Source: an uncultured bacterium
GTDB taxonomy: Bacteria > Patescibacteriota > Saccharimonadia > Saccharimonadales > Saccharimonadaceae
Reading direction: 5' to 3'
Assembly (NCBI GenBank): GCA_903900345.1
Contig: CAIUMO010000001.1
Coordinates: 16,960 to 80,959 of the forward strand
Length of the DNA stretch: 64,000 nucleotides
Each line of letters starts with the position of its first letter. The stretch's first letter is position 1. Positions 1 through 64,000 of this stretch are shown one piece after another. Under the pieces are notes generated by a model that made no database searches, was not told the DNA's origin, and was given only the letters and a program-made list of their open reading frames with translations. The position numbers and the translations under genes were made by a program.

Positions 1-188
1 TTTGGGCATATATCGGTGGTGAAGGTCACAACCTACAGGAACACGCCGTTGTGCTAGTTCGTGGTGGTCGTGTCCCAGACCTTCCAGGTGTACGTTATCA
101 TATCGTTCGCGGCGCACTTGACCTTCAAGGTGTTGCAAAACGCAAACAGGGCCGTTCAAAGTACGGTGCTAAAAAGGAGACCAAGTAA
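1..188 (+). CDS. rpsL: 30S ribosomal protein S12, C-terminal part (5' end outside window)
   Basis: Frame from nt 3 reads [61 protein letters not shown], the conserved S12 C-terminus. TAA 186-188 overlaps the rpsG ATG. Canonical rpsL-rpsG-fusA-tuf order. Confidence 0.9.
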
Positions 189-667
189 TGCCTCGTAAAG
201 TAACTGTCAGTTTGCAACGCAAACTAAATCCAGATCGAAAATATCAAAGCGTTATGGTTCAACACCTGATCAATAAATCAATGCTGGATGGCAAGAAACA
301 AATTGCTGAACGGGCTGTCTATACCGCGCTTGAAATTGCTGCTAAAAAACTTGGTAGCGAAAATCCTCTTGAAGTCTTTGAAAAAGCCGTCAAGAATGTT
401 TCACCAAACTTCGAAGTTAAATCTCGCCGTGTTGGTGGTGCTAACTATCAAATTCCGTTCCCAATCCAGGGTCACCGTCAATTGCACTACGCCTTTTCAT
501 GGATAGTCCAATCGGCTCGTACTCGTAAAGGCTTGTCTTACTCTAACCGTCTAGCTCAAGAGATTATTGATGCTTGTGGTGAGACCGGCGGCGCTTACAA
601 GAAAAAAGAAGATACCCACCGAATGGCTGAAGCTAACCGTGCCTTTGCACACTTCGCTCGCGCCTAA
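188..667 (+). CDS. rpsG: 30S ribosomal protein S7
   Basis: 159 aa. S7 hallmarks (GGANYQIPFP, RMAEANRAFAHF) and position after rpsL. Confidence 0.97.
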   Translation: MPRKVTVSLQRKLNPDRKYQSVMVQHLINKSMLDGKKQIAERAVYTALEIAAKKLGSENPLEVFEKAVKNVSPNFEVKSRRVGGANYQIPFPIQGHRQLHYAFSWIVQSARTRKGLSYSNRLAQEIIDACGETGGAYKKKEDTHRMAEANRAFAHFARA

Positions 668-725
668 TCAGGTGTTCATTATCTAATCAAAATAATTAAA
701 TAAAGGATATAAATAGGACAATTTC

Positions 726-2813
726 ATGACAGAAAGACATGTCCCTCTACAAGACCTTCGCAACATCGGCATTATTGCCCATATTGACGCTGGTAAAACA
801 ACTACGACTGAGGCTATTTTGTACCGAACCGGCCTGTCTCACAAGATTGGTCTTGTTCACGAAGGTGCAACAACGACTGACTGGATGGAACAAGAGCGTG
901 AGCGTGGTATCACTATTACCTCTGCCGCTGTGACAGCCTTTTGGCGTGATCACAAAATCAACCTCATTGATACACCAGGTCACATTGACTTTACGGCTGA
1001 AGTCGAACGCTCATTGCGCGTGCTTGACGGTGCCGTAACGGTATTCGATGGCAAGATGGGTGTTGAAGCTCAGTCTGAGACTGTTTGGCGCCAAGCTAAC
1101 AAATATCATGTGCCACGTATCTGTTTTATCAACAAGATTAACCAAACTGGTGGTGATTTTTACAAATCACTTGATTCGATTCATCGCCGTTTGACCAAGA
1201 ATGCTTTGCCAATCCACCTACCAATTGGTTTTGAAAAAGAAATCAATGGCGTAGTTGATCTAGTTGACATGAAATCGTATACCTACACGGATTATTCTGA
1301 TCATCAATTAGTCATTGGTGAAGTTCCAGCTAACATGCTTGAAAAAGCTAAAAACGCGCGCAGCCTGTTGGTTGAAGCAGCCGTTGAAGCTGATGATGCT
1401 TTGTTCGAACGCTTCCTAGACAAAGGTGAAGATTCAATTACAATCCCAGAACTAAAGGTTGCTCTTCGCAAACGAGTTCTAGCTGGTGATTTCTATCTAG
1501 TTACCGGTGGCGACGGTCGCGGTGTGATCGTTGAAAAAGTTCTTGACTTGGTTGTTGACTATTTACCATCACCACTTGATGTTGATGCTATTTGGGGCCA
1601 TGATCCAAAAACTGGTGAAGAAATTCAACGCAAACCTGACGAAAAAGAGCCTTTGGCTGGTCTAGCTTTCAAAATCGCTACCGACCCATTCGTCGGAAAA
1701 TTGATCTTCGTTCGTGTCTATAGCGGCAAGATGACTGCTGGTTCATACGTCCTAAACACCACAACTGGTGAAAAAGAACGTATTGGCCGCATCGTTCGTA
1801 TGCACGCTGACAAACGTGAAGATATTGAATCAATCGACGCTGGTGATATCGCGGCTGTTGTTGGTCTAAAGGGTACCTTTACCGGTATGACACTTTCCGA
1901 CATTGCCAAGCCAATTACACTTGAATCGATTACTTTCCCAGATCCTCCAGTTTCGATTGCGGTTGAACCAAAAACCAAATCTGACCAAGAGAAAATGGGC
2001 ATTGCTTTGCAACGTCTAGCTGAAGAGGATCCAACTTTCCGCGTTAGAACTGACGAAGAAACTGGCCAAACGATTATGTCAGGAATGGGTGAGTTACACC
2101 TTGATATCTTGATTGATCGTATGAAACGCGAATTTAAGGTTGAGGCAAACATTGGTGAACCTCAGGTTGCTTTCCGCGAATCTATCAAAGGTACATCAGA
2201 TGTCCAAGGTAAACACATCAAGCAATCTGGTGGACGTGGCCAGTATGGTGATGTTTGGGTCAAATTTGAACCGAACGAACCAGGCAAAGGCTTCGAGTTT
2301 ATCGATGCTATCAAAGGTGGCGTTGTGCCTCAGGAATATCGTAAACCAGTTGAAGCTGGTATTCGTGAAACCCTAGAAGGTGGTGTTATTGCTGGTTATC
2401 CAGTGGTCGACGTCAAAGCAACACTTTACGATGGTAGTTATCATGATGTTGACTCTAGCGAATTAGCCTTTAAACTAGCTGGTAGCATGGCTACCCGTGA
2501 CGGTATCAAAAAAGCTAAACCAATTTTGCTTGAACCAGTCATGCGCGTCGAAGTTACAACCCCTGAGGAATTCATGGGTGATGTTATAGGCGACCTTAAC
2601 TCACGCCGTGGCCGTATTGAGGCTATGGAAGATTTAAGTGCTGGCGCTAAATTGATCAAAGCTATGGTGCCGCTAGCTAACATGTTTGGTTACACGGGCG
2701 ATATTCGCTCAATGAGCCAAGGCCGAGCTGCAAGTACAATGGAGCTAGCTCTATATGAGGAAGTCCCACCTAACGTTGCTCAAGAAATCGTTGAGAAACG
2801 CTCTAGCAAATAA
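726..2813 (+). CDS. fusA: Elongation factor G
   Basis: 695 aa. GTPase motifs AHIDAGKTT and DTPGH, and an EF-G domain IV/V region (GELHLDI, SGGRGQYG). Confidence 0.98.
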   Translation: MTERHVPLQDLRNIGIIAHIDAGKTTTTEAILYRTGLSHKIGLVHEGATTTDWMEQERERGITITSAAVTAFWRDHKINLIDTPGHIDFTAEVERSLRVLDGAVTVFDGKMGVEAQSETVWRQANKYHVPRICFINKINQTGGDFYKSLDSIHRRLTKNALPIHLPIGFEKEINGVVDLVDMKSYTYTDYSDHQLVIGEVPANMLEKAKNARSLLVEAAVEADDALFERFLDKGEDSITIPELKVALRKRVLAGDFYLVTGGDGRGVIVEKVLDLVVDYLPSPLDVDAIWGHDPKTGEEIQRKPDEKEPLAGLAFKIATDPFVGKLIFVRVYSGKMTAGSYVLNTTTGEKERIGRIVRMHADKREDIESIDAGDIAAVVGLKGTFTGMTLSDIAKPITLESITFPDPPVSIAVEPKTKSDQEKMGIALQRLAEEDPTFRVRTDEETGQTIMSGMGELHLDILIDRMKREFKVEANIGEPQVAFRESIKGTSDVQGKHIKQSGGRGQYGDVWVKFEPNEPGKGFEFIDAIKGGVVPQEYRKPVEAGIRETLEGGVIAGYPVVDVKATLYDGSYHDVDSSELAFKLAGSMATRDGIKKAKPILLEPVMRVEVTTPEEFMGDVIGDLNSRRGRIEAMEDLSAGAKLIKAMVPLANMFGYTGDIRSMSQGRAASTMELALYEEVPPNVAQEIVEKRSSK

Positions 2814-2922
2814 AGCAAAAACCTCTTTACCTTATACGGTTCATTCTGTATAATGTTGACATACGTCGTGAGGTAATATTTCTCTCGTGCGAAAAATAAT
2901 TAATTAAGGAGACATAAATAAA

Positions 2923-4104
2923 ATGGCAGAATTCGATCGAACTAAGCCCCACGTTAACGTCGGTACCATGGGTCACGTTGACCACGGTAAGACAACACTA
3001 ACTTCAGCAATTACTAACGTTCTTGCAAAAAGATTACCTAGTGCAGTTAACAAACCAGTTGACTATGCTGCAATCGACAACGCTCCAGAAGAGCGCGCTC
3101 GTGGTATTACTATTGCATCAAGCCACCAGGAATATGAATCAGCTAAGCGACATTACGCTCACGTTGACATGCCAGGACACGCTGACTATGTTAAAAACAT
3201 GATCACTGGTGCTGCTCAAATCGACGGTGCTATTCTTGTAGTTGCCGCAAACGATGGTCCATTGCCACAAACTCGTGAACACGTTTTGCTTGCAAAACAA
3301 GTTGGTGTTCCAAAGATTCTTGTTTACCTAAACAAGATGGACCTTGCTGACCCTGAACTAGTTGAACTAGTTGAAATGGATATTCGTGAACTTCTAGCCA
3401 AAAACGGATTTGACGAAGACGCTCCAATCATCAAGGGTTCTGCTACAAAGGCCCTAGAAGGTGACAAAGAAGCCGAAGATTCAATCATGGCATTGGTCGA
3501 AGCTCTTGACAGCTATATCCCAGAGCCTGTCCGCGAACTAGACAAACCTTTCTTGATGCCTATCGAAGACGTCTTCTCAATCAAGGGACGTGGTACTGTT
3601 GCTACTGGCCGTATTGAACAGGGTATTGTCAAAATTAACGATCCAGTTGAGATTGTTGGTATTCACCCAATTCAAAAAACAGTTGTGACTGGTATTGAAG
3701 CTTTCAAAAAGAATCTTAACCAAGGTCAAGCTGGCGACAACGCTGGACTATTGCTCCGCGGTATTGAGCGCGAACAAATCGAACGCGGTCAAGTTATTGT
3801 TAAACCAGGCAGCCTAACTCCACATACTGAGTTTGAGTCTGAAGTTTACATCCTCAAAAAAGAAGAGGGTGGCCGACACACTCCATTCAGCAAAGGTTAC
3901 AAACCACAGTTCTACTTCCGTACAACTGACGTAACCGGTGAAGTTGAACTTCCAGCTGACAAAGAATTAGTTATCCCTGGCGATACACTAACTTTCAAAG
4001 TCGTTCTACTTGCGCCAATTGCAATGGAACAGGGCCTAAACTTTGCTATCCGCGAAGGTGGCAAAACTGTTGGTGCTGGTGTTGTAACCAAGATCATCAA
4101 ATAA
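2923..4104 (+). CDS. tuf: Elongation factor Tu
   Basis: 393 aa. [17 protein letters not shown] and NKMD motifs. AGGAG Shine-Dalgarno upstream. Confidence 0.98.
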
Positions 4105-4149
4105 CTAGCTTTAGCTAGCCCTGTCGAATGACAGGGTCGACAAATATAA

Positions 4150-4180
4150 ATACCCTCGAGTAATCGGGGGTATTTTGTTG
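4150..4180 (+). terminator. Intrinsic terminator after tuf
   Basis: Hairpin ATACCCTCG-AGTAAT-CGGGGGTAT (about 9 bp including one G.U) followed by TTTGTTG. Confidence 0.55.
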
Positions 4181-4186
4181 TAAATC

Positions 4187-4215
4187 TTGATTATTGTGCC
4201 TAAAAATGCTACAAT
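4187..4215 (+). promoter_or_regulatory. Sigma70-like promoter for rpsJ
   Basis: TTGATT (4187-4192), 17-nt spacer, TACAAT (4210-4215) preceded by TGC (extended -10-like). Confidence 0.5.
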
Positions 4216-4312
4216 ACCTGCATATTATTTAATGATATCGAGAACTATGCAGTGGCAGAACTAAACTGGTCCATAGTGTAGGTTACGGTATAACACACAA
4301 GGAGCAACAATC

Positions 4313-4633
4313 ATGGCAGAACAAGAACCGAATCTTCGTATTCGTATCCGCCTTAAGGCTTACGATCACAAAGTGATCGATCAGTCGGCTAAACAAATTA
4401 TCGACACAGCAATTCGAACTGGCGCTAATATCGCCGGTCCAGTGCCACTTCCTACGCGTCGTAGCACCTTTACTGTTGTCAAATCACCACACGTCTACAA
4501 AAAGGGCGGTGAGGCCTTTGAAATGCGTGTTCACAAACGTCTAATCGACATTACAAACGCTACACCAAAGACAATCGACAGTTTGCAAAACCTCAGCTTG
4601 CCAGCTGGTGTTGACGCCGAAATTCGCATGTAA
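4313..4633 (+). CDS. rpsJ: 30S ribosomal protein S10
   Basis: 106 aa. [22 protein letters not shown]... is typical S10. GGAG Shine-Dalgarno upstream. Confidence 0.97.
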
Positions 4634-4653
4634 TTACGAATGAACTGAAATTT

Positions 4654-4678
4654 AATACCCCGCAATCTGCGGGGTATT
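4654..4678. terminator. Terminator-like hairpin between rpsJ (+) and a small minus-strand ORF
   Basis: AATACCCCGC-AATCT-GCGGGGTATT, 10-bp perfect stem flanked by A/T runs on both sides. Confidence 0.5.
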
Positions 4679-4694
4679 AAATTGGATTGTTAAG

Positions 4695-4919
4695 CTATTG
4701 AAGTTTATTAATAATATCCAGGGTGTCGACTTGAATCTTAAGAACCCAAACTGATAACACTAGGATATAGACGGCTAGTATTGACCAATAGATTGTTTGC
4801 CTAGTTACATATAATGACAAGAACGGATTTGTTTCTTTGGCAACATGAAACGGTTTTGTTTTAACTGGACGAGTTATCTTTTTTGCTAATTTTCTTCGCT
4901 GGTTTTTTGAAGTTGCCAT
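4695..4919 (-). CDS. Small hypothetical single-pass membrane protein
   Basis: ORF 4695-4931. The ATG at 4919 lies 12 nt after AAGAGGA. Basic N-terminus plus one hydrophobic helix (IYWSILAVYILVLSVWVL). No recognisable family. Confidence 0.3.
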   Translation of the reverse strand: MATSKNQRRKLAKKITRPVKTKPFHVAKETNPFLSLYVTRQTIYWSILAVYILVLSVWVLKIQVDTLDIINKLQ

Positions 4920-5002
4920 AAATGTATACAATCCTCTTAGATAACAGTTGATAGTGTTTATTATTACTCATTCATTTGTAAAACACAAGCGTTATTATAC
5001 AT

Positions 5003-5162
5003 GCTTCGCTCTAGTCTTTCTTTTCTGCCGTTCACCACCACTTAGTCCAGGCAGATGGCCACTTTACGGGTGACGCGAGGCGGGGCGGCACCCGATTTAC
5101 TACAAAATGGTAATCCATTTTTATAAATCAGGGGCGGACCGAGCGGCAGGACCCGTGGGGTG
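5003..5162 (+). repeat. Truncated second copy of the GC-rich element found at 54888-55201
   Basis: 5066-5088 is identical to 55152-55174 (23 nt). 5131-5162 is identical to 55168-55199 (32 nt). The 5' part 5003-5045 is recognisably related to 54891-54955. The central domain is missing. Confidence 0.7.
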
Positions 5163-5191
5163 AGATGGAGTAGGGTATCTGAACTAAATTA

Positions 5192-5220
5192 TTGACTCCT
5201 AACAGATAGTGTGCTACTAT
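5192..5220 (+). promoter_or_regulatory. Sigma70-like promoter for rplC and the downstream operon
   Basis: TTGACT (5192-5197), 17-nt spacer, TACTAT (5215-5220). Confidence 0.5.
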
Positions 5221-5328
5221 CAAATGGTAACTTATTAGAAAATAACAAACGATTCTTGGTGAATTGGTAAGTCCAACAGATTGGATACTGCCTCCCACCA
5301 AGAATTTTAAGTGGGAGCATGAAGGCAA
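5221..5328 (+). promoter_or_regulatory. rplC 5' leader with mutually exclusive hairpins
   Basis: Stem A is 5254-5261 TCTTGGTG with 5296-5303 CACCAAGA. Stem B is 5292-5298 CTCCCAC with 5311-5317 GTGGGAG. They share 5296-5298, and stem B covers the GGGAG Shine-Dalgarno-like motif. Confidence 0.3.
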
Positions 5329-5943
5329 ATGAAAGCACTTCTCGGTACCAAAATTGGTATGACCCAAATCATTAGCAAGGATGGTGTTGCAGTTCCTGTA
5401 ACATTAATTCAAGCTGGCCCTGTGACTGTGACTCAGGTCAAAACTGTCGAAACCGACGGTTACACTGCAGTACAAGTGGCGTATGGTGAGGGTAAGAACC
5501 TGAGCAAGGCCGTGGCTGGACACACAAAAACAGCCGGAAGTAACCCGAAACATATTCGGGAATTTCGTGTAACAGAACTACCAGAAGGCCTCTCGGTAGG
5601 AAACACGATTGACGTAACATCTTTTGCATTGGGCGACATCGTTGATGCCACCGGTACAAGCAAAGGTAAAGGTTTTGCTGGAACAGTAAAACGACATAAC
5701 TTTAACACTAGCCGACATACCCATGGCGGCAAAGGTAATATCCGCAAACCAGGATCAATTGGATCAATGTATCCACAAAAGGTCTTCAAAGGTAAGCGCA
5801 TGGCAGGACGCATGGGTCACGACCGAGTAACGGTCAAAAACCTTGTTGTCGCCTACGTTGACCCAACGAATAGCTTGATTGGTCTTCGTGGTGCCGTACC
5901 AGGTCCTAAAAAGGGCTTGATAATTATCGGAGGAAAAGCATAA
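5329..5943 (+). CDS. rplC: 50S ribosomal protein L3
   Basis: 204 aa. GKGFAGTVKRHNF motif. First gene of the conserved L3-L4-L23-L2 series. Confidence 0.97.
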   Translation: MKALLGTKIGMTQIISKDGVAVPVTLIQAGPVTVTQVKTVETDGYTAVQVAYGEGKNLSKAVAGHTKTAGSNPKHIREFRVTELPEGLSVGNTIDVTSFALGDIVDATGTSKGKGFAGTVKRHNFNTSRHTHGGKGNIRKPGSIGSMYPQKVFKGKRMAGRMGHDRVTVKNLVVAYVDPTNSLIGLRGAVPGPKKGLIIIGGKA

Positions 5944-6572
5944 TGGCTGAGTCTACTAAAACTACTGTAATTAAGAACGCCTTATCTGACGATATCTTTG
6001 CTGTTGATGTTAATAATCACGAATTATTGAAGTTAGCTTACGATAGCTATCTAGCCAATTCACGTACTGCTCACGCCACGACTAAACAACGTGGTGAAGT
6101 TAGTGGTGGTGGTAAAAAGCCATGGAAGCAAAAAGGTACCGGTCGAGCACGTTTTGGCTCGTCACGTAACCCAATCTGGCGCGGTGGTGGTGTTGTCTTC
6201 GGACCACGTGGTAATGAAAATTACACAAAGCACCTAACAACAACCAGCAAGCGTGTTGCTGTTAAACAAGCCCTAACCCTAGCTAATACTGCCAAGAAGA
6301 TCGTTGTTGATACATTCGCATTCAGCGAAGGTAAAACCAAAGAGACTATTACCTTACTAGCTAAGCACAAAATTGATCCACGCGCTCGCGTCCTATTGGT
6401 CGTCGACGTCAAGGATGGGATGGTTATTCGTGCAACTCGCAATATTGCGCAGGTCAAGATAATTCGTCCAACTTACTTGAACGTGTTTGATATCCTTAAT
6501 GCCGATACAATTATCATTAGCAAAAAATCTTTGCCAATGATCAGCGAATGGCTTACTAAGGTGGAGAAATAA
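5943..6572 (+). CDS. rplD: 50S ribosomal protein L4
   Basis: 209 aa. KPWKQKGTGRARFGS motif. ATG overlaps the rplC stop. Confidence 0.95.
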   Translation: MAESTKTTVIKNALSDDIFAVDVNNHELLKLAYDSYLANSRTAHATTKQRGEVSGGGKKPWKQKGTGRARFGSSRNPIWRGGGVVFGPRGNENYTKHLTTTSKRVAVKQALTLANTAKKIVVDTFAFSEGKTKETITLLAKHKIDPRARVLLVVDVKDGMVIRATRNIAQVKIIRPTYLNVFDILNADTIIISKKSLPMISEWLTKVEK

Positions 6573-6574
6573 TT

Positions 6575-6925
6575 ATGAAAACTCTAATTAGTGTATTCCC
6601 AAAGTCAACCGAAAAGGCTTATGCTCAATCAAAGAAGAATATCTATGTATTTGACGCTCCAGCTGATGCCAACAAGCAACAGATTTCTGAAGCGATCGAA
6701 GCTCAATACAACGTTACCGTTGCTGGCATCAAGACATTAGTCCAAACCGGCAAAGCTATCCGAGTTTCAAGAGGCAAACGCGCTCAACCAATAACTGTCT
6801 TTCGTAAAGATACCAAAAAGGCTTATGTCACACTTATCGAAGGTGATAGCATCAAGGTTTTTGACGAAGTTGCAGCGACTGAGACTAAAGCGGCTGTCAA
6901 GTCTGATAAAAAGGAGAAGAAGTAA
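6575..6925 (+). CDS. rplW: 50S ribosomal protein L23 (Lys-rich C-terminal tail)
   Basis: 116 aa. Position between rplD and rplB. L23-like core (KAYVTL...). Confidence 0.9.
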   Translation: MKTLISVFPKSTEKAYAQSKKNIYVFDAPADANKQQISEAIEAQYNVTVAGIKTLVQTGKAIRVSRGKRAQPITVFRKDTKKAYVTLIEGDSIKVFDEVAATETKAAVKSDKKEKK

Positions 6926-7764
6926 TGGCTATTACTCAATTTAACCCAACTACTCCAGCTCGTCGTGGTATGACTACGCAGGATCTTAGCGAAGTTACAA
7001 CTAACAAACCGCTCAAGAGCCTAGTTAAAAGCAAAAAGCAGAATGCTGGTCGTAACAACACTGGCCGTATTACCGTTCGACACCGTGGTGGTGGCGTTAA
7101 ACGTCATTATCGTCTGGTTAATCACAAGTTGGCGCCAGGTACAGTTGCTACTATTGAAGAGATCGAATACGATCCAAACCGTAGTGCTCGTATTGCTCGT
7201 ATCAAAGATCAGTTTGATCAATATCACTATGTCCTAGCTGATACCTCTATGGTACAAGGCAAGGTCATCTCAAGTGGTATCGATGCTCCAATCGAATCAA
7301 GCAACCGTATTCCACTTTCCAAGATTCCAATCGGTTCTCAGATTTATGCTATCGAGATTACTCCTGGTAAAGGTGCTCAATTAGTCCGTGCTGCTGGTGT
7401 TAAAGCTCAGCTGATGGCTAAAGAAGGTGACTATGCGCAGGTTCGACTACCATCAGGTGAGGTTCGTCGCTTCCGTCAAGAAGCAACTGCCGTCATTGGT
7501 ATGGTTGGTAACGTCCAGCACCAAAACGTCAAGATCGGTTCAGCTGGTCGCAAACGTCGTATGGGTATTCGTCCAAGTGTCCGTGGTGTTGTTATGAACG
7601 CGGTTGATCACCCACACGGTGGTGGTGATGGTGGCCGACACGGTACAGGTAAACCACCTCAGACTCCATGGGGTCAATTGACCCTTGGATATCGTACTCG
7701 TCGTCGTAAAGATGTCAGTAAGTTGATCATTAAGAGTCGCCATGATGCGAAGAGGAAGAAGTAA
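6925..7764 (+). CDS. rplB: 50S ribosomal protein L2
   Basis: 279 aa. VMNAVDHPHGGGDG motif. Confidence 0.97.
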   Translation: MAITQFNPTTPARRGMTTQDLSEVTTNKPLKSLVKSKKQNAGRNNTGRITVRHRGGGVKRHYRLVNHKLAPGTVATIEEIEYDPNRSARIARIKDQFDQYHYVLADTSMVQGKVISSGIDAPIESSNRIPLSKIPIGSQIYAIEITPGKGAQLVRAAGVKAQLMAKEGDYAQVRLPSGEVRRFRQEATAVIGMVGNVQHQNVKIGSAGRKRRMGIRPSVRGVVMNAVDHPHGGGDGGRHGTGKPPQTPWGQLTLGYRTRRRKDVSKLIIKSRHDAKRKK

Positions 7765-7767
7765 AAT

Positions 7768-8034
7768 ATGAGTCGTTCACTAAAAAAAGGACCATTCGTT
7801 GACTTCAAGCTTGCTAAGAAAGTGGCGGCGCTTGGACCAGACGATCGGACTATTATCAAAACTTGGGCCCGTGCTAGTACCATTAGCCCAGATATGGTCG
7901 GCCGTACAATCGCTGTCCATAACGGTAAAATGCACATTCCTGTTTTATTGTCAGAAAATATGGTTGGACATAAACTCGGTGAGTTTAGCCCAACTCGTAA
8001 ATTCCGCAAACACGGTGGAAAGGATAACAAATAA
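7768..8034 (+). CDS. rpsS: 30S ribosomal protein S19
   Basis: 88 aa. [11 protein letters not shown] and [11 protein letters not shown] motifs. Confidence 0.97.
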
Positions 8035-8471
8035 TGTCTGAATTATTAGTTGTTCGAGCCTACGCTAAGGGAATCGACCAAACACCACGTAAAATATCAC
8101 TAGTTGCTAGCTTGGTTCGTGGCCGAACTGTCGCTGATGCGCTTGTTATCTTGGCTCATACGCCAAAACGAGCTGCCAAGCCAGTTATCGACGCTATCGA
8201 AAGCGCCAAAGCTAACGCTATTAATAATCATGGTCTTGACAGTAAAACTCTAGTTCTTTCGACACTATCAACGACAGCCGGTGTTCGCCTAAAGCGATTC
8301 ATTCCTGCTAGCCGTGGTCGTGCTTTGCCTTTCCAGAAAAAATCAACTAATATTTTAGTCGAAGTATCTGGTGAAATTAAGCCAAAGAAGTCTGCATCTA
8401 CCACGACTGTAAAGTCAGCGGTCAAGACGTCTGACAAGACTAAGACAACTGTGAAAAAGGAGGATAAATAA
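8034..8471 (+). CDS. rplV: 50S ribosomal protein L22 (about 30-aa K/T-rich C-terminal extension)
   Basis: 145 aa. L22 core (PRKISLVASLVRGRTVADAL). Synteny. Confidence 0.93.
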   Translation: MSELLVVRAYAKGIDQTPRKISLVASLVRGRTVADALVILAHTPKRAAKPVIDAIESAKANAINNHGLDSKTLVLSTLSTTAGVRLKRFIPASRGRALPFQKKSTNILVEVSGEIKPKKSASTTTVKSAVKTSDKTKTTVKKEDK

Positions 8472-8472
8472 T

Positions 8473-9102
8473 ATGGGACAAAAAGTAAACCCAATTAGCT
8501 TCCGTCTTCAAGTTCATAAAAACTGGACTTCACGTTGGTTTGCTAGTAAACGAGACTTCTCGAAATGGTTGATCGAAGATCATCTCATTCGTGAGTTGAT
8601 TGAAAAGAAATTTGAAAGTCGTCCAACTATCAATCTGATTGAGATTGAACGCTCAGCTAACCTAATCACTGTTACTATTCACACCGCCAAAGCTGGTGTC
8701 GTGATCGGTCGTGGTGGTGCTGGTGTGACTGAATTAAAAGCCGGAATCGAAAAGATTGCCAGCCTGCCAGCTCGTATTAATATCGAAGAGGTCAAGCGAC
8801 CAGAGTTAGCTGCTAAATTAGTTGCCGAGAATATTGCTCGCCAGCTAGAACGACGCGTTAACTTCCGCCGTGCTATCAAAATGACGGCTCAAAGTACAAT
8901 TGCCGCTGGTGCCAAGGGTGTTCGCATCCAAGTCGCTGGACGTCTAAACAACGCCGAAATGGCCCGCCGCGAAAAAATCATTGAAGGTTCAGTGCCACTT
9001 CATACACTAAGGGCTGATATTGATTACCACGGTACTCGTGCTCAAACTCCAGCTGGAACTATTGGCGTTAAGGTTTGGATTTACAAGGGCGAAAGGGTTT
9101 AA
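8473..9102 (+). CDS. rpsC: 30S ribosomal protein S3
   Basis: 209 aa. MGQKVNPISFRL N-terminus and a KH domain. Confidence 0.96.
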   Translation: MGQKVNPISFRLQVHKNWTSRWFASKRDFSKWLIEDHLIRELIEKKFESRPTINLIEIERSANLITVTIHTAKAGVVIGRGGAGVTELKAGIEKIASLPARINIEEVKRPELAAKLVAENIARQLERRVNFRRAIKMTAQSTIAAGAKGVRIQVAGRLNNAEMARREKIIEGSVPLHTLRADIDYHGTRAQTPAGTIGVKVWIYKGERV

Positions 9103-9105
9103 TAT

Positions 9106-9519
9106 ATGTTATTACCAAAGAAAACTAAGTATCGTAAAGTTCGCAAAGGCAAAAACACTGGTGTAGCCACTCGTGGTCAATATATTGCTTTTGGTGACTA
9201 CGGTCTACAATCACAATCCAATGAATTGATTACCGGTCGTCAGATCGAGGCGTCTCGCCAAGCGATGACCCGTCATATCGATCGTGGTGGTAAGATTTGG
9301 ATTCGTATATTTCCACACACCCCTGTTACTCGTAAACCACTTGATGTCAAGATGGGTAGCGGTAAAGGTAACCCAGAGTTCTTCGTCGCTAAGGTCAAGG
9401 CCGGAACAGTTTTGTTCGAGATGAAGGGTGTTTCTGAAGAAGTCGCTCGCGAAGCTATGCGTTTGGCCTCTCATAAACTACCAGCTCGAACTAAATTCAT
9501 TACAAGGGAGCAAATCTAA
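9106..9519 (+). CDS. rplP: 50S ribosomal protein L16
   Basis: 137 aa. [12 protein letters not shown]-terminus. Confidence 0.97.
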
Positions 9520-9752
9520 TGGCTATCAAGAAAACAACCAAGATAGCTAAGCAAGCTACCGAAGTAAAGACGATCGACCAACTGCAGGCTGACTATATTG
9601 CTGCCAAAACTGATCTAATTGAATCAAAACGTGGCCATAGGCTAGGTGAACTCACCAATCCTCGTGTCATCACCGTTACTCGTAAAAAAATCGCAAGCCT
9701 TCTGACTGCTATCCGAGCAGCCGAGATCGCTACTGCAAAGGAGAATAAGTAA
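9519..9752 (+). CDS. rpmC: 50S ribosomal protein L29
   Basis: 77 aa helical protein at the conserved position between rplP and rpsQ. Confidence 0.85.
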   Translation: MAIKKTTKIAKQATEVKTIDQLQADYIAAKTDLIESKRGHRLGELTNPRVITVTRKKIASLLTAIRAAEIATAKENK

Positions 9753-9753
9753 T

Positions 9754-10032
9754 ATGGCCAAGACATTGACCGGTATCGTTACGTCGGACGTAGCGAACAA
9801 AACCATTACCGTCGCTGTTACTAGTCGTGAAACACATCCTATTTATGGTAAGCAGTATACTGTTAACCGCAAATATACTGTCCACGATGAGAACAACGAG
9901 GCAAAGATTGGGGACAAAGTCACTATTTCAGAGACTCGTCCTTATTCCAAGACTAAAACCTATAAACTCGATGTAATTGTCGAAAAATCACATGGTCTGA
10001 TTGAACTAAAACAAGACGTGGTAGAGGCATAA
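9754..10032 (+). CDS. rpsQ: 30S ribosomal protein S17
   Basis: 92 aa. [16 protein letters not shown] and [13 protein letters not shown] motifs. Confidence 0.93.
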
Positions 10033-10033
10033 T

Positions 10034-10402
10034 ATGATACAACAAGAATCCCGCCTAAAAGTAGCCGACAACTCTGGTGCAAAAGAAATTTACTGCATCC
10101 GTGTTCTTGGTGGTACAAAACGCCATTACGCAGGTGTTGGTGATATTATTGTCGCCAGTGTCAAAGTAGCTTCAGCTAACGGTATTGTTAAGCGTAAATC
10201 AGTCGTCAAGGCTGTAGTAGTACGTACTCGTGATCAAATTCAACGCAAAGACGGTTCGACGATTGCGTTTGACGACAATGCCGCTGTGATTATCGGTGAC
10301 GATAAGCTTCCACGTGGTACACGTGTCTTTGGACCTGTACCTAGGGAGTTGCGCGATCTTGGCTATCCTAAAATCATTAGCTTAGCTCCGGAGGTACTCT
10401 AA
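10034..10402 (+). CDS. rplN: 50S ribosomal protein L14
   Basis: 122 aa. [18 protein letters not shown]-terminus. Confidence 0.97.
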
Positions 10403-10403
10403 T

Positions 10404-10733
10404 ATGTCAGCTACCAAGAAAATCATCAAAGGTGATATCGTCAAAATTATCAGTGGCGCTAAAAAAGGCGTAACTGGTAAAGTTCTTCAAGTTTTAGCTA
10501 AAAAGAACGCTGTGCTTGTCGAGGGTGTTGGTAATATTCACCGCAACGTCAAGCCATCTCAGCAAAATCCACGTGGTGGACACAAAGATATTCATGTTGC
10601 AACACCTATCAGCAAAGTTGCCCTGATTGTCGATGAAAAAACTGGCAAAACGAGTCGCGTTGGTCTAATTAAAAACGCCGATGGCAAAAAAGCCCGAGTT
10701 GCCCGACAAATTAAGAATAAGGAGATAAAGTAA
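10404..10733 (+). CDS. rplX: 50S ribosomal protein L24
   Basis: 109 aa. KOW motif GDIVKIISGAKKGVTGKV. Confidence 0.93.
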   Translation: MSATKKIIKGDIVKIISGAKKGVTGKVLQVLAKKNAVLVEGVGNIHRNVKPSQQNPRGGHKDIHVATPISKVALIVDEKTGKTSRVGLIKNADGKKARVARQIKNKEIK

Positions 10734-11314
10734 TGGTAAAAGCAACTACTATCAACACTCCTCGCCTGAAAGCCTTATACAAAGAGAAATTTGTTAAGGA
10801 ACTACAAGCCGAATTGAAACTAGGAAACATTCACCAAGTTCCAAAGATTGAAAAGATTGTAGTCAGCGTAGGAACTGGTAAAAATAAAGACGACAAACGT
10901 TATTATGAAGCCGTTCATAATACGATCGTCAAGATCACTGGACAAGCTCCAGTTGATCGTATGGCCAAAAAATCAATTGCAAGCTTCAAAATTCGTGCCG
11001 GTTTGAACCGTGTTGGTATCAGCGTGACTCTACGTGGCGCTCGTATGTACGAATTCTTGGATCGCTTTGTTAACATCTCGTTGCCACGTGTTCGTGACTT
11101 TCACGGTGTTAGCGCTAAGGCTTTTGACAAATCAGGCAATTACAACCTCGGTATCGTCGAACAATCAATCTTTCCAGAACTTACTTTCGAAGAAACGCAG
11201 ATTATTCATGGTCTACAGATTACTTTTGTAATCTCTGGCGGTGAAGCGGACTATAGTCGAGCATTACTTGAGAAATTTGGTATTCCATTTGAGAAACAAG
11301 GAGGCAAAAACTAA
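10733..11314 (+). CDS. rplE: 50S ribosomal protein L5
   Basis: 193 aa. L5 core ([21 protein letters not shown]). Confidence 0.96.
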
Positions 11315-11583
11315 TGGCTAAAAAATCTGCTATCGCTCGCGATGAAAAACGTAAAAAGATGATCATTAAGTTTGCTGCTAAACGAGCTGAACTTAAAGAG
11401 ATGGGTGACCAAGAGGGTCTAGCTAAATTGCCATTGAACAGTTCTCCAACTCGTTGGAAGAACCGTGACGCGCTTCATGGCCGACCACATGCTTATATGC
11501 GCCGTTTTGGTTTAAATCGTATTAACTTCCGTGAAAAAGCCTCAAAAGGCGAAATTCCCGGCGTAACAAAGAGTAGTTGGTAG
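11314..11583 (+). CDS. rpsN: 30S ribosomal protein S14, long Cys-less form
   Basis: 89 aa. C-terminus [27 protein letters not shown]. No CxxC pairs. Confidence 0.93.
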
Positions 11584-11598
11584 GAAAGGAATAAAAAT

Positions 11599-12000
11599 AT
11601 GTCATTACAATCTACAGACCCAATCGCTGACCTACTAACTCGCATTCGTAACGCAGTATTAGTTGGCAAGAATGAAATCAGAGTTCCTTCTAGTAAATTA
11701 AAAGTAACTATTGCCAAGCAGTTGAAGAAATCTAACTACTTGAGCGAAGTTAAAGTTGAAGCTGGCAAGCCACGTGACGTGTTGGTAATTACTATCAACA
11801 AGCTAGGTGAAAACTCAACTATCACTGAAATCACCCGTTTATCTAAACCTGGACGACGTGTTTATGTCGGTGCCGGTGAAATCCCAAGAGTCAAGAATGG
11901 TCGTGGTATGGTACTTATCAGCACTAGCAAAGGTGTTGTTACTGGCCAAACTGCTATCAAAGAACGACTTGGCGGCGAATTACTATTAAAGGTATATTAA
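11599..12000 (+). CDS. rpsH: 30S ribosomal protein S8
   Basis: 133 aa. DPIADLLTRIRNA motif. Confidence 0.96.
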   Translation: MSLQSTDPIADLLTRIRNAVLVGKNEIRVPSSKLKVTIAKQLKKSNYLSEVKVEAGKPRDVLVITINKLGENSTITEITRLSKPGRRVYVGAGEIPRVKNGRGMVLISTSKGVVTGQTAIKERLGGELLLKVY

Positions 12001-12024
12001 AAGAGTAAATAAAGGAAAATAATT

Positions 12025-12558
12025 ATGAGTCGAATCGGAAAACTACCAATTGACGTACCAGCCGGTGTGACAATCACGGTTGACTCAGATGTTGTTACTG
12101 TCAAAGGACCAAAAGGTCAATTGATAGTACCTCACCTGAGCGACGTGACAGTTGCCCTTGATGGTGCACAAGCAATCGTTACTCGCAAAGATGACGAATT
12201 TATCGCTAAAGCTCAACACGGCTTGCAACGAGCCTTGTTAAATAACGCTGTTATCGGTGTTACTAAGGGCTACGAAAAGAAACTAGAAGTTAACGGTGTT
12301 GGTTATCGTGTTAACGGTGGTGGCAATAAAATTGAATTGCTATTAGGCTTTTCACACCCCGTAAATTACGTTGCCAAAGATGGCATTTCACTAGTTGTCG
12401 AAAAAATGACGATCACAGTTGTCGGTATCGACAAACAAGCTGTTGGTCAAACTGCTGCCGAAATTCGTGCTATCAAAAAGCCTGAACCTTACAAGGGCAA
12501 AGGTATTAAATACGCCGATGAGGTATTACGCCACAAGGCTGGAAAGGCTGGTAAATAA
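12025..12558 (+). CDS. rplF: 50S ribosomal protein L6
   Basis: 177 aa. MSRIGKLPI N-terminus. Confidence 0.96.
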   Translation: MSRIGKLPIDVPAGVTITVDSDVVTVKGPKGQLIVPHLSDVTVALDGAQAIVTRKDDEFIAKAQHGLQRALLNNAVIGVTKGYEKKLEVNGVGYRVNGGGNKIELLLGFSHPVNYVAKDGISLVVEKMTITVVGIDKQAVGQTAAEIRAIKKPEPYKGKGIKYADEVLRHKAGKAGK

Positions 12559-12559
12559 T

Positions 12560-12913
12560 ATGGCTAATTTAGTAAAAAAACTTATCAATCAAGGTCTTCG
12601 TAAGGCCCGTGTCCGAGCTAAGGTCTCTGGAACCGCTGTTCGTCCACGCCTAAGCGTATCGATCAGTAACAAACACGTTAGCGCTCAATTGATTGACGAT
12701 GTTAATCAAAAGACGTTAGTTGCTAGTACGACTGTTGGTACCAAACAAACTGGTACTATCACCGAACAAGCCGCTATAATCGGTGCAGATATCGCTAAAA
12801 AAGCTAAAAAAGCTAAAATTAATGCCGCTGTATTTGATCGCAACGGTCGCCAGTACGCTGGACGATTAAGCGCGCTTGCAGATGCTGCACGCAAGGAAGG
12901 TTTGGAGTTTTAA
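12560..12913 (+). CDS. rplR: 50S ribosomal protein L18
   Basis: The ORF track starts at 12419 inside rplF. The in-frame ATG at 12560, just after the rplF stop, gives a 117-aa L18 (RPRLSVSISNKHVSAQLIDD, FDRNGRQYAGR). Confidence 0.93.
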   Translation: MANLVKKLINQGLRKARVRAKVSGTAVRPRLSVSISNKHVSAQLIDDVNQKTLVASTTVGTKQTGTITEQAAIIGADIAKKAKKAKINAAVFDRNGRQYAGRLSALADAARKEGLEF

Positions 12914-12915
12914 TC

Positions 12916-13503
12916 ATGGCCGAAGCTACTACAAAAGCTGTATCTAATTCACGAGCACCACGATCTAATAATGGTCGACGCGAACAGACACCAGCTGAAC
13001 CAAAACAATTTGAAGAATTAACTATCAATATCGATCGCGTGTCTCGCGTTGTCAAAGGTGGACGACGTTTCCGCTTTAAGGCGCTAGTCGTCGTTGGCGA
13101 CCGCAAAACCAAAGTTGGTATCGGCGTTGCTAAAGGCGCAGACGTTCAGGCTGCCATCGCTAAAGCTGCCGATGTTGCTAAAAAGCAAATTATAACCGTT
13201 GCTATTGATAAAGGCACGATTCCTCATGATGCTGAAATCAGATTATCTGGCGCTCAAGTTCTACTACGCCCAGCTTCTCCTGGTACTGGTATCATTGCCG
13301 GTGGTGTTGTTCGATCAATTATCGGTGTAACTGGTATTACTGATCTATTATCAAAATCACTCGGATCAACCAACAAAGTTAACATTGCTTATGCAACAAT
13401 CGAAGCACTTCGTAGCCTAGTTCCTAAAGACGAATGGCTTAACGCAACTTCAAAAAAGCCTAGCGCTAAAAAGGTTGTAAGTGAGGAGAAAAGCAATGAC
13501 TAA
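12916..13503 (+). CDS. rpsE: 30S ribosomal protein S5 (N-terminal extension)
   Basis: 195 aa. RVSRVVKGGRRFRFKALVVVGD motif. Confidence 0.95.
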   Translation: MAEATTKAVSNSRAPRSNNGRREQTPAEPKQFEELTINIDRVSRVVKGGRRFRFKALVVVGDRKTKVGIGVAKGADVQAAIAKAADVAKKQIITVAIDKGTIPHDAEIRLSGAQVLLRPASPGTGIIAGGVVRSIIGVTGITDLLSKSLGSTNKVNIAYATIEALRSLVPKDEWLNATSKKPSAKKVVSEEKSND

Positions 13504-13969
13504 GTATAACGAACTTCAAGTTGAATCAAACAAAAAAATCAAACGCGTTGGTCGTGGTATCGCATCAGGTCAGGGTAAAACCGCTGGCCGTGGTACTAAG
13601 GGTCAAAAATCGCGTACTGGTAAAAAGTTACGCCCAATGTTTGCCGGTGGATCAGGTTCTTTGGTTCGACGAGCACCAAAATCGAGTGGTTTTAAATCAC
13701 TTCGAACTCCAGCTCAAGTTGTCTATTTGGACCACTTGAACGTGTTCAAAGGTAAACTTGTTAGCAACGAAACTTTACATAAAGCTGGCTACATTTCGTC
13801 ACCATATCAAGCTGTCAAAGTCATCCTGCGCGGTGAATTGACTGAAAAGATTGATTTGCACGTAGCTGGTGCCAGTAAAAGTGTGCGCGAAGCTGTTACC
13901 AAAGCTGGTGGCACTTTTGTAAAAACTGCGGTACCATTAAAAGTAAGTACCAAGTCAGATAGCAAGTAG
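13496..13969 (+). CDS. rplO: 50S ribosomal protein L15
   Basis: ATG 13496 follows GAGGAG. The ORF track's GTG at 13481 is less likely. GRGIASGQGKTAGRGTKGQKSR motif. Overlaps the rpsE end, so no rpmD lies between them. Confidence 0.92.
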   Translation: MTKYNELQVESNKKIKRVGRGIASGQGKTAGRGTKGQKSRTGKKLRPMFAGGSGSLVRRAPKSSGFKSLRTPAQVVYLDHLNVFKGKLVSNETLHKAGYISSPYQAVKVILRGELTEKIDLHVAGASKSVREAVTKAGGTFVKTAVPLKVSTKSDSK

Positions 13970-14067
13970 TAATTTAAAATTGTTACACTTTCCAGGGTAT
14001 CGGATGATACCCTGCGGAGTAGCAACAAATTTCCGTCAAGTAACATAACTGAAAGAGGGTAGAGCTG

Positions 14068-15474
14068 ATGATGAACTGGAAAACAATCTTTCGATCACTA
14101 AAGAATCGCGACATGTTAAAGCGACTTTTGATCTTACTAAGTATTATTGTAGCCTATCGACTGCTGGCACACGTACCAGTACCATTAGCTTCACCATCAC
14201 AGCTCAAAGATGTCGTTAATAGCATTGTTAACGGTTCAGATCTTGGTGGATTCCTCAACCTGCTATCTGGTGGAGCGCTAACCAGCTTCTCAATTGTACT
14301 AGTCGGCATGAGCCCATTTATTACCTCGTCGATTATTACTCAGTTATTGACTAAAGCCATTCCAAAGCTAGAAGAACTCCACAAAGACGGTGAATCTGGC
14401 CGCCGTAAGATCAATCAGTGGACACGTCTAATCGCGGTGCCGCTGTCAATTGTTCAGTCGATTGCTTTTATTTACATATTACGCCAAACAGTTTTGTCTG
14501 GATCATTAGCCAATACAACTTTAATGAGTTGGATTGTAGCTGTTACGGCTATGAGTGCTGGTTCAATTATATTGATGTGGTTCGGCGAATTAATTACCGA
14601 ACAAGGTGTCGGCAACGGTATCAGCTTGATAATTTTTGCTGGTATTATCAGTCAATTGCCTAAGACAATGGCTACAATCGGCAGTTCGGTCTTTAATACG
14701 TCGTCAGGTAGTCTCAGCGTTTTTGGCTGGTTTACTTTACCAGTTAATCCATCATCCTTCTGGGTTACTTTGTCGATTTTGTTGGTGTCGCTAATGATTT
14801 TATACATATTAGTCAAGGTTAACGAAGCACAACGAGTGCTGACGATTAATTATGCCAAACGTGTTCATGGTAACAGTAGCTATGGCGGCATCAAGAGTAT
14901 TTTACCAGTTAAATTAATTGCGGCTAACGTTATCCCAATCATCTTTGCGGTAGCCTTTTTGTCATTGCCAGCTTTTGTTGGTCAAATTCTAAAAGCAACT
15001 AATAACCCAGCCTATGCAACCGTCGCCGCTAATTTAATAGCCTGGTTCCAGGCACCAAGCGCAGGTAGCTTTACTGGCTCAACGCTACAGGCCTTTATTT
15101 ATCCAGCGGCTTACTTTTTGTTAGTTATCGTCTTTACATACTTTTACACCGGTATTATCTTTAACTCTAATGAAATTGCCGAGAACCTTCAAAAGCAAGG
15201 TGGTTTTATTGAAGGTGTCCGACCAGGCAAGCAAACCGAAGATTATCTCAACCGTACTGTCAACCGTTTAACCCTCTTCGGCTCATTAACGCTTGGATTG
15301 ATCGCAGTTATGCCATTTATCGGTGAATACTTACTTTATAGTATCGCTGGTGTCACTAATAGTAATCTATCGATTGGCGGTACTGGACTTCTGATCGTAG
15401 TTTCAGTGGCTCTTGAGTCATTACGACAGGTCAACTCGCGCGCCTTGATGGTTACCTACGACGACTATAAATAG
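14068..15474 (+). CDS. secY: Preprotein translocase subunit SecY
   Basis: 468 aa with 10 hydrophobic segments. SecY motifs (GMSPFITSSIITQLL, GELITEQGVGNGISLIIF). Confidence 0.96.
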   Translation: MMNWKTIFRSLKNRDMLKRLLILLSIIVAYRLLAHVPVPLASPSQLKDVVNSIVNGSDLGGFLNLLSGGALTSFSIVLVGMSPFITSSIITQLLTKAIPKLEELHKDGESGRRKINQWTRLIAVPLSIVQSIAFIYILRQTVLSGSLANTTLMSWIVAVTAMSAGSIILMWFGELITEQGVGNGISLIIFAGIISQLPKTMATIGSSVFNTSSGSLSVFGWFTLPVNPSSFWVTLSILLVSLMILYILVKVNEAQRVLTINYAKRVHGNSSYGGIKSILPVKLIAANVIPIIFAVAFLSLPAFVGQILKATNNPAYATVAANLIAWFQAPSAGSFTGSTLQAFIYPAAYFLLVIVFTYFYTGIIFNSNEIAENLQKQGGFIEGVRPGKQTEDYLNRTVNRLTLFGSLTLGLIAVMPFIGEYLLYSIAGVTNSNLSIGGTGLLIVVSVALESLRQVNSRALMVTYDDYK

Positions 15475-15548
15475 TAGTTGGTAGGTGTTAGATGGTAGTT
15501 AGTAAAAATGCTAGCTACTAGCATAAGCTCTATGATAAGATATTTGTA

Positions 15549-16598
15549 ATGCGGAGCAAAATAAAAAAAATCAAATCAAATGGCTTTTCGACATTAGAAT
15601 TGACCCTTATCATCATAACTATTGTTGCCGTTGTCGTAGTAGCCGCTGTTATCTATCAAGGAATAACAAAAAAGGCAGCTATCTCGGATGTACAAGCTGA
15701 TCTTACAGACGCATCTAGTATACTTATGTCCGACAAATCAGCTACTGGTAGTTTTCCGTTGTCACTGACAATTGCTAACCATGGCAAAGGCATCACCAGC
15801 CGGCCTGGAGTTGAATATCAATACGAAGTTAATAATACGACTACACCTAAAACGTTCTGTATTACGGCCGCCAAGGACTCTAATGGCTATAAAGTAGCTA
15901 ATGGCGGAGTGCCAACGGCTGGAAGTTGCACCGGTTATCACGCTATGATGTATCTAGATGCCGGCAATTCCTTGTCATATAACGCTGCCAGCACGATCTG
16001 GTCTGATATGAGTGGTCACAAAAACGACTTAACGTTATTGAACGGTGTTGGTTATGATAGCCAAAATGGCGGAGCTTTAATCTTTGATGGTGTTGATGAC
16101 TATGCTCAAAAGGACGTTAAAGGGGCATTTATTAGTGACCCAGCCTTAAACAATTACAAATTATCATTCTCATTTTGGGTAAACGTACTATCGAGTAATT
16201 CATATTATATAATTAGCAGCGGTTCACAGACCGCAAGTTCTGGTATATCATTCAGCTATCAAGCCGGTGGTCCTTTCTATAGCATTAGAGGTGCGACCAA
16301 AAGAGTATCGTCTGATGTTGGTGATTTTCCTTTGAACGTTTGGACGAATTGGACAGTAACATCTGATGGCACAAACAGCTATCTATATAAAAATGGCGCT
16401 TTGCAGTCCTCAACGGCATTTATTGCAGGTGGTGGCGAAGCTAAATATACCGATTTAACGATTGGCACGCCAAATAATACCAAAGGCAAGTATATGTCCA
16501 ACATGAAGTTCGCCTCACTTGTTATCTACGATCGGACTTTAACCGCCAAGGAAGTTCAACAGAACTTCGATTCCAGCCGCAGCCGATACGGCATATAA
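15549..16598 (+). CDS. Type IV pilin-like protein with a C-terminal LamG/concanavalin-like lectin domain
   Basis: N-terminus MRSKIKKIKSNG/FSTLELTLIIITIVAVVVV has a basic leader, Gly-1, Phe+1, Glu+5 and a hydrophobic helix (prepilin signature). The C-terminal ~200 aa has a LamG-jelly-roll pattern (LDAGNSLSY..WSDMSGHKNDLTL.NG..YDSQNGGALIFDGVDDY...FSFWV). Confidence 0.6.
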   Translation: MRSKIKKIKSNGFSTLELTLIIITIVAVVVVAAVIYQGITKKAAISDVQADLTDASSILMSDKSATGSFPLSLTIANHGKGITSRPGVEYQYEVNNTTTPKTFCITAAKDSNGYKVANGGVPTAGSCTGYHAMMYLDAGNSLSYNAASTIWSDMSGHKNDLTLLNGVGYDSQNGGALIFDGVDDYAQKDVKGAFISDPALNNYKLSFSFWVNVLSSNSYYIISSGSQTASSGISFSYQAGGPFYSIRGATKRVSSDVGDFPLNVWTNWTVTSDGTNSYLYKNGALQSSTAFIAGGGEAKYTDLTIGTPNNTKGKYMSNMKFASLVIYDRTLTAKEVQQNFDSSRSRYGI

Positions 16599-16601
16599 GA
16601 T

Positions 16602-16629
16602 TTGACATGTGTTCTGGCTGCGATATAAT
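16602..16629 (+). promoter_or_regulatory. Near-consensus sigma70 promoter upstream of infA
   Basis: TTGACA (16602-16607), 16-nt spacer, TATAAT (16624-16629). A second TGTATAAT lies nearer infA. Confidence 0.5.
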
Positions 16630-16730
16630 AGATATATAAATAGCGCAGAGCTTATAAATAAGCGTCAATTTTCTTGATATTAACTCTTTACGTTAGCCTT
16701 TAAGTGGTGTATAATTGGTTATTGTAACTT

Positions 16731-16955
16731 ATGACCAGTCTAAAAGAAGTAATTAAACTACAAGGTAAGGTGATAGAAGCACTGCCTAATACCCAGTTTA
16801 AGGTAGAACTTGTGAATGGTCATAGTATAATCGCCCACATTTCAGGTAAGATGCGCAAGCATTATATCCGACTTGTACCAGGCGACAAAGTGGAAGTCGA
16901 GTTGACTCCTTACGATCTCAGTAAGGGTAGAATCACTTTCCGCTTAAAAGATTAA
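16731..16955 (+). CDS. infA: Translation initiation factor IF-1
   Basis: 74 aa. S1-like fold sequence [20 protein letters not shown]...[27 protein letters not shown]. Confidence 0.96.
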
Positions 16956-16986
16956 ATTTAAGGTGAACAGGAGTTTTTAAACGCTC

Positions 16987-17103
16987 ATGAAAGTTCGTGC
17001 TAGTGTCAAAAAAATCAGTCCTGATGACCAATTAGTTCGTCGTAAAGGCGTTCTAAGGATCATTAATAAGAAAAAACCTAAGAACAAGCAAAGGCAGGGT
17101 TAA
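16987..17103 (+). CDS. rpmJ: 50S ribosomal protein L36 (Cys-less form; absent from the ORF track because it is under 60 aa)
   Basis: ATG 16987 to TAA 17101-17103 gives [38 protein letters not shown] (38 aa). Canonical L36 ends (MKVRASVKK...KQRQG) and the conserved infA-rpmJ-rpsM position. Confidence 0.85.
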
Positions 17104-17105
17104 GC

Positions 17106-17492
17106 ATGGCTCGAATCTCTGGGATTACAATCCCATCAGAAAAGCAAGTTCAGATCGCTTTGACGTATATTTACGGCATCGGTCCAAAATTTGCATCGAC
17201 TATCCTTGCGGCGGCTAAAGTAGAGCCGACCACTCGGGTGAAAGATCTCACCGAGGCTGAAGAACAACGTCTACGCGATGTAGTTGATGCCAATTACACC
17301 GTTGAAGGCGACCTACAGCGCTTGGTAACAAACAATATTAAGCGCCTAAAGGACATTAGTTCTTACAAAGGACTAAGACACAAGGCCGGTCTTCCGGTTC
17401 GTGGCCAACGTACCCGAACCAACGCCAAAACTCGTAAGGGTAAAGGTGTTGCGGTAGGTGGAACACAAAAGAAAGCAGCAACTAAGACTTAG
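17106..17492 (+). CDS. rpsM: 30S ribosomal protein S13
   Basis: 128 aa. [10 protein letters not shown] and [15 protein letters not shown] motifs. Confidence 0.97.
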
Positions 17493-17505
17493 AAAGGAAT
17501 AGATT

Positions 17506-17922
17506 ATGGCAGAAGCAAATACAACTACAACCAAAGCTACAGCTACGACTGCACGTAAAAAGCAACGCCGATCAGTTCCTGCTGGTCAGTTGCACGTTCA
17601 GGCAACTTTCAATAACACTATCGTAACTTTTACTGATAAAAAAGGTAATGTTTTAACAACTTCAAGCGCTGGAGCATCAGGTTTCCGCGGTAGCAAAAAG
17701 GGTACTGCATATGCATCCCAAATCGCTGCTGAAAAAGTTGCTGAAGTCGCTAAAAGTCAATTCGGTGCTAAATCAGTCGATGTTTTCGTCAAAGGCGTAG
17801 GTCTAGGACGAGATGCAGCGATTCGTGCTATGGGCAGCTACGAAATCCTAGTTGACAGTATCAAAGACGTAACCGGCGTGCCACATGGTGGTGTTCGTCC
17901 ACGTAAAGCGAGAAGGGCATAA
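17506..17922 (+). CDS. rpsK: 30S ribosomal protein S11
   Basis: 138 aa. FNNTIVTFTD..GN and PHGGVRP.K.RR motifs. Confidence 0.96.
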   Translation: MAEANTTTTKATATTARKKQRRSVPAGQLHVQATFNNTIVTFTDKKGNVLTTSSAGASGFRGSKKGTAYASQIAAEKVAEVAKSQFGAKSVDVFVKGVGLGRDAAIRAMGSYEILVDSIKDVTGVPHGGVRPRKARRA

Positions 17923-17925
17923 ACT

Positions 17926-18552
17926 ATGGCACGAGATACTTCCCCAATTGTTAAACAAAGCCGACGTGAAGGCTATGTTCTTCATCCAAAAGCTAACAAA
18001 GTCATGGCTAAAAAGACTGGTATTCCAGGTATGCACGCCAATGGCCGTCCAGGCAAAGCTAGCCTCTATCTAACACAATTACGTGAAAAGCAAAAAGTTC
18101 GCCGTACTTACGGCCTACTTGAAAAGCAATTCGCTAGATTGATGGAAGAAGCTGATCGCGTAAGTGGTCACGGACAACTTCCAGGCGAAGTTTTACTTCA
18201 ACTACTAGAACGACGTATTGACAACGCTGTTTATCGTGCTGGTTTTGCAACTAGCCGCCGCGCTGCTCGACAACTTGTCAGTCATGGTCACTTCATGTTG
18301 AACGGACGCCGTGTTGATATTCCATCAATTCGCCTAAAAGCTGGTGACGAGATTACAATCCGTCCCAAGAGTGCGAAGTCTGGCTACTTTAGTCAGATCG
18401 ACGAAATTACCAAGAATACCTTCCAAGGGCCTCTAAGCTGGCTAAAAAGTAATCCAGAGAAACTAACCATTTCTATCACTGGTTTGCCAAAGCGCGATGA
18501 AGCCGAAACTGATATTAAAGAACAGCTAATCGTTGAGTATTACTCACGTTAA
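17926..18552 (+). CDS. rpsD: 30S ribosomal protein S4
   Basis: 208 aa. S4 domain (RLDNAVYR.GFA.SR..ARQLV.HGH). Confidence 0.96.
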   Translation: MARDTSPIVKQSRREGYVLHPKANKVMAKKTGIPGMHANGRPGKASLYLTQLREKQKVRRTYGLLEKQFARLMEEADRVSGHGQLPGEVLLQLLERRIDNAVYRAGFATSRRAARQLVSHGHFMLNGRRVDIPSIRLKAGDEITIRPKSAKSGYFSQIDEITKNTFQGPLSWLKSNPEKLTISITGLPKRDEAETDIKEQLIVEYYSR

Positions 18553-18572
18553 AGGGTAAGGAACCTACTATA

Positions 18573-19496
18573 ATGACAAAAGTTATTCACAACCCAGCAC
18601 TATCAAACATCGAAGAGATCAGCTCTACTAGCGCGACGTTCAATATCGAACCGCTACACGCTGGTTACGGTAACACGCTTGGTAACAGTTTGCGACGCGT
18701 TTTGCTTTCAAGTATCGAAGGGGCTGCTGTTGTAGCTTTCCGTGTTGAAGGTGCTAGCCATGAGTTCACAACGGTTGCTGGCGTCAAAGAAGACGTTATC
18801 GACATCATAATGAATGTAAAAAATATTCGCCTGAAGTCATTCAGCGATAAGCCAGTCGAACTACGCCTCGAGAAAAAGGGCGCAGGTATCGTTACTGCCG
18901 GTGATATCAAGACCACAGCTGACGTCGAGGTTATCAACCCTGACCAAATCATCTGTACGATTGACGATCCAAAGAAATCAATCATTATGGACTTCGTAAT
19001 TGAAGTTGGCCGTGGTTACCAAACAATCGAAGATTCAAGTGCTAAACGACTACACAGCGACATGATTGCCGTTGACGCTATCTTTAGCCCAGTTCTACGC
19101 GTTCGTTACAAAGTTGAAGGTACTCGTGTTGGTCAAGAGACTAACCTCGACAGCCTAGCTTTAACGATTGAAACTGATGGTTCATTAACTCCACGCCAAG
19201 CTTTTGAAGAAGCCGCAGCTATCCTTGTTAACCAATACACAGCTCTTGCTGGATCAACTGTTGTTGCATCCGCACCTGCTCTTGGCCAAGACAAAGACAG
19301 TGAAATGAGTGAATTGAATACACCTATCGAAGAATTGAATTTAACAGCTCGAACCGCCAATGCCTTGATCAACAACGACATCCGCACAGTTCACGATCTT
19401 GTCACTTTAAGTGAACAAGACCTACGCGAACTAAAGGGTTTCGGATCAAAAGCGCTTGACGAAGTCAAAGAAAAATTGGCGGAATTGGAACTTTAA
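18573..19496 (+). CDS. rpoA: DNA-directed RNA polymerase subunit alpha
   Basis: 307 aa. N-terminal dimerisation domain (GYGNTLGNSLRRVLLSSI) and alpha-CTD (ELNLTARTANAL). Confidence 0.96.
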   Translation: MTKVIHNPALSNIEEISSTSATFNIEPLHAGYGNTLGNSLRRVLLSSIEGAAVVAFRVEGASHEFTTVAGVKEDVIDIIMNVKNIRLKSFSDKPVELRLEKKGAGIVTAGDIKTTADVEVINPDQIICTIDDPKKSIIMDFVIEVGRGYQTIEDSSAKRLHSDMIAVDAIFSPVLRVRYKVEGTRVGQETNLDSLALTIETDGSLTPRQAFEEAAAILVNQYTALAGSTVVASAPALGQDKDSEMSELNTPIEELNLTARTANALINNDIRTVHDLVTLSEQDLRELKGFGSKALDEVKEKLAELEL

Positions 19497-19498
19497 TT

Positions 19499-19903
19499 AT
19501 GCATCGACACGGATATATTGGACGTAAGTTTGGTCGCGAAACCGACCAACGACACGCGCTACTGAAAGGATTAGCGACTAGTTTGGTTATGCAAACCAAA
19601 ATCGAAACGACTTTGCCTAAAGCCAAAGAACTAGTTCGTTACATCGAAAAACTAATTACCAAAGCTAAAAAAGGTGACCTACACAATCGCCGCCAAGTTA
19701 TTGCTGGACTCAGCACCGAAACTGCTGCTTTCAAACTGTTTGACGAAATTGCACCTCAGTTGACTGGTCGAACCAGTGGACATGTGCGCGTTGAACGAAC
19801 TGAATTGCGCGTTGGTGATGGTACGCAAATGGCAACAATTTCATTTGTTGATGAGCTAAAATCCATTCCAAAAGAGCTAAAAACTAAGGAGGTTAAAGCG
19901 TAA
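19499..19903 (+). CDS. rplQ: 50S ribosomal protein L17
   Basis: 134 aa. MHRHGYIGRKFGRETDQR and LITKAK motifs. Follows rpoA. Confidence 0.93.
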   Translation: MHRHGYIGRKFGRETDQRHALLKGLATSLVMQTKIETTLPKAKELVRYIEKLITKAKKGDLHNRRQVIAGLSTETAAFKLFDEIAPQLTGRTSGHVRVERTELRVGDGTQMATISFVDELKSIPKELKTKEVKA

Positions 19904-20346
19904 TGGTTGTCAATTCAAAAACGTATTCGCAAAAACCAACCGAAGTAACTAGGCGTTGGATTCTGATTGATGCTTCAACTGCGACTATAGGCCGCGTTGC
20001 ATCAGCTGCTGCTAAATACCTAATCGGTAAATACAAACCAACTTACACTGCCCACGTTGATGGTGGTGACTATGTTGTGATTATCAATGCCGAAAAGGTT
20101 CAATCAACTGGCGACAAAGAAGTTGCTAAAAAGTATTACCGACACTCAGGTTTTCCTGGCGGTATTACCGAATTAAACCTCGGTCAATTACGCGAAAAGA
20201 CTCCCGAGAGAATTCTTGAATTAGCTATCAAAGGCATGATTCCTGTTAATAAACTCGCTTCTGATCGTCTAGCACGACTACGTGTCTTTAAGGGTGAAAA
20301 TCACACTCATACTGCACAAACTCCCGAGAAAGTAGAGGTTAAATAA
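19903..20346 (+). CDS. rplM: 50S ribosomal protein L13
   Basis: 147 aa. W.LIDA....GR.AS..A..L.GK motif. Confidence 0.95.
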   Translation: MVVNSKTYSQKPTEVTRRWILIDASTATIGRVASAAAKYLIGKYKPTYTAHVDGGDYVVIINAEKVQSTGDKEVAKKYYRHSGFPGGITELNLGQLREKTPERILELAIKGMIPVNKLASDRLARLRVFKGENHTHTAQTPEKVEVK

Positions 20347-20347
20347 T

Positions 20348-20746
20348 ATGGCTGAATCTAAATATTTTTACGGTCTAGGACGACGCAAAAGTGCGACAGC
20401 TCAAGTTCGTTTGTTCCCTGGTAAAGGCAAACTAACGATCAACAACAAACCAGCTGCTGAATATTTTAACGACAACAAAACACTTTTGGCTGAAATTACA
20501 GATCCACTAGCGTTAGTTAAAAAACAAGCTGACTTCGACGTTACTGTTGTTGTCAAAGGTGGTGGTGTAGCTGGTCAAGTTGATGCTATTAAATTAGCGA
20601 TTGCCAAGGCAATTACAACTGGCTTTAGCGACCTACGCTCAACTCTTAAAAAAGCTGAGTTCCTAAAACGCGATGCTCGCGAAAAAGAACGCAAGAAATA
20701 CGGTCTACGTTCAGCTCGCAAGCGCGAACAGTTCTCAAAACGCTAA
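20348..20746 (+). CDS. rpsI: 30S ribosomal protein S9
   Basis: 132 aa. GLGRRKSATAQVRL and a C-terminal ...REQFSKR. Confidence 0.96.
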   Translation: MAESKYFYGLGRRKSATAQVRLFPGKGKLTINNKPAAEYFNDNKTLLAEITDPLALVKKQADFDVTVVVKGGGVAGQVDAIKLAIAKAITTGFSDLRSTLKKAEFLKRDAREKERKKYGLRSARKREQFSKR

Positions 20747-20768
20747 TCGTTTTAAGATAACATATATT

Positions 20769-20796
20769 AACTCCTCTGTTATAAGAGGAGTTTTTA
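20769..20796 (+). terminator. Intrinsic terminator after rpsI
   Basis: AACTCCTCT-GTTATA-AGAGGAGTT, 9-bp stem, then TTTA. Confidence 0.65.
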
Positions 20797-20871
20797 TGTT
20801 ATAATAAAGATGATAAGTAAATTAAATACAAATAAGCAATCAAAAGCTAAGCTGCTATAATAAGGATTAAT

Positions 20872-21912
20872 ATGACAAAACCTGTAATTTTAACTGGAAT
20901 TCGAGCCAATAATGATTTAACTATCGGTAATTATTTTGGTGCAATCTTGCCAATTATTGACATGGCCAAAAAGCGTTCAGCTGATTATCAAATCAATATG
21001 TTTATTCCTGATTTGCATAGTTTTACGACGCCAATTGACCACAGTAATTTGTATAATCAAATCATTCACAACGCACGTCTTTTTGTGGCTGCTGGTTTGC
21101 CAATTGATAATGACAGCATTTATCTGTATCGCCAAAGTTACATCCCAGCCCACAGTGAAATGACTTGGATTTTGGATTGTTTTACTGGTTTTGGCGAGAT
21201 GAGCCGTATGATTCAATTCAAAGATAAATCAGGCGCAATAGGCGATGATCGAACGAGTGTTGGATTATTTAACTACCCAGTTTTGATGGCCGCTGACATC
21301 TTATTGTATAACGCCCAATACGTACCAGTTGGCGAAGACCAAAGTCAACATTTAGAATTTACACGCGACATTGGTGAACGCATGAACAGCCGTTTTGGTG
21401 ATATATTTACCATTCCTGACGCTGTTAAATCGCAACACGAATTTTTTGGTAATGACCAAGGCCTACGCATCAAGGACTTAATCGATCCAACTAAAAAGAT
21501 GAGCAAAAGCGACGAATCTGGCCGTGGTGTAATCTTTCTTAGTGACACACCTGCCGACGCTGCCAAAAAGGTAATGGGCGCAACAACCGACAACTTGGCA
21601 TCAATTCATTTTGACCGTGTTAATCAACCAGGTATCAGCAATCTACTAGAAATCTTGGCATTGCTACGTGGCGTATCACGCGACAGTGTTGTGGCTGAAT
21701 TTGAAGGCCAAACTAAGTATGGTGAATTTAAATCAATCGTTGCCGGTGAAGTTGAAAAGTTTTTGACAGACTTCCAATCACGCTTGGCCTTGGTTGATGA
21801 TGCCGCCGTACTGGCTAAACTTGAACAATCCGAACGCGATATGACGCCAATTGCTAATGCCACACTGCTGCGAGCTCAACAGACTGTCGGTCTAAGGCCC
21901 AAGGCTAATTAA
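20872..21912 (+). CDS. trpS: Tryptophan--tRNA ligase
   Basis: 346 aa. TrpRS-type TIGN (HIGH-equivalent) motif and KMSKSD. Confidence 0.92.
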   Translation: MTKPVILTGIRANNDLTIGNYFGAILPIIDMAKKRSADYQINMFIPDLHSFTTPIDHSNLYNQIIHNARLFVAAGLPIDNDSIYLYRQSYIPAHSEMTWILDCFTGFGEMSRMIQFKDKSGAIGDDRTSVGLFNYPVLMAADILLYNAQYVPVGEDQSQHLEFTRDIGERMNSRFGDIFTIPDAVKSQHEFFGNDQGLRIKDLIDPTKKMSKSDESGRGVIFLSDTPADAAKKVMGATTDNLASIHFDRVNQPGISNLLEILALLRGVSRDSVVAEFEGQTKYGEFKSIVAGEVEKFLTDFQSRLALVDDAAVLAKLEQSERDMTPIANATLLRAQQTVGLRPKAN

Positions 21913-23078
21913 TGGTTAAACTATCAAGTCGTGATGCTTTGGACGTCCTGCGCCGCTATAAACTGGCAGGTAATGATAATGTGCCGCGCAATATCGAGAA
22001 CATCAAGACTTCTCATCCTAAACCATCAAACACATTAATAGCGTTCAGATTTAATAAACAACAATTCTATATCTTGTTTGACGATACCGCCGAGGATAAT
22101 GTAGATTACGTTATATCTCAAATTAAAACCGTCAAAAACAATATGATGGGCCAACTGGCGATTAATCCAAACGACGAGACTTCGACCTATGCGCTGCCTT
22201 TTAAGGGCAAAGAATGTTATCTGTTCACAGTTATCTCAGACAAAAAGCGGCTTGATGGTGAACTGGCGCGACGCTACCCTGATACTTCACGTAGCACTTG
22301 GCAAAAATATATCAAAGCCGGCCACGTCAGCATTAATGGCAAAGTTGTTACATCATCCAAGCAAGATGTGACGGATGTCGATTTGATCGCGATTAACAAG
22401 CCCGAAGCAACCGATTTCAGTAAAAGTGAATTACCGATTATATATATTGACGATAACGTTATTGTGATTAACAAACCGATTGGCGTTTTGTCGCATTCCA
22501 AAGGCGCTATGAACGATGAATTTACAGTAGCTAGCTTTTTCGGACGCTATTCAACTTATAATATCGAAACTAATCGCCCTGGTATTGTTCATCGTCTGGA
22601 TCGTGATACTAGCGGCGTGATGATTGGCGCCCGAAACCTCGAAACTGCAACGCTGTTGCAAAAGCAATTCGCTGATCGCAAAACCAAAAAGACTTACGTT
22701 GCCATCTTGGATGGTGTTCCAAAACTTGATATCGCCAATATTGATCTGCCGATTAATCGCAATCCATCCAAACCGAGCACCTTTCGAGTTGATAGTAACG
22801 GTAAATCAGCTGTTACTAAATATGAAGTTCTTGCCCGTGACGACAAGTATTCGTTAGTTAAATTGCAACCTCAAACTGGTCGTACTCACCAGCTACGCGT
22901 TCATATGGGCTATTTGAACACGCCTATTTTGGGTGATAAAGTTTACGGTCAACCGGCTAAACGTTTGTATCTGCACGCCTACAGTTTGGAAATAACCATT
23001 CCAAGTGGTAGCCGTCAAACATTCACAGCACCTGTTCCGTCAGATTTTAACGATTATTTTCCAAATATATCTTTATGA
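21912..23078 (+). CDS. RluA/RluD-family pseudouridine synthase with S4 domain and ~115-aa unknown N-terminal extension
   Basis: 388 aa. Catalytic HRLDRDTSGVM motif and GRTHQLRVH. S4-like segment RLDGELARRY... Confidence 0.85.
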   Translation: MVKLSSRDALDVLRRYKLAGNDNVPRNIENIKTSHPKPSNTLIAFRFNKQQFYILFDDTAEDNVDYVISQIKTVKNNMMGQLAINPNDETSTYALPFKGKECYLFTVISDKKRLDGELARRYPDTSRSTWQKYIKAGHVSINGKVVTSSKQDVTDVDLIAINKPEATDFSKSELPIIYIDDNVIVINKPIGVLSHSKGAMNDEFTVASFFGRYSTYNIETNRPGIVHRLDRDTSGVMIGARNLETATLLQKQFADRKTKKTYVAILDGVPKLDIANIDLPINRNPSKPSTFRVDSNGKSAVTKYEVLARDDKYSLVKLQPQTGRTHQLRVHMGYLNTPILGDKVYGQPAKRLYLHAYSLEITIPSGSRQTFTAPVPSDFNDYFPNISL

Positions 23079-23905
23079 ATAAGCCAATCCTCAATCCAGC
23101 CAGCGAAAAAACTTTAATCGCTATTACCAAAAACATGCCGCAGTCATTACTGTTAACTGGCGAAAATGGTGTTGGTTTAAGTGTTGCTGGTCTTTATATT
23201 GCTGAGTTGGTTCAGATTGAGCCGACTATTATCTTGCCTGAAAAGGACGAGAAGATTGACTTGGATAAAGGCATTATCAGCGTCGATATTATGCGCCGTC
23301 TGTACGACGAAACTCGTACCAAAACTTCAGGCGAACGTATTATCATTATTGACTATGCCGAGCGAATGACTAGTCAAGCGCAAAACGCCTTTTTGAAACT
23401 GCTTGAAGAACCAGGTTTGGGTGTACATTTTATCCTAGTGTCGCATTCATTATCTAAATTATTACCAACAATCTTGTCTCGTACCGAAAAACTTGAGATT
23501 AAACCAATTACAGAGGTTCAATCGAATCAACTATTGGACGATTTAAATGTGAATGACAAGACAAAACGTTCACAGTTATTGTTTATCGCCAGCGGCTTGC
23601 CGGCTGAATTGACGCGTTTAATCAACGACGAAACATATTTTACTAAACGTGGCCTGACTGTCCGTGACGCTAGAGATTTGATTAACGGTAATAATTATCA
23701 AAAATTATTGATTGCTCAAAGATACAAAGACGATAGGGCGGGTGTTTTGGTATTACTGTTGGACATGGCTAATATTTTAAAGCACAGTATCGTGACCAGC
23801 CCTCAAATTGACAAGATCAGCCGGATTGATGCTATCTTGGATGCTTATCAACAAATTGAATCTAACGGTAATATTCGCCTCTGTTTGGCGCGGATGGTTT
23901 TATAA
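23075..23905 (+). CDS. holB: DNA polymerase III delta'-like clamp-loader subunit
   Basis: 276 aa. Degenerate P-loop LLLTGENGVGLS, sensor region AQNAFLKLLEEP, and SRTEKLEI. Confidence 0.7.
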   Translation: MNKPILNPASEKTLIAITKNMPQSLLLTGENGVGLSVAGLYIAELVQIEPTIILPEKDEKIDLDKGIISVDIMRRLYDETRTKTSGERIIIIDYAERMTSQAQNAFLKLLEEPGLGVHFILVSHSLSKLLPTILSRTEKLEIKPITEVQSNQLLDDLNVNDKTKRSQLLFIASGLPAELTRLINDETYFTKRGLTVRDARDLINGNNYQKLLIAQRYKDDRAGVLVLLLDMANILKHSIVTSPQIDKISRIDAILDAYQQIESNGNIRLCLARMVL

Positions 23906-23927
23906 TCTGTTATAATATTAGGCAGAT

Positions 23928-24581
23928 ATGTTAAGTCTGTTATTAGTTATATTGCTGGGTGTCTGGGTGATTTATCAGCCACAGACGGCTGCTGAGATTG
24001 CTTCAGATTTACCAGCTAAATTATCTGAAAAGCTTAAACAATTGTGGACGATCGCCCAAGAATCGCTGCAGACTAATAAATACTTACGTGCTGAAAAGGC
24101 CCTGCTGACTATTCTGCGCGTCGATGAACGCAATGCCAGCGCTTATAATCGCCTAGGTATTTTGTATGCCAAACAAAAATCATTCAAAGATGCAATTGAG
24201 TGTTTTGAAATCGCTCAGTCGTTAGAGCCAAGCGCTAGTAGTTTACATAACGTCGGTCTGATTCATTTTGAAACCGGTAGTTATGAAAAGGCTGGATTGG
24301 CCTTTGAGCAAGCTTTAGCAATCGACAGCAATCTGGCGTCTCGCCATATCGCCTATGCTAAGGTTCAAGAAAAATTAGGTAATCACAAAAAGATGATTGA
24401 ATCGCTCGAAAAGGCGGTTGAATTAGATCCAATTCCACAGACTTTAAATATTCTAGCCGATGCTTATGAGCGAGTTGGACAGACCGAGTTGTCACTTAAA
24501 CTCCGCGAAAAGTCAGCCAAGATGATTATTCCTCAAGGTCAACCACGACGAGTCCAACAGCCACGACGCGTGGTGATGTAA
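23928..24581 (+). CDS. Membrane-anchored TPR-repeat protein
   Basis: N-terminal hydrophobic helix, then repeated A..Y..LG..Y......A...F..AL..P TPR-like units. Confidence 0.7.
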   Translation: MLSLLLVILLGVWVIYQPQTAAEIASDLPAKLSEKLKQLWTIAQESLQTNKYLRAEKALLTILRVDERNASAYNRLGILYAKQKSFKDAIECFEIAQSLEPSASSLHNVGLIHFETGSYEKAGLAFEQALAIDSNLASRHIAYAKVQEKLGNHKKMIESLEKAVELDPIPQTLNILADAYERVGQTELSLKLREKSAKMIIPQGQPRRVQQPRRVVM

Positions 24582-24587
24582 ATAAAA

Positions 24588-24617
24588 ATATCCACCGGCA
24601 AGGGTGGGTATTTTATT
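24588..24617. terminator. Bidirectional terminator between the TPR gene and convergent tRNA genes
   Basis: ATATCCACC-GGCAAG-GGTGGGTAT (9 bp including one G.U), flanked by an A-run upstream and a T-run downstream. Confidence 0.6.
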
Positions 24618-24702
24618 TGGTGCTGAGAGAAGGACTCGAACCTTCGGAGCCGAAAGGCGGGAGATTTACAGTCTCCTGTGATTGCCACTACACGATCTCA
24701 GC
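24618..24702 (-). tRNA. tRNA-Tyr(GUA), long variable arm, CCA encoded
   Basis: The reverse complement GCTGAGATCGTGTAGTGGC...GGAGACTGTAAATCTCC...GGTTCGAGTCC...CAGCACCA folds as a cloverleaf. Anticodon loop is CTGTAAA. Confidence 0.9.
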
Positions 24703-24707
24703 GTACT

Positions 24708-24782
24708 TGGAGCCGACTTTCGGGCTTGAACCGAAGACCTGCTGTTTACAAAACAGCTGCTCTACCACTGAGCTAAGTCGGC
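24708..24782 (-). tRNA. tRNA-Thr(UGU), CCA encoded
   Basis: Reverse complement is GCCGACTTAGCTCAGTGGTAGAGCA GCTGT TTTGTAA ACAGC ...GGTTCAAGCCCGAAAGTCGGCTCCA. The 7-bp acceptor pairs perfectly. Confidence 0.9.
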
Positions 24783-24874
24783 ATAATATTTAAAGTACAG
24801 ATATAAGTGTACAAAACATCTTGATTTAATGCAATAAGTAGTCAGGTTATCGCTTATGATAAAATAGACGAAGT

Positions 24875-25486
24875 ATGTTAGATGAAAGCAAGCTCAGAGA
24901 ATTGTACATCAACCAAAAACTATCAGTGACAGAGATATCAAAATTAATGATTTGCTCAATTCATAAAGTAAATTACTGGATGGATAAATACGGCATTAAA
25001 CGCCGTTCGATTAGTGAGGCAATATATCAAAAGAATAATCCAAATGGCGATCCTTTCAAAATTAAAACTATCACTACCGTCCAAGATGCAGAATTGCTTG
25101 GTATTGGAATTGGTCTTTATTGGGGCGAAGGTAATAAATTAAGTAAACACTCTGTTAGGCTGGGAAATACTGATCCAGGAATTATTAAAACGTTCATAAA
25201 GTTTTTAGTAGAAATATGCGGTATAAATACTGGTAAACTACGATATAGCCTGCAAATATTCAGTGACGTCGATCCACAACAGGCGCTTGATTATTGGAAG
25301 TCTAAATTGAAGGTAGATGAGTCTCAGTTTACAAAGGTAATCGTTACACCTGCACGTGGCGTCGGTACTTATCGCAACAAAAATATGAACGGAGTTTTAA
25401 CAGTTAACTTCCATAATTACAAATTAAGAGATATAATCGTATCAATGTGCCGCGATAGCTCAGCCGGTAGAGCGCAAACTCGGTAA
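24875..25486 (+). CDS. Free-standing LAGLIDADG-like homing-endonuclease-family protein with N-terminal HTH
   Basis: 203 aa. HTH-like LSVTEISKLMICSIHKVNYWMDKYGI. Single LAGLIDADG-like motif AELLGIGIGLYWGEGN (aa 72-87). The 3' 38 nt overlap tRNA-Thr(GGU). Confidence 0.5.
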   Translation: MLDESKLRELYINQKLSVTEISKLMICSIHKVNYWMDKYGIKRRSISEAIYQKNNPNGDPFKIKTITTVQDAELLGIGIGLYWGEGNKLSKHSVRLGNTDPGIIKTFIKFLVEICGINTGKLRYSLQIFSDVDPQQALDYWKSKLKVDESQFTKVIVTPARGVGTYRNKNMNGVLTVNFHNYKLRDIIVSMCRDSSAGRAQTR

Positions 25487-25524
25487 GTTTGAGGTCTCGG
25501 GTTCGATTCCCGATCGTGGCTCCA
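25449..25524 (+). tRNA. tRNA-Thr(GGU), CCA encoded
   Basis: GCCGCGA TA GCTCAGCCGGTAGAGC G CAAAC TCGGTAA GTTTG AGGTC TCGGG TTCGATT CCCGA TCGTGGC T CCA. Acceptor has 7 bp with one G.U. Confidence 0.9.
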
Positions 25525-25534
25525 TTTGTAATTT

Positions 25535-25558
25535 AACCGCCCAATTAGGGCGGTTTTT
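25535..25558 (+). terminator. Intrinsic terminator after tRNA-Thr(GGU)
   Basis: AACCGCCC-AATTA-GGGCGGTT followed by TTTG. Confidence 0.65.
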
Positions 25559-25572
25559 GTTATAATGGACAC

Positions 25573-26067
25573 ATGGCAACATTTAGTTTTGACACCGTAT
25601 CTGAATATGACAAAGCCGAAATGAATAACGTTTTCGCAATGGTCGAAAAAGAAATTAGTAATCGCTATGATTTTAAAGGCACGCCCGCCGAGATTGATTG
25701 GATGGATGACAAGGCTGGATTTAAAGTTATTGGCGCTAATGAGTGGCAAATTGACAGTATAATTGATATTATTCGTAAAAAGTTAGCATCTCGCGATCAA
25801 AGTAGTAAAACTATTGATATGAGCAAAGATGTTATCATCAGTAATCTAAAGGCGACCAAACAACTGCCGTTTATCGCTGGCCTTGATCAAGACAAAGCTA
25901 AGCTTATTACCAAGCTTTTAAGAGATAAATTGCCCAAAGTAAAAGCCCAAATTCAAGGTGAAACCGTTCGAGTCACAAGCAACAGCAAAGACGATTTGCA
26001 GGTTGCTATGCAGCTAATTCGGGCCGAGGACTTCGATTTTCCAGTCGGATTTAATAATTATAGATAA
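25573..26067 (+). CDS. yajQ: YajQ-family (UPF0234) nucleotide-binding protein
   Basis: 164 aa. N-terminus ATFSFDTVSEYDKAEMNN matches the YajQ pattern PSFDIVSE.D..E..NA. Confidence 0.85.
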   Translation: MATFSFDTVSEYDKAEMNNVFAMVEKEISNRYDFKGTPAEIDWMDDKAGFKVIGANEWQIDSIIDIIRKKLASRDQSSKTIDMSKDVIISNLKATKQLPFIAGLDQDKAKLITKLLRDKLPKVKAQIQGETVRVTSNSKDDLQVAMQLIRAEDFDFPVGFNNYR

Positions 26068-26072
26068 GCGAC

Positions 26073-26101
26073 TTGCCGCCGCCGATGTTATTTGCTATAA
26101 T
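26073..26101 (+). promoter_or_regulatory. Sigma70-like promoter for rpmG
   Basis: TTGCCG (26073-26078), 17-nt spacer, TATAAT (26096-26101) with upstream TGC. Confidence 0.5.
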
Positions 26102-26137
26102 CTCATCTAATAGTCTGTACAAAATATAAGGAATTTT

Positions 26138-26344
26138 ATGGCAAAAAAGAATACAAAGCGCAAATTAGTTGGTTTAGTAAGTACTCTAACTGGTCACCGT
26201 AGTTATTACACGACCAAGAATACTCAAAACACGACCGAAAAGATCTCGATCAAAAAGTATGATCCGATCGCTCGCGTTCACGCACTCTATACCGAAACCA
26301 AAAAGAACCTTGGCCGCAACGAAATCAAACCTCGCAAAGGTTAA
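26138..26344 (+). CDS. rpmG: 50S ribosomal protein L33 (Cys-less, C-terminally extended)
   Basis: 68 aa. YYTTKNTQNTTEKISIKKYDP...H..Y.E.K matches L33 ([22 protein letters not shown]). Zinc-knuckle Cys positions are replaced. Confidence 0.85.
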   Translation: MAKKNTKRKLVGLVSTLTGHRSYYTTKNTQNTTEKISIKKYDPIARVHALYTETKKNLGRNEIKPRKG

Positions 26345-26359
26345 TTCAAACTGCTGATC

Positions 26360-26395
26360 AATAAATAACTCCGAATAATCTCGGAGTTATTTATT
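26360..26395. terminator. Bidirectional terminator between rpmG (+) and the GH15 gene (-)
   Basis: AATAAATAACTCCGA-ATAATC-TCGGAGTTATTTATT, 15-bp stem. The right arm overlaps the last GH15 codons. Confidence 0.6.
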
Positions 26396-28345
26396 TGTCT
26401 TCTTAACCAGATTCAGCAGCGTTGATATATATTCGGCGTGCGTCCATGTCAGTGGGGCAGGCGATATAATCTGATTCGAGACAGGATCTATCTGTTCAGC
26501 CATAACGCCGCTATCCATAGCATGACTCTTGGCCCAATCTAATATAGCCAGGGCTTTGTCTGATTCATCAGTGTCAATATAATACTGAGCTAGCCAGAAT
26601 GAGGTAATAAACCAATAATTTCCAGTAATGCTGCTGTTCGTTCGGCGATAATCGTCGTTTTCGTATCTTGGCAGGCCTGGCGCGCCGTCGTTAATACCAA
26701 ATAATTGTTTGATAGTGCTAATCGACGATATTATCTCGTCACTTTTGGCGTCAAATAACCCAAAGGTATAAGCTCCGAAGACACTTGAACAATCAATCAC
26801 TTCATTCTTGATAATCTGACCATTTTTGACATTCAAACCCATATAGAACATTTTGCTTTTTTCGTTATACAGGTGTTTATGGGCGGCGGCCTGAATCTCA
26901 CTGGCGGCAACTCGCCATTTAACGGCGTTATTCGAATCACGAGCAGCAGTTGCCAGATCAGATGCTGCATTAAGGGCTGCAAAGGTGACAGCGGTTGAAT
27001 ATGTCGAAGTTAGGAATGTCTGCTCCCACAGGTCATAGCTTGGCCTTGGTAAACCAGTTAGTTTATCGACAAACTCGGTCATAAAATTAGCCATCGGCAC
27101 AATCATGTCTTTGTAGAACTCTTTTAATAAGTCATCGTCTGGATGCAATTGATAATACTGAGCAAACATAAACAGCGGCAAAGCCGTCTCGTCCTCTTGA
27201 ATCGGTGGCGCGACTATGCCGTCATGAAGATATGAATGCCAACTACTACCAAGCGCTCCATCAGCACGATATTTATGCATCATATAACCGTCAGGATGTA
27301 AGCCACGTTTTGTAAATTCAAAGAATCGTAAGGCTTCGTTTTTGTAACCCATGCGAATCAATGGCCATAATGTATATGCACCGTCGCGGGGCCAACTGTA
27401 GGCATAGGCATCGCGTGAGTAGTTCAACATCGAGGTATCAGTGCTGGCGATGATAGCACCATGATTATCAATCTGTGACTTGATTACCATCACACTTTGC
27501 AGAAAAGTACGACGATGGGTTTGGTCGATTGAATCAATTATATTGTAAGTAGGTTTAAGCCACTCGTTCCACCAATCAGCTGTTCGATGCATAAAGCTAG
27601 CTGCACCTTCGTCCTCGACGCGCTTATGCAGGTGTAAAGCCTCGCTGGTAGACATGCCGGCTACAATCCAATAATTAACCCGTTCAGAACTGTTGGCATC
27701 GATATTAAGCTTGAATCTGATAGTAGAATCGACTCGGCCATGCTCAACATTATTCATGCCCAATTCGCCATCATCGGCGTCACGATAAGTGCCTTCTTTG
27801 CCTTCGATACCGAATAAACCAACAGTATATTGGTCAAAAGTTTTGTTATTATATTCGCCGGACACGACAAAAGCTCGATGACCGCGATAATGAAGAATAG
27901 CATGGCTGTCTGGAATGTATTGAGCGGTATCGGTATTGCTGCGTGAATCACCAATTGCGAAAGCTTGATGCATGAATAACCGAACATCACGAACTTGATC
28001 GCGCAAGTTAACAATGTGAACATTACGGAAAAAAGCGTTGACGTTAGTGTCAACGAAATCATCGAACTCTAATAGGATGCCAATATTGTCATTTTTAGCT
28101 ACGGTATGACCGATCAAAGCACTGTGAGGATAGCTGAAAGTAAAAGTCCAGTCATGTTGTTGGTTTTTGGGATTATCAATCCAGCTAACTTGACCATCAA
28201 CCCATACGCCAACTCGGTGTCTAAGGTCACCACCAGCCGAGTGGTTTTCGAATCCAACGTAAGGGTAATAAAAGTCGTGGACTGTGCCAAAATTATTTAA
28301 TCCAACATGAAGTTCGCCGTTACTAAGAACGATCGGCCTAGCCAT
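26387..28345 (-). CDS. Glycoside hydrolase family 15 (glucoamylase/glucodextranase-like)
   Basis: 652 aa. GH15 catalytic-region motifs YSWPRDGAY and SYDLWEQ. Confidence 0.85.
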   Translation of the reverse strand: MARPIVLSNGELHVGLNNFGTVHDFYYPYVGFENHSAGGDLRHRVGVWVDGQVSWIDNPKNQQHDWTFTFSYPHSALIGHTVAKNDNIGILLEFDDFVDTNVNAFFRNVHIVNLRDQVRDVRLFMHQAFAIGDSRSNTDTAQYIPDSHAILHYRGHRAFVVSGEYNNKTFDQYTVGLFGIEGKEGTYRDADDGELGMNNVEHGRVDSTIRFKLNIDANSSERVNYWIVAGMSTSEALHLHKRVEDEGAASFMHRTADWWNEWLKPTYNIIDSIDQTHRRTFLQSVMVIKSQIDNHGAIIASTDTSMLNYSRDAYAYSWPRDGAYTLWPLIRMGYKNEALRFFEFTKRGLHPDGYMMHKYRADGALGSSWHSYLHDGIVAPPIQEDETALPLFMFAQYYQLHPDDDLLKEFYKDMIVPMANFMTEFVDKLTGLPRPSYDLWEQTFLTSTYSTAVTFAALNAASDLATAARDSNNAVKWRVAASEIQAAAHKHLYNEKSKMFYMGLNVKNGQIIKNEVIDCSSVFGAYTFGLFDAKSDEIISSISTIKQLFGINDGAPGLPRYENDDYRRTNSSITGNYWFITSFWLAQYYIDTDESDKALAILDWAKSHAMDSGVMAEQIDPVSNQIISPAPLTWTHAEYISTLLNLVKKTNK

Positions 28346-29567
28346 TCAGCCCTCCGGTGTGGTGGTAGTGGTGTAATCGCCAGCGCAAGTCGCGGATGAC
28401 GTTCATGACATATAAAAAGGCATCATAAGGCGATTCGTATGGACTAAAGTAGGCATGAACATCGCCGTCACTAAACCACTTGGTACACATATAGTAAACG
28501 TGATCAGAAGTTTGTAATTTGCGCCAATCACTAATCAGTTCAAGGTCGCCCGTCAACAAGATGTCTTCTTCCATTGAATAGATATACTTTAGGGCTTCTT
28601 GCTGCATACTATTACCTAACCAAGCAGTTAAATCGCGTTCAGTATCAGCCCAAGTGACGGTATTTGGCATACTAATTTCACCAGATGGTTTAAACTCATC
28701 GATGGCGCCTGATACAGTATAGAATGTATTTAAAGGATTGCTGAGCCATCTACCGACAAATGATTCAAAGAAATCAAAGATGCCAGTGTCTTTCCATTGG
28801 TGCTCACCAAAAGTCTCGTAGTCCATGAACAAGTTAATGATTGGCTGCTGATCGATCGAAGAGTTGGCCCATTCACTGTAAGTCTCAGCCGAAAGCGGCC
28901 ATTGTGACCAATCCTTGTTACTAAAGCGAAAGGCAATATCATCACTTAAACGATAGTTCTTCATCAACAAGGCGATATTTTCGGTACCAGCTGGGCGATA
29001 GATATGATTTGGACTGCGCCATTCCAATATTGGATCCCAGCCTTCAGCCAAGATGCCTTTAAAGCCACGCTTGTCGGCCCATTGTGCCAGCGAATCATTA
29101 TAGGCTAGCTCGGTATTACGGAAGACCTGAGTCTCGACACCAAATAGTTCACGAATCTTAGCCTTGTGGGCCTCAACCTGACGCTCAAATTCAGCTATGC
29201 TGTAGAAAAAGGCGAGTGAATGATAATAAGTTTCAGCTACAATCTCAACCCGACCGGTTTTAACCAATCTTTGGAAACTCTCGATAACATCTGGTGCCCA
29301 CTGCTCGGCTTGTTCTAGGAAGGTACCGGTGATACTTAGCGAAACTTTAAACTCAGGATTATCAGCAAGAACTTTTTCCAATAGGGCATTCATTGGACGG
29401 TATGATTTGTCGGCAACTTTTCTAAAAACCTGTTCGTTATTACGTTCGGTATCATAGGCTGGCTCGTTGTAATAGTCATGTTTAATAGCTGTGTCAAAGA
29501 CACTATATTTGCGCACGCGGAATGGTTGGTGTACGTGTAGGTAAAGAACTATACCACGCTTGCTCAT
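28338..29567 (-). CDS. Glycoside hydrolase family 57 alpha-glucan-active enzyme
   Basis: Start taken at ATG 29567 (AAGGAG upstream; ATGA overlap with the upstream GT stop). Motifs LHVHQPFR, GILAEGW and MDYETFGEHQW resemble GH57 conserved regions. Confidence 0.8.
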   Translation of the reverse strand: MSKRGIVLYLHVHQPFRVRKYSVFDTAIKHDYYNEPAYDTERNNEQVFRKVADKSYRPMNALLEKVLADNPEFKVSLSITGTFLEQAEQWAPDVIESFQRLVKTGRVEIVAETYYHSLAFFYSIAEFERQVEAHKAKIRELFGVETQVFRNTELAYNDSLAQWADKRGFKGILAEGWDPILEWRSPNHIYRPAGTENIALLMKNYRLSDDIAFRFSNKDWSQWPLSAETYSEWANSSIDQQPIINLFMDYETFGEHQWKDTGIFDFFESFVGRWLSNPLNTFYTVSGAIDEFKPSGEISMPNTVTWADTERDLTAWLGNSMQQEALKYIYSMEEDILLTGDLELISDWRKLQTSDHVYYMCTKWFSDGDVHAYFSPYESPYDAFLYVMNVIRDLRWRLHHYHHTGGLNG

Positions 29568-30787
29568 ACTGTTACTCCTTGTTGGCTTTTGTCGTATATT
29601 TTGATGCACAAATCTGCGACGTCATTCCATGATATTTTATCATACTCATGCTTAATATTCTGCTGTAATTCAGTTTTTAATGCATTTGATGTTGCAATGC
29701 CAATCAATTGATCCGCCAAGACGTCTTCATCCCAAAAATCATAACGAAAAATACTATGTAATACTTCACCAACGCCGGATTGGCGCGAGATAATTAACGC
29801 ATTGCCATGATGAGCAGCCTCAAGTGCTGTTAGACCGAATGGTTCACTAACTGAGCTCATCACAAAGACATCGCCGACACTATAGGCATCGCGCCATTGC
29901 TTGCCGCGGACGAAACCAGTAAAGAACACCTTATCGGATATACCTAGGCTAGAGGCTAATGCAATCAACTCATCGCGCTGTTCGCCATCGCCAGCTAATA
30001 AAAAGACTAATTTGTCGTACTTTTCGCAAGCTCTGGCAGCGGCGCGAACAAAGTTAGCCAAGCCTTTTTGAATAGTGAAACGTGTAACAGTCGTGATAAC
30101 TGTATAACCTTCGGCCTTTAAAGCCTCAAGATATTTATAAGTGCTGTGGTCATAGACATAGCCGTCATCAAAACTGCTGACGTCAATCGCATTATGAACA
30201 ACTTCAATTTTGCCCTCGGGAATGCCATATTTTTGAACGATAATATTTTTTGTGATATTACTGACGGCGATAATTCGATCGGCCATCATCATACCTTGGT
30301 ATTCAATCTCGTGGACTAGGGGATTACCACTATTACTACCAGAACGATCAAATTCGGTTGCGTGAACATGAACAATTAGTGGTGCATCGGTTAATTCTTT
30401 GGCGCGCATACCGGCTTCCATTGTTAACCAATCATGTGCATGTATAATGTCAGGTTGTGAAGTTAAAACTAACTTTTCAACGAATTCAACATAGCGTTTT
30501 TGAACACCACGCATGTCTTTTAAGTCGTTGATGTCAGCTTTGGACAAGGTTTTATCTAATACTTTCGAGCTGTCGTATGCGCCTAAGCCATATCGTTCAA
30601 GTGGCGTCAAACCAGTCGCGCCGTGAACAGTCATAAATTCAGTGCCTGGGTGATGTGCCGTATAAGGCAAGACAAAGTCAATTTTAGCCCCTTTTAGGGC
30701 CAATGCTTTGGACATATGATAACAAGCTACGCCTAACCCACCACTGTTGTGAGGAGGAAGCTCCCACCCTAGCATTAATATATTCAT
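29564..30787 (-). CDS. GT4/GT5 glycogen-synthase-like glycosyltransferase
   Basis: 407 aa. N-terminus MNILMLGWELPPHNSGGLGV and EX7E-type SEPFGLTALEAA. Confidence 0.8.
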   Translation of the reverse strand: MNILMLGWELPPHNSGGLGVACYHMSKALALKGAKIDFVLPYTAHHPGTEFMTVHGATGLTPLERYGLGAYDSSKVLDKTLSKADINDLKDMRGVQKRYVEFVEKLVLTSQPDIIHAHDWLTMEAGMRAKELTDAPLIVHVHATEFDRSGSNSGNPLVHEIEYQGMMMADRIIAVSNITKNIIVQKYGIPEGKIEVVHNAIDVSSFDDGYVYDHSTYKYLEALKAEGYTVITTVTRFTIQKGLANFVRAAARACEKYDKLVFLLAGDGEQRDELIALASSLGISDKVFFTGFVRGKQWRDAYSVGDVFVMSSVSEPFGLTALEAAHHGNALIISRQSGVGEVLHSIFRYDFWDEDVLADQLIGIATSNALKTELQQNIKHEYDKISWNDVADLCIKIYDKSQQGVTV

Positions 30788-30944
30788 ACCGCTATGTACA
30801 AGTTGCCAAGATACTGGCTAACTAACCACTCCTTTTTAATTACATACGCGCGTTCTTACGACAATTATAAGACGACGCTTACGCTTTTGCAACACTTTAA
30901 AAGTTTTAATTATTCTGTTACAATATCGTAGTCGCCATCAACAT

Positions 30945-31019
30945 AGGGGTATAGTACAACGGCTAGTATATAAGTCTCCAAAACCTAAGATCGTGGTTCG
31001 ATTCCACGTACCCCTGCCA
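30945..31019 (+). tRNA. tRNA-Trp(CCA), CCA end encoded
   Basis: AGGGGTA TA GTACAACGGCTAGTAT A TAAGT CTCCAAA ACCTA AGAT CGTGG TTCGATT CCACG TACCCCT G CCA. One A-C mismatch in the anticodon stem. Confidence 0.85.
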
Positions 31020-31020
31020 A

Positions 31021-31058
31021 AATAAATAATCCTGCGTTCACGTAGGATTATTTATTTT
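31021..31058 (+). terminator. Intrinsic terminator after tRNA-Trp
   Basis: AATAAATAATCCT...AGGATTATTTATT, 13-bp stem plus an inner CG/CG pair around TTCA, then TT. Confidence 0.6.
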
Positions 31059-31201
31059 GCGCACGCTGCGTCAACCGAGCTTCGATCCCGAGAGGCTTAC
31101 GGATTGTTATAAAGTCTTGCGTCGGACACACGCCTCTGCAAAGCGATTAAAGACTTTTTTGTAGGGCTTCTTTGTTTTAGTATTAGATGAGGAGAATATT
31201 T

Positions 31202-31453
31202 ATGAAAAAGAGCAACGACACCTACTGTATCGTATTCAAAGGAAAGAATGTTACTGAGCGTTATTATCGCGACAAAGAAGGTTGGATAAAGATTAGCAAT
31301 CGAGGACGCGTTTTTCGCGCCACGGCAGAGCAGGTCCTTAATCATCTACTGCCAGCCTTGGCCTTCAGCGATAAACTCGGGCTGACAGTCGAGGTGGAAC
31401 ATTGCGAAGAACCATATTGGCAAACACTTGAGATTAATACTCTGTCAAAATGA
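31202..31453 (+). CDS. Hypothetical protein (83 aa)
   Basis: ATG 31202 lies 7 nt after GAGGAG. The ORF-track ATG at 31187 sits inside that Shine-Dalgarno. No recognisable family. Confidence 0.4.
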   Translation: MKKSNDTYCIVFKGKNVTERYYRDKEGWIKISNRGRVFRATAEQVLNHLLPALAFSDKLGLTVEVEHCEEPYWQTLEINTLSK

Positions 31454-31519
31454 ACAATACCAAAAACTGACTGCAGGCTTTTTACTGGTATAGGCTGTAT
31501 AATGTAAAGAGTAATTATC

Positions 31520-32047
31520 ATGAAAAAACTCAGTATTGAAGAATTTGACGAACTTATCTCTTTAGCTCAAATAAAACCTCGTCTAAAACGAGAATTGAGG
31601 TTTGTTAACTGTGTAGAAAATATGTCCGATGAAGAATGGGACGAAAGGGAACTGTTAAGTGTTTCTGATCGCAATGGTAACAATGGCGTCCTCTTGTTGG
31701 CATTGGACAAAGGCATGTATGTCCTGCCGTATGAACTTAAGACTGGGATTACGAGTTCCATAACGGGTCGATCGCAATCGGTCATCTGTGACTTTTGTCG
31801 AACATGGCAACGTGGTGACAAATCGGCCAGTATTCGTTTTTTGAAAAGCAAAAACTCCAGCGTCCACTATCTATGTTGTGCAGATTTACTGTGCAGCATG
31901 CACGTTCGCGGCAAAACCGATACATCACTTACTTCAAGGACTCAATTACGTGAAGATATGTCGGCTGATCAACGTATCGAACGCTTGAACACTCGCTTAG
32001 CTGACCTTGTAGCCACGTTACCAATCGAACCTGTTTTGGTTGATTAA
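31520..32047 (+). CDS. FBP (FusB/EF-G-binding protein-like) C-terminal treble-clef zinc-finger domain protein
   Basis: 175 aa. CDFCRTWQRG...SVHYLCCADLLCSMHVRGK resembles my recollection of the FBP_C pattern C.LC....(n)..G.YIC.DL.CSLYVRGK. FVNC near the N-terminus is as in actinobacterial FBP-domain proteins. Confidence 0.55.
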   Translation: MKKLSIEEFDELISLAQIKPRLKRELRFVNCVENMSDEEWDERELLSVSDRNGNNGVLLLALDKGMYVLPYELKTGITSSITGRSQSVICDFCRTWQRGDKSASIRFLKSKNSSVHYLCCADLLCSMHVRGKTDTSLTSRTQLREDMSADQRIERLNTRLADLVATLPIEPVLVD

Positions 32048-32112
32048 TATATCCTTACGTTATATTGCGTCGAACATACGCTCCTGCAAATATTTCTGTT
32101 ATTATTAAGCTT

Positions 32113-32628
32113 ATGGATCAAATAACTCGCAAAGAATCTGATTTTATTTTAATCAATCCCAAAACAGCCAATCTAAATATAGATCCGGTTCACGAGCTAA
32201 AAATTAATCGTTTTGAAAAACCTAAGCCATATTGGCTTTATGCACTCAAACTTGAACATGGAAAATACTATGTAGGCTTTACAGGAATGCGTAATCCCTA
32301 CGACCGCATAATGCAGCATGTCGCGGGCGAAGGTGATGGGGCAAAATGGACAGAATTACACAAGCCAATTGAAGTGATTGAAATTCGTGATGCAGGTATA
32401 ATTACAGCAACAGAAGCAAAAGCATATGAACAGAATTTAACTTGGCAGTATATGAAAATATACAAAACAAAAAACGTAAGAGGAGGTGTATTTAACTACA
32501 CTGGCAGAATATTTCGTATAGGTGACAGCGCCATTATGGGCTATATGTTTGACTCAGTTATAGTTGGAGTTATGTTTATAATCGCAGATTCATATATCAT
32601 GCTGCGGCATATTTTTAATTGGTGGTAA
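32113..32628 (+). CDS. GIY-YIG nuclease-domain protein with C-terminal hydrophobic segment
   Basis: YWLYALKLEHGKYYVGFTGM (GIY-YIG beta hairpin), then R..H, E..LT and NVRGG. C-terminal MGYMFDSVIVGVMFIIADSYIML. Start at ATG 32113 is preferred over the TTG at 32065. Confidence 0.5.
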   Translation: MDQITRKESDFILINPKTANLNIDPVHELKINRFEKPKPYWLYALKLEHGKYYVGFTGMRNPYDRIMQHVAGEGDGAKWTELHKPIEVIEIRDAGIITATEAKAYEQNLTWQYMKIYKTKNVRGGVFNYTGRIFRIGDSAIMGYMFDSVIVGVMFIIADSYIMLRHIFNWW

Positions 32629-32738
32629 ACTAAAAGCTACGAAGGGAGTCCACTTGAGGCTGCCAAATAAAATTTGAAACGCTCTTAGCCAACTGTAACA
32701 TACTAGCGGATAATGAGATTACATTAATTGATAGTATA

Positions 32739-33128
32739 ATGGTTGTTATGCGATACTCGCCTAAGAGTGAAGTCATTTTGGAAGTAACCGATATGTACGG
32801 TACTGTTGTTAAATTTTGGAAAAACAACTATGATAAGCATAAGGATAAACATCCAGAATTAAGAAATAAACAGTTTTGCCCCGGACAAATAACTATGGCA
32901 CTACAACAACCGTCATTTGTAATTCAAGGTAATCATCATAGTACACTTTGCTACTACCTTGAATTATTTAGATTTCGTGGTATAATAAAGTACACTAAAG
33001 TTGTAGTACAAGAAGCAGAACGAAACAGTAGCGCTAATCCTCATTGTGTCATAAAAACCGCATTTAAAACTGACCATGTTCAAGAAACTAATTACGGTTT
33101 TGTGCCGATGTATTATAATAGTAAGTAG
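32739..33128 (+). CDS. Putative toxin, Barnase-EndoU-ColE5/D-RelE-like (PBECR-type) small nuclease fold
   Basis: 129 aa. Pattern ..VKFWKNNYDKHKDKHPEL....I..ALQQP.FV.Q......CYY......KYTKVVV.......VIKTAF resembles my recollection of phage/TA PBECR-like proteins. 9-nt gap to the next ORF. Confidence 0.35.
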   Translation: MVVMRYSPKSEVILEVTDMYGTVVKFWKNNYDKHKDKHPELRNKQFCPGQITMALQQPSFVIQGNHHSTLCYYLELFRFRGIIKYTKVVVQEAERNSSANPHCVIKTAFKTDHVQETNYGFVPMYYNSK

Positions 33129-33137
33129 GAGCAAGCA

Positions 33138-33542
33138 ATGGCAACTGAACTAAAATTAGATAGACTGAAGATTCTTTCTCAATTGAGAGACATTAAGAGT
33201 ATATCTAATGACTGGGCGCTTGAATATGATGTTGATGTTGATCAACTATTTTATGGTGTTAAGAAAATACCTAAGGGATATTTCTTGTTTCAACTTAATG
33301 ACGAGATTAATTTATTCGTTAATAAGAACTCAAGTATAAGAGGTATGTTTGTTGAATATTTTGGAAATAATTATCTCGAGCACAACAAAGAACTAAAACC
33401 TGTTCTGCAGGTATTTGAAGGTAATGATGGTGAACCGAAAAAAATTAGAAATATTGAGCGCCTTGCTTTGGAGAAAGATCTGTTGTTTAGTGCGCTATCT
33501 TCACTTGTTGATAGGGAAGAGCTTATTACGGCCGTAGCCTAG
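33138..33542 (+). CDS. Putative antitoxin, DUF2283-like
   Basis: 134 aa. The LEYDVDVDQLFYG motif resembles the DUF2283 hallmark YD.E.D.LYI. Tightly coupled to the upstream ORF (AGGAG before the ATG). Confidence 0.35.
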   Translation: MATELKLDRLKILSQLRDIKSISNDWALEYDVDVDQLFYGVKKIPKGYFLFQLNDEINLFVNKNSSIRGMFVEYFGNNYLEHNKELKPVLQVFEGNDGEPKKIRNIERLALEKDLLFSALSSLVDREELITAVA

Positions 33543-33686
33543 TGCGCTACTGTAAGAAATGAAAATTCTCTCCAGGTTAGATGTATGGTGAATATCAACA
33601 AGTAGAGCGGTGTACATACCCCCAACCTGTCAAACTAGGTAAGAAAACTTACTGGACACGCGGTGAGCTTATCGTATAATTAATCT

Positions 33687-34409
33687 ATGGAAGTGCTACA
33701 AAGTGGTCGAGAGGACCAAAACCCAAGAGCGTTATTGCGTGAAGCAAAAAATTGGCTCGAAGTTTATAAACTACTTTGCTCTAGTACGCAAAACACCGAT
33801 CTAATTTATCAGTTGTTATACAGCTTTTTCTTTGCTGTTGAACTTTATCTTAAATCATACATCGTTTTACAAAATCATGAATATGCAGATAGCCAAAAGC
33901 TTAAAAAGTTAAATCATAATTTCCAAGTGATGAGGCAACAAGTTCAGCGATCAAATAACAAAACTACTTATGTCTTATTGAAAAAGCAGCTTGATAATAA
34001 CCAAATCTTGCTTCACAACAAATGGAACGAGTTTTTGCGTTATGTGCCGGCTCAAATTATGGTTAGTATCGAAAGAGACATGGAAAAAGGTGCTCACGAC
34101 TGGCAGCCATTATTTTCACACATAGAATCGATCGTTGAACAGCAATATGATCAATGGGAGCATGATCATTACCCAAAGAAAGAAAGTTGTTCATTATTGC
34201 TGTCTATAGAGGCTCCCAAAGACGAGAAAATAATAAATATAACGTCCCGGGACATTATAAAAACATGCCAAAATTGTAGGCCTATTTGGGTTAGTGCAGT
34301 GTTCCGTACTATAACTTTCCCATGGAGTGTAGAACCAAAAATGGCAAAGTGCAAGATTTGCGGAAAAGATTTTGTACTTGATAAAAGCTGGGTTAGAGGG
34401 TTAGATTAA
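33687..34409 (+). CDS. Hypothetical all-alpha (HEPN-like) protein with C-terminal CxxC...CxxC zinc ribbon
   Basis: 240 aa. FFFAVELYLKSYIV....KLNHNF resembles a HEPN helix pair. C-terminus CQNCRP...(27 aa)...CKICGKDF. Confidence 0.3.
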   Translation: MEVLQSGREDQNPRALLREAKNWLEVYKLLCSSTQNTDLIYQLLYSFFFAVELYLKSYIVLQNHEYADSQKLKKLNHNFQVMRQQVQRSNNKTTYVLLKKQLDNNQILLHNKWNEFLRYVPAQIMVSIERDMEKGAHDWQPLFSHIESIVEQQYDQWEHDHYPKKESCSLLLSIEAPKDEKIINITSRDIIKTCQNCRPIWVSAVFRTITFPWSVEPKMAKCKICGKDFVLDKSWVRGLD

Positions 34410-34444
34410 CAGTTACAAACTCATCAATTATGGGGAACGTAACA

Positions 34445-34471
34445 AAAAACGCCACAATCAAGTGGCGTTTT
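34445..34471. terminator. Bidirectional terminator
   Basis: AAAAACGCCAC-AATCAA-GTGGCGTTTT between convergent ORFs. Confidence 0.6.
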
Positions 34472-34489
34472 AAGTTATTCGGCAAATCC

Positions 34490-34687
34490 CTAAAGATGTA
34501 TCAACCAAATAAACACACCAATTGAGATCATGGTTAGTGCGATAAACAAACCAAGTCCAACAGGTGAACCCCAGCTGAACCACGAACCCCAGGCTCGCCA
34601 ATGTTGTACTGGCCAAGCATAGTTTTCGCGATAGCTTTTCCAGGCTTCAAGGTCTCGCTTGGTTTTCTCTTCTTTGCTTTCTTTCAT
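34490..34687 (-). CDS. Small Trp-rich membrane protein (65 aa)
   Basis: AAAGGA Shine-Dalgarno 7 nt before the ATG. Charged N-terminus, W-rich segment, and one TM helix (GLGLFIALTMISIGVFIWLI). Confidence 0.45.
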   Translation of the reverse strand: MKESKEEKTKRDLEAWKSYRENYAWPVQHWRAWGSWFSWGSPVGLGLFIALTMISIGVFIWLIHL

Positions 34688-34974
34688 ATATATCCTTTGT
34701 ATATAATTTGATTAACTTACTCGACCTGTAAATCAATACTCTCAGATGAAACCGCAACCTCTTTATGTCCGAGTTAGACGAGGGTAGTATAGCGGAATTA
34801 TTTCATAATCATATTAACAGTATTTACTAATTACGTCTATTGGGCATTGCCAAACGTAAAAAAGTTGAATAGTATGAGGTGAATGATCTGATAGGCTACG
34901 GCAAAGTTGGCGACCGATTAATTAAAAGATGTCAGACCTTTTTTGATAAGCCTTAAAACTGCTATAGTTAATAC

Positions 34975-35541
34975 ATGACTCCAACAAAAACAAAATTCAT
35001 GTCGTTGCCGTTATGGGTTTACATCGTCAGTTGGCTATTTTTTGTTTATTTGTTCGTTCAAATCCTAAGCTTTCGCGCTGATAATTCAAATAATGTTATC
35101 TTGAGCGGCCTTTATTTCGTAGAGTTTGGCGTCCACGAAGTGTCGCATATGATTGTGTCGTTTTTGCCACAAATCTATGTCGCAATCGCTGGATCATTGG
35201 GCGAAATTAGTTTTACAATTCTAATTTTATACGCTACTATCAAAGCTAAATCATATTTCGCAAGTATTTTCGCTAGTCTGTGGACGATGTTAGCAATGAA
35301 CTGCGTCGGCATCTATATGGCTGATGCCAGAACTCAATTGCTACCACTAGCAGGCCCAAGTGAGACCGTTTATCATGACTGGCATTATATATTCGGCCAA
35401 CTTGGCTGGCTAAACGCTGATGGAATTATTGGCGGTACGGTTCGAGGTATTGGTGATGTCGTCGGGGTCGCAGCTTTAATATTTGGATTGGTTTTAATAG
35501 TAATCAAGATTAAATTAAGTCGCGAAAGAAATCGTAGTTAA
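34975..35541 (+). CDS. Polytopic membrane protein with an HExxH motif (putative zincin peptidase, DUF3267-like)
   Basis: 188 aa, about 5 hydrophobic segments. HEVSH follows the second one. Confidence 0.45.
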   Translation: MTPTKTKFMSLPLWVYIVSWLFFVYLFVQILSFRADNSNNVILSGLYFVEFGVHEVSHMIVSFLPQIYVAIAGSLGEISFTILILYATIKAKSYFASIFASLWTMLAMNCVGIYMADARTQLLPLAGPSETVYHDWHYIFGQLGWLNADGIIGGTVRGIGDVVGVAALIFGLVLIVIKIKLSRERNRS

Positions 35542-35553
35542 TTCGTTATCAGA

Positions 35554-36753
35554 TTATTCATAACGCATAGCGTTGAGAGGACTGATTTTGGTTGTACGGC
35601 GCGTTGGGTAAAGACCGGCCAATAAACTGATGATGACAGATATTACCACAATCGATACAACTAATAATTCTGGGAAATACATTATACTTACTGCCGTATT
35701 ACCGCTTCCGGCTGCCATAGTGTAGATCATGTAGTTAATAGTTTGACCGATAGCCATACTAACCGACACGCCAATTAGACCTCCAGCCAGACCGATGATT
35801 AATGCTTCCGTCATAAAAATGCGACGAATGTAAACTTTTCTAACACCAAGAATCTTCATCAACCCGACCTCCCTGGTCTTTTCGATAAGCGATATGGTCA
35901 TTGTGTTAAAAATGCCAAGGGTAGCAACGATAACCGAAATCATACCGACAGAGACTAAGATAATCTGGAAAACTTGGAAGAATTGGTTAACCTGATCAAT
36001 CGTGTCTTTGACTGTGCTGACCTTAAACTCCATAAATTCAATCTGTGATTTGACCTTCGCAACGTCATTGACGCTCTTTAGTTGAACTTTGAGGGCGCTA
36101 TAGCGATCAACACCAAGGTCGGTGATAGTTTTTAGTGGTACAAAGGCGTACGATGTTTTGCCGTCGTCAGTAATGCCAGTTATTGTAGCGCTGATGGTTT
36201 TGATCTGAGTTACAGCCGTTTTATCGGTAAATAAATCAGTTCGTAGCACCAGACGCAAATCAATTTTTTGTCCAACCAAAGTTCCTGGAGCTTTGGTAGT
36301 TAACTTGTTGGCTAGCGTAGTGTTCAGTACAACTGCCTCGCTAGCGTCATGAGCATAGATTTTACCACTAACCATTTTGGGGTTAATAATATTAAGTAAG
36401 TCGTTGTTAGTACCGTAAATAACACCGTCTGACTTGGATTCGCCAACTCGAGCGTCGCCGGCCACAGCGATCTGGGGATAGATTTTAGCAACTTCAGAAA
36501 AGTCTTTTATCTGGTTAATAGCTGTGTTATCTAGGCTGATTACTTTTGATGAGCCGTTTGAAACGTCGATATTTTTGAGGGTATCGCCGTTAGCTATCTG
36601 TGCAGTGGCGGCTCGCTGCAAGCCATAACTAAATGCCATCAGTAAACAGACAAAACCAACGCTAATCGCTACGCCAGCAACAGTCAAAAAGGTTCGCAAT
36701 TTACGTCGCAATAAGTTCTTGATAGCCAATCTTAATATGTATGAATATTTCAT
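35554..36753 (-). CDS. ABC transporter permease, FtsX/MacB type
   Basis: 399 aa. TM1, ~230-aa extracytoplasmic domain, then 3 C-terminal TMs (FtsX-like). ATGA overlap with the upstream ATPase gene. Confidence 0.85.
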   Translation of the reverse strand: MKYSYILRLAIKNLLRRKLRTFLTVAGVAISVGFVCLLMAFSYGLQRAATAQIANGDTLKNIDVSNGSSKVISLDNTAINQIKDFSEVAKIYPQIAVAGDARVGESKSDGVIYGTNNDLLNIINPKMVSGKIYAHDASEAVVLNTTLANKLTTKAPGTLVGQKIDLRLVLRTDLFTDKTAVTQIKTISATITGITDDGKTSYAFVPLKTITDLGVDRYSALKVQLKSVNDVAKVKSQIEFMEFKVSTVKDTIDQVNQFFQVFQIILVSVGMISVIVATLGIFNTMTISLIEKTREVGLMKILGVRKVYIRRIFMTEALIIGLAGGLIGVSVSMAIGQTINYMIYTMAAGSGNTAVSIMYFPELLVVSIVVISVIISLLAGLYPTRRTTKISPLNAMRYE

Positions 36754-37499
36754 TTTATAGCCCCACCAACGAAATTGTCTTTTTGGCGACCATAAACTAA
36801 ATCTTTAACGCTAATATGGCTGATTTTGCCGTCCACCATATTTATGATTTTAGTGGCATATTCAGAGTAAATCGGGTTATGAGTTACCATTACGATAGTG
36901 TGCTTATATTCTCGGTTTAGCATTTCAAACTGTTGCATAATACTAACCGCCGAAGCTGTATCCAGGTTGCCAGTCGGTTCGTCAGTCATAATAATTGGCG
37001 GATTTGTAATAAGGGCGCGACAGATCGCGACTTTAGTCTGTTGACCACCAGACAGTTCGGTTGGTGTGTATTTTGCATGACCTTCCAGGCCAGACATTAT
37101 CAGGCTGCTTTTGGCTTGCGATAGACTGCGCCTATGACGACTGCCAATGATATCTAATGGAAAGGCTACATTCTCAATCACATTAAGGGATTTAATCCAG
37201 TTAGATTGCTGATAAACAACGCCAAAATTCTTTTGACGGAACAGAGTTCTATTGTCTTCGTCAAAATTGTAAACATTACGCCCCTGAACATTAACATGTC
37301 CAGCACTAGGCGGCTCTAGGCCAATAATAGTATTAAACAGCGTGCTTTTGCCGCAACCCGAAGGTCCAAGTATAACCACAAATTCACCTGGTAAAATCTC
37401 TAAATCAATATCAATAAGAACAGGAATATTATCCTTACCAACCTTGTAGCTTTTATGTAGCCCCTTAACGGTGATTATTGGATGGTTAGAGTTAATCAT
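36750..37499 (-). CDS. ABC transporter ATP-binding protein (MacB/LolD-like)
   Basis: Walker A GPSGCGKST, signature LSGGQQTK, Walker B IIMTDEPT. Confidence 0.92.
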   Translation of the reverse strand: MINSNHPIITVKGLHKSYKVGKDNIPVLIDIDLEILPGEFVVILGPSGCGKSTLFNTIIGLEPPSAGHVNVQGRNVYNFDEDNRTLFRQKNFGVVYQQSNWIKSLNVIENVAFPLDIIGSRHRRSLSQAKSSLIMSGLEGHAKYTPTELSGGQQTKVAICRALITNPPIIMTDEPTGNLDTASAVSIMQQFEMLNREYKHTIVMVTHNPIYSEYATKIINMVDGKISHISVKDLVYGRQKDNFVGGAIK

Positions 37500-37542
37500 A
37501 TTATTTCGTAATTATATCCCACTATTAGCTTTAGCACTATCA

Positions 37543-40530
37543 TCACTTAAATAACCATCCAAAAGTACCCTGCAAAGACTTCAAGACCGTATCAAGTATT
37601 GATGATTGAATGAAACCAGTTAAGGCACTGCCAGCCTCTGACTTGGCCGTATTGTTTGAAGCATCAGCCGAAACGACCCTGAAATAATACGAGCTGGATG
37701 GCTTTAGGTCTCGCAAGATAACAACATGCGAAGACGACAATGAACCATCTTTGGCGGTACTCATTGGATAGCTGTCGCCCGTAATGCCCTCAGCATATTC
37801 AACCTGCGAAGTGGACGGTTCATCAGTGTCCCAAGATACGACAATTTGAGCGACAGTGTCCAGACCATAACCAGATGTAGTTGATTCAGTGACAATATTA
37901 GATATACCTGGTGGTCGAGTATCATAGGCTGTGGTTACTCGATTAGAGTCCGAGATAGCCAAATTACCATAGGCGTCTCGTCCCTCTGCAGCCATACGGT
38001 AAACAGTATTATCCTTCAGATTAGGCACCAGAATTGAGTGCTTGGTCGATAAGGTTGACAATGAAGTCTCCTTGGCACTAGTTGAGCTGCCTTCATAGGT
38101 CAAGACAGTTGAAGTCGTTGGCACATTAGAATCCCAAGATACTTTCAGTGTTGATGTGGCAGTGTTGTGTTGCTGCTCAAAGGTAACGTTAGATATTCGC
38201 GGCATCATCAAAGTATCAAAGTTGTAATCATCCGACACCAGATTATTACCATCTGTGTCAGTGCCAATAATCTTGAAATGGTAAGTACTCGAATTAGATA
38301 GATTTGTAAGTTTGACGTTATGTGTAGTGACACCCGAGCCAGAATTATCAGATAACTCCTGGCCATAAGTATTGGTTAGTCCATAATATATTTTAGACGT
38401 CGCGATAGTCGTTGTTTTCCAGCTAATAATCGCCGACGTCAGATTAATATCTGACACAGTCACTTCGGCTACACCTGGCGCAACATCGGTTTTGAAGCTA
38501 TATTCTGTCGAATAGGCAGTATCGGCAGCATAATCCCGATTGTCATCAAGTGATTGGACTTTAAAGTAGTAGCCAGTGCCAGGCTGTAAACCAGTTAGCA
38601 ACACCTTGTGAGCGGTGACATTATCGATTTGACCACGACTTTCTGCATAGGATTTGTCTGTTGAGTAGGCGACCGAAGATGATGATGGACGATCAGTTGA
38701 CCACGTAATCACAGCCGTAGTTGCCGTAGCTTTAAAGTCAGGCCCAGATACAATCAAAGGTGGTTCAGTGAATTTGCCGGTTGGCATCTTTGTCACAACA
38801 GACGAAAAGGCAGATTCTGCACCGGCATTATCGACAGCTGTCATCTTATAAGAATAGGTAGATGTCGACGATAAACTAGTGTCTGTGTAGGCTACCGAGC
38901 TAATTGAAGCAACTTTGTTATATGTTGTTTGATCAGTTGATCGATAAACGTAATATTTACTGACCGTACCAGCCGATGGCGCCTGCCATTTGACGGTCAA
39001 GGCCCAATCACTCGCACCTCTGTCTGAGCTGTCTGATATTAATGGCCTATTTGGTATTCCAGGAGCAACTGTGTTACATTCGAACCTGATTTCAGAGTAA
39101 TTGCCCCAATTGATCTGACCTGAATTATCAACCGCTACAACGTAAAAGGTATTAAAGCCCTGTTGGGTAGCAGCTGGCATAGCACCAGTTGTAAGTGCTG
39201 TAGTGTAAACAGAATTATTGATACTTGGTTGCGCATTAACAGAGTAGTAATAGCCTTTAACGCCACTGATTGATGTTGGTTCAGTCCAACTGAAAGTAAA
39301 GCTATTTGCGACCGCATTTGGAGGTGTGACAGCTAAACTACCAGGAGTAGCCGGTGCTTCACCGTTATAGTAATAATGAACAATAGTATAGCCGTCGGAC
39401 ACGTTACCAGCTATATCAACACTGCGAACATAAAAATCATTTTGACCATTTTGATAGGATGTCATATTAGTAATATTGAGTACTGGAACAGTCACACTCC
39501 AATTATCGCCACCGCCGGCCCGCTTGTACTGATAACCAGCCATACCAGATGCACCGGTGCCACTGTCATAACCAGCTGGCCAACTGAAGTCAAAGTTATT
39601 AGTTGTCGACCAGCCAACTGGCGAAACAGTGATATAGGCCGGATTAGTCGGTTTAGTTATATCGTATTTGTAATTAAACAACGTCGCTGAAGCGCTGCGA
39701 TTGCCAACTTGATCAATTGTTTGCATTATCAAATAATATTGTTGGCCATCATTAGCCTGATCAATCGTGTAGGTCGCGCTTATACCCGTCTGATAACTGC
39801 CAGCGGTATATGGATTTGCCGTGCTATCGGTGCCGAAGTAGACATAATATCCAGCAACGCCAGATGGTACAGTAACTTCAGAGTTATCATCTGGGGCATC
39901 CCAATTAAATGACACTGATGAATAGTTATAATAATGACTAGTGACAAGCGAGGCGCTGCCAGGATTACCGACAGGTGTTACATGATCAGGATTATTAGGA
40001 GCTAGTACGTCTAAATAAAATGCTGGCGCTGAAACTCCGTTAAAGTCCACCCATCCCAAATCTTGACTCCAGGCGTAACCATGAAAAACACCAGTTCCTG
40101 ATGCAATTGTTACGTTAGCGCCAGTTGGCGTAGCATTAAAATCAATAAAATTACCAGTATCAAGCACCTTAGCTTTGCCACCCAAGACGCCGTGTAGATC
40201 AGCAACGACTGGGCCGCTTGGATTTTCATTACCACCACCAAAATATATCCAACCAAGCTCGGTACTCCAGGCATAACCTGCCATTTGCCTGGTATTATAA
40301 TCAATTGTCACATTAGTATGATGATCAGATGAGTCGAATACTATTTGATTACTAGTGTTAACAAATGTCGCGGTGCTTGTTTCAGATATTGGGATGGTAG
40401 TAGAGGCAAAAAGCTTAGCAACAATAATTAGGGGTACCACAATAACCGCAGTCGCGATTATCAAAATAATGAAAAACGTACGCGAATGCCAGAAGTTGGT
40501 CTTGACGCTCAGATCATCACCCACAAACAC
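37543..40530 (-). CDS. 995-aa membrane-anchored surface protein with a GYAWS..LGW repeat region and multiple Fn3 / purple-acid-phosphatase-N-like repeats
   Basis: N-terminal signal anchor FFIILIIATAVIVVPLIIV. Two GYAWS(T/Q)(E/D)LGW(I/V).F units. At least 4 C-terminal repeats of type ..(I/V)(S/T)W.T...(S/T)(S/T)..V.Y........H.V.L..L.P.T.Y.F.V.S. Confidence 0.8.
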   Translation of the reverse strand: MFVGDDLSVKTNFWHSRTFFIILIIATAVIVVPLIIVAKLFASTTIPISETSTATFVNTSNQIVFDSSDHHTNVTIDYNTRQMAGYAWSTELGWIYFGGGNENPSGPVVADLHGVLGGKAKVLDTGNFIDFNATPTGANVTIASGTGVFHGYAWSQDLGWVDFNGVSAPAFYLDVLAPNNPDHVTPVGNPGSASLVTSHYYNYSSVSFNWDAPDDNSEVTVPSGVAGYYVYFGTDSTANPYTAGSYQTGISATYTIDQANDGQQYYLIMQTIDQVGNRSASATLFNYKYDITKPTNPAYITVSPVGWSTTNNFDFSWPAGYDSGTGASGMAGYQYKRAGGGDNWSVTVPVLNITNMTSYQNGQNDFYVRSVDIAGNVSDGYTIVHYYYNGEAPATPGSLAVTPPNAVANSFTFSWTEPTSISGVKGYYYSVNAQPSINNSVYTTALTTGAMPAATQQGFNTFYVVAVDNSGQINWGNYSEIRFECNTVAPGIPNRPLISDSSDRGASDWALTVKWQAPSAGTVSKYYVYRSTDQTTYNKVASISSVAYTDTSLSSTSTYSYKMTAVDNAGAESAFSSVVTKMPTGKFTEPPLIVSGPDFKATATTAVITWSTDRPSSSSVAYSTDKSYAESRGQIDNVTAHKVLLTGLQPGTGYYFKVQSLDDNRDYAADTAYSTEYSFKTDVAPGVAEVTVSDINLTSAIISWKTTTIATSKIYYGLTNTYGQELSDNSGSGVTTHNVKLTNLSNSSTYHFKIIGTDTDGNNLVSDDYNFDTLMMPRISNVTFEQQHNTATSTLKVSWDSNVPTTSTVLTYEGSSTSAKETSLSTLSTKHSILVPNLKDNTVYRMAAEGRDAYGNLAISDSNRVTTAYDTRPPGISNIVTESTTSGYGLDTVAQIVVSWDTDEPSTSQVEYAEGITGDSYPMSTAKDGSLSSSHVVILRDLKPSSSYYFRVVSADASNNTAKSEAGSALTGFIQSSILDTVLKSLQGTFGWLFK

Positions 40531-40550
40531 CCGCCCCCTTCACATATTTA

Positions 40551-41384
40551 TTATCTAACACAACGCACTTGGTTCGTAGTTGTCTTGGCGTAGTAGAACA
40601 CTTGACCGTTGGCTAAGCCTACGATCCACGCGTACGAATTACCAACGTCTAACTCCGTCGATGCCCAAAAGTTCCACCAAGGCTGACTCAAGTTAAAGTA
40701 AGTGCCGTCTATATAGGCTTGTGTCAACTCCTTCTGAGTCGGCAGGCGCCAGCCATTACCCATACTAGAGCACAGTGTAATCGCAGTTTTGTAACCGACA
40801 GCTACATTGTCGGCAGCCGATGAACCCCAACTCCAGTTAGCAGAACCTGTCGCACTAAAAGTGACCGTACCGGCACTATTAACTAGCAAGTTACTCCAAA
40901 TAAGACCAGATATAGGGTCTTGCTTCTCGGTACCAGTGATACTATCAGTTGGAGTCGTCCAAACGATTGTGTCGGTACAGTTGGTCGTTTGTGTTGCTGC
41001 CGAATCAATGTTGTCTGAATATTGCTGAGTTGGGCAGTTTCCAGGAGCCAATAGAGTACCAGTTTGTAGAGTGCGGCTAGAATTATAAAATGTTTTACCA
41101 CTGATCACATTGGCAGCCGTTATCGTACCGTTTGGCACCCATTGTGCCGCTGTTTTGATACGATTCCATGACACGCCCCAGTCAGGTGAAGCACTGTCAC
41201 TACCATAGCTAGCTGACAGTAGAGCAGTCGTCAGCGAGCTGATATATGAAGTCGAACCACTCTCTGGTGAATTACCAACCTTTTCACCGTAGGCGCGAGC
41301 CCAGATACCAAGACTAAATATTGCAACTACGACTATTATTCCAAGACTGAATTGAGACTTATTTATAGATAACTTCTTTGCCAT
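40551..41384 (-). CDS. Secreted/anchored protein with C-terminal DUF1566 (Lcl C-terminal, C-type-lectin-like) domain
   Basis: ORF runs to 41402; ATG 41384 (MAKKLSINK) is preferred. Signal anchor present. C-terminus GNGWRLPTQKELTQAY...WAST......AW.V....G........NQVRCVR is DUF1566-like. Confidence 0.6.
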   Translation of the reverse strand: MAKKLSINKSQFSLGIIVVVAIFSLGIWARAYGEKVGNSPESGSTSYISSLTTALLSASYGSDSASPDWGVSWNRIKTAAQWVPNGTITAANVISGKTFYNSSRTLQTGTLLAPGNCPTQQYSDNIDSAATQTTNCTDTIVWTTPTDSITGTEKQDPISGLIWSNLLVNSAGTVTFSATGSANWSWGSSAADNVAVGYKTAITLCSSMGNGWRLPTQKELTQAYIDGTYFNLSQPWWNFWASTELDVGNSYAWIVGLANGQVFYYAKTTTNQVRCVR

Positions 41385-41570
41385 AACCCCGTAACCCCAC
41401 ATCCCACATTTCGCATTAATTTAATTATGCTTATGCCTCTATATTAACATACTGGCGATTTGTATCAATATAAAAATATTGGATGCAATTTGGGGTTTAT
41501 ATTGTTGTACTATCTATCTATTCTCCATCAAAAGTGAAGAAGTAAATAACTAAATGCTATACTGATCAAT

Positions 41571-42086
41571 ATGAAAAGACTACTAACGATTCACGAATCG
41601 GATATTTATCTAGGCAAAGACAATATTGACCCCAAAGATTTCAGGGAACGCAGCGCCGCACGGGCTGTGGTTTTAAATAGCAACAACCAGGTAGCACTAC
41701 TGAAGGCTAATACGTTCAATTATCATAAGCTGCCAGGCGGTGGAGTTGAAGACAACGAGGATATGCAGCTTGCCTTAAAAAGGGAATTGCTCGAAGAAAT
41801 CGGCTGCGCTGCCGACGTCATCGCTGAAGTTGGCGAGGTAGTAGAATATCGCGACAAATGGGGCCTAAAGCAAACATCTCATTGTTATTTAGTAAAACAA
41901 GTCGGCGAGCAGCAAGCTCCATCTTTTACGCAAAGTGAAATAGATGAAGGTTTTGAAATTATTTGGGCCGATAATATTGACTCAGCAATCGAATTATTAA
42001 AGCAAGATCAGCCGCAAAATTATGATGGCTTATTTATTCAACGCCGAGACACAGCCCTACTTCAGGCCGCTAAAGAATCTATTTAA
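41571..42086 (+). CDS. NUDIX hydrolase
   Basis: Nudix box GGGVEDNEDMQLALKRELLEEIGC. Confidence 0.85.
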   Translation: MKRLLTIHESDIYLGKDNIDPKDFRERSAARAVVLNSNNQVALLKANTFNYHKLPGGGVEDNEDMQLALKRELLEEIGCAADVIAEVGEVVEYRDKWGLKQTSHCYLVKQVGEQQAPSFTQSEIDEGFEIIWADNIDSAIELLKQDQPQNYDGLFIQRRDTALLQAAKESI

Positions 42087-42140
42087 CACTTGTCAGATTG
42101 ACAAGTTTAAAGTATTATTAAATGATAAATAAGGTTTGAA

Positions 42141-43316
42141 ATGCGCTGGAAAATATACTTTTGGTTTTTTGCAATCTCGGGAATATCAAGTGTCTACACG
42201 ATCTTCACTAATCCGGCCTATTCATCGGCCAATCTACCTTTTGTTTACGTTGATTACGTACTAAGTGCCGCAGCTGCTTGTGGCCTGTTCTTTTTCGCGT
42301 ATGGCAAAAAGGCAGTTAATTCAAGATCGTGGCAAATTCTGGCTGGCATATTTATCGGCTACGACGTTATTATTAATTTAACCGTCAGACAAATCACCAG
42401 CAATCATGCCGGCGTACTTGCCGATACACTAGTCCTTATTATGGGTTTTATCTTAACGATGCCAGCATACATAGCTATCATATTATATTCACAAGGCAAG
42501 ATTAACTCTATTAAAAAAGCGGCTGTTAAACATAGTGCAGGTAAACCCGATAAGATCGTCTACTTTCAAAAATCTCCGACAGTCGTCGCCTTATCGTCAT
42601 TTTTTACTTACAATATTTATTCGGTTTACTGGTTTTATAAACAATGGCAAACCGCCAATAAAAATTCCGACAAAAAGCTAAACCCCTTACTGGGCGCCAT
42701 CTTTAATGTTTATTCGTCTTTGCCACTTTATACAATGGTGCAGAACTCGGCAAAGCAACACGGATATAAATCATACTATAACGGTCGCGTTCTTGCCGTA
42801 ATATATATAATCCTAGGGCTAGTTGCCGGCACATCAACTAAGATTATCGTCAAAGTATTGCCGTCAGAAATTATAAGGTTTTTACTAACAGTACTGGCAA
42901 TAACTTTCTGTATGAGCTTAATATTGTTTTTGACTCAAAAAGCCGCTAACTTCAGTAACTCAAAAGTTTTAGGTAAAAAGGCGCAACAACAAAAAGCATC
43001 AGTGGTCGAAAAGATATTTATTACGGTCGGCGTTATCTTCTTTATTGCGACATCGTCCATATTTGTATATTTTATCGCCACATACAGAACGCCGATTGGC
43101 ACTAGTTCACAAATACAACAGCAAAAATTAGTTCTAGATGATACAAATAATAAATACGATGCCTGCGCCAAAGAAATACAATCTGAATACGATAACCTCG
43201 ACACCACTAATGGAGCGGCTGTCGACGCCTACAACTTGCGACGTAATAGCTGTGAAGAAGTAAGACTACAGCAAAATGCTGCCGCACGAGAATATAATCG
43301 CTTACTGGGCTATTAG
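42141..43316 (+). CDS. Polytopic membrane protein (DUF4234-like central segment, coiled C-terminus)
   Basis: 391 aa with multiple hydrophobic segments. FFTYNIYSVYWFYKQW resembles the DUF4234 motif. Confidence 0.45.
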   Translation: MRWKIYFWFFAISGISSVYTIFTNPAYSSANLPFVYVDYVLSAAAACGLFFFAYGKKAVNSRSWQILAGIFIGYDVIINLTVRQITSNHAGVLADTLVLIMGFILTMPAYIAIILYSQGKINSIKKAAVKHSAGKPDKIVYFQKSPTVVALSSFFTYNIYSVYWFYKQWQTANKNSDKKLNPLLGAIFNVYSSLPLYTMVQNSAKQHGYKSYYNGRVLAVIYIILGLVAGTSTKIIVKVLPSEIIRFLLTVLAITFCMSLILFLTQKAANFSNSKVLGKKAQQQKASVVEKIFITVGVIFFIATSSIFVYFIATYRTPIGTSSQIQQQKLVLDDTNNKYDACAKEIQSEYDNLDTTNGAAVDAYNLRRNSCEEVRLQQNAAAREYNRLLGY

Positions 43317-43324
43317 ATAACAGC

Positions 43325-43990
43325 TTAGTTTGTAGCTAAAACCGTTAGCACGCCGATGTAATCACCGGTCACATTACATTCAATTGTTAGGTAGGTCTTT
43401 TTATCGCCAACCATGTAATTACTATACTCAATCTGAGATCGACCATCGCCTGTATCGTAGGTAGAAGCACCTTTGGTAGTTGGGTCTAGACCGACAGCGG
43501 TCATTGACTTATCAACCCATGGTTTGACGTTATCGATTCCAGCATCGCAAGATCCGAATTCTTTTTCTTGAATCTCGATATAGTTGGCGATTTGATCAGC
43601 ATTCATGGCTGTAATTCGAATAAAATATTTATCGTTTTCGCAGATGATAAGTTGCCCTGTGTATTTCGGATTAATTTGGCTAGCGCCACCATATTTAGCA
43701 ATCAAGGCCGTTAGGGAATAGCCCAAAAAGTCAGACATCAAGACTTTGTTTGGTATCGTGCAGTCTGCCGCACCAACCGAAGTAATGCCATTCGACACGA
43801 CAGTTATTGTTTTAGCAGTCGAGGTTGAATTAGATTTATTTACAATTGCACCTGAGTCGCTCTTTTTTGAAGTTGACAAAATAATGACTGTAATAATAAG
43901 GCCGATAATCACCAAAGCACCTAGCCCTATGCCAACAATAACCAAGTTTTTATTTTTGCCCTTAGACTTTCGCTTAGCTGAATCTAACAT
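43325..43990 (-). CDS. Membrane-anchored extracytoplasmic hypothetical protein
   Basis: 221 aa. Basic N-terminus, one TM helix (LVIVGIGLGALVIIGLIITVIIL), then an S/T-rich linker. Confidence 0.45.
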   Translation of the reverse strand: MLDSAKRKSKGKNKNLVIVGIGLGALVIIGLIITVIILSTSKKSDSGAIVNKSNSTSTAKTITVVSNGITSVGAADCTIPNKVLMSDFLGYSLTALIAKYGGASQINPKYTGQLIICENDKYFIRITAMNADQIANYIEIQEKEFGSCDAGIDNVKPWVDKSMTAVGLDPTTKGASTYDTGDGRSQIEYSNYMVGDKKTYLTIECNVTGDYIGVLTVLATN

Positions 43991-44096
43991 GATATTAAAA
44001 TAATAGCATAAATTCTAACTACAATAAACTAATACCTAATGCTGGTCTTCTAAATGCTTGTGTTATATATTAGTATTAACACTAATAGGGGTAGGT

Positions 44097-44807
44097 ATGG
44101 AACAAACTAACACCGAAACTTCTGTCGCTAACGACAAGAGGCCAATCGTAGTAATTGATAAGGTCGTTAGATCGTATAAGGTAAAGAAACAAACGATTCC
44201 AGCGATTAATGGCATTTCCTTAAGTATTAATGAAGGTGAGTTTGTGGTTTTGAACGGATCAAGCGGTAGTGGCAAAAGTACACTATTACAGCTAATCGGC
44301 GGCCTAGATAAACCAGATAGTGGCAATATTACAATCGACGGCGTCGATATCAAAAAGCTCAGCGATCATAAATTATCATTATTTCGTGGCAAGACAATAG
44401 GTTTTGTCTTTCAATTCTTTTATCTGCAGCCGTTTTTGCGACTGGGTCGTAATATCGAAGTACCAGGCATGTTTACACGCCTAAAGCGCAAGGAACGTAA
44501 ATTACGAGTTAAGCAATTGGCTGAAATCGTTGGATTATCCGACCGATTAAATCATTTTCCAGCCGAGTTATCCGGCGGCCAAATTCAACGAGCTGCTATT
44601 GTTCGCGCACTGTTAAATCAGCCCAAAATACTTCTAGCCGACGAACCAACCGGCAACCTCGACAGCACCAACAGCGCGGCAATCATTGATTTATTTGAAC
44701 AAATCAGACAACAATTCGGCACTACTATAATCGTGGCGACACATGATCCTAACATTGCCGCCCGCGCTGATCGAATAATAACCTTAAAAGATGGAGCAAT
44801 TATATGA
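44097..44807 (+). CDS. ABC transporter ATP-binding protein (MacB-like)
   Basis: Walker A GSSGSGKST, signature LSGGQIQR, Walker B LLADEPT. ATG 44097 is preferred over the TTG at 44058. Confidence 0.9.
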   Translation: MEQTNTETSVANDKRPIVVIDKVVRSYKVKKQTIPAINGISLSINEGEFVVLNGSSGSGKSTLLQLIGGLDKPDSGNITIDGVDIKKLSDHKLSLFRGKTIGFVFQFFYLQPFLRLGRNIEVPGMFTRLKRKERKLRVKQLAEIVGLSDRLNHFPAELSGGQIQRAAIVRALLNQPKILLADEPTGNLDSTNSAAIIDLFEQIRQQFGTTIIVATHDPNIAARADRIITLKDGAII

Positions 44808-46702
44808 TCCGCTTAAGTGATGCCATCGTTATTGCTGCTACTAAATTACGGACGCATCGTATTCGTACTACAATCACGATTATTCTGTCGAGCTTGTTAT
44901 TCGCCGCCTTGATTGCAGCGATCATTATTACCACTGGCGTTACCAAAAGTGTTGCAGTCTTTAATAATCAAGGCCTTAACAATCGTTATCTTGTCTGGGC
45001 GCAAGCTGACAATCCTTTATTCGGTGGCGTTTTAAGCACTAAAGAATTCATTACTTTAGCTCAACAAAAAGGTAAAGACTTGATAATCGCCAAGCAAGCT
45101 GAAGCCAAAAAGCTAGGTATTGACTATAACGCTGGCAACGAACCGTCTGCCACCTTGACCGAATCTATGTCTGGTCAAAACTCGGTACATGTCAACTTCC
45201 AAAGCTATGCCGCAATAGAAGCGATGCAAGAATATGTCAAACAGCATCCAAGTCCAGATTTAAATGAGCTCAAACAGGCAGCGGCTAACTATCATCCGAT
45301 CGGCTTTTATTCATCAATTATGGCTGGACTAAGTAATGGCAATATGTCGATCATGTCCAATGGCAGTGAGAATTTTACGCCAACCGATGATCAGAGAGTT
45401 AGCCTTTTATTTCCAGGCCAAACATCATTAATGGTCGATGATTCACACTTAACGCAACCATTTATACTACCAGGTACAACCACTAACGGCAGTAATATTC
45501 CGCTGATTGTTTCGTACTCGACTGCCGAAGGCCTGCTTGGTTTACCAAAGCTACCATCAAATGCCAGCACCAAAGATCATTATGACCGTATCCAACAAGT
45601 TTACAGACAAACTACCAATAACGCCGTAACAGTTACGACTTGCTACCGCAATAGCGTGTCACAACAACAGATCGATCAAGCAATTAGTCAGGCTGATGAA
45701 ATTGCTCGCAACAAGAGCAACAAAGATTATCAAAAGCCAAGCTTGATTTATGGTTTACCAGCCGCTAATTCTTGCAACAAAGCAACCATAATCAGCGATA
45801 AACGTACCGCTGCCGAAAAGAAGACGCAGGCTGCCCAGGATCAATTTGACGCTACTTTTGGTCAAGTCGTGGTACCGGTGCAGCAAAAACTAACCTTCCA
45901 AGTTGTCGGTTTGTCGCCCAGCACCTCAAACAGCAACACTACATTTAGCGACCTGCTGTCTAGTATCGTTGGCTCATCGTTAACTGATGGCTCGGACGTT
46001 ATACCAGCTGATTTACTAGATAAAATGTCGACCGCGACATCTGTTAAATCAACACTGCTAGCAGATAACAGCAATCCATTGGCGGTTGCTAATCCGAACT
46101 ATTACGTTGAATTCTCTAATGCCAATGATGCTCGAAGATTTATTACTGACAAATCTTGTACTACACGTATGGAAGGTACTTGCGCCAGCCCAGGTCGACT
46201 GTTTCAACTTACCGCCAGCGGCAACAACAGCATCGCCCTGCAGGACTTGCAACAAAAGATCGCCAGCGTTTTAGGCCTAGCAACGATTGGAGTTGTCGTA
46301 TTAGCAGTTATCATTATGACCAGCATGATTGGCCGAACAGTTGCAGATGGTCGTCGTGAAACTGCAGTCTTTCGAGCATTAGGCGCTAAACGTAGTGATA
46401 TTGTGGCTATTTACGCTGTTTATACGCTATGTTTGATCATACTAATTGCCATCATATCGTTAGCCGTCGGACTTGGCGCTGCTTATGGCCTGGATGCTTA
46501 CTATGGCCAGGACGCCACTCTTCAGGCTAAATTATTGTTTGATGCCGTTAATACAAACCTGACTTTCCGTTTCTTTAGCATCAACATCGCATTACTTGGA
46601 GTAGTAGTGGTGATTATTGTGATATCTGGACTTTTCAGTATGGTCATTCCAACACTGCGCAATATTCGACGTAATCCAATTCAAGATATGCGAGAGGAGT
46701 AA
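44804..46702 (+). CDS. FtsX/MacB-type permease with an oversized (~440 aa) extracytoplasmic domain
   Basis: 632 aa. TM1 near aa 20-45 and three TMs in the last ~130 aa. ATGA overlap with the ATPase gene. Confidence 0.8.
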   Translation: MIRLSDAIVIAATKLRTHRIRTTITIILSSLLFAALIAAIIITTGVTKSVAVFNNQGLNNRYLVWAQADNPLFGGVLSTKEFITLAQQKGKDLIIAKQAEAKKLGIDYNAGNEPSATLTESMSGQNSVHVNFQSYAAIEAMQEYVKQHPSPDLNELKQAAANYHPIGFYSSIMAGLSNGNMSIMSNGSENFTPTDDQRVSLLFPGQTSLMVDDSHLTQPFILPGTTTNGSNIPLIVSYSTAEGLLGLPKLPSNASTKDHYDRIQQVYRQTTNNAVTVTTCYRNSVSQQQIDQAISQADEIARNKSNKDYQKPSLIYGLPAANSCNKATIISDKRTAAEKKTQAAQDQFDATFGQVVVPVQQKLTFQVVGLSPSTSNSNTTFSDLLSSIVGSSLTDGSDVIPADLLDKMSTATSVKSTLLADNSNPLAVANPNYYVEFSNANDARRFITDKSCTTRMEGTCASPGRLFQLTASGNNSIALQDLQQKIASVLGLATIGVVVLAVIIMTSMIGRTVADGRRETAVFRALGAKRSDIVAIYAVYTLCLIILIAIISLAVGLGAAYGLDAYYGQDATLQAKLLFDAVNTNLTFRFFSINIALLGVVVVIIVISGLFSMVIPTLRNIRRNPIQDMREE

Positions 46703-46713
46703 TTAATAAAGTC

Positions 46714-47349
46714 ATGAAAATAATTATCTTTGGAGCAACTGGCGGCACTGGACAACAACTAGTCGAGCAATCTTTGTCGATCGGCTACGAAACTTCAGTT
46801 TTTGTTCACAATAATCCACAAAAGCTTGATCAGTACGCTGGCAAAATCAAGATTTATCAGGGTGATGTCCGTGACTTTGACGGCGTTAATCAGGCTATTC
46901 AGGGACACGACGCCGTCATGATCGCCTTGGGCGCAATACCAGGCAAAGTTCAACAGACATTGTCACTAGGAACGGCTAATATCGTTCGAGTAATGGAAAC
47001 CAACAATATAAAACGATTAGTCACAGAAACAGGTGCAGCCCTGGTCGAAGACAAGAATCAACTTCCAATGATTTGGCGGCTAACACCAAATATGCCGTTA
47101 ATGCGTGAAATGTTTGACGATAAACGCAAACAAGAAAAAGCCATCATGGATAGCAAATTGGACTGGATAATAGTTCGTCCAGCTAATTTGAATAACAATC
47201 CATTGAATCTAAATTATAAAGTCGGCGAGCATATCAAATTACAAGTTGCATCGTCTGTTGCCAGAGCTGACGTCGCTGACTTTATGATAAAACAACTGAC
47301 TTCTGATACCTGGCTCAAAAAGGCCATAATCATAGAAAGTGCCAACTAG
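46714..47349 (+). CDS. NAD(P)H-binding atypical SDR (NmrA/BVR-B-like)
   Basis: MKIIIFGATGGTGQQLV Rossmann motif. 211 aa. Confidence 0.8.
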   Translation: MKIIIFGATGGTGQQLVEQSLSIGYETSVFVHNNPQKLDQYAGKIKIYQGDVRDFDGVNQAIQGHDAVMIALGAIPGKVQQTLSLGTANIVRVMETNNIKRLVTETGAALVEDKNQLPMIWRLTPNMPLMREMFDDKRKQEKAIMDSKLDWIIVRPANLNNNPLNLNYKVGEHIKLQVASSVARADVADFMIKQLTSDTWLKKAIIIESAN

Positions 47350-47404
47350 CCATCACTCATAGGTATTTACTAATCTTCATATTTAGTGTATAATATGTAG
47401 TATA

Positions 47405-47911
47405 GTGAGATTAGATAATAAGTCAGAAAAACATACAGATTTAGTTGAGCCAAAAGGCGCTAATCATATAAAATCGCCCGAGAACGGCTTTTCAACCAGT
47501 CTTAATATAATTACTGTGGCTACCGTAGGCATTATCGCCATGGCCTTTTTGGGATCGGCCTATAATACCTACATACCTAGGGTTATCGATAATATCTCAA
47601 CAAATATAGATAACGAAACCATTAAAAAAGAAGAGGGTGAAGTATTAAACACTTCATCGACAGACACAATATCCCCGTCATCAGATTTGACGGAATACAT
47701 AACTTCAACAGTTGATAATAAATCAGAGGCTACTACAACCCCAAGTAAGAGTGGCTCGGTTACGTTAGGCCTAGTTGTTAATCCATGGCTGATTTGCAAC
47801 AAAGAATTTACAAGATGCACCACAAACGTACAATGTGGCGACGTTCCTTGTGAAGTTACTATACTAAAAGAAGAAGCCAAAACCGGCGTTAAAATTGTCA
47901 CTAAATACTAA
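47405..47911 (+). CDS. Membrane-anchored hypothetical protein with a Cys-rich C-terminus
   Basis: GTG start. One TM helix (IITVATVGIIAMAFLG), an S/T-rich linker, and 4 Cys in the last 45 aa. Confidence 0.35.
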   Translation: MRLDNKSEKHTDLVEPKGANHIKSPENGFSTSLNIITVATVGIIAMAFLGSAYNTYIPRVIDNISTNIDNETIKKEEGEVLNTSSTDTISPSSDLTEYITSTVDNKSEATTTPSKSGSVTLGLVVNPWLICNKEFTRCTTNVQCGDVPCEVTILKEEAKTGVKIVTKY

Positions 47912-48050
47912 TATTGACCAGTTTGTGGCGATATTACTCAAAATACTTCTACCAAACAAAGGGTAATCAACCCGCCACAACCTAATTCACAATACATTTG
48001 CTATAATGTCTATATGGAATCGTTAAATCTAGGTCAAAAATGAGACTGAT

Positions 48051-48746
48051 ATGCCTATAATTCAAGATGAAGAATTTGGCAAAATCACGATTCGTCGCAG
48101 CATAAAAGCAACTCAGGTTCGGGTGCGAGTTGCACCAGATGGTACTTTAAGGGCATCACTGCCAATGTACGCGCCAGTTTTGCTGGTTAAACATTTGCTC
48201 AAAACCTCACGCGACGAACTGCGTCGAATTATGGCTCAATCAAAGGCCGAATATAACTACGAAAATGGCATGCAGATCGGCAAAAGCCATACACTTGTCG
48301 TCCAACATACCAACAGTCAAACTTTTAGTGCTTCACGCCATGGTCAGCAGATTATAATCAAATTACCGATTGAATTACAGCTTAATAGTCCAGTTGTCGC
48401 TAGAGAAATACGCGATGTGGTAATTTCAGCCCTACGGGTTGAAGCCAAAAGTTATCTGCCCAAAAGGTTGTCGTATTTATCTAATCAATATGGCTTTGTC
48501 TATAACAAAGTCCGTTTTTCGCACGCCAGTGGACGATGGGGTAGTTGCAGCAGTAATGGTACGATTAGCCTTAATATCGCCCTAATGAAACTGCCATTCG
48601 AGTTAATTGATTATGTCATTATTCACGAATTATCGCACACCAAACAGATGAATCACGGGCCTTTATTCTGGAATTTAGTCGCTCAGGGTGATCCAAATTA
48701 CAAAGCCCACAGACGAACTTTGAAGTCACAAAATCCATCTATATAA
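48051..48746 (+). CDS. YgjP-like (DUF45/M48-related) metal-dependent hydrolase
   Basis: IDYVIIHELSHTKQMNHGPLFWNLV motif (HExxH...H..FW). Confidence 0.8.
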   Translation: MPIIQDEEFGKITIRRSIKATQVRVRVAPDGTLRASLPMYAPVLLVKHLLKTSRDELRRIMAQSKAEYNYENGMQIGKSHTLVVQHTNSQTFSASRHGQQIIIKLPIELQLNSPVVAREIRDVVISALRVEAKSYLPKRLSYLSNQYGFVYNKVRFSHASGRWGSCSSNGTISLNIALMKLPFELIDYVIIHELSHTKQMNHGPLFWNLVAQGDPNYKAHRRTLKSQNPSI

Positions 48747-48777
48747 AATAATTTTTAGAGTGTATAATAAGCACAAG

Positions 48778-50418
48778 ATGTATAAGGGTGGACCGATTTA
48801 CACACCAAGTTTAGTCAAGATTTTTCGTTATGCTGGATTATTATCTCCGGTCGTATTAACTGTCTATGGCATACTGATTCAGTTTGGGTATATTCAAACA
48901 GCTCATCTTATTGATATTGTCGGCTTTTACGTGTTGATGTTTTGGTGGTCGGCCGTTGGCATTTTGCAGTTTATAATACCTAACAAAACCAAGTTAGACT
49001 CCAGCCTGAAATTAATCGCTTATCACTTACTGATCGGCGCTTATTTGGTGTTCATTTCGAGCCTGTCTTCGCCATTGATAGCCAGCTGGCTACTACTTAT
49101 GATGGCATCATACCTGCTTTTCTCGACTCGCGGTCTAGAGTCCAGCATCCTGATGTTTGCCGCTGTTATATCTATCGACATTGTCATGTGGCGCGATGTT
49201 ATTCCAACGGTAATGAATTACGATTTAGTCGCCTTAATAGTAGTTTTGCTAGCCGGAGTTATAGCCTTAAATATATTTCGCTCTCAAGAAGTTAATAAGA
49301 ATGATTTGAATAAAAGTAAAGCCCAAGAATCGCTGCAACGTGACCGAGTGTCTACAATCGTCAACAATATGACCGACGCTGTCCTAAGTACTGACATGGA
49401 AGGCATCATTCGCGTCTATAATGCCGCCAGCTTAAACCTACTTGACACCAACACCAGCCTGAATGGCCACCACATCGACGAGATTTTACCACTAGCCGAT
49501 CAAAAGAGTAACAGTGTTAGTTTATTTAAAGAACTTCAAGCCGCCAAAACTGTCATCAAACGTGATGACCTTAATTATGCTTTTGATGATGGCGAACAGA
49601 TTAGGCTTGAAATTACTTATTCGCCAATCCGCAGTAGTTACAGTCGATCTAAAAAGTCCGAAACACATGACGGCTATATCGTCATCGCCCGTGACGTCAC
49701 CAAGGCTAAAAGCCTAGAAGAAGAGCGCGATGAATTTATTAGCGTTACTAGCCATGAACTTAGAACGCCATTAACAATCGCCGAGGGTACAATATCTAAT
49801 GTTCAAGTCATGATGGAACATCCCGACGTGACACCAGCTATGTTAAAAGAGGCTGTTAATACCGCTCACGAACAAATCCTCTTTTTGGCCAGCATGGTTA
49901 ACGATCTAAGTACTTTATCGCGCGCTGAACGTGGCGTAGCTGATAGCACAGAGGATATTGACGTTCGCGAATTAGCGCATAAATTGCACGATAAATATAA
50001 CGCTGAAGCCAGCACCAAAAAGCTGCATTTGAACCTAGATCTGTCGCCAAAACTCGGTGTAGTTCATGTCAGTCGGTTGTACATCGAGGAACTGTTACAA
50101 AACCTGTTAACTAACGCCATTAAATATACCAAAAAAGGCAGCGTGACTATCATCTTTGAACAAAAAGGTGACAAGGTTAACTTTGCCGTCAAAGACACCG
50201 GTATAGGCATCAGCAAGTCCGACCAAGCTAAAATATTCGCTAAATTTTATCGCAGCGAAGATTATAGGACGCGCGAGACTAGCGGTACTGGACTTGGATT
50301 GTACATTGCAGCCAAACTAGCCCACAAAATAGGCACCAAGATAACTACGGTTAGTCGTTTGAATTTTGGTTCGACTTTTAGCTTTACTCTACCCGTCAAA
50401 AAAGAACAAAAAAACTAA
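48778..50418 (+). CDS. Membrane sensor histidine kinase (PAS-like region plus HisKA plus HATPase_c)
   Basis: H-box SHELRTPLT, N-box LLTNAIKYT, G1 DTGIGI, G2 GTGLGL. The ORF-track GTG at 48760 lies inside a TATAAT box, so ATG 48778 is preferred. Confidence 0.85.
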   Translation: MYKGGPIYTPSLVKIFRYAGLLSPVVLTVYGILIQFGYIQTAHLIDIVGFYVLMFWWSAVGILQFIIPNKTKLDSSLKLIAYHLLIGAYLVFISSLSSPLIASWLLLMMASYLLFSTRGLESSILMFAAVISIDIVMWRDVIPTVMNYDLVALIVVLLAGVIALNIFRSQEVNKNDLNKSKAQESLQRDRVSTIVNNMTDAVLSTDMEGIIRVYNAASLNLLDTNTSLNGHHIDEILPLADQKSNSVSLFKELQAAKTVIKRDDLNYAFDDGEQIRLEITYSPIRSSYSRSKKSETHDGYIVIARDVTKAKSLEEERDEFISVTSHELRTPLTIAEGTISNVQVMMEHPDVTPAMLKEAVNTAHEQILFLASMVNDLSTLSRAERGVADSTEDIDVRELAHKLHDKYNAEASTKKLHLNLDLSPKLGVVHVSRLYIEELLQNLLTNAIKYTKKGSVTIIFEQKGDKVNFAVKDTGIGISKSDQAKIFAKFYRSEDYRTRETSGTGLGLYIAAKLAHKIGTKITTVSRLNFGSTFSFTLPVKKEQKN

Positions 50419-50425
50419 AGTAATC

Positions 50426-50454
50426 TTGACGAACAACGTTTTGTCGTCTATACT
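50426..50454 (+). promoter_or_regulatory. Sigma70-like promoter for secE-nusG
   Basis: TTGACG (50426-50431), 17-nt spacer, TATACT (50449-50454). Confidence 0.5.
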
Positions 50455-50502
50455 AGCACTTGACAGTCTGCTTCGAGCAGGCTATTTAATTAGGAGTGAA
50501 AA

Positions 50503-50778
50503 ATGGTTTTTCTAAAGAAGAAAAAAACGAAAAAAGACGTAGCTCCCAAAAAAGATAACAAGTTTCTAAAAAGTCTTAAAAAACGTTTTGGTTTCTTGGC
50601 TAAAATTGGCGGCTATTTCAAAGGGGCATGGTTTGAACTTAAACAAGTTCGTTGGCCAGATCGCAAGTCAACCTGGAGTTTAACACTAGCCGTACTTTTA
50701 TTCACAGCATTCTTTATCGTTCTAATTATATTATTAGACGACGGTTTTAAAGAATTATTCAAATTAATCATTAAGTAA
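50503..50778 (+). CDS. secE: Preprotein translocase subunit SecE
   Basis: 91 aa. Lys-rich N-terminus. FKGAWFELKQVRWPDRKSTW followed by a single TM helix. Precedes nusG. Confidence 0.85.
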   Translation: MVFLKKKKTKKDVAPKKDNKFLKSLKKRFGFLAKIGGYFKGAWFELKQVRWPDRKSTWSLTLAVLLFTAFFIVLIILLDDGFKELFKLIIK

Positions 50779-50790
50779 ACAAAGGAAAAT

Positions 50791-51336
50791 ATGTCAAAAA
50801 ATCGTTACGATTCAACCCGCCAATGGTACGCTATCCACACTTATAGCGGCTACGAAGAAAAAGTTGCCGACAACATTCGTCAGCGCATTAACGCCGTCGA
50901 TATGGCCGACAAGATTTTCGATGTTATGGTTCCAAAAGAGAAACAGATCGAAATCAAAAACGGCAAACGTAAAGTTGTTGAAAAGAAAATTTTCCAAGGC
51001 TACGTCCTAGTCGAGATGAAACTAACAGATGAGACTTGGTATATTATCCGCAACACCCCAGGTGTTACCGGCTTTGTTGGTACCGGCACCGAACCAACAC
51101 CAGTATCTGAAAGTGAAATTGCTAAAATCAAACGACGCATGGGCGTTGAAGATCCAAAACACTTCATCGACTTCAAAATCGGCGAAGTTATCAGCATTAC
51201 CGATGGGCCATTCAAAAGCTTTGACGGTGCTATTTCTGAGATTGACAACCAAAAGGGTAAAGTCAAAGTTATGGTTAGCATGTTCGGCCGTGATACACCA
51301 GTTGAACTTGACGCATTACAGGTCCGTAAGGTATAA
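50791..51336 (+). CDS. nusG: Transcription termination/antitermination factor NusG
   Basis: 181 aa. WYAIHTYSGYEEKV NGN domain and C-terminal KOW (GEVISITDGPFKSFDG). Confidence 0.96.
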   Translation: MSKNRYDSTRQWYAIHTYSGYEEKVADNIRQRINAVDMADKIFDVMVPKEKQIEIKNGKRKVVEKKIFQGYVLVEMKLTDETWYIIRNTPGVTGFVGTGTEPTPVSESEIAKIKRRMGVEDPKHFIDFKIGEVISITDGPFKSFDGAISEIDNQKGKVKVMVSMFGRDTPVELDALQVRKV

Positions 51337-51393
51337 TACCCCAGTTACGCATAGCTTCAACGTGTATTAACAACAAAATTACAGGAAAATTAT

Positions 51394-51822
51394 ATGCCAT
51401 CTAAAAAAGTTATCGGAAATTTGAAATTGCGCATCCCAGCAGGCCGCGCAACTGCAGGTCCACCAGTTGGATCAACCCTTGGTCAATGGGGACTAAACAT
51501 GATGAACTTCATCAACCCATTCAACGAAGCAACCAAAGATTTGATGGGTAAGGACGTTATCGTCCACCTACAAGTCTACGAAGATCGAACTTTTGACTGG
51601 AAGTCACTTGGACGACCTGTCAGTGATTTGATTATGGAAAAAGCTAACATTAAAAAGGGAAGTGGCAAATCACACCTTGATAAAGTTGGTAAAATCACTC
51701 GCGCACAACTAGAAGAGATTGCTGAGATCAAAAAAGATCAACTAAACGCAATTGACCTAGAAGGTCGCGTTAAAGTTATCGCAGGTGCTGCACGCTCAAT
51801 GGGCGTCGAAGTCGTTGCCTAA
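51394..51822 (+). CDS. rplK: 50S ribosomal protein L11
   Basis: 142 aa. LKLRIPAGRATAGPPVGSTLGQ.G motif. Confidence 0.96.
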   Translation: MPSKKVIGNLKLRIPAGRATAGPPVGSTLGQWGLNMMNFINPFNEATKDLMGKDVIVHLQVYEDRTFDWKSLGRPVSDLIMEKANIKKGSGKSHLDKVGKITRAQLEEIAEIKKDQLNAIDLEGRVKVIAGAARSMGVEVVA

Positions 51823-51840
51823 CCCAACCGACCAACACAT

Positions 51841-51877
51841 AAAATATCGCGGATAAAAGTCCGCGATATTTTATTTC
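51841..51877 (+). terminator. Intrinsic terminator between rplK and rplA
   Basis: AAAATATCGCGGA-TAAAAG-TCCGCGATATTTT, 13-bp stem, then ATTTC. Confidence 0.65.
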
Positions 51878-51906
51878 TAGAACTTGAAGCCTAATGCCCT
51901 CAACTA

Positions 51907-51935
51907 TTGCTTTATCAGCGAGTTTTTGTTATAAT
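51907..51935 (+). promoter_or_regulatory. Sigma70-like promoter dedicated to rplA
   Basis: TTGCTT (51907-51912), 17-nt spacer, TATAAT (51930-51935) with upstream TGT. Confidence 0.5.
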
Positions 51936-52006
51936 CGTACTTATAAAAATCAATGTTGGGACCGCATCATACGATACGGGCTATTACCACAGAAAGGGTT
52001 CACTAA

Positions 52007-52987
52007 ATGACTAAAAAGTCTGATTTGTTGGAAACAGCAAAAGAACTAAAATTAGAAGTAACAGATAAAAACACAATCGCCGAGATTGAAGCAGCTATTG
52101 CTGCTGCAGCCCCAGTTGAAGCACCTGTTCACGAAGTAAAAATCACTAAATCTGGCAAACGCAGCGAAAAAGCTATCCGCGAAGCTGATGAATTAGCTGA
52201 AAAAGAAGCTCGCAAGGCTGCTCACGATACCACGCCTCAATCAGAAGAAGCCGAAGCTCACACTAAAAAAGGGCCAAAACCAGTTACTCGTCCATTACTA
52301 GAACGACGTGGTAAAAAATATCGCAAAGTTGCTGAATTAGTCGACAAAAAAGTCGTTTATTCACTAGCTGACGCCCTAGAATTAGCTACCAAAACTAGCC
52401 CAAGCAAATTTGACGCTAGCGTTGAAATCCACATCCGCCTAGGTGTTGATCCACGCCAAGCTGACCAAAATATTCGCGCAACCGTTTCGCTTCCAAACGG
52501 AACCGGTAAAACCGTCCGTGTTGCCGTCTTCGCACCAGAAACTGAACATGCTGCCGCTAAAAAAGCCGGAGCTGATGTTATCGGTGATGACAACTTCCTA
52601 AAACAACTCGAAAAAGGTGAAATTAACTTTGATATCCTAATTGCAACACCACAATACATGCCAAAACTTGGTAAGTATGCTCGTTTGCTTGGACCAAAAG
52701 GTTTGATGCCTAACCCAAAGAGTGGTTCAGTTGCAGCCGATGTCGCTAAAGCCGTTACCGAAGCTAAAGCCGGTAAGGTTGAATACCGTGTCGACAAACA
52801 GTCAATTGTTCACCTCAGCATTGGTAAGGTTTCATTCGGTGCCGCTAAGCTAATCGAGAACGCTAACGCTTTCTTTGACAGCCTACGCTCACACAAACCA
52901 ACCAGCCTAAAAGGTGTCTACATTAAATCAACTTCAATCAGCACCACTCAAGGTCCTGGCATTAAAGTTGAAAACATCACTAATTAA
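52007..52987 (+). CDS. rplA: 50S ribosomal protein L1 with ~100-aa N-terminal extension
   Basis: 326 aa. The L1 core starts near aa 101 (KKYRKVAELVDKK...LGVDPRQADQNIR..V.LP.GTGK.VRVAVF). There is no in-frame ATG near the core start. Confidence 0.9.
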   Translation: MTKKSDLLETAKELKLEVTDKNTIAEIEAAIAAAAPVEAPVHEVKITKSGKRSEKAIREADELAEKEARKAAHDTTPQSEEAEAHTKKGPKPVTRPLLERRGKKYRKVAELVDKKVVYSLADALELATKTSPSKFDASVEIHIRLGVDPRQADQNIRATVSLPNGTGKTVRVAVFAPETEHAAAKKAGADVIGDDNFLKQLEKGEINFDILIATPQYMPKLGKYARLLGPKGLMPNPKSGSVAADVAKAVTEAKAGKVEYRVDKQSIVHLSIGKVSFGAAKLIENANAFFDSLRSHKPTSLKGVYIKSTSISTTQGPGIKVENITN

Positions 52988-53007
52988 TCACTCGATTAAT
53001 TAAAATT

Positions 53008-53040
53008 AAACCGAGGCTGCAATGCCTCGGTTTTATTTTA
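53008..53040 (+). terminator. Intrinsic terminator after rplA
   Basis: AAACCGAGGC-TGCAAT-GCCTCGGTTT followed by TATTTTA. Confidence 0.65.
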
Positions 53041-53103
53041 CCGCAAATCAAAAACCCATTCCGCGGCTATATAATTTCACCGACATGGTGCATAATTAAG
53101 ATT

Positions 53104-53928
53104 ATGACTATAACCAAAGCAATAATTCCCGTTGCCGGTTGGGGCACCAGACGACTGCCTATTACCAAAGCAATTGAAAAGTGTATGCTACCGATTGGCA
53201 ATCGCCCAGTGGTTGATTATGTCGTCCAGGATTGCATCAAAGCCGGTATAACCGACATATATTTTGTTATCGGCGAACAAAGCAACCAACTACGTGATTA
53301 CTACCGATCAAATATCGATTTAAATGATTATCTAAGACGTAATGGCAAAGAAAATCTGTTACCGCTGGTCACACCACCGAAAATTCGATTTCATTACATT
53401 ACTCAATCAAGCTATGCCAAATATGGCACAGCTGTTCCGGTCAGCTTAGTTGTACCCTTGCTAAATGAAGGTGAGTCGGCTGTGGTTTTGATGGGCGACG
53501 ATTGTATTTATCGTCAGGATGATTTGTCAGAGGTAGCGAGGTTAATAAAAGCAGCTGGTGACGACTCAGCAATGCTCGGCACACGCGTTCCGCACCAAGA
53601 CGTCTCAAAATATGGCGTACTTGAAACTAATGCGGCTGGTGAATTTGTCAGAATTATCGAAAAACCAAATATTGACGATGCACCCAGCGATATCGTCAAT
53701 GTCAGTAAATATGTTCTTAACTACAAAGCCCTGAAACTAATTGAGCAATACGCCGAGATTGATAAAGTTAGTGGTGAATATTATATTACCGATCCAATTA
53801 ACCAATACGTCACTGATGGTGGACGGCTCATGGTAGTTGAAGCTGAGGGGCAATATTTGGATAGTGGCACAGTCGAGGGTTGGCTGCAGGCTAATCAAAT
53901 CGTGATCGGCAACATGCAGACTCAATAA
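53104..53928 (+). CDS. galU: UTP--glucose-1-phosphate uridylyltransferase-like nucleotidyltransferase
   Basis: 274 aa. [26 protein letters not shown] matches the GalU G.GTR.LP.TK..PKEMLP motif. Confidence 0.8.
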
Positions 53929-53954
53929 TTAAATATTTCACACAAGGGGGTGAC

Positions 53955-54872
53955 ATGAAGCAATATTTGGAACTTCTGCAAGACATCAAAGATAACGGCG
54001 TGGCTAAATCTGACCGCACTGGTACTGGCACCAAGAGTGTTTTTGGTCGTCAAATTCGATTTGACCTTAGCCAAGGCTTTCCAGCTGTTACTACTAAAAA
54101 ACTGTTCTTGCGCGGTATAATTCATGAATTACTTTGGTTTTTACAGGGTGATAGCAATATTGAATACCTGGTTCAAAATGACGTTCATATCTGGGACGAA
54201 TGGCCATATCGAGCCTATTTGGCGGCAATTGGCAAATCAATTCCAGACAGCAATTCTGACGAGTGGCGCAACGGGCTGCAAGAGTTCACTGAAAAAATCA
54301 AAACCGATCATGAGTTTGCTTTAAAATATGGCGAATTAGGCCCAGTCTATGGCCACCAATGGCGTCACTGGCCTGATGGCAAAGGTGGTGAAATCGATCA
54401 GATCGCTGACGTCGTCAATACTCTTAAAAATAATCCTGATTCACGTCGTATTATCGTCTCGGCTTGGAATGTAGCCGATATTCAAGAAATGGCCAAAGCT
54501 GGCCTGCCACCATGTCACAGCTTATTTCAATTTTATGTCACTGATGGCAAACTTAGCTGCCAACTGTACCAACGTAGCGCCGACACACTGCTGGGTGTAC
54601 CATTTAACATCGCTTCATACGCCCTGCTAACTATGATGATGGCACAAGTAACTGGGTTACAAGTTGGCGAATTTGTTCATACCTTTGGCGATGCTCATAT
54701 TTATTTGAACCACCTGACACAAGTCGACTTGCAATTATCCCGCCAACCCAAAGACTTGCCAAAAATGATTATCAATCCAAATGTCAAATCAATTTTTGAC
54801 TTCAAGATCGAAGACTTCACCCTGGAAGGTTACGACCCATACCCAGCCATCAAGGCCCCAATTGCGGTTTAA
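53955..54872 (+). CDS. thyA: Thymidylate synthase (ThyA)
   Basis: 305 aa. [18 protein letters not shown] (catalytic Cys), [20 protein letters not shown] and a C-terminal KAPIAV. Confidence 0.96.
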
Positions 54873-54887
54873 TCAAAATAGCACCAT

Positions 54888-55201
54888 CTCGCTTCACGGG
54901 TCCTGCAACTCACTCCGCCCCCAAGTTTCTCATTTCTGCCGCCTCCCCTCACTTACCTTTATTCTAAGCAGCACACTCTACCAGGTACGCTTTCGCCCGT
55001 TACAATCTAACGGGGAAAACGTAGCCTATGGCGTTCGGCTGGTCCTGGTAGCCCACAGTCTGCTCAGTAATAAATGTAAGTGATGGGAGGCGTATTTAGA
55101 CTACTTTGACAGAATTGACTCTTTGGCCCTGGCCTTAAGTAGCAGACTTAGACGGGTGACGCGAGGCGGGGCGGACCGAGCGGCAGGACCCGTGGGGTGG
55201 G
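54888..55201 (+). ncRNA. Candidate structured RNA or MITE-like GC-rich element of unknown family
   Basis: Nested long-range helices: 54888-54921/55168-55201, 54940-54956/55076-55092, 54964-54985/55044-55067, and a hairpin 54996-55014. About 73% G+C in 55141-55200. G.U pairs favour the + strand. A partial copy lies at 5003-5162. Confidence 0.45.
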
Positions 55202-55222
55202 CGGGGCTTAAGTAGTGTATTT

Positions 55223-55705
55223 CTAACTTCGCGCGTAAGTCACGAATGAATAATTGTATTTATTTTTATCATCTGCCTGATGGTCTTCACGGGCGACTTC
55301 GTGCCAGTCATTCATTAAAGTCGGAAAGTAGGTATCGCCATTAAACGAAGCATCAATTTCAGTAGCGATGATCTGATCAGCGCTAGATATAGACTGCGCG
55401 TAGATCTGTCCACCGCCAATAACATAAATATCTTTACTGGCGTCAGCAATTTCAAAAGCTTCTTCTAGACTATGTATAATATCCACACCATCAATCTGTA
55501 GAGGCTGCCTAGTAATAACGATATTCTGACGATTTGGTAAAGGTTTACCGATTGAATCGAATGTCTTTCGCCCCATAATCACAACATTTCCAGTCGTCAA
55601 ATCACGAAAGTGCTTCATATCTGCCGCCATATCGCCTTGCCACAATAATTTGTTATCAGCGCCAATTAGACGATTCTTGTCATAGGCAACAATAATATAC
55701 TTCAT
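55223..55705 (-). CDS. folA: Dihydrofolate reductase
   Basis: 160 aa. IGADNKLLW....D...F...[26 protein letters not shown] motif. Confidence 0.93.
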
Positions 55706-55776
55706 AACTTTATGGTATCAGATATTAACATTATGCTCTACAATATAAATAAATTAGATTCAAAAGAGGGGTAGTT

Positions 55777-56496
55777 ATGGGAGTTTATAGTAATACCGAA
55801 ATTAAACAGGCTATTACCGATGGCATAATTGTCGCGGTGCCTTATAACGAAAATTACGTATCTGAAGCTAGTCTAGATTTCACTTTGGGACATTATTATT
55901 ACAAACAAGAGTTCGAGCAAGATGCCCGTGTCTATAATCCTTTCGACAAAGACGACGTGGCGCGATATTTCAAAGGTCCACTCGAGGCCATTCCACACCA
56001 AGAATGGTGCGAAAAGAACGATCATAGTTTGTTTGATAACATTCCAGCCGACCATCCAATTATCGTCCTGCGGCCTGGTGAACGTATATTGGCGCATACC
56101 CATGAGTTTATTGGTATTCGGGCCAAAGGCGGCGCTTGTGAAGTTAAATCACGTAGCAGCTGGGGACGTAACGGTGTCGCTATTTGCTTTGACGCTGGCT
56201 GGATTGATCCAGGTTATATTAATCGCATCACGCTTGAAATCTACAACCTAAACCAGCACGAGTCAGTTATTTTACCAGTCGGTGAAAGGGTCGGGCAGTT
56301 GATATTTCATCATACCGGACCGGTCGAAGGCGACTACAGTGACGGACGTAATGGTATCAGCGGCAAATACCAACACACTTCAGATTTAGACGAACTTATT
56401 CGCACTTGGTCGCCAACTCAAATGCTACCGCGCTCCTACAAAGACGCTCGCAAAACGGCCGAAGTTATAGCTGGACTACCCGACGGAATTAAATAA
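55777..56496 (+). CDS. dcd: dCTP deaminase/dUTPase-superfamily protein (long form, 239 aa)
   Basis: N-terminal ...EIKQAI..G.I...P........ASLDFTLG and central GWIDPGY...ITLEI.N....V.L..GERVGQL resemble dCTP deaminase. Sits in a thymidylate context. Confidence 0.7.
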   Translation: MGVYSNTEIKQAITDGIIVAVPYNENYVSEASLDFTLGHYYYKQEFEQDARVYNPFDKDDVARYFKGPLEAIPHQEWCEKNDHSLFDNIPADHPIIVLRPGERILAHTHEFIGIRAKGGACEVKSRSSWGRNGVAICFDAGWIDPGYINRITLEIYNLNQHESVILPVGERVGQLIFHHTGPVEGDYSDGRNGISGKYQHTSDLDELIRTWSPTQMLPRSYKDARKTAEVIAGLPDGIK

Positions 56497-57128
56497 TGGC
56501 AACCGGCAAATACATCGTCATCGAAGGCCACGACGGCACCGGCAAATCGACACAGGTTGGCATTGTCCGTCAAAAACTATCCGATTTAGGTATTGAATCA
56601 ATTGAGTTTCACGAACCTGCTGGCAGTCCAATCGCCGATGAAATTAGGACGATTTTAAAAAATGGCGTCTTAAAACGTGACGCCATGACCGAAGCTTTGT
56701 TATTCAGTGCCGCCCGTCACGATATTTGGTTAACTCGGGCTTTGCCGGCATTAGCTGACGGTAAATGGGTGATCGCCGCTCGTAATTATTATTCGACTTT
56801 GGCATATCAAGGCTACGGTCAAAACCTGGATCTAAATTTAATAGAATCAATCACGCATCAATCGACTGATGACCAGTATACGACGCCAGACCTAGCCGTT
56901 ATCTTAGACTTAGATGACGAAAAAATACGCGCCAAACGAATTGAAGCCCGTGGCCAGCTAGAGAATCCTGATGCTTTTGAGTCCAAAGACAATATTTTTC
57001 AATCTACTGTCCGTTCAGGTTATATAAAAGTCGCTAAATCTCGTAAGACTCCAATCATATCAGCCAGTCAATCCATCGACCAAGTTGCTGACGCAATTTG
57101 GATGCATATTGAAAAGCTATTACAGTAA
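56496..57128 (+). CDS. tmk: Thymidylate kinase
   Basis: 210 aa. P-loop IVIEGHDGTGKSTQ and the DR.Y.S..AYQG region. Confidence 0.93.
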   Translation: MATGKYIVIEGHDGTGKSTQVGIVRQKLSDLGIESIEFHEPAGSPIADEIRTILKNGVLKRDAMTEALLFSAARHDIWLTRALPALADGKWVIAARNYYSTLAYQGYGQNLDLNLIESITHQSTDDQYTTPDLAVILDLDDEKIRAKRIEARGQLENPDAFESKDNIFQSTVRSGYIKVAKSRKTPIISASQSIDQVADAIWMHIEKLLQ

Positions 57129-57139
57129 ACTTCTATCTG

Positions 57140-57168
57140 TTGCATTCTGTGAAAACATTTGCTATAAT
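57140..57168 (+). promoter_or_regulatory. Sigma70-like promoter for rplJ-rplL
   Basis: TTGCAT (57140-57145), 17-nt spacer, TATAAT (57163-57168) with upstream TGC. Confidence 0.55.
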
Positions 57169-57369
57169 TTTCACAGACATTACCAAAGACAGTAGCTGTG
57201 CCTGGCACTTAATTCGCTACCGAGGATCATGTAAAACATACATTTTTCGATATAAGTCTTTGGCAGTGCGAGAACCAAGGACTTTTTTCTTGGGACGCAA
57301 CTGTCTAGAACGTTTACAATTTGGTCGAATATATAATTTTACATACAAAACAATTAAAGGAGAATTTTT
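57169..57369 (+). promoter_or_regulatory. Long structured rplJ 5' leader (L10-leader-like autoregulatory candidate)
   Basis: 200-nt untranslated leader. Long-range stem CCAAAGAC (57183-57190) with GTCTTTGG (57256-57263), then CCAAGGACTTTTTTCTTGG hairpin. The ORF-track ORF 57140-57415 here is not credible. Confidence 0.45.
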
Positions 57370-57897
57370 ATGGCAGTTACACGCAATAAAAAGAACACTT
57401 TGGTTGCAAAATTAGTCGAACTATTTGCGACTGCTAAAAGCACAGTTGGGGCAACCTATACTGGCCTAAGCGTAGCTGATTTGCAAGAACTTCGCGCCGC
57501 TGCTCGTAATAGTGATGTCGTTATCAAGGTTGCTAAAAACCGTTTGATTCGCGTTGCTTTATCCGAGAACGACAAATTCAAAACTGCCGACACTAGCTTA
57601 TTAACTGGACAATTAATCTACGCTTTTTCAAGTGTTGACGAAGTCGCTCCAGCTCAAGTTTTAGCTAAATTCGCCAAATCACACCCAGAATTAAAACTGG
57701 TTGCTGGTTTTGACGGATCAGGTGCATCACTTGATACAGCTATGGTCACAGCAATCGCTGAACTACCAACCAAGGATCAACTCCGCGGTCAATTGGTCAG
57801 CGTTATCGCAGCTCCACTTACTGGATTCCTTGGCGTTGCCAATGGCGCACAGCGTGGTTTTGCGCAAGTTTTGTCACAGCGCTCAGAAGCACTATAA
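57370..57897 (+). CDS. rplJ: 50S ribosomal protein L10
   Basis: 175 aa. Precedes rplL. L10 pattern (Y.GLSV.DL.ELR...R......KV.KN.L). Confidence 0.95.
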   Translation: MAVTRNKKNTLVAKLVELFATAKSTVGATYTGLSVADLQELRAAARNSDVVIKVAKNRLIRVALSENDKFKTADTSLLTGQLIYAFSSVDEVAPAQVLAKFAKSHPELKLVAGFDGSGASLDTAMVTAIAELPTKDQLRGQLVSVIAAPLTGFLGVANGAQRGFAQVLSQRSEAL

Positions 57898-57937
57898 TTT
57901 TGTAATCATTTTAAATAATTAATAGGAGAATATAATC

Positions 57938-58333
57938 ATGGCTGAAGAAATTAAGCTATCTGCTGCACAAGCAAAAATCGTTGATGAACTCAACAAGTTA
58001 ACCGCTCTTGAACTATCACAAATCGTAAAACACCTAGAAAACGAATGGGGCGTAAGCGCCGCTGCTCCTGCAGCTGCTGCTGTTGCTGCTCCTGCTGGTG
58101 CTGCTGCTGTTGCTGACGAAAAGTCAGAATACACAGTTAAACTAGCTGAAGCTGGTGCTCAAAAAGTTGCTGTTATCAAAGCTGTTAAAGAAATCACTGG
58201 CCTAGGTCTAGGTGAAGCAAAAGCTATCGTTGATAGCGCACCTTCAACAGTTAAAGAAAAAGCTACAAAAGAAGAAGCTGAAGCTGCTAAAAAACTGCTT
58301 GAAGAAGCAGGCGCAACAGTCGAACTAGTCTAA
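57938..58333 (+). CDS. rplL: 50S ribosomal protein L7/L12
   Basis: 131 aa. Ala-rich hinge and C-terminal domain [24 protein letters not shown]...EEA...KK.LEEAGA.VEL. Confidence 0.96.
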
Positions 58334-58374
58334 TTTAGTTCATAATATTCGACCAATCATTTGTAAATTGACTC

Positions 58375-58407
58375 AATACCGCCCGTTACAGGGCGGTATT
58401 TTGTTTG
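58375..58407 (+). terminator. Intrinsic terminator after rplL
   Basis: AATACCGCCC-GTTACA-GGGCGGTATT followed by TTGTTTGG. Confidence 0.7.
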
Positions 58408-58534
58408 GATAAAATCTACAACATTATTGCGCTCACATCATAAAATCATGTGGAAAAACTCGGTTATTGTTGACAATATTAATATTCATTGATATACATA
58501 AGGTAGTATTACTACAAAAATAGACAAAAGGAAA

Positions 58535-59065
58535 TTGCGAGTTACCATGTCTGAACTACCAGAAAAACAAGTAAAAAGATTACATTCTCTCATTCAAGAG
58601 GCCGAGACTAATTTGGCAGCTGCCAAAGAGTTATTGATCAGTATTATGGGCGACAACGGCACAGTTATCACACCACGCGCCAGCAGCACCGATGATGCCC
58701 GCGGTAAAGTTATCGAAGGCGTCTTTGATGGTCTTAAGATGGCTGGACCAGATGGCAAAGAATACCCAGTACCAGCTAATTATGCCAGCAAGTCAAAGCT
58801 AGTAGAAGGCGACGTCCTAAAACTAACGATTACTGACGACGGTAGCTTTGTTTATAAACAAATTGGCCCAACCGAACGCAAACAAATTATCGGTACACTT
58901 GTTCAACACGATGGCGCTTATTATGTCGAGGCTAACGGCCGCGAATACCGCATTTTGCTAGCCAGCATAACTTATTTCCGCATTAACGTTAATGATCAAG
59001 TTACAATTATCGTTCCAGCCAACAATCCAGACGCTGTCTGGGCTGCTGTTGAAGCTGCTCTGTAG
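58535..59065 (+). CDS. Conserved-looking hypothetical protein (coiled N-terminus plus beta-rich C-terminal domain)
   Basis: 176-aa ORF with a TTG start; ATG 58547 is an alternative. No family recognised. Confidence 0.45.
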   Translation: MRVTMSELPEKQVKRLHSLIQEAETNLAAAKELLISIMGDNGTVITPRASSTDDARGKVIEGVFDGLKMAGPDGKEYPVPANYASKSKLVEGDVLKLTITDDGSFVYKQIGPTERKQIIGTLVQHDGAYYVEANGREYRILLASITYFRINVNDQVTIIVPANNPDAVWAAVEAAL

Positions 59066-59147
59066 TAGATGGTATAGTTATCTTTGCAAGGATTATCCTT
59101 GCAAGACTTTCGGCTTAATTTATGCTAAGCTAATATTGAATCAAGAC

Positions 59148-59193
59148 GAAAAGAGTTCCGAACGGTTAATACCTAAGGAACTCTTTTCTTTTT
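59148..59193 (+). terminator. Intrinsic terminator
   Basis: GAAAAGAGTTCC ... GGAACTCTTTTC, 12-bp stem, 17-nt loop, followed by TTTTT. Confidence 0.6.
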
Positions 59194-59363
59194 AAACTTA
59201 AATGCTACCTACAATATACCGACTATTGCATTACCTAAACATTAGCAGTATATTAATATCATCACATGAGGTGAAAACAAAAAGCGTAAAAAATACGGCA
59301 TTATACGACCTGGAACGTGCGTATAATTATGGTTAGAGAGTTGAATAGGGGAGAAAACAAACA

Positions 59364-60770
59364 ATGTCCAAAGCATTGTACCGAAAATATCGCAGCAAAT
59401 CACTCGATGAAGTGATTGGTCAAAAGCATATTACCGATATTTTGTCCCGCGCGATTACAAGTGGCCATATATCTCACGCCTACTTATTAACTGGACCACG
59501 CGGCGTCGGTAAAACCTCAGTCGCTAGAATCTTGGCTCACCAGATTAACGATTTAGTTTACGACGAAGAAGCGACCAACTTAGATATTATCGAGATTGAT
59601 GCTGCCAGTAATAACGGCGTCGAAGATGTACGTGATCTACGCGAAAAAGCTCAGATTGCCCCAGTTAGTGCCAAAAAGAAAATCTATATTATTGACGAGG
59701 TTCATATGCTATCCAAGGCAGCTTTTAACGCCTTGCTTAAAACCCTAGAAGAACCACCTGAACACGTTATATTTATCCTAGCAACTACCAATGTCGAGAA
59801 GTTACCGGCGACCATCATTAGTCGTACGCAACGTTTTAGCTTTCGGCCGATTACAATCGATGACACAATTAAGCATTTAGCCAACATCGCCAAACTCGAA
59901 CACATTAAGATTAGCGACGATGCATTGAAGTTGATTGCCGAACATAGCGACGGTAGTTTTAGAGACAGCATTAGCTTGCTTGATCAATTATCAAGCCTAG
60001 TCGACAGCGATAATAAAAAGACAATTACAGCCGAATTAATCGAGAGTACCCTGGGCTTAACTTCTAGTAGTGTGATCGACCAATTAATCGAGGCTGTCGA
60101 GTCAAAGGATTTAGCTAGCGTTGTTCAGATATTAACGACTACACTAGATAACGGTACCAGTACTGCTGTTTTGGCGGCACAACTAACTACGACTATCGGT
60201 GGCCGAATTGCCGATAAACCTCAATTGTTGCCGCTGCTGGACGCCTTGATTGATGTTACTAAAAGCCCACAGCCACAACTAAAGTTACTGAGCGTTCTCG
60301 GTCTGGCGGCAGCGCCAAAACAATCGCCAAAATCAGTCGCTTTGGCGGCACCAATTTACGAAGTCAGCGCTTCAATCGCTGAACTAGAGAAACAAGCTAC
60401 TCGTAAACAGCCCGTCGAGCCAAAACCAGCTTCAACTAGGCCAATCAAGCTAGACGTTGAAAAATTTGATTGGGCCAAATTAGTAGAATATACACGCCAA
60501 AATCACGTAGCACTTTACAGCGTCCTGTCAAAATGCACTCCTGAATTAGACGGTGAAAACCTGAAATTATATACCTGCAACAATTTTTACAAAAAGAAAT
60601 TAGACGACACTAAATACAGCCCACTTTTAGCAAAATGCCTGGAAGAAGTTGGCGTTTTTGGACTAAATATCCACACAATTCCCACAGCTCTTCCACCTAA
60701 GGGCGTTCATGCAGCGGCAATTGCTGCTATTATGGGCGGAGGAGAAGAGGTTTTATTAGACCCCGCATGA
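59364..60770 (+). CDS. dnaX: DNA polymerase III subunit gamma/tau
   Basis: 468 aa. Walker A GPRGVGKTS, Walker B YIIDEVHML, NALLKTLEEPP and SRTQRF. Confidence 0.93.
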   Translation: MSKALYRKYRSKSLDEVIGQKHITDILSRAITSGHISHAYLLTGPRGVGKTSVARILAHQINDLVYDEEATNLDIIEIDAASNNGVEDVRDLREKAQIAPVSAKKKIYIIDEVHMLSKAAFNALLKTLEEPPEHVIFILATTNVEKLPATIISRTQRFSFRPITIDDTIKHLANIAKLEHIKISDDALKLIAEHSDGSFRDSISLLDQLSSLVDSDNKKTITAELIESTLGLTSSSVIDQLIEAVESKDLASVVQILTTTLDNGTSTAVLAAQLTTTIGGRIADKPQLLPLLDALIDVTKSPQPQLKLLSVLGLAAAPKQSPKSVALAAPIYEVSASIAELEKQATRKQPVEPKPASTRPIKLDVEKFDWAKLVEYTRQNHVALYSVLSKCTPELDGENLKLYTCNNFYKKKLDDTKYSPLLAKCLEEVGVFGLNIHTIPTALPPKGVHAAAIAAIMGGGEEVLLDPA

Positions 60771-60777
60771 ATCGAGC

Positions 60778-62127
60778 ATGGCCAACAAAGAAGTTATAGT
60801 CGGGAAGGTCCCACCACAAAATATTGACGCCGAGAAAAGTCTGCTGGGCGCAGTTTTGATTGACGAAGAAACTTTGGCCGATATCTCGGAGCATGTTACA
60901 ACTAAAGATTTTTACGAAAAGCGCCATTCGATTATTTACGGCGGCATGATGAGTTTGTATGAAAAACATCGTCCTGTCGACTTACTGACTTTGACTGAAG
61001 AACTAAAGCGCAAAAAGGAATTAGATACAATTGGCGGTTCGACTTATCTAACTGAACTAACAAATTATGTTCCGACTGCCGCCCACGCCGAAGCTTATGC
61101 CGAATTAGTTGCTCAAAAGGCAGTTCGTCGTCGTTTAATTAAAGCTAGTGGCGAAATTTCGGAACTAGGCTATAACGAAGAAACTACTACCCAAGAATTA
61201 CTAGAAAAAGCTGAAGCTGAGTTATTTTCGGTTAGCGATCAGTCGCTCAAGCAAGATCTGGTAAGTATTGAAAGCATCTTGACTGAAAGTTTTGATCGCA
61301 TGGAAGAATTGCATCGTAATAAAGGCGCCCTACGTGGTGTTCGAACCGGCTACCAAGACTTGGATAATATGACGGCTGGCTTTCAGCGCAGTGACTTGAT
61401 TATCTTGGCCGCTCGTCCAGCTATGGGTAAAACAACCTTGGTTACAAACTTGGCTTATAACGTGGCTACTATCGCTAAACAACCGGTTTTGTTCTTTAGC
61501 CTCGAGATGAGCAAAGAGCAGTTAGTTGATCGTATGCTAGCTGATGCGTCTGGTGTTGATGCTTGGAATATTCGAACTGGTAATTTGTCAGATGATGATT
61601 TTAGTAAACTATCCGAAGCGATGGGTGAATTAGCTGAAGCGCCGATTTTTATTGACGATACACCTGGATTGTCAGTCCTTGAAATGCGAACTAAAGCTCG
61701 TCGAGCTATGCACGAGCAACAACTCGGATTAGTGATAGTCGACTACTTGCAGTTGATGCAAGGTACCGGCGGCAATAATGGCAACCGCGTCCAAGAGGTA
61801 AGCGAAATATCACGTGGTCTGAAATTAATCGCCCGCGAACTTAACGTACCAGTTATTGCCCTTAGTCAGTTGTCACGTTCAGTTGAATCGCGCAGTCCAC
61901 AAATCCCACAACTAGCCGATCTTCGTGAATCAGGCTCAATCGAGCAGGATGCCGATATTGTTATGTTTATTTATCGCGAAGCTTACTATAACCCCGAGAC
62001 TGAACGTGAGAATATTACTGATCTGATCATAGCTAAACATCGTAACGGACCAACCGGCAAAGTCGAATTATACTTCCACCCAGAACGACTACGCTTTATG
62101 TCGCTTGACCGCAAGCACGATGCCTAG
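60778..62127 (+). CDS. dnaB: Replicative DNA helicase DnaB
   Basis: 449 aa. PPQNIDAEKSLLGAVL N-terminus, Walker A ARPAMGKTT, and SQLSRSVESR. Confidence 0.96.
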   Translation: MANKEVIVGKVPPQNIDAEKSLLGAVLIDEETLADISEHVTTKDFYEKRHSIIYGGMMSLYEKHRPVDLLTLTEELKRKKELDTIGGSTYLTELTNYVPTAAHAEAYAELVAQKAVRRRLIKASGEISELGYNEETTTQELLEKAEAELFSVSDQSLKQDLVSIESILTESFDRMEELHRNKGALRGVRTGYQDLDNMTAGFQRSDLIILAARPAMGKTTLVTNLAYNVATIAKQPVLFFSLEMSKEQLVDRMLADASGVDAWNIRTGNLSDDDFSKLSEAMGELAEAPIFIDDTPGLSVLEMRTKARRAMHEQQLGLVIVDYLQLMQGTGGNNGNRVQEVSEISRGLKLIARELNVPVIALSQLSRSVESRSPQIPQLADLRESGSIEQDADIVMFIYREAYYNPETERENITDLIIAKHRNGPTGKVELYFHPERLRFMSLDRKHDA

Positions 62128-62154
62128 ATTGACGTGTTATAATCATAGTTAGAC

Positions 62155-63591
62155 ATGATGAGTTTCAATATTTTTGATTTTTTCATTTATAAATGGCGCT
62201 ACTGGATTGGCTACGGCATAATTACCGTTGGTTTGATTGCGGCTTTGATCTTTGCTGGTATGTATTTGCCAGGTGGCATCAGCCACCAAGAAATGCAGTC
62301 TGTTATTAAGAGCAATTCATTGGGCTTGACCAGTCTTTTTAAGTCTACCGACATCGTCCATCTGCCATATCATTTACTGCAACACGTCAGCCTAGCCATC
62401 TTTGGCGTCTCGATTTTAAGCATCAAACTGCCATCAATTATCTTGGCATTTTTATCGGCTATCGGTATGGTGCTGCTGTTAAGGTTATGGTTTAAGCCTG
62501 GAATTGCCGTCTTGGCATCGTTAATTGCCATCACTACTGGACAATTTATTTTTATCGCTCAAGACGGAACGCCTAGTATCTTGTACCTTTTTTGGCCAGT
62601 CTCATTGATATTATTAGCCAGCCTAATCTCTAGCCAAAAGAGGTTTAGAATGTTCTATAAAATGTCGTTCTTTATTGTTGCCGCACTGAGTATGTATACG
62701 CCACTCAATTTCTATATATTGATCGCGCTAGCTACGGCTATTATTCTGCATCCTCATCTGCGATTTATGATTCGACAATTATCGAAAAAAGAAATTATAG
62801 CATCGTTGGTTGTGGCTTTTTTGATGTTGATACCACTAATAGTCGCCTTGCTGAAAGCACCAAGTCTGGCTTTGACGTTATTGGGTATACCATCACACTG
62901 GCCAACGCTAAGTGCTAATTTCAGTTCACTTGGAGCTCAATACCTAGGCTTTAACAGACCAAGCGGCACATTACTAATGACACCATTCTTTGAGCTTGGA
63001 TCAATGTTAATAATAGCCATCGGTGTTTATCAATTAATCCAAAACCGAGAAACAGCCAAAGGTTATGTAATTGGATTGTGGCTACTTTGTTTGGCGCCTG
63101 TCATTATATTAAATCCGAATTTCACCAGCATAAGCTTCCTGCCGCTTGTTTTATTATTAGCCTTAGGGCTCAAAGCTTTATTGTCGCATTGGTATGAGTT
63201 ATTTCCATTTAATCCATATGCGCGAATCGGTGGCTTGATTCCAGTGGTTATATTAGTTGCCGTCTTGACCTTATCAGGTATCGATCGATATGTTCACGGT
63301 TACCAGTATGATCCAAATATCGCGCCTAACTTTTCGATGGATCTAAAGTTAATACCAGCTGATACCAAAAACTTAGTAGTATCAGATAATGAGTTAGCCT
63401 TTTACCAAGTTGTTTCCGAGCACAACAAAAAACCAGTCGTTACGACGATGCCGATTGCTGGTGAAAATAGCTTTTTAGCTACACGCCAAGCTAATCAAGC
63501 TTTTGCAGGCTTTAGAATTGATCGAATCATAACTTCGCCACTCAGTAGTGACAGTGACCGATTTTACTTATACACAAAGATAACTGATTGA
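62155..63591 (+). CDS. Polytopic membrane protein, GT-C (ArnT/PMT-like) glycosyltransferase candidate
   Basis: 478 aa with at least 10 hydrophobic segments and a soluble C-terminal ~110 aa. The family assignment rests on topology impression only. Confidence 0.45.
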   Translation: MMSFNIFDFFIYKWRYWIGYGIITVGLIAALIFAGMYLPGGISHQEMQSVIKSNSLGLTSLFKSTDIVHLPYHLLQHVSLAIFGVSILSIKLPSIILAFLSAIGMVLLLRLWFKPGIAVLASLIAITTGQFIFIAQDGTPSILYLFWPVSLILLASLISSQKRFRMFYKMSFFIVAALSMYTPLNFYILIALATAIILHPHLRFMIRQLSKKEIIASLVVAFLMLIPLIVALLKAPSLALTLLGIPSHWPTLSANFSSLGAQYLGFNRPSGTLLMTPFFELGSMLIIAIGVYQLIQNRETAKGYVIGLWLLCLAPVIILNPNFTSISFLPLVLLLALGLKALLSHWYELFPFNPYARIGGLIPVVILVAVLTLSGIDRYVHGYQYDPNIAPNFSMDLKLIPADTKNLVVSDNELAFYQVVSEHNKKPVVTTMPIAGENSFLATRQANQAFAGFRIDRIITSPLSSDSDRFYLYTKITD

Positions 63592-63636
63592 AGTATACTT
63601 AGACAGTAAGTATATTTTACTAAGAGGAGTACTAAT

Positions 63637-63927
63637 ATGGCGTTTGACCAAATAAAAATGATGAATAATCTACGTAAAGCTCAAAATGAGCTCAAAAAAG
63701 AAATTATCGAAGTTGAAGCTGGCGACGGTGCAGTTGTGATTCAGATCACTGGCGAACTAAAGATCAAGAAAATTAATATCGACCCTAAACAAGTTGATCT
63801 TGATGATATCGAAGAGCTTGAGCATTGGATCGAAATCGCTCTACGCGATGGCCTAGCTAAGGCTCAAGAAGTCGCTGCCGCAAAGATGAAACCTTTAATG
63901 GGTAGCCTGGGCAACCTTGGGTTATAG
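63637..63927 (+). CDS. ybaB: Nucleoid-associated protein YbaB/EbfC
   Basis: 96 aa. ...MMNNLRKAQNELKK...VEA..G.G.V...I.G...I..I.I. Confidence 0.9.
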   Translation: MAFDQIKMMNNLRKAQNELKKEIIEVEAGDGAVVIQITGELKIKKINIDPKQVDLDDIEELEHWIEIALRDGLAKAQEVAAAKMKPLMGSLGNLGL

Positions 63928-63936
63928 GTTTTAATC

Positions 63937-64000
63937 TTGTCTCAGTTACTTCCATCAGCACTTGTTAACGCCATTGATGAATTTGGGCGTCTACCTGGAG
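63937..64000 (+). CDS. recR: Recombination protein RecR, N-terminal fragment (continues beyond the window)
   Basis: TTG 63937 opens LSQLLPSALVNAIDEFGRLPG, matching the RecR N-terminus (...L...LPG). Conserved ybaB-recR adjacency. Confidence 0.55.
   Translation, partial: MSQLLPSALVNAIDEFGRLPG

Follow-up and report, generated by a model that had tools for sequence, protein, structure and literature searches.

The window, that is, the whole stretch of 64,000 nt analyzed here, carries the thyA and folA genes in convergent orientation. Gene coordinates and an ORF check agree with the gene ends given by the initial annotation, placing a 350-nt spacer without a credible ORF between the two stop codons (Table 1). 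The G+C content of the spacer is 53.7%, compared to 42.0% for the window, and the earlier count of 44 G+C among the 60 nt of 55141-55200 was reproduced. The spacer can be seen as a GC-rich island within a 42% GC genome. The structured part of the spacer, which had been drawn by eye as a set of nested helices, is referred to as element A in the following.

A pairing check of these helices showed that the closing helix (i), formed by 54888-54921 and 55168-55201, contains 26 Watson-Crick pairs, 4 G.U pairs, and 4 mismatches, including the perfect 12-bp CACGGGTCCTGC/GCAGGACCCGTG; its outer 7 bp consist of 3 Watson-Crick and 4 G.U pairs. Helix (ii) is paired at 16 of 17 positions, the 7-bp apical hairpin (iv) is formed as proposed, and the sequence GGGGTGGGCGGGG is present at 55194-55206. 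Both parts of helix (iii) could also be formed (7 of 8 and 8 of 8 positions paired), with one mismatch in the first part that had gone unmentioned. On folding, the + strand of the spacer reached a minimum free energy of -156.0 kcal/mol (z -6.3) and the - strand one of -162.9 kcal/mol (z -7.4), and in both cases none of 100 dinucleotide shuffles folded as well. The structure of the spacer is real, and the fold does not favor the + strand. The four G.U pairs had been regarded as an argument for a + strand RNA, which they fail to establish because the - strand folds at least equally well.

The earlier statement that the spacer matches no known RNA family is supported by Rfam 15, with which neither a search of the whole window at the gathering threshold nor a local one at E <= 10 matched the spacer, and by ARAGORN, which detected neither a tRNA nor a tmRNA in it. 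A likeness to RNase P, SRP, 6S, tmRNA, retron, DGR, or attC was dismissed by eye, with zero supporting features. Terminator-like sites were absent from both strands of 54700-55400, as was a T-run signature, and a promoter scan found no sigma-70-like promoter inside element A.

Table 1. Features of the thyA-folA and rpsJ-rplC regions, in window coordinates
Feature	Position	Strand	Description
thyA	53955-54872	+	stop TAA
folA	55223-55705	-	stop TAG; convergent with thyA
Inserted segment	54873-55232	.	element A with short flanks; compared with L006, L008, L009, and the P0003 contig
Left arm of element A	54888-54921	-	inverted, diverged family block 2 and 3' strand of P1; - strand reading GGGGCGGAGTGAGTTGCAGGACCCGTGAAGCGAG
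Private palindromic center	54922-55142	.	~220 nt; contains helices (ii)-(iv)
Inner inverted repeat of center	54940-54963 / 55069-55092		24 nt, 92%
Inner helices of center	54964-54971/55060-55067 and 54978-54985/55044-55051		
Apical hairpin of center	54996-55014		
Right arm of element A	55143-55216	+	remnant of unit domain 1; covariance-model match, 42.2 bits, E 6e-8
Final two FolA codons and stop (R S *)	55223-55231	-	translations compared with L008 and L006
Copy B	5057-5178	+	unusually long rpsJ-rplC gap (695 nt); covariance-model match, 64.5 bits, E 4e-13
Possible diverged inverted partner of copy B	5013-5044	-	local alignment to 54924-54955

The thyA-folA junction in related genomes

The FolA homologues assign the window to Saccharibacteria, and comparison with related genomes shows that element A is an insertion. 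At four loci from two relatives, compared at the sequence level, the convergent folA and thyA genes share 14 nt and have no spacer between them (L006/L007, FolA 74% identical; L008/L009, FolA 72% identical), and the gene table of a third relative, with a FolA 78% identical, gives the same 14-nt overlap. In a relative with a FolA 97% identical (ERZ1426829, contig of 6,071 nt), folA is separated from an aminotransferase gene by 331 nt. Since the former relatives have the overlap and no spacer, the window has gained DNA here, and gene coordinates together with sequence put the net gain at ~364 nt. The C-terminus of ThyA is unchanged in the window (...APIAV*). The window FolA ends in ...YARS*, compared to ...YAKQQ* or ...YTRQR* in the relatives. 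Its final two residues and its stop are thus encoded by DNA that the insertion brought in, and they take the place of the ancestral KQQ* / RQR*. No clear direct repeat indicative of a target-site duplication was seen at the thyA/folA junctions, where the comparators, at ~75% identity, are too diverged to decide.

A family of structured units and its members in the window

A search for further copies yielded a partial copy, copy B, within the window and relatives of the element at unrelated loci elsewhere. When 185,579 species genomes were scanned for the exact pattern, a single occurrence of the core was found, in a Saccharimonadales MAG (L001); the copy there is flanked by a gene for a LysM/CHAP peptidase on one side and an mltG-like gene on the other and forms a doublet of head-to-head units (+ 6314-6457 and - 6214-6370). 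The pattern scan of metagenomes located the core at the end of contig L002, which comes from another metagenome and begins inside a related copy, and in frame inside topA (L003). In-frame copies were found by a six-frame peptide query and then by a two-orientation peptide profile. One orientation (RVTRGGAAP...GADRAAGPVSSDLR...DDGSG), for which the fuller motif RVTRGGAAP...GADRAAGP.SSDLR...DDGSG recurs in many proteins, is present in TopA, CysRS, Dus, Der, MnmA, and a PF11490 protein; the other orientation (PLPSS...RRSLD.GP..RSAPSS...GAAP..ATR) is present in LepA, an ABC-F ATPase, and an FtsJ-like methyltransferase. LepA occurs in four variants carrying the insert at the same site. A full HMMER search of 1.84 billion representatives gave 26 matches, 2 of which (P0144 and P0147) turned out to be unrelated repetitive giant proteins, and added the GluRS and RNase HII/YraN contexts. 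In addition, several small, spurious ORFs have been called over intergenic copies. The taxonomy of the unit-carrying contigs was established for the window and L001, and the other contigs appear Saccharimonadales-like.

The size of the unit is reflected in an occupied/empty pair of Dus genes, in which L014 is exactly 50 codons longer than the syntenic L012, in agreement with a 151-nt covariance-model match. Comparison with solved structures showed that LepA carries an insert of ~51 aa in place of the 4-residue turn that lies between E. coli residues 64 and 69 and that the CysRS insert, ~66 aa, is located directly before GFPGWH. The LepA insert is found in several close relatives, and it has changed more rapidly than the sequence on either side of it. 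No further copies were found in roughly 110 kb flanking the targeted loci. Searches of other sequence sets with blastn gave no match to the full unit among 5,426 complete E. coli genomes (word size 11) or PLSDB plasmids; element A itself had no match among plasmids and a single 40-nt, chance-level match among phages, and pattern scans of viral contigs were also negative. The full units in L001, L003, L010, and L011 have no Rfam 15 match at E <= 5, ribozyme and intron families included. A full-text literature search found no paper on such repeats in Saccharibacteria or CPR. Collectively, the repeat family is apparently undescribed and has no Rfam model.

The intact unit is ~150 nt long, and its G-rich strand folds into two hairpin domains. 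The first, domain 1, consists of P1 (CGGGUG/ACCCG), a long-range P2 joining two conserved G-rich blocks, P3, and a variable apical hairpin, and domain 2 consists of GCGACCUACGUG, a variable hairpin, and GACGACGGGAGCG. RNAalifold on plain MAFFT alignments returned the identical two-domain fold from 5 and from 9 units, and a covariance model built from 5 units recovered four further independent full-length copies at 104-130 bits. In an 11-row model alignment, 94.1% of the cells are paired, compared to 80.8 +/- 1.2% in shuffles, and 19 of 39 pairs are changed on both sides; none of 500 shuffles equaled the alignment on every measure, and a control in which the 3' partners were slid reached only 38-48% pairing. 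Covariation extends to each of the three pairs in the long-range helix that joins the conserved G-rich blocks. The initial annotation was right, in an unforeseeable way, that a conserved covarying structure plays a part, and this structure belongs to the repeat family and not to the thyA-folA locus itself.

The units contain 23 G.U pairs and 6 A.C pairs, all six of the latter in the L001 doublet. This excess of G.U over A.C points to one strand, the G-rich strand, as being under structural constraint. Because the units occur in either orientation relative to their host genes, the constraint cannot be a function in host mRNA, and it is most simply explained by a need of the element's own propagation, whether the form concerned is single-stranded DNA or a transcript of the element. 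Unit-to-unit identity is 56-79%. When the unit ends (..TAAGCGGGTG and GACGACGGGAGCGG..) are read directly, neither is an inverted copy of the other. On each strand, one particular frame lacks stops in 6 of 8 units (+) and in 7 of 8 units (-), including two of the three intergenic units and the unused orientation; the remaining frames contain 0-7 stops, mostly 1-5.

In this context, the architecture of element A could be resolved into parts of the unit. The left arm is 87-89% identical to block 2 of L001, L010, and L015 by BLAST and gives a weak covariance-model match of 8.4 bits on the - strand. In the right arm, block 1 (ACGGGTGACGCGAGGCGGGG) is fused straight onto block 2 (GGGGCGGACCGAGCGGCAGGACCCGTG) at the shared GGGGCGG; the 39 model positions that make up P3 and the apex are deleted, and domain 2 is absent. 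The inverted arms, 27-34 nt, are inverted copies of an internal unit block. Past its first two bases, the center has no homologue among the compared loci except in the same genome (L004), and the nearest family match outside it starts at 55149. Since the left arm represents an inverted block 2 and the right arm a remnant of domain 1, element A can be read from its sequence as a head-to-head doublet, like the intergenic L001 doublet; it is because of this inverted arrangement that it has no single polarity. It is degenerate, as shown by the scores of the right arm (42 bits) and left arm (8 bits) and by the center without a homologue.

Copy B, ~50 kb from element A, corresponds to domain 1, carries an AT-rich apical hairpin of its own (AAAATGG-TAAT-CCATTTT), contains stops, and lacks domain 2. 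The two copies share the identical 23-mer ACGGGTGACGCGAGGCGGGGCGG (55152-55174 = 5066-5088) and the identical 32-mer GGGGCGGACCGAGCGGCAGGACCCGTGGGGTG (55168-55199 = 5131-5162); in copy B, an AT-rich hairpin of 42 nt lies between the two stretches. In 64 kb, the model search run with filters off found just these two loci, both partial. Copy B may be a doublet like element A: the alignment to its possible inverted partner is modest, with 25 of 33 positions identical and 7 of 500 shuffles as good. This weak similarity between the left parts of the two copies hints that copying in this genome may involve the doublet as a whole. Another GC-rich island, at 58041-58118, was considered as a third copy and was identified as the Ala-rich hinge of L7/L12.

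Origin of element A and alternative readings

Element A is likely a decayed copy, doubled head to head, of a structured repeat that is non-autonomous and occurs in Saccharibacteria-like genomes; we use the name 'Saccharibacterial palindromic element' for it. This preserves one part of the earlier reading of element A as a MITE, because a mobile repeat is supported by the second copy, the unrelated loci, and the occupied/empty pair. The other part, a textbook MITE bounded by ~35-bp terminal inverted repeats, fits less well, as the supposed terminal repeats are inverted copies of an internal unit block. The main reading of the initial annotation, that element A is an independent gene whose + strand transcript would be a new structured small RNA, is very improbable. 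The very stable, non-random fold, the GC-rich island, the lack of an ORF, and the covarying structure of the parent family would all suit an RNA gene, but element A is missing from relatives with overlapping thyA and folA, and only its arms have homologues, which lie in unrelated contexts, including ORFs, in both orientations. Moreover, what it keeps of the covarying structure is a remnant lacking domain 2 and the domain 1 apex, the - strand folds at least equally well, and neither an internal promoter- or terminator-like site nor an Rfam match at E <= 10 was found. It is extremely improbable that the spacer is an assembly artefact, a chimeric join, or a contaminant in the metagenome-assembled genome. 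Short-read contigs do break inside element A (L005) and inside the related copy of L002, and some unit-bearing proteins look chimeric, with GluRS-unit-Dus, Der-unit-GluRS, and RNase HII-unit-Dus as candidates for mis-joins or real recombinants, but the identical 350-nt spacer and both genes are present in a 163-kb ENA scaffold of the same genome (L004), in which the flanks are contiguous with the syntenic dcd, tmk, L10, L7/L12, and L1 genes. The independent Logan contig L005, which stops inside element A, agrees over its final 64 nt. As for an effect on the neighboring genes, roles in mRNA 3'-end protection or termination have been described for REP, ERIC, and Correia elements. The insertion could have been co-opted in cis in a comparable manner, as a bidirectional hairpin that terminates or insulates transcription or shields both mRNAs from 3' exonucleases; such a role would fit the exact position between two convergent stop codons and the stability of the hairpin, about -156 to -163 kcal/mol for the two strands, and repeats at 3' ends alter mRNA stability elsewhere (PMC3184786). 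Weighed against the missing T-run terminator signature, the relatives that manage with a gene overlap and no spacer, and the family members inside ORFs, where termination would be harmful, co-option can be considered only a tentative possibility, one that is compatible with the preferred reading as a secondary effect.

Two further readings concern the unit rather than the locus. If the unit were a self-splicing or self-cleaving RNA removed from host mRNAs, its open frame would be incidental, and the conserved blocks, the covarying variable hairpins, and the G.U strand bias would be in its favor. The occurrence of both orientations in hosts (TopA, CysRS, and Dus on one side, LepA and ABC-F on the other) means, however, that half the host mRNAs carry the worse-folding strand; the inserts keep the frame, exactly 50 codons in the case of Dus, and no ribozyme or intron family of Rfam is matched. 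Self-removal is accordingly rated as highly improbable. It is also very doubtful that the unit is selected as a mobile peptide cassette of ~50 residues with its nucleic-acid structure as a by-product, as could be suspected from the conserved motifs that recur in many proteins and from the one open frame per strand. The same DNA in its two orientations encodes unrelated peptides, the frame-broken intergenic copies (L001 and copy B with its stops) still keep their base pairs, and compensatory double changes alter amino acids while preserving pairing. Furthermore, the peptides are of low complexity (G, A, S, P, D) and lie where solved homologues have 2-4-residue connections.

Under the preferred reading of a decayed doublet, a copy or a doublet would have landed in the 14-nt overlap of the convergent thyA and folA genes in the lineage of the window, moving the genes 350 nt apart and giving FolA a new two-residue C-terminus. 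Domain 2 and the domain 1 apex would have been lost during later decay, and the center may have diverged or been acquired. At the locus itself, the only effect is probably that each of the two convergent mRNAs has a large hairpin at its 3' end. From the distribution of the copies, we infer that the family is or was mobile, selfish, and non-autonomous. Its propagation could proceed through a single-stranded intermediate recognized by a trans-acting enzyme, and one open frame per strand would allow the unit to survive both intergenically and in frame, in either orientation. Our leading guess for the enzyme, a tentative one, is an HUH/Y1-type single-strand DNA transposase, by analogy to REP/RAYT and IS200/IS605; it is ranked first because the unit has no terminal inverted repeats, shows a strand bias, and occurs as inverted doublets. 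Second rank goes to a DDE transposase that works on the arms of the doublet, which appears rather unlikely, and third rank to an RNA-mediated route, which appears more unlikely still. Among 10 unknown window ORFs scanned against Pfam, no transposase, RAYT, or reverse transcriptase was found, just a GIY-YIG protein. Clear direct repeats indicating a target-site duplication were seen neither at the Dus pair, with comparators ~75% identical, nor in the flanks of 8 units. Most copies look old, as judged from the low copy density and the 56-79% identity, which do not support a recent burst of transposition.

A more far-reaching view, to which we would give a small chance, is that the unit is the working nucleic acid, RNA or single-stranded DNA, of a new CPR mobile element and steers its own copying or insertion. 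It would then resemble transposon-encoded guide RNAs, bridge RNAs, or ribozymes, with the enzyme provided in trans; the open frame per strand would have evolved to hide the unit in essential genes, and element A would be a fossil.

Comparison with known repeats and implications

Among known systems, the closest analogues of the Saccharibacterial family are the Rickettsia palindromic elements (RPEs), followed by REPIN doublets and ERIC-type MITEs. The family behaves like RPEs, which have been described as unique to Rickettsia. RPEs (Ogata et al. 2000 and 2002, as summarized in PMC10969869 and PMC3184786) are repeats of ~105-150 bp that form in-frame fusions within unrelated housekeeping genes. 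Both families are hairpin-forming and non-autonomous at about that size, both are found intergenically and in frame within unrelated housekeeping genes with a conserved peptide, and both reside in small-genomed hosts that depend on another organism, and neither has a known mobilizing enzyme. RPEs belong to Alphaproteobacteria, compared to Saccharibacteria/CPR for the present family, and are AT-rich, whereas the Saccharibacterial unit is GC-rich. The Saccharibacterial unit also differs in being two-domain, strand-asymmetric, and covarying, with blocks conserved across copies 56-79% identical. In-frame occurrence is a property of the family and not of element A, which is intergenic and rewrites only the last two FolA codons.

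The likeness to REPINs lies in the intergenic doublets (element A, possibly copy B, and L001), in which head-to-head units form one long hairpin. The bias of 23 G.U to 6 A.C is as expected for recognition of a single-stranded DNA hairpin in the manner of REP/RAYT, and the unit, like REP and IS200/IS605, has no terminal inverted repeats. On the other hand, a branched two-domain unit of ~150 nt contrasts with a REP of 20-40 nt, REPs are extragenic whereas the Saccharibacterial unit also occurs inside ORFs, no RAYT or Y1 gene was found among the sequences examined (10 window ORFs scanned), and the unit is without similarity to anything in the 5,426 E. coli genomes. With ERIC/IRU, Correia, Nezha, and BOX/SPRITE elements the family shares the form of imperfect palindromes of ~100-200 bp, with the sequence conserved across species and the locations differing, and with ERIC and other MITEs it shares variants arising through internal insertions and deletions. 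Further points in common are the occasional in-frame fusion of copies to ORFs and a possible influence on the 3' ends of mRNAs (PMC3184786). The per-genome copy number of the Saccharibacterial family is apparently low by comparison, and it has no match to ERIC-bearing E. coli genomes. Element A is MITE-like in being short, transposase-free, repeated, and present or absent between related genomes; it lacks a clear signature of terminal inverted repeats plus target-site duplication, since its arms are copies of an internal block and the unit ends, by direct reading, do not look like inverted repeats.

For the locus, the outcome is the removal of a false lead, as the thyA-folA spacer very probably does not hold a new RNA gene. 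The particular element in the window is an ordinary decayed copy, and it is the family behind it that is of interest. In practical terms, such elements break short-read assemblies, may create chimeric gene calls, and add low-complexity loops of ~50 residues to the conserved marker proteins of CPR phylogenies. The covarying, strand-biased structure, which is unlike RPEs, provides a concrete handle on how such elements spread. In-frame selfish DNA in topA, lepA, cysS, and gltX of a second, unrelated lineage that is reduced and host-dependent would suggest that it is a recurrent feature of such lineages.

Features of the window and of a related contig

At 695 nt, the gap between rpsJ and rplC in the window is unusually long for the S10 operon; it contains copy B, a partial unit of the ~150-nt structured palindromic repeat, together with a minus-strand ORF of 78 aa, for which a Pfam scan gave no match. 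Besides element A, the decayed inverted doublet of the unit in the thyA-folA spacer, only one other GC-rich island is found in the window; it was considered as a repeat copy and rejected, as it encodes the Ala-rich hinge of L7/L12, a ribosomal protein. The ribosomal protein L10 leader upstream of rplJ is ordinary. Separately, a stand-alone protein of 187 aa with a GIY-YIG nuclease domain lies within a block of small unknown ORFs 3′ of tRNA-Trp, and this region could be homing-endonuclease-like or mobile.

In the Saccharimonadales contig with a head-to-head unit doublet (L001), an Rfam lysM-TM7 RNA motif is located upstream of the LysM/CHAP peptidase gene, ~210 nt away from the doublet, which is consistent with a TM7 origin of the contig.

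Coordinates of the features in the window and in related contigs
Feature	Sequence	Position	Strand	Match
rpsJ-rplC gap	window	4634-5328
78-aa ORF	window	4695-4931	-
tRNA-Trp	window	30945-31019
Block of small ORFs	window	31520-34409
GIY-YIG protein	window	32065-32628
Ribosomal protein L10 leader	window	57165-57297	+	RF00557, Rfam, 64 bits
GC-rich island	window	58041-58118
lysM-TM7 RNA motif	L001	5841-6002	-	RF03005, Rfam, 95 bits
Unit-carrying Dus gene	L014	1256-2352
Dus, first ORF	L014	1256-1606
Dus, second ORF	L014	1783-2352
lepA region	L016 (GCA_015473185.1, BNJV01001781.1)	10001-14325

Split calls of the dus and lepA genes

The unit-carrying Dus gene of contig L014 is called as two ORFs. Its frame changes upstream of the unit insertion, which may mean that this copy is a pseudogene or the result of a sequencing error. 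In contig L016, pieces of lepA are spread over 4.3 kb, with ~2.4 kb of small unknown ORFs separating the domain-2 part from the EFG_C part; an Rfam search of this region gave no match. Many genes are split in the same assembly, and the split lepA could reflect frameshift-rich long-read data, a second large lepA insertion, or both.

Assembly breaks, chimeric proteins and a possible rearrangement

Assemblies are fragmented by the repeat, and two short-read contigs are broken inside its copies: L005 breaks off inside element A, exactly at the block common to copies A and B, and L002, from a different metagenome, begins inside a related copy.

Chimeric database proteins (P0145, P0160, P0156, and P0153) have their junction across the unit. 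The architectures found join a GluRS N-terminus through the unit to a Dus C-terminus, a Der N-terminus through the unit to a GluRS C-part, RNase HII through a unit remnant to a Dus C-terminus, and an RNase HII C-terminus through the unit to a YraN-like part. These proteins represent either short-read mis-joins, made at a repeat that several genes of a single genome carry, or true recombination between copies. In the relative with 97%-identical FolA (P0002; ENA ERZ1426829, a 6,071-nt contig), a class IV aminotransferase gene takes the place of thyA after folA, with a 331-nt spacer between them, an arrangement that may have arisen by rearrangement at or adjoining the element.
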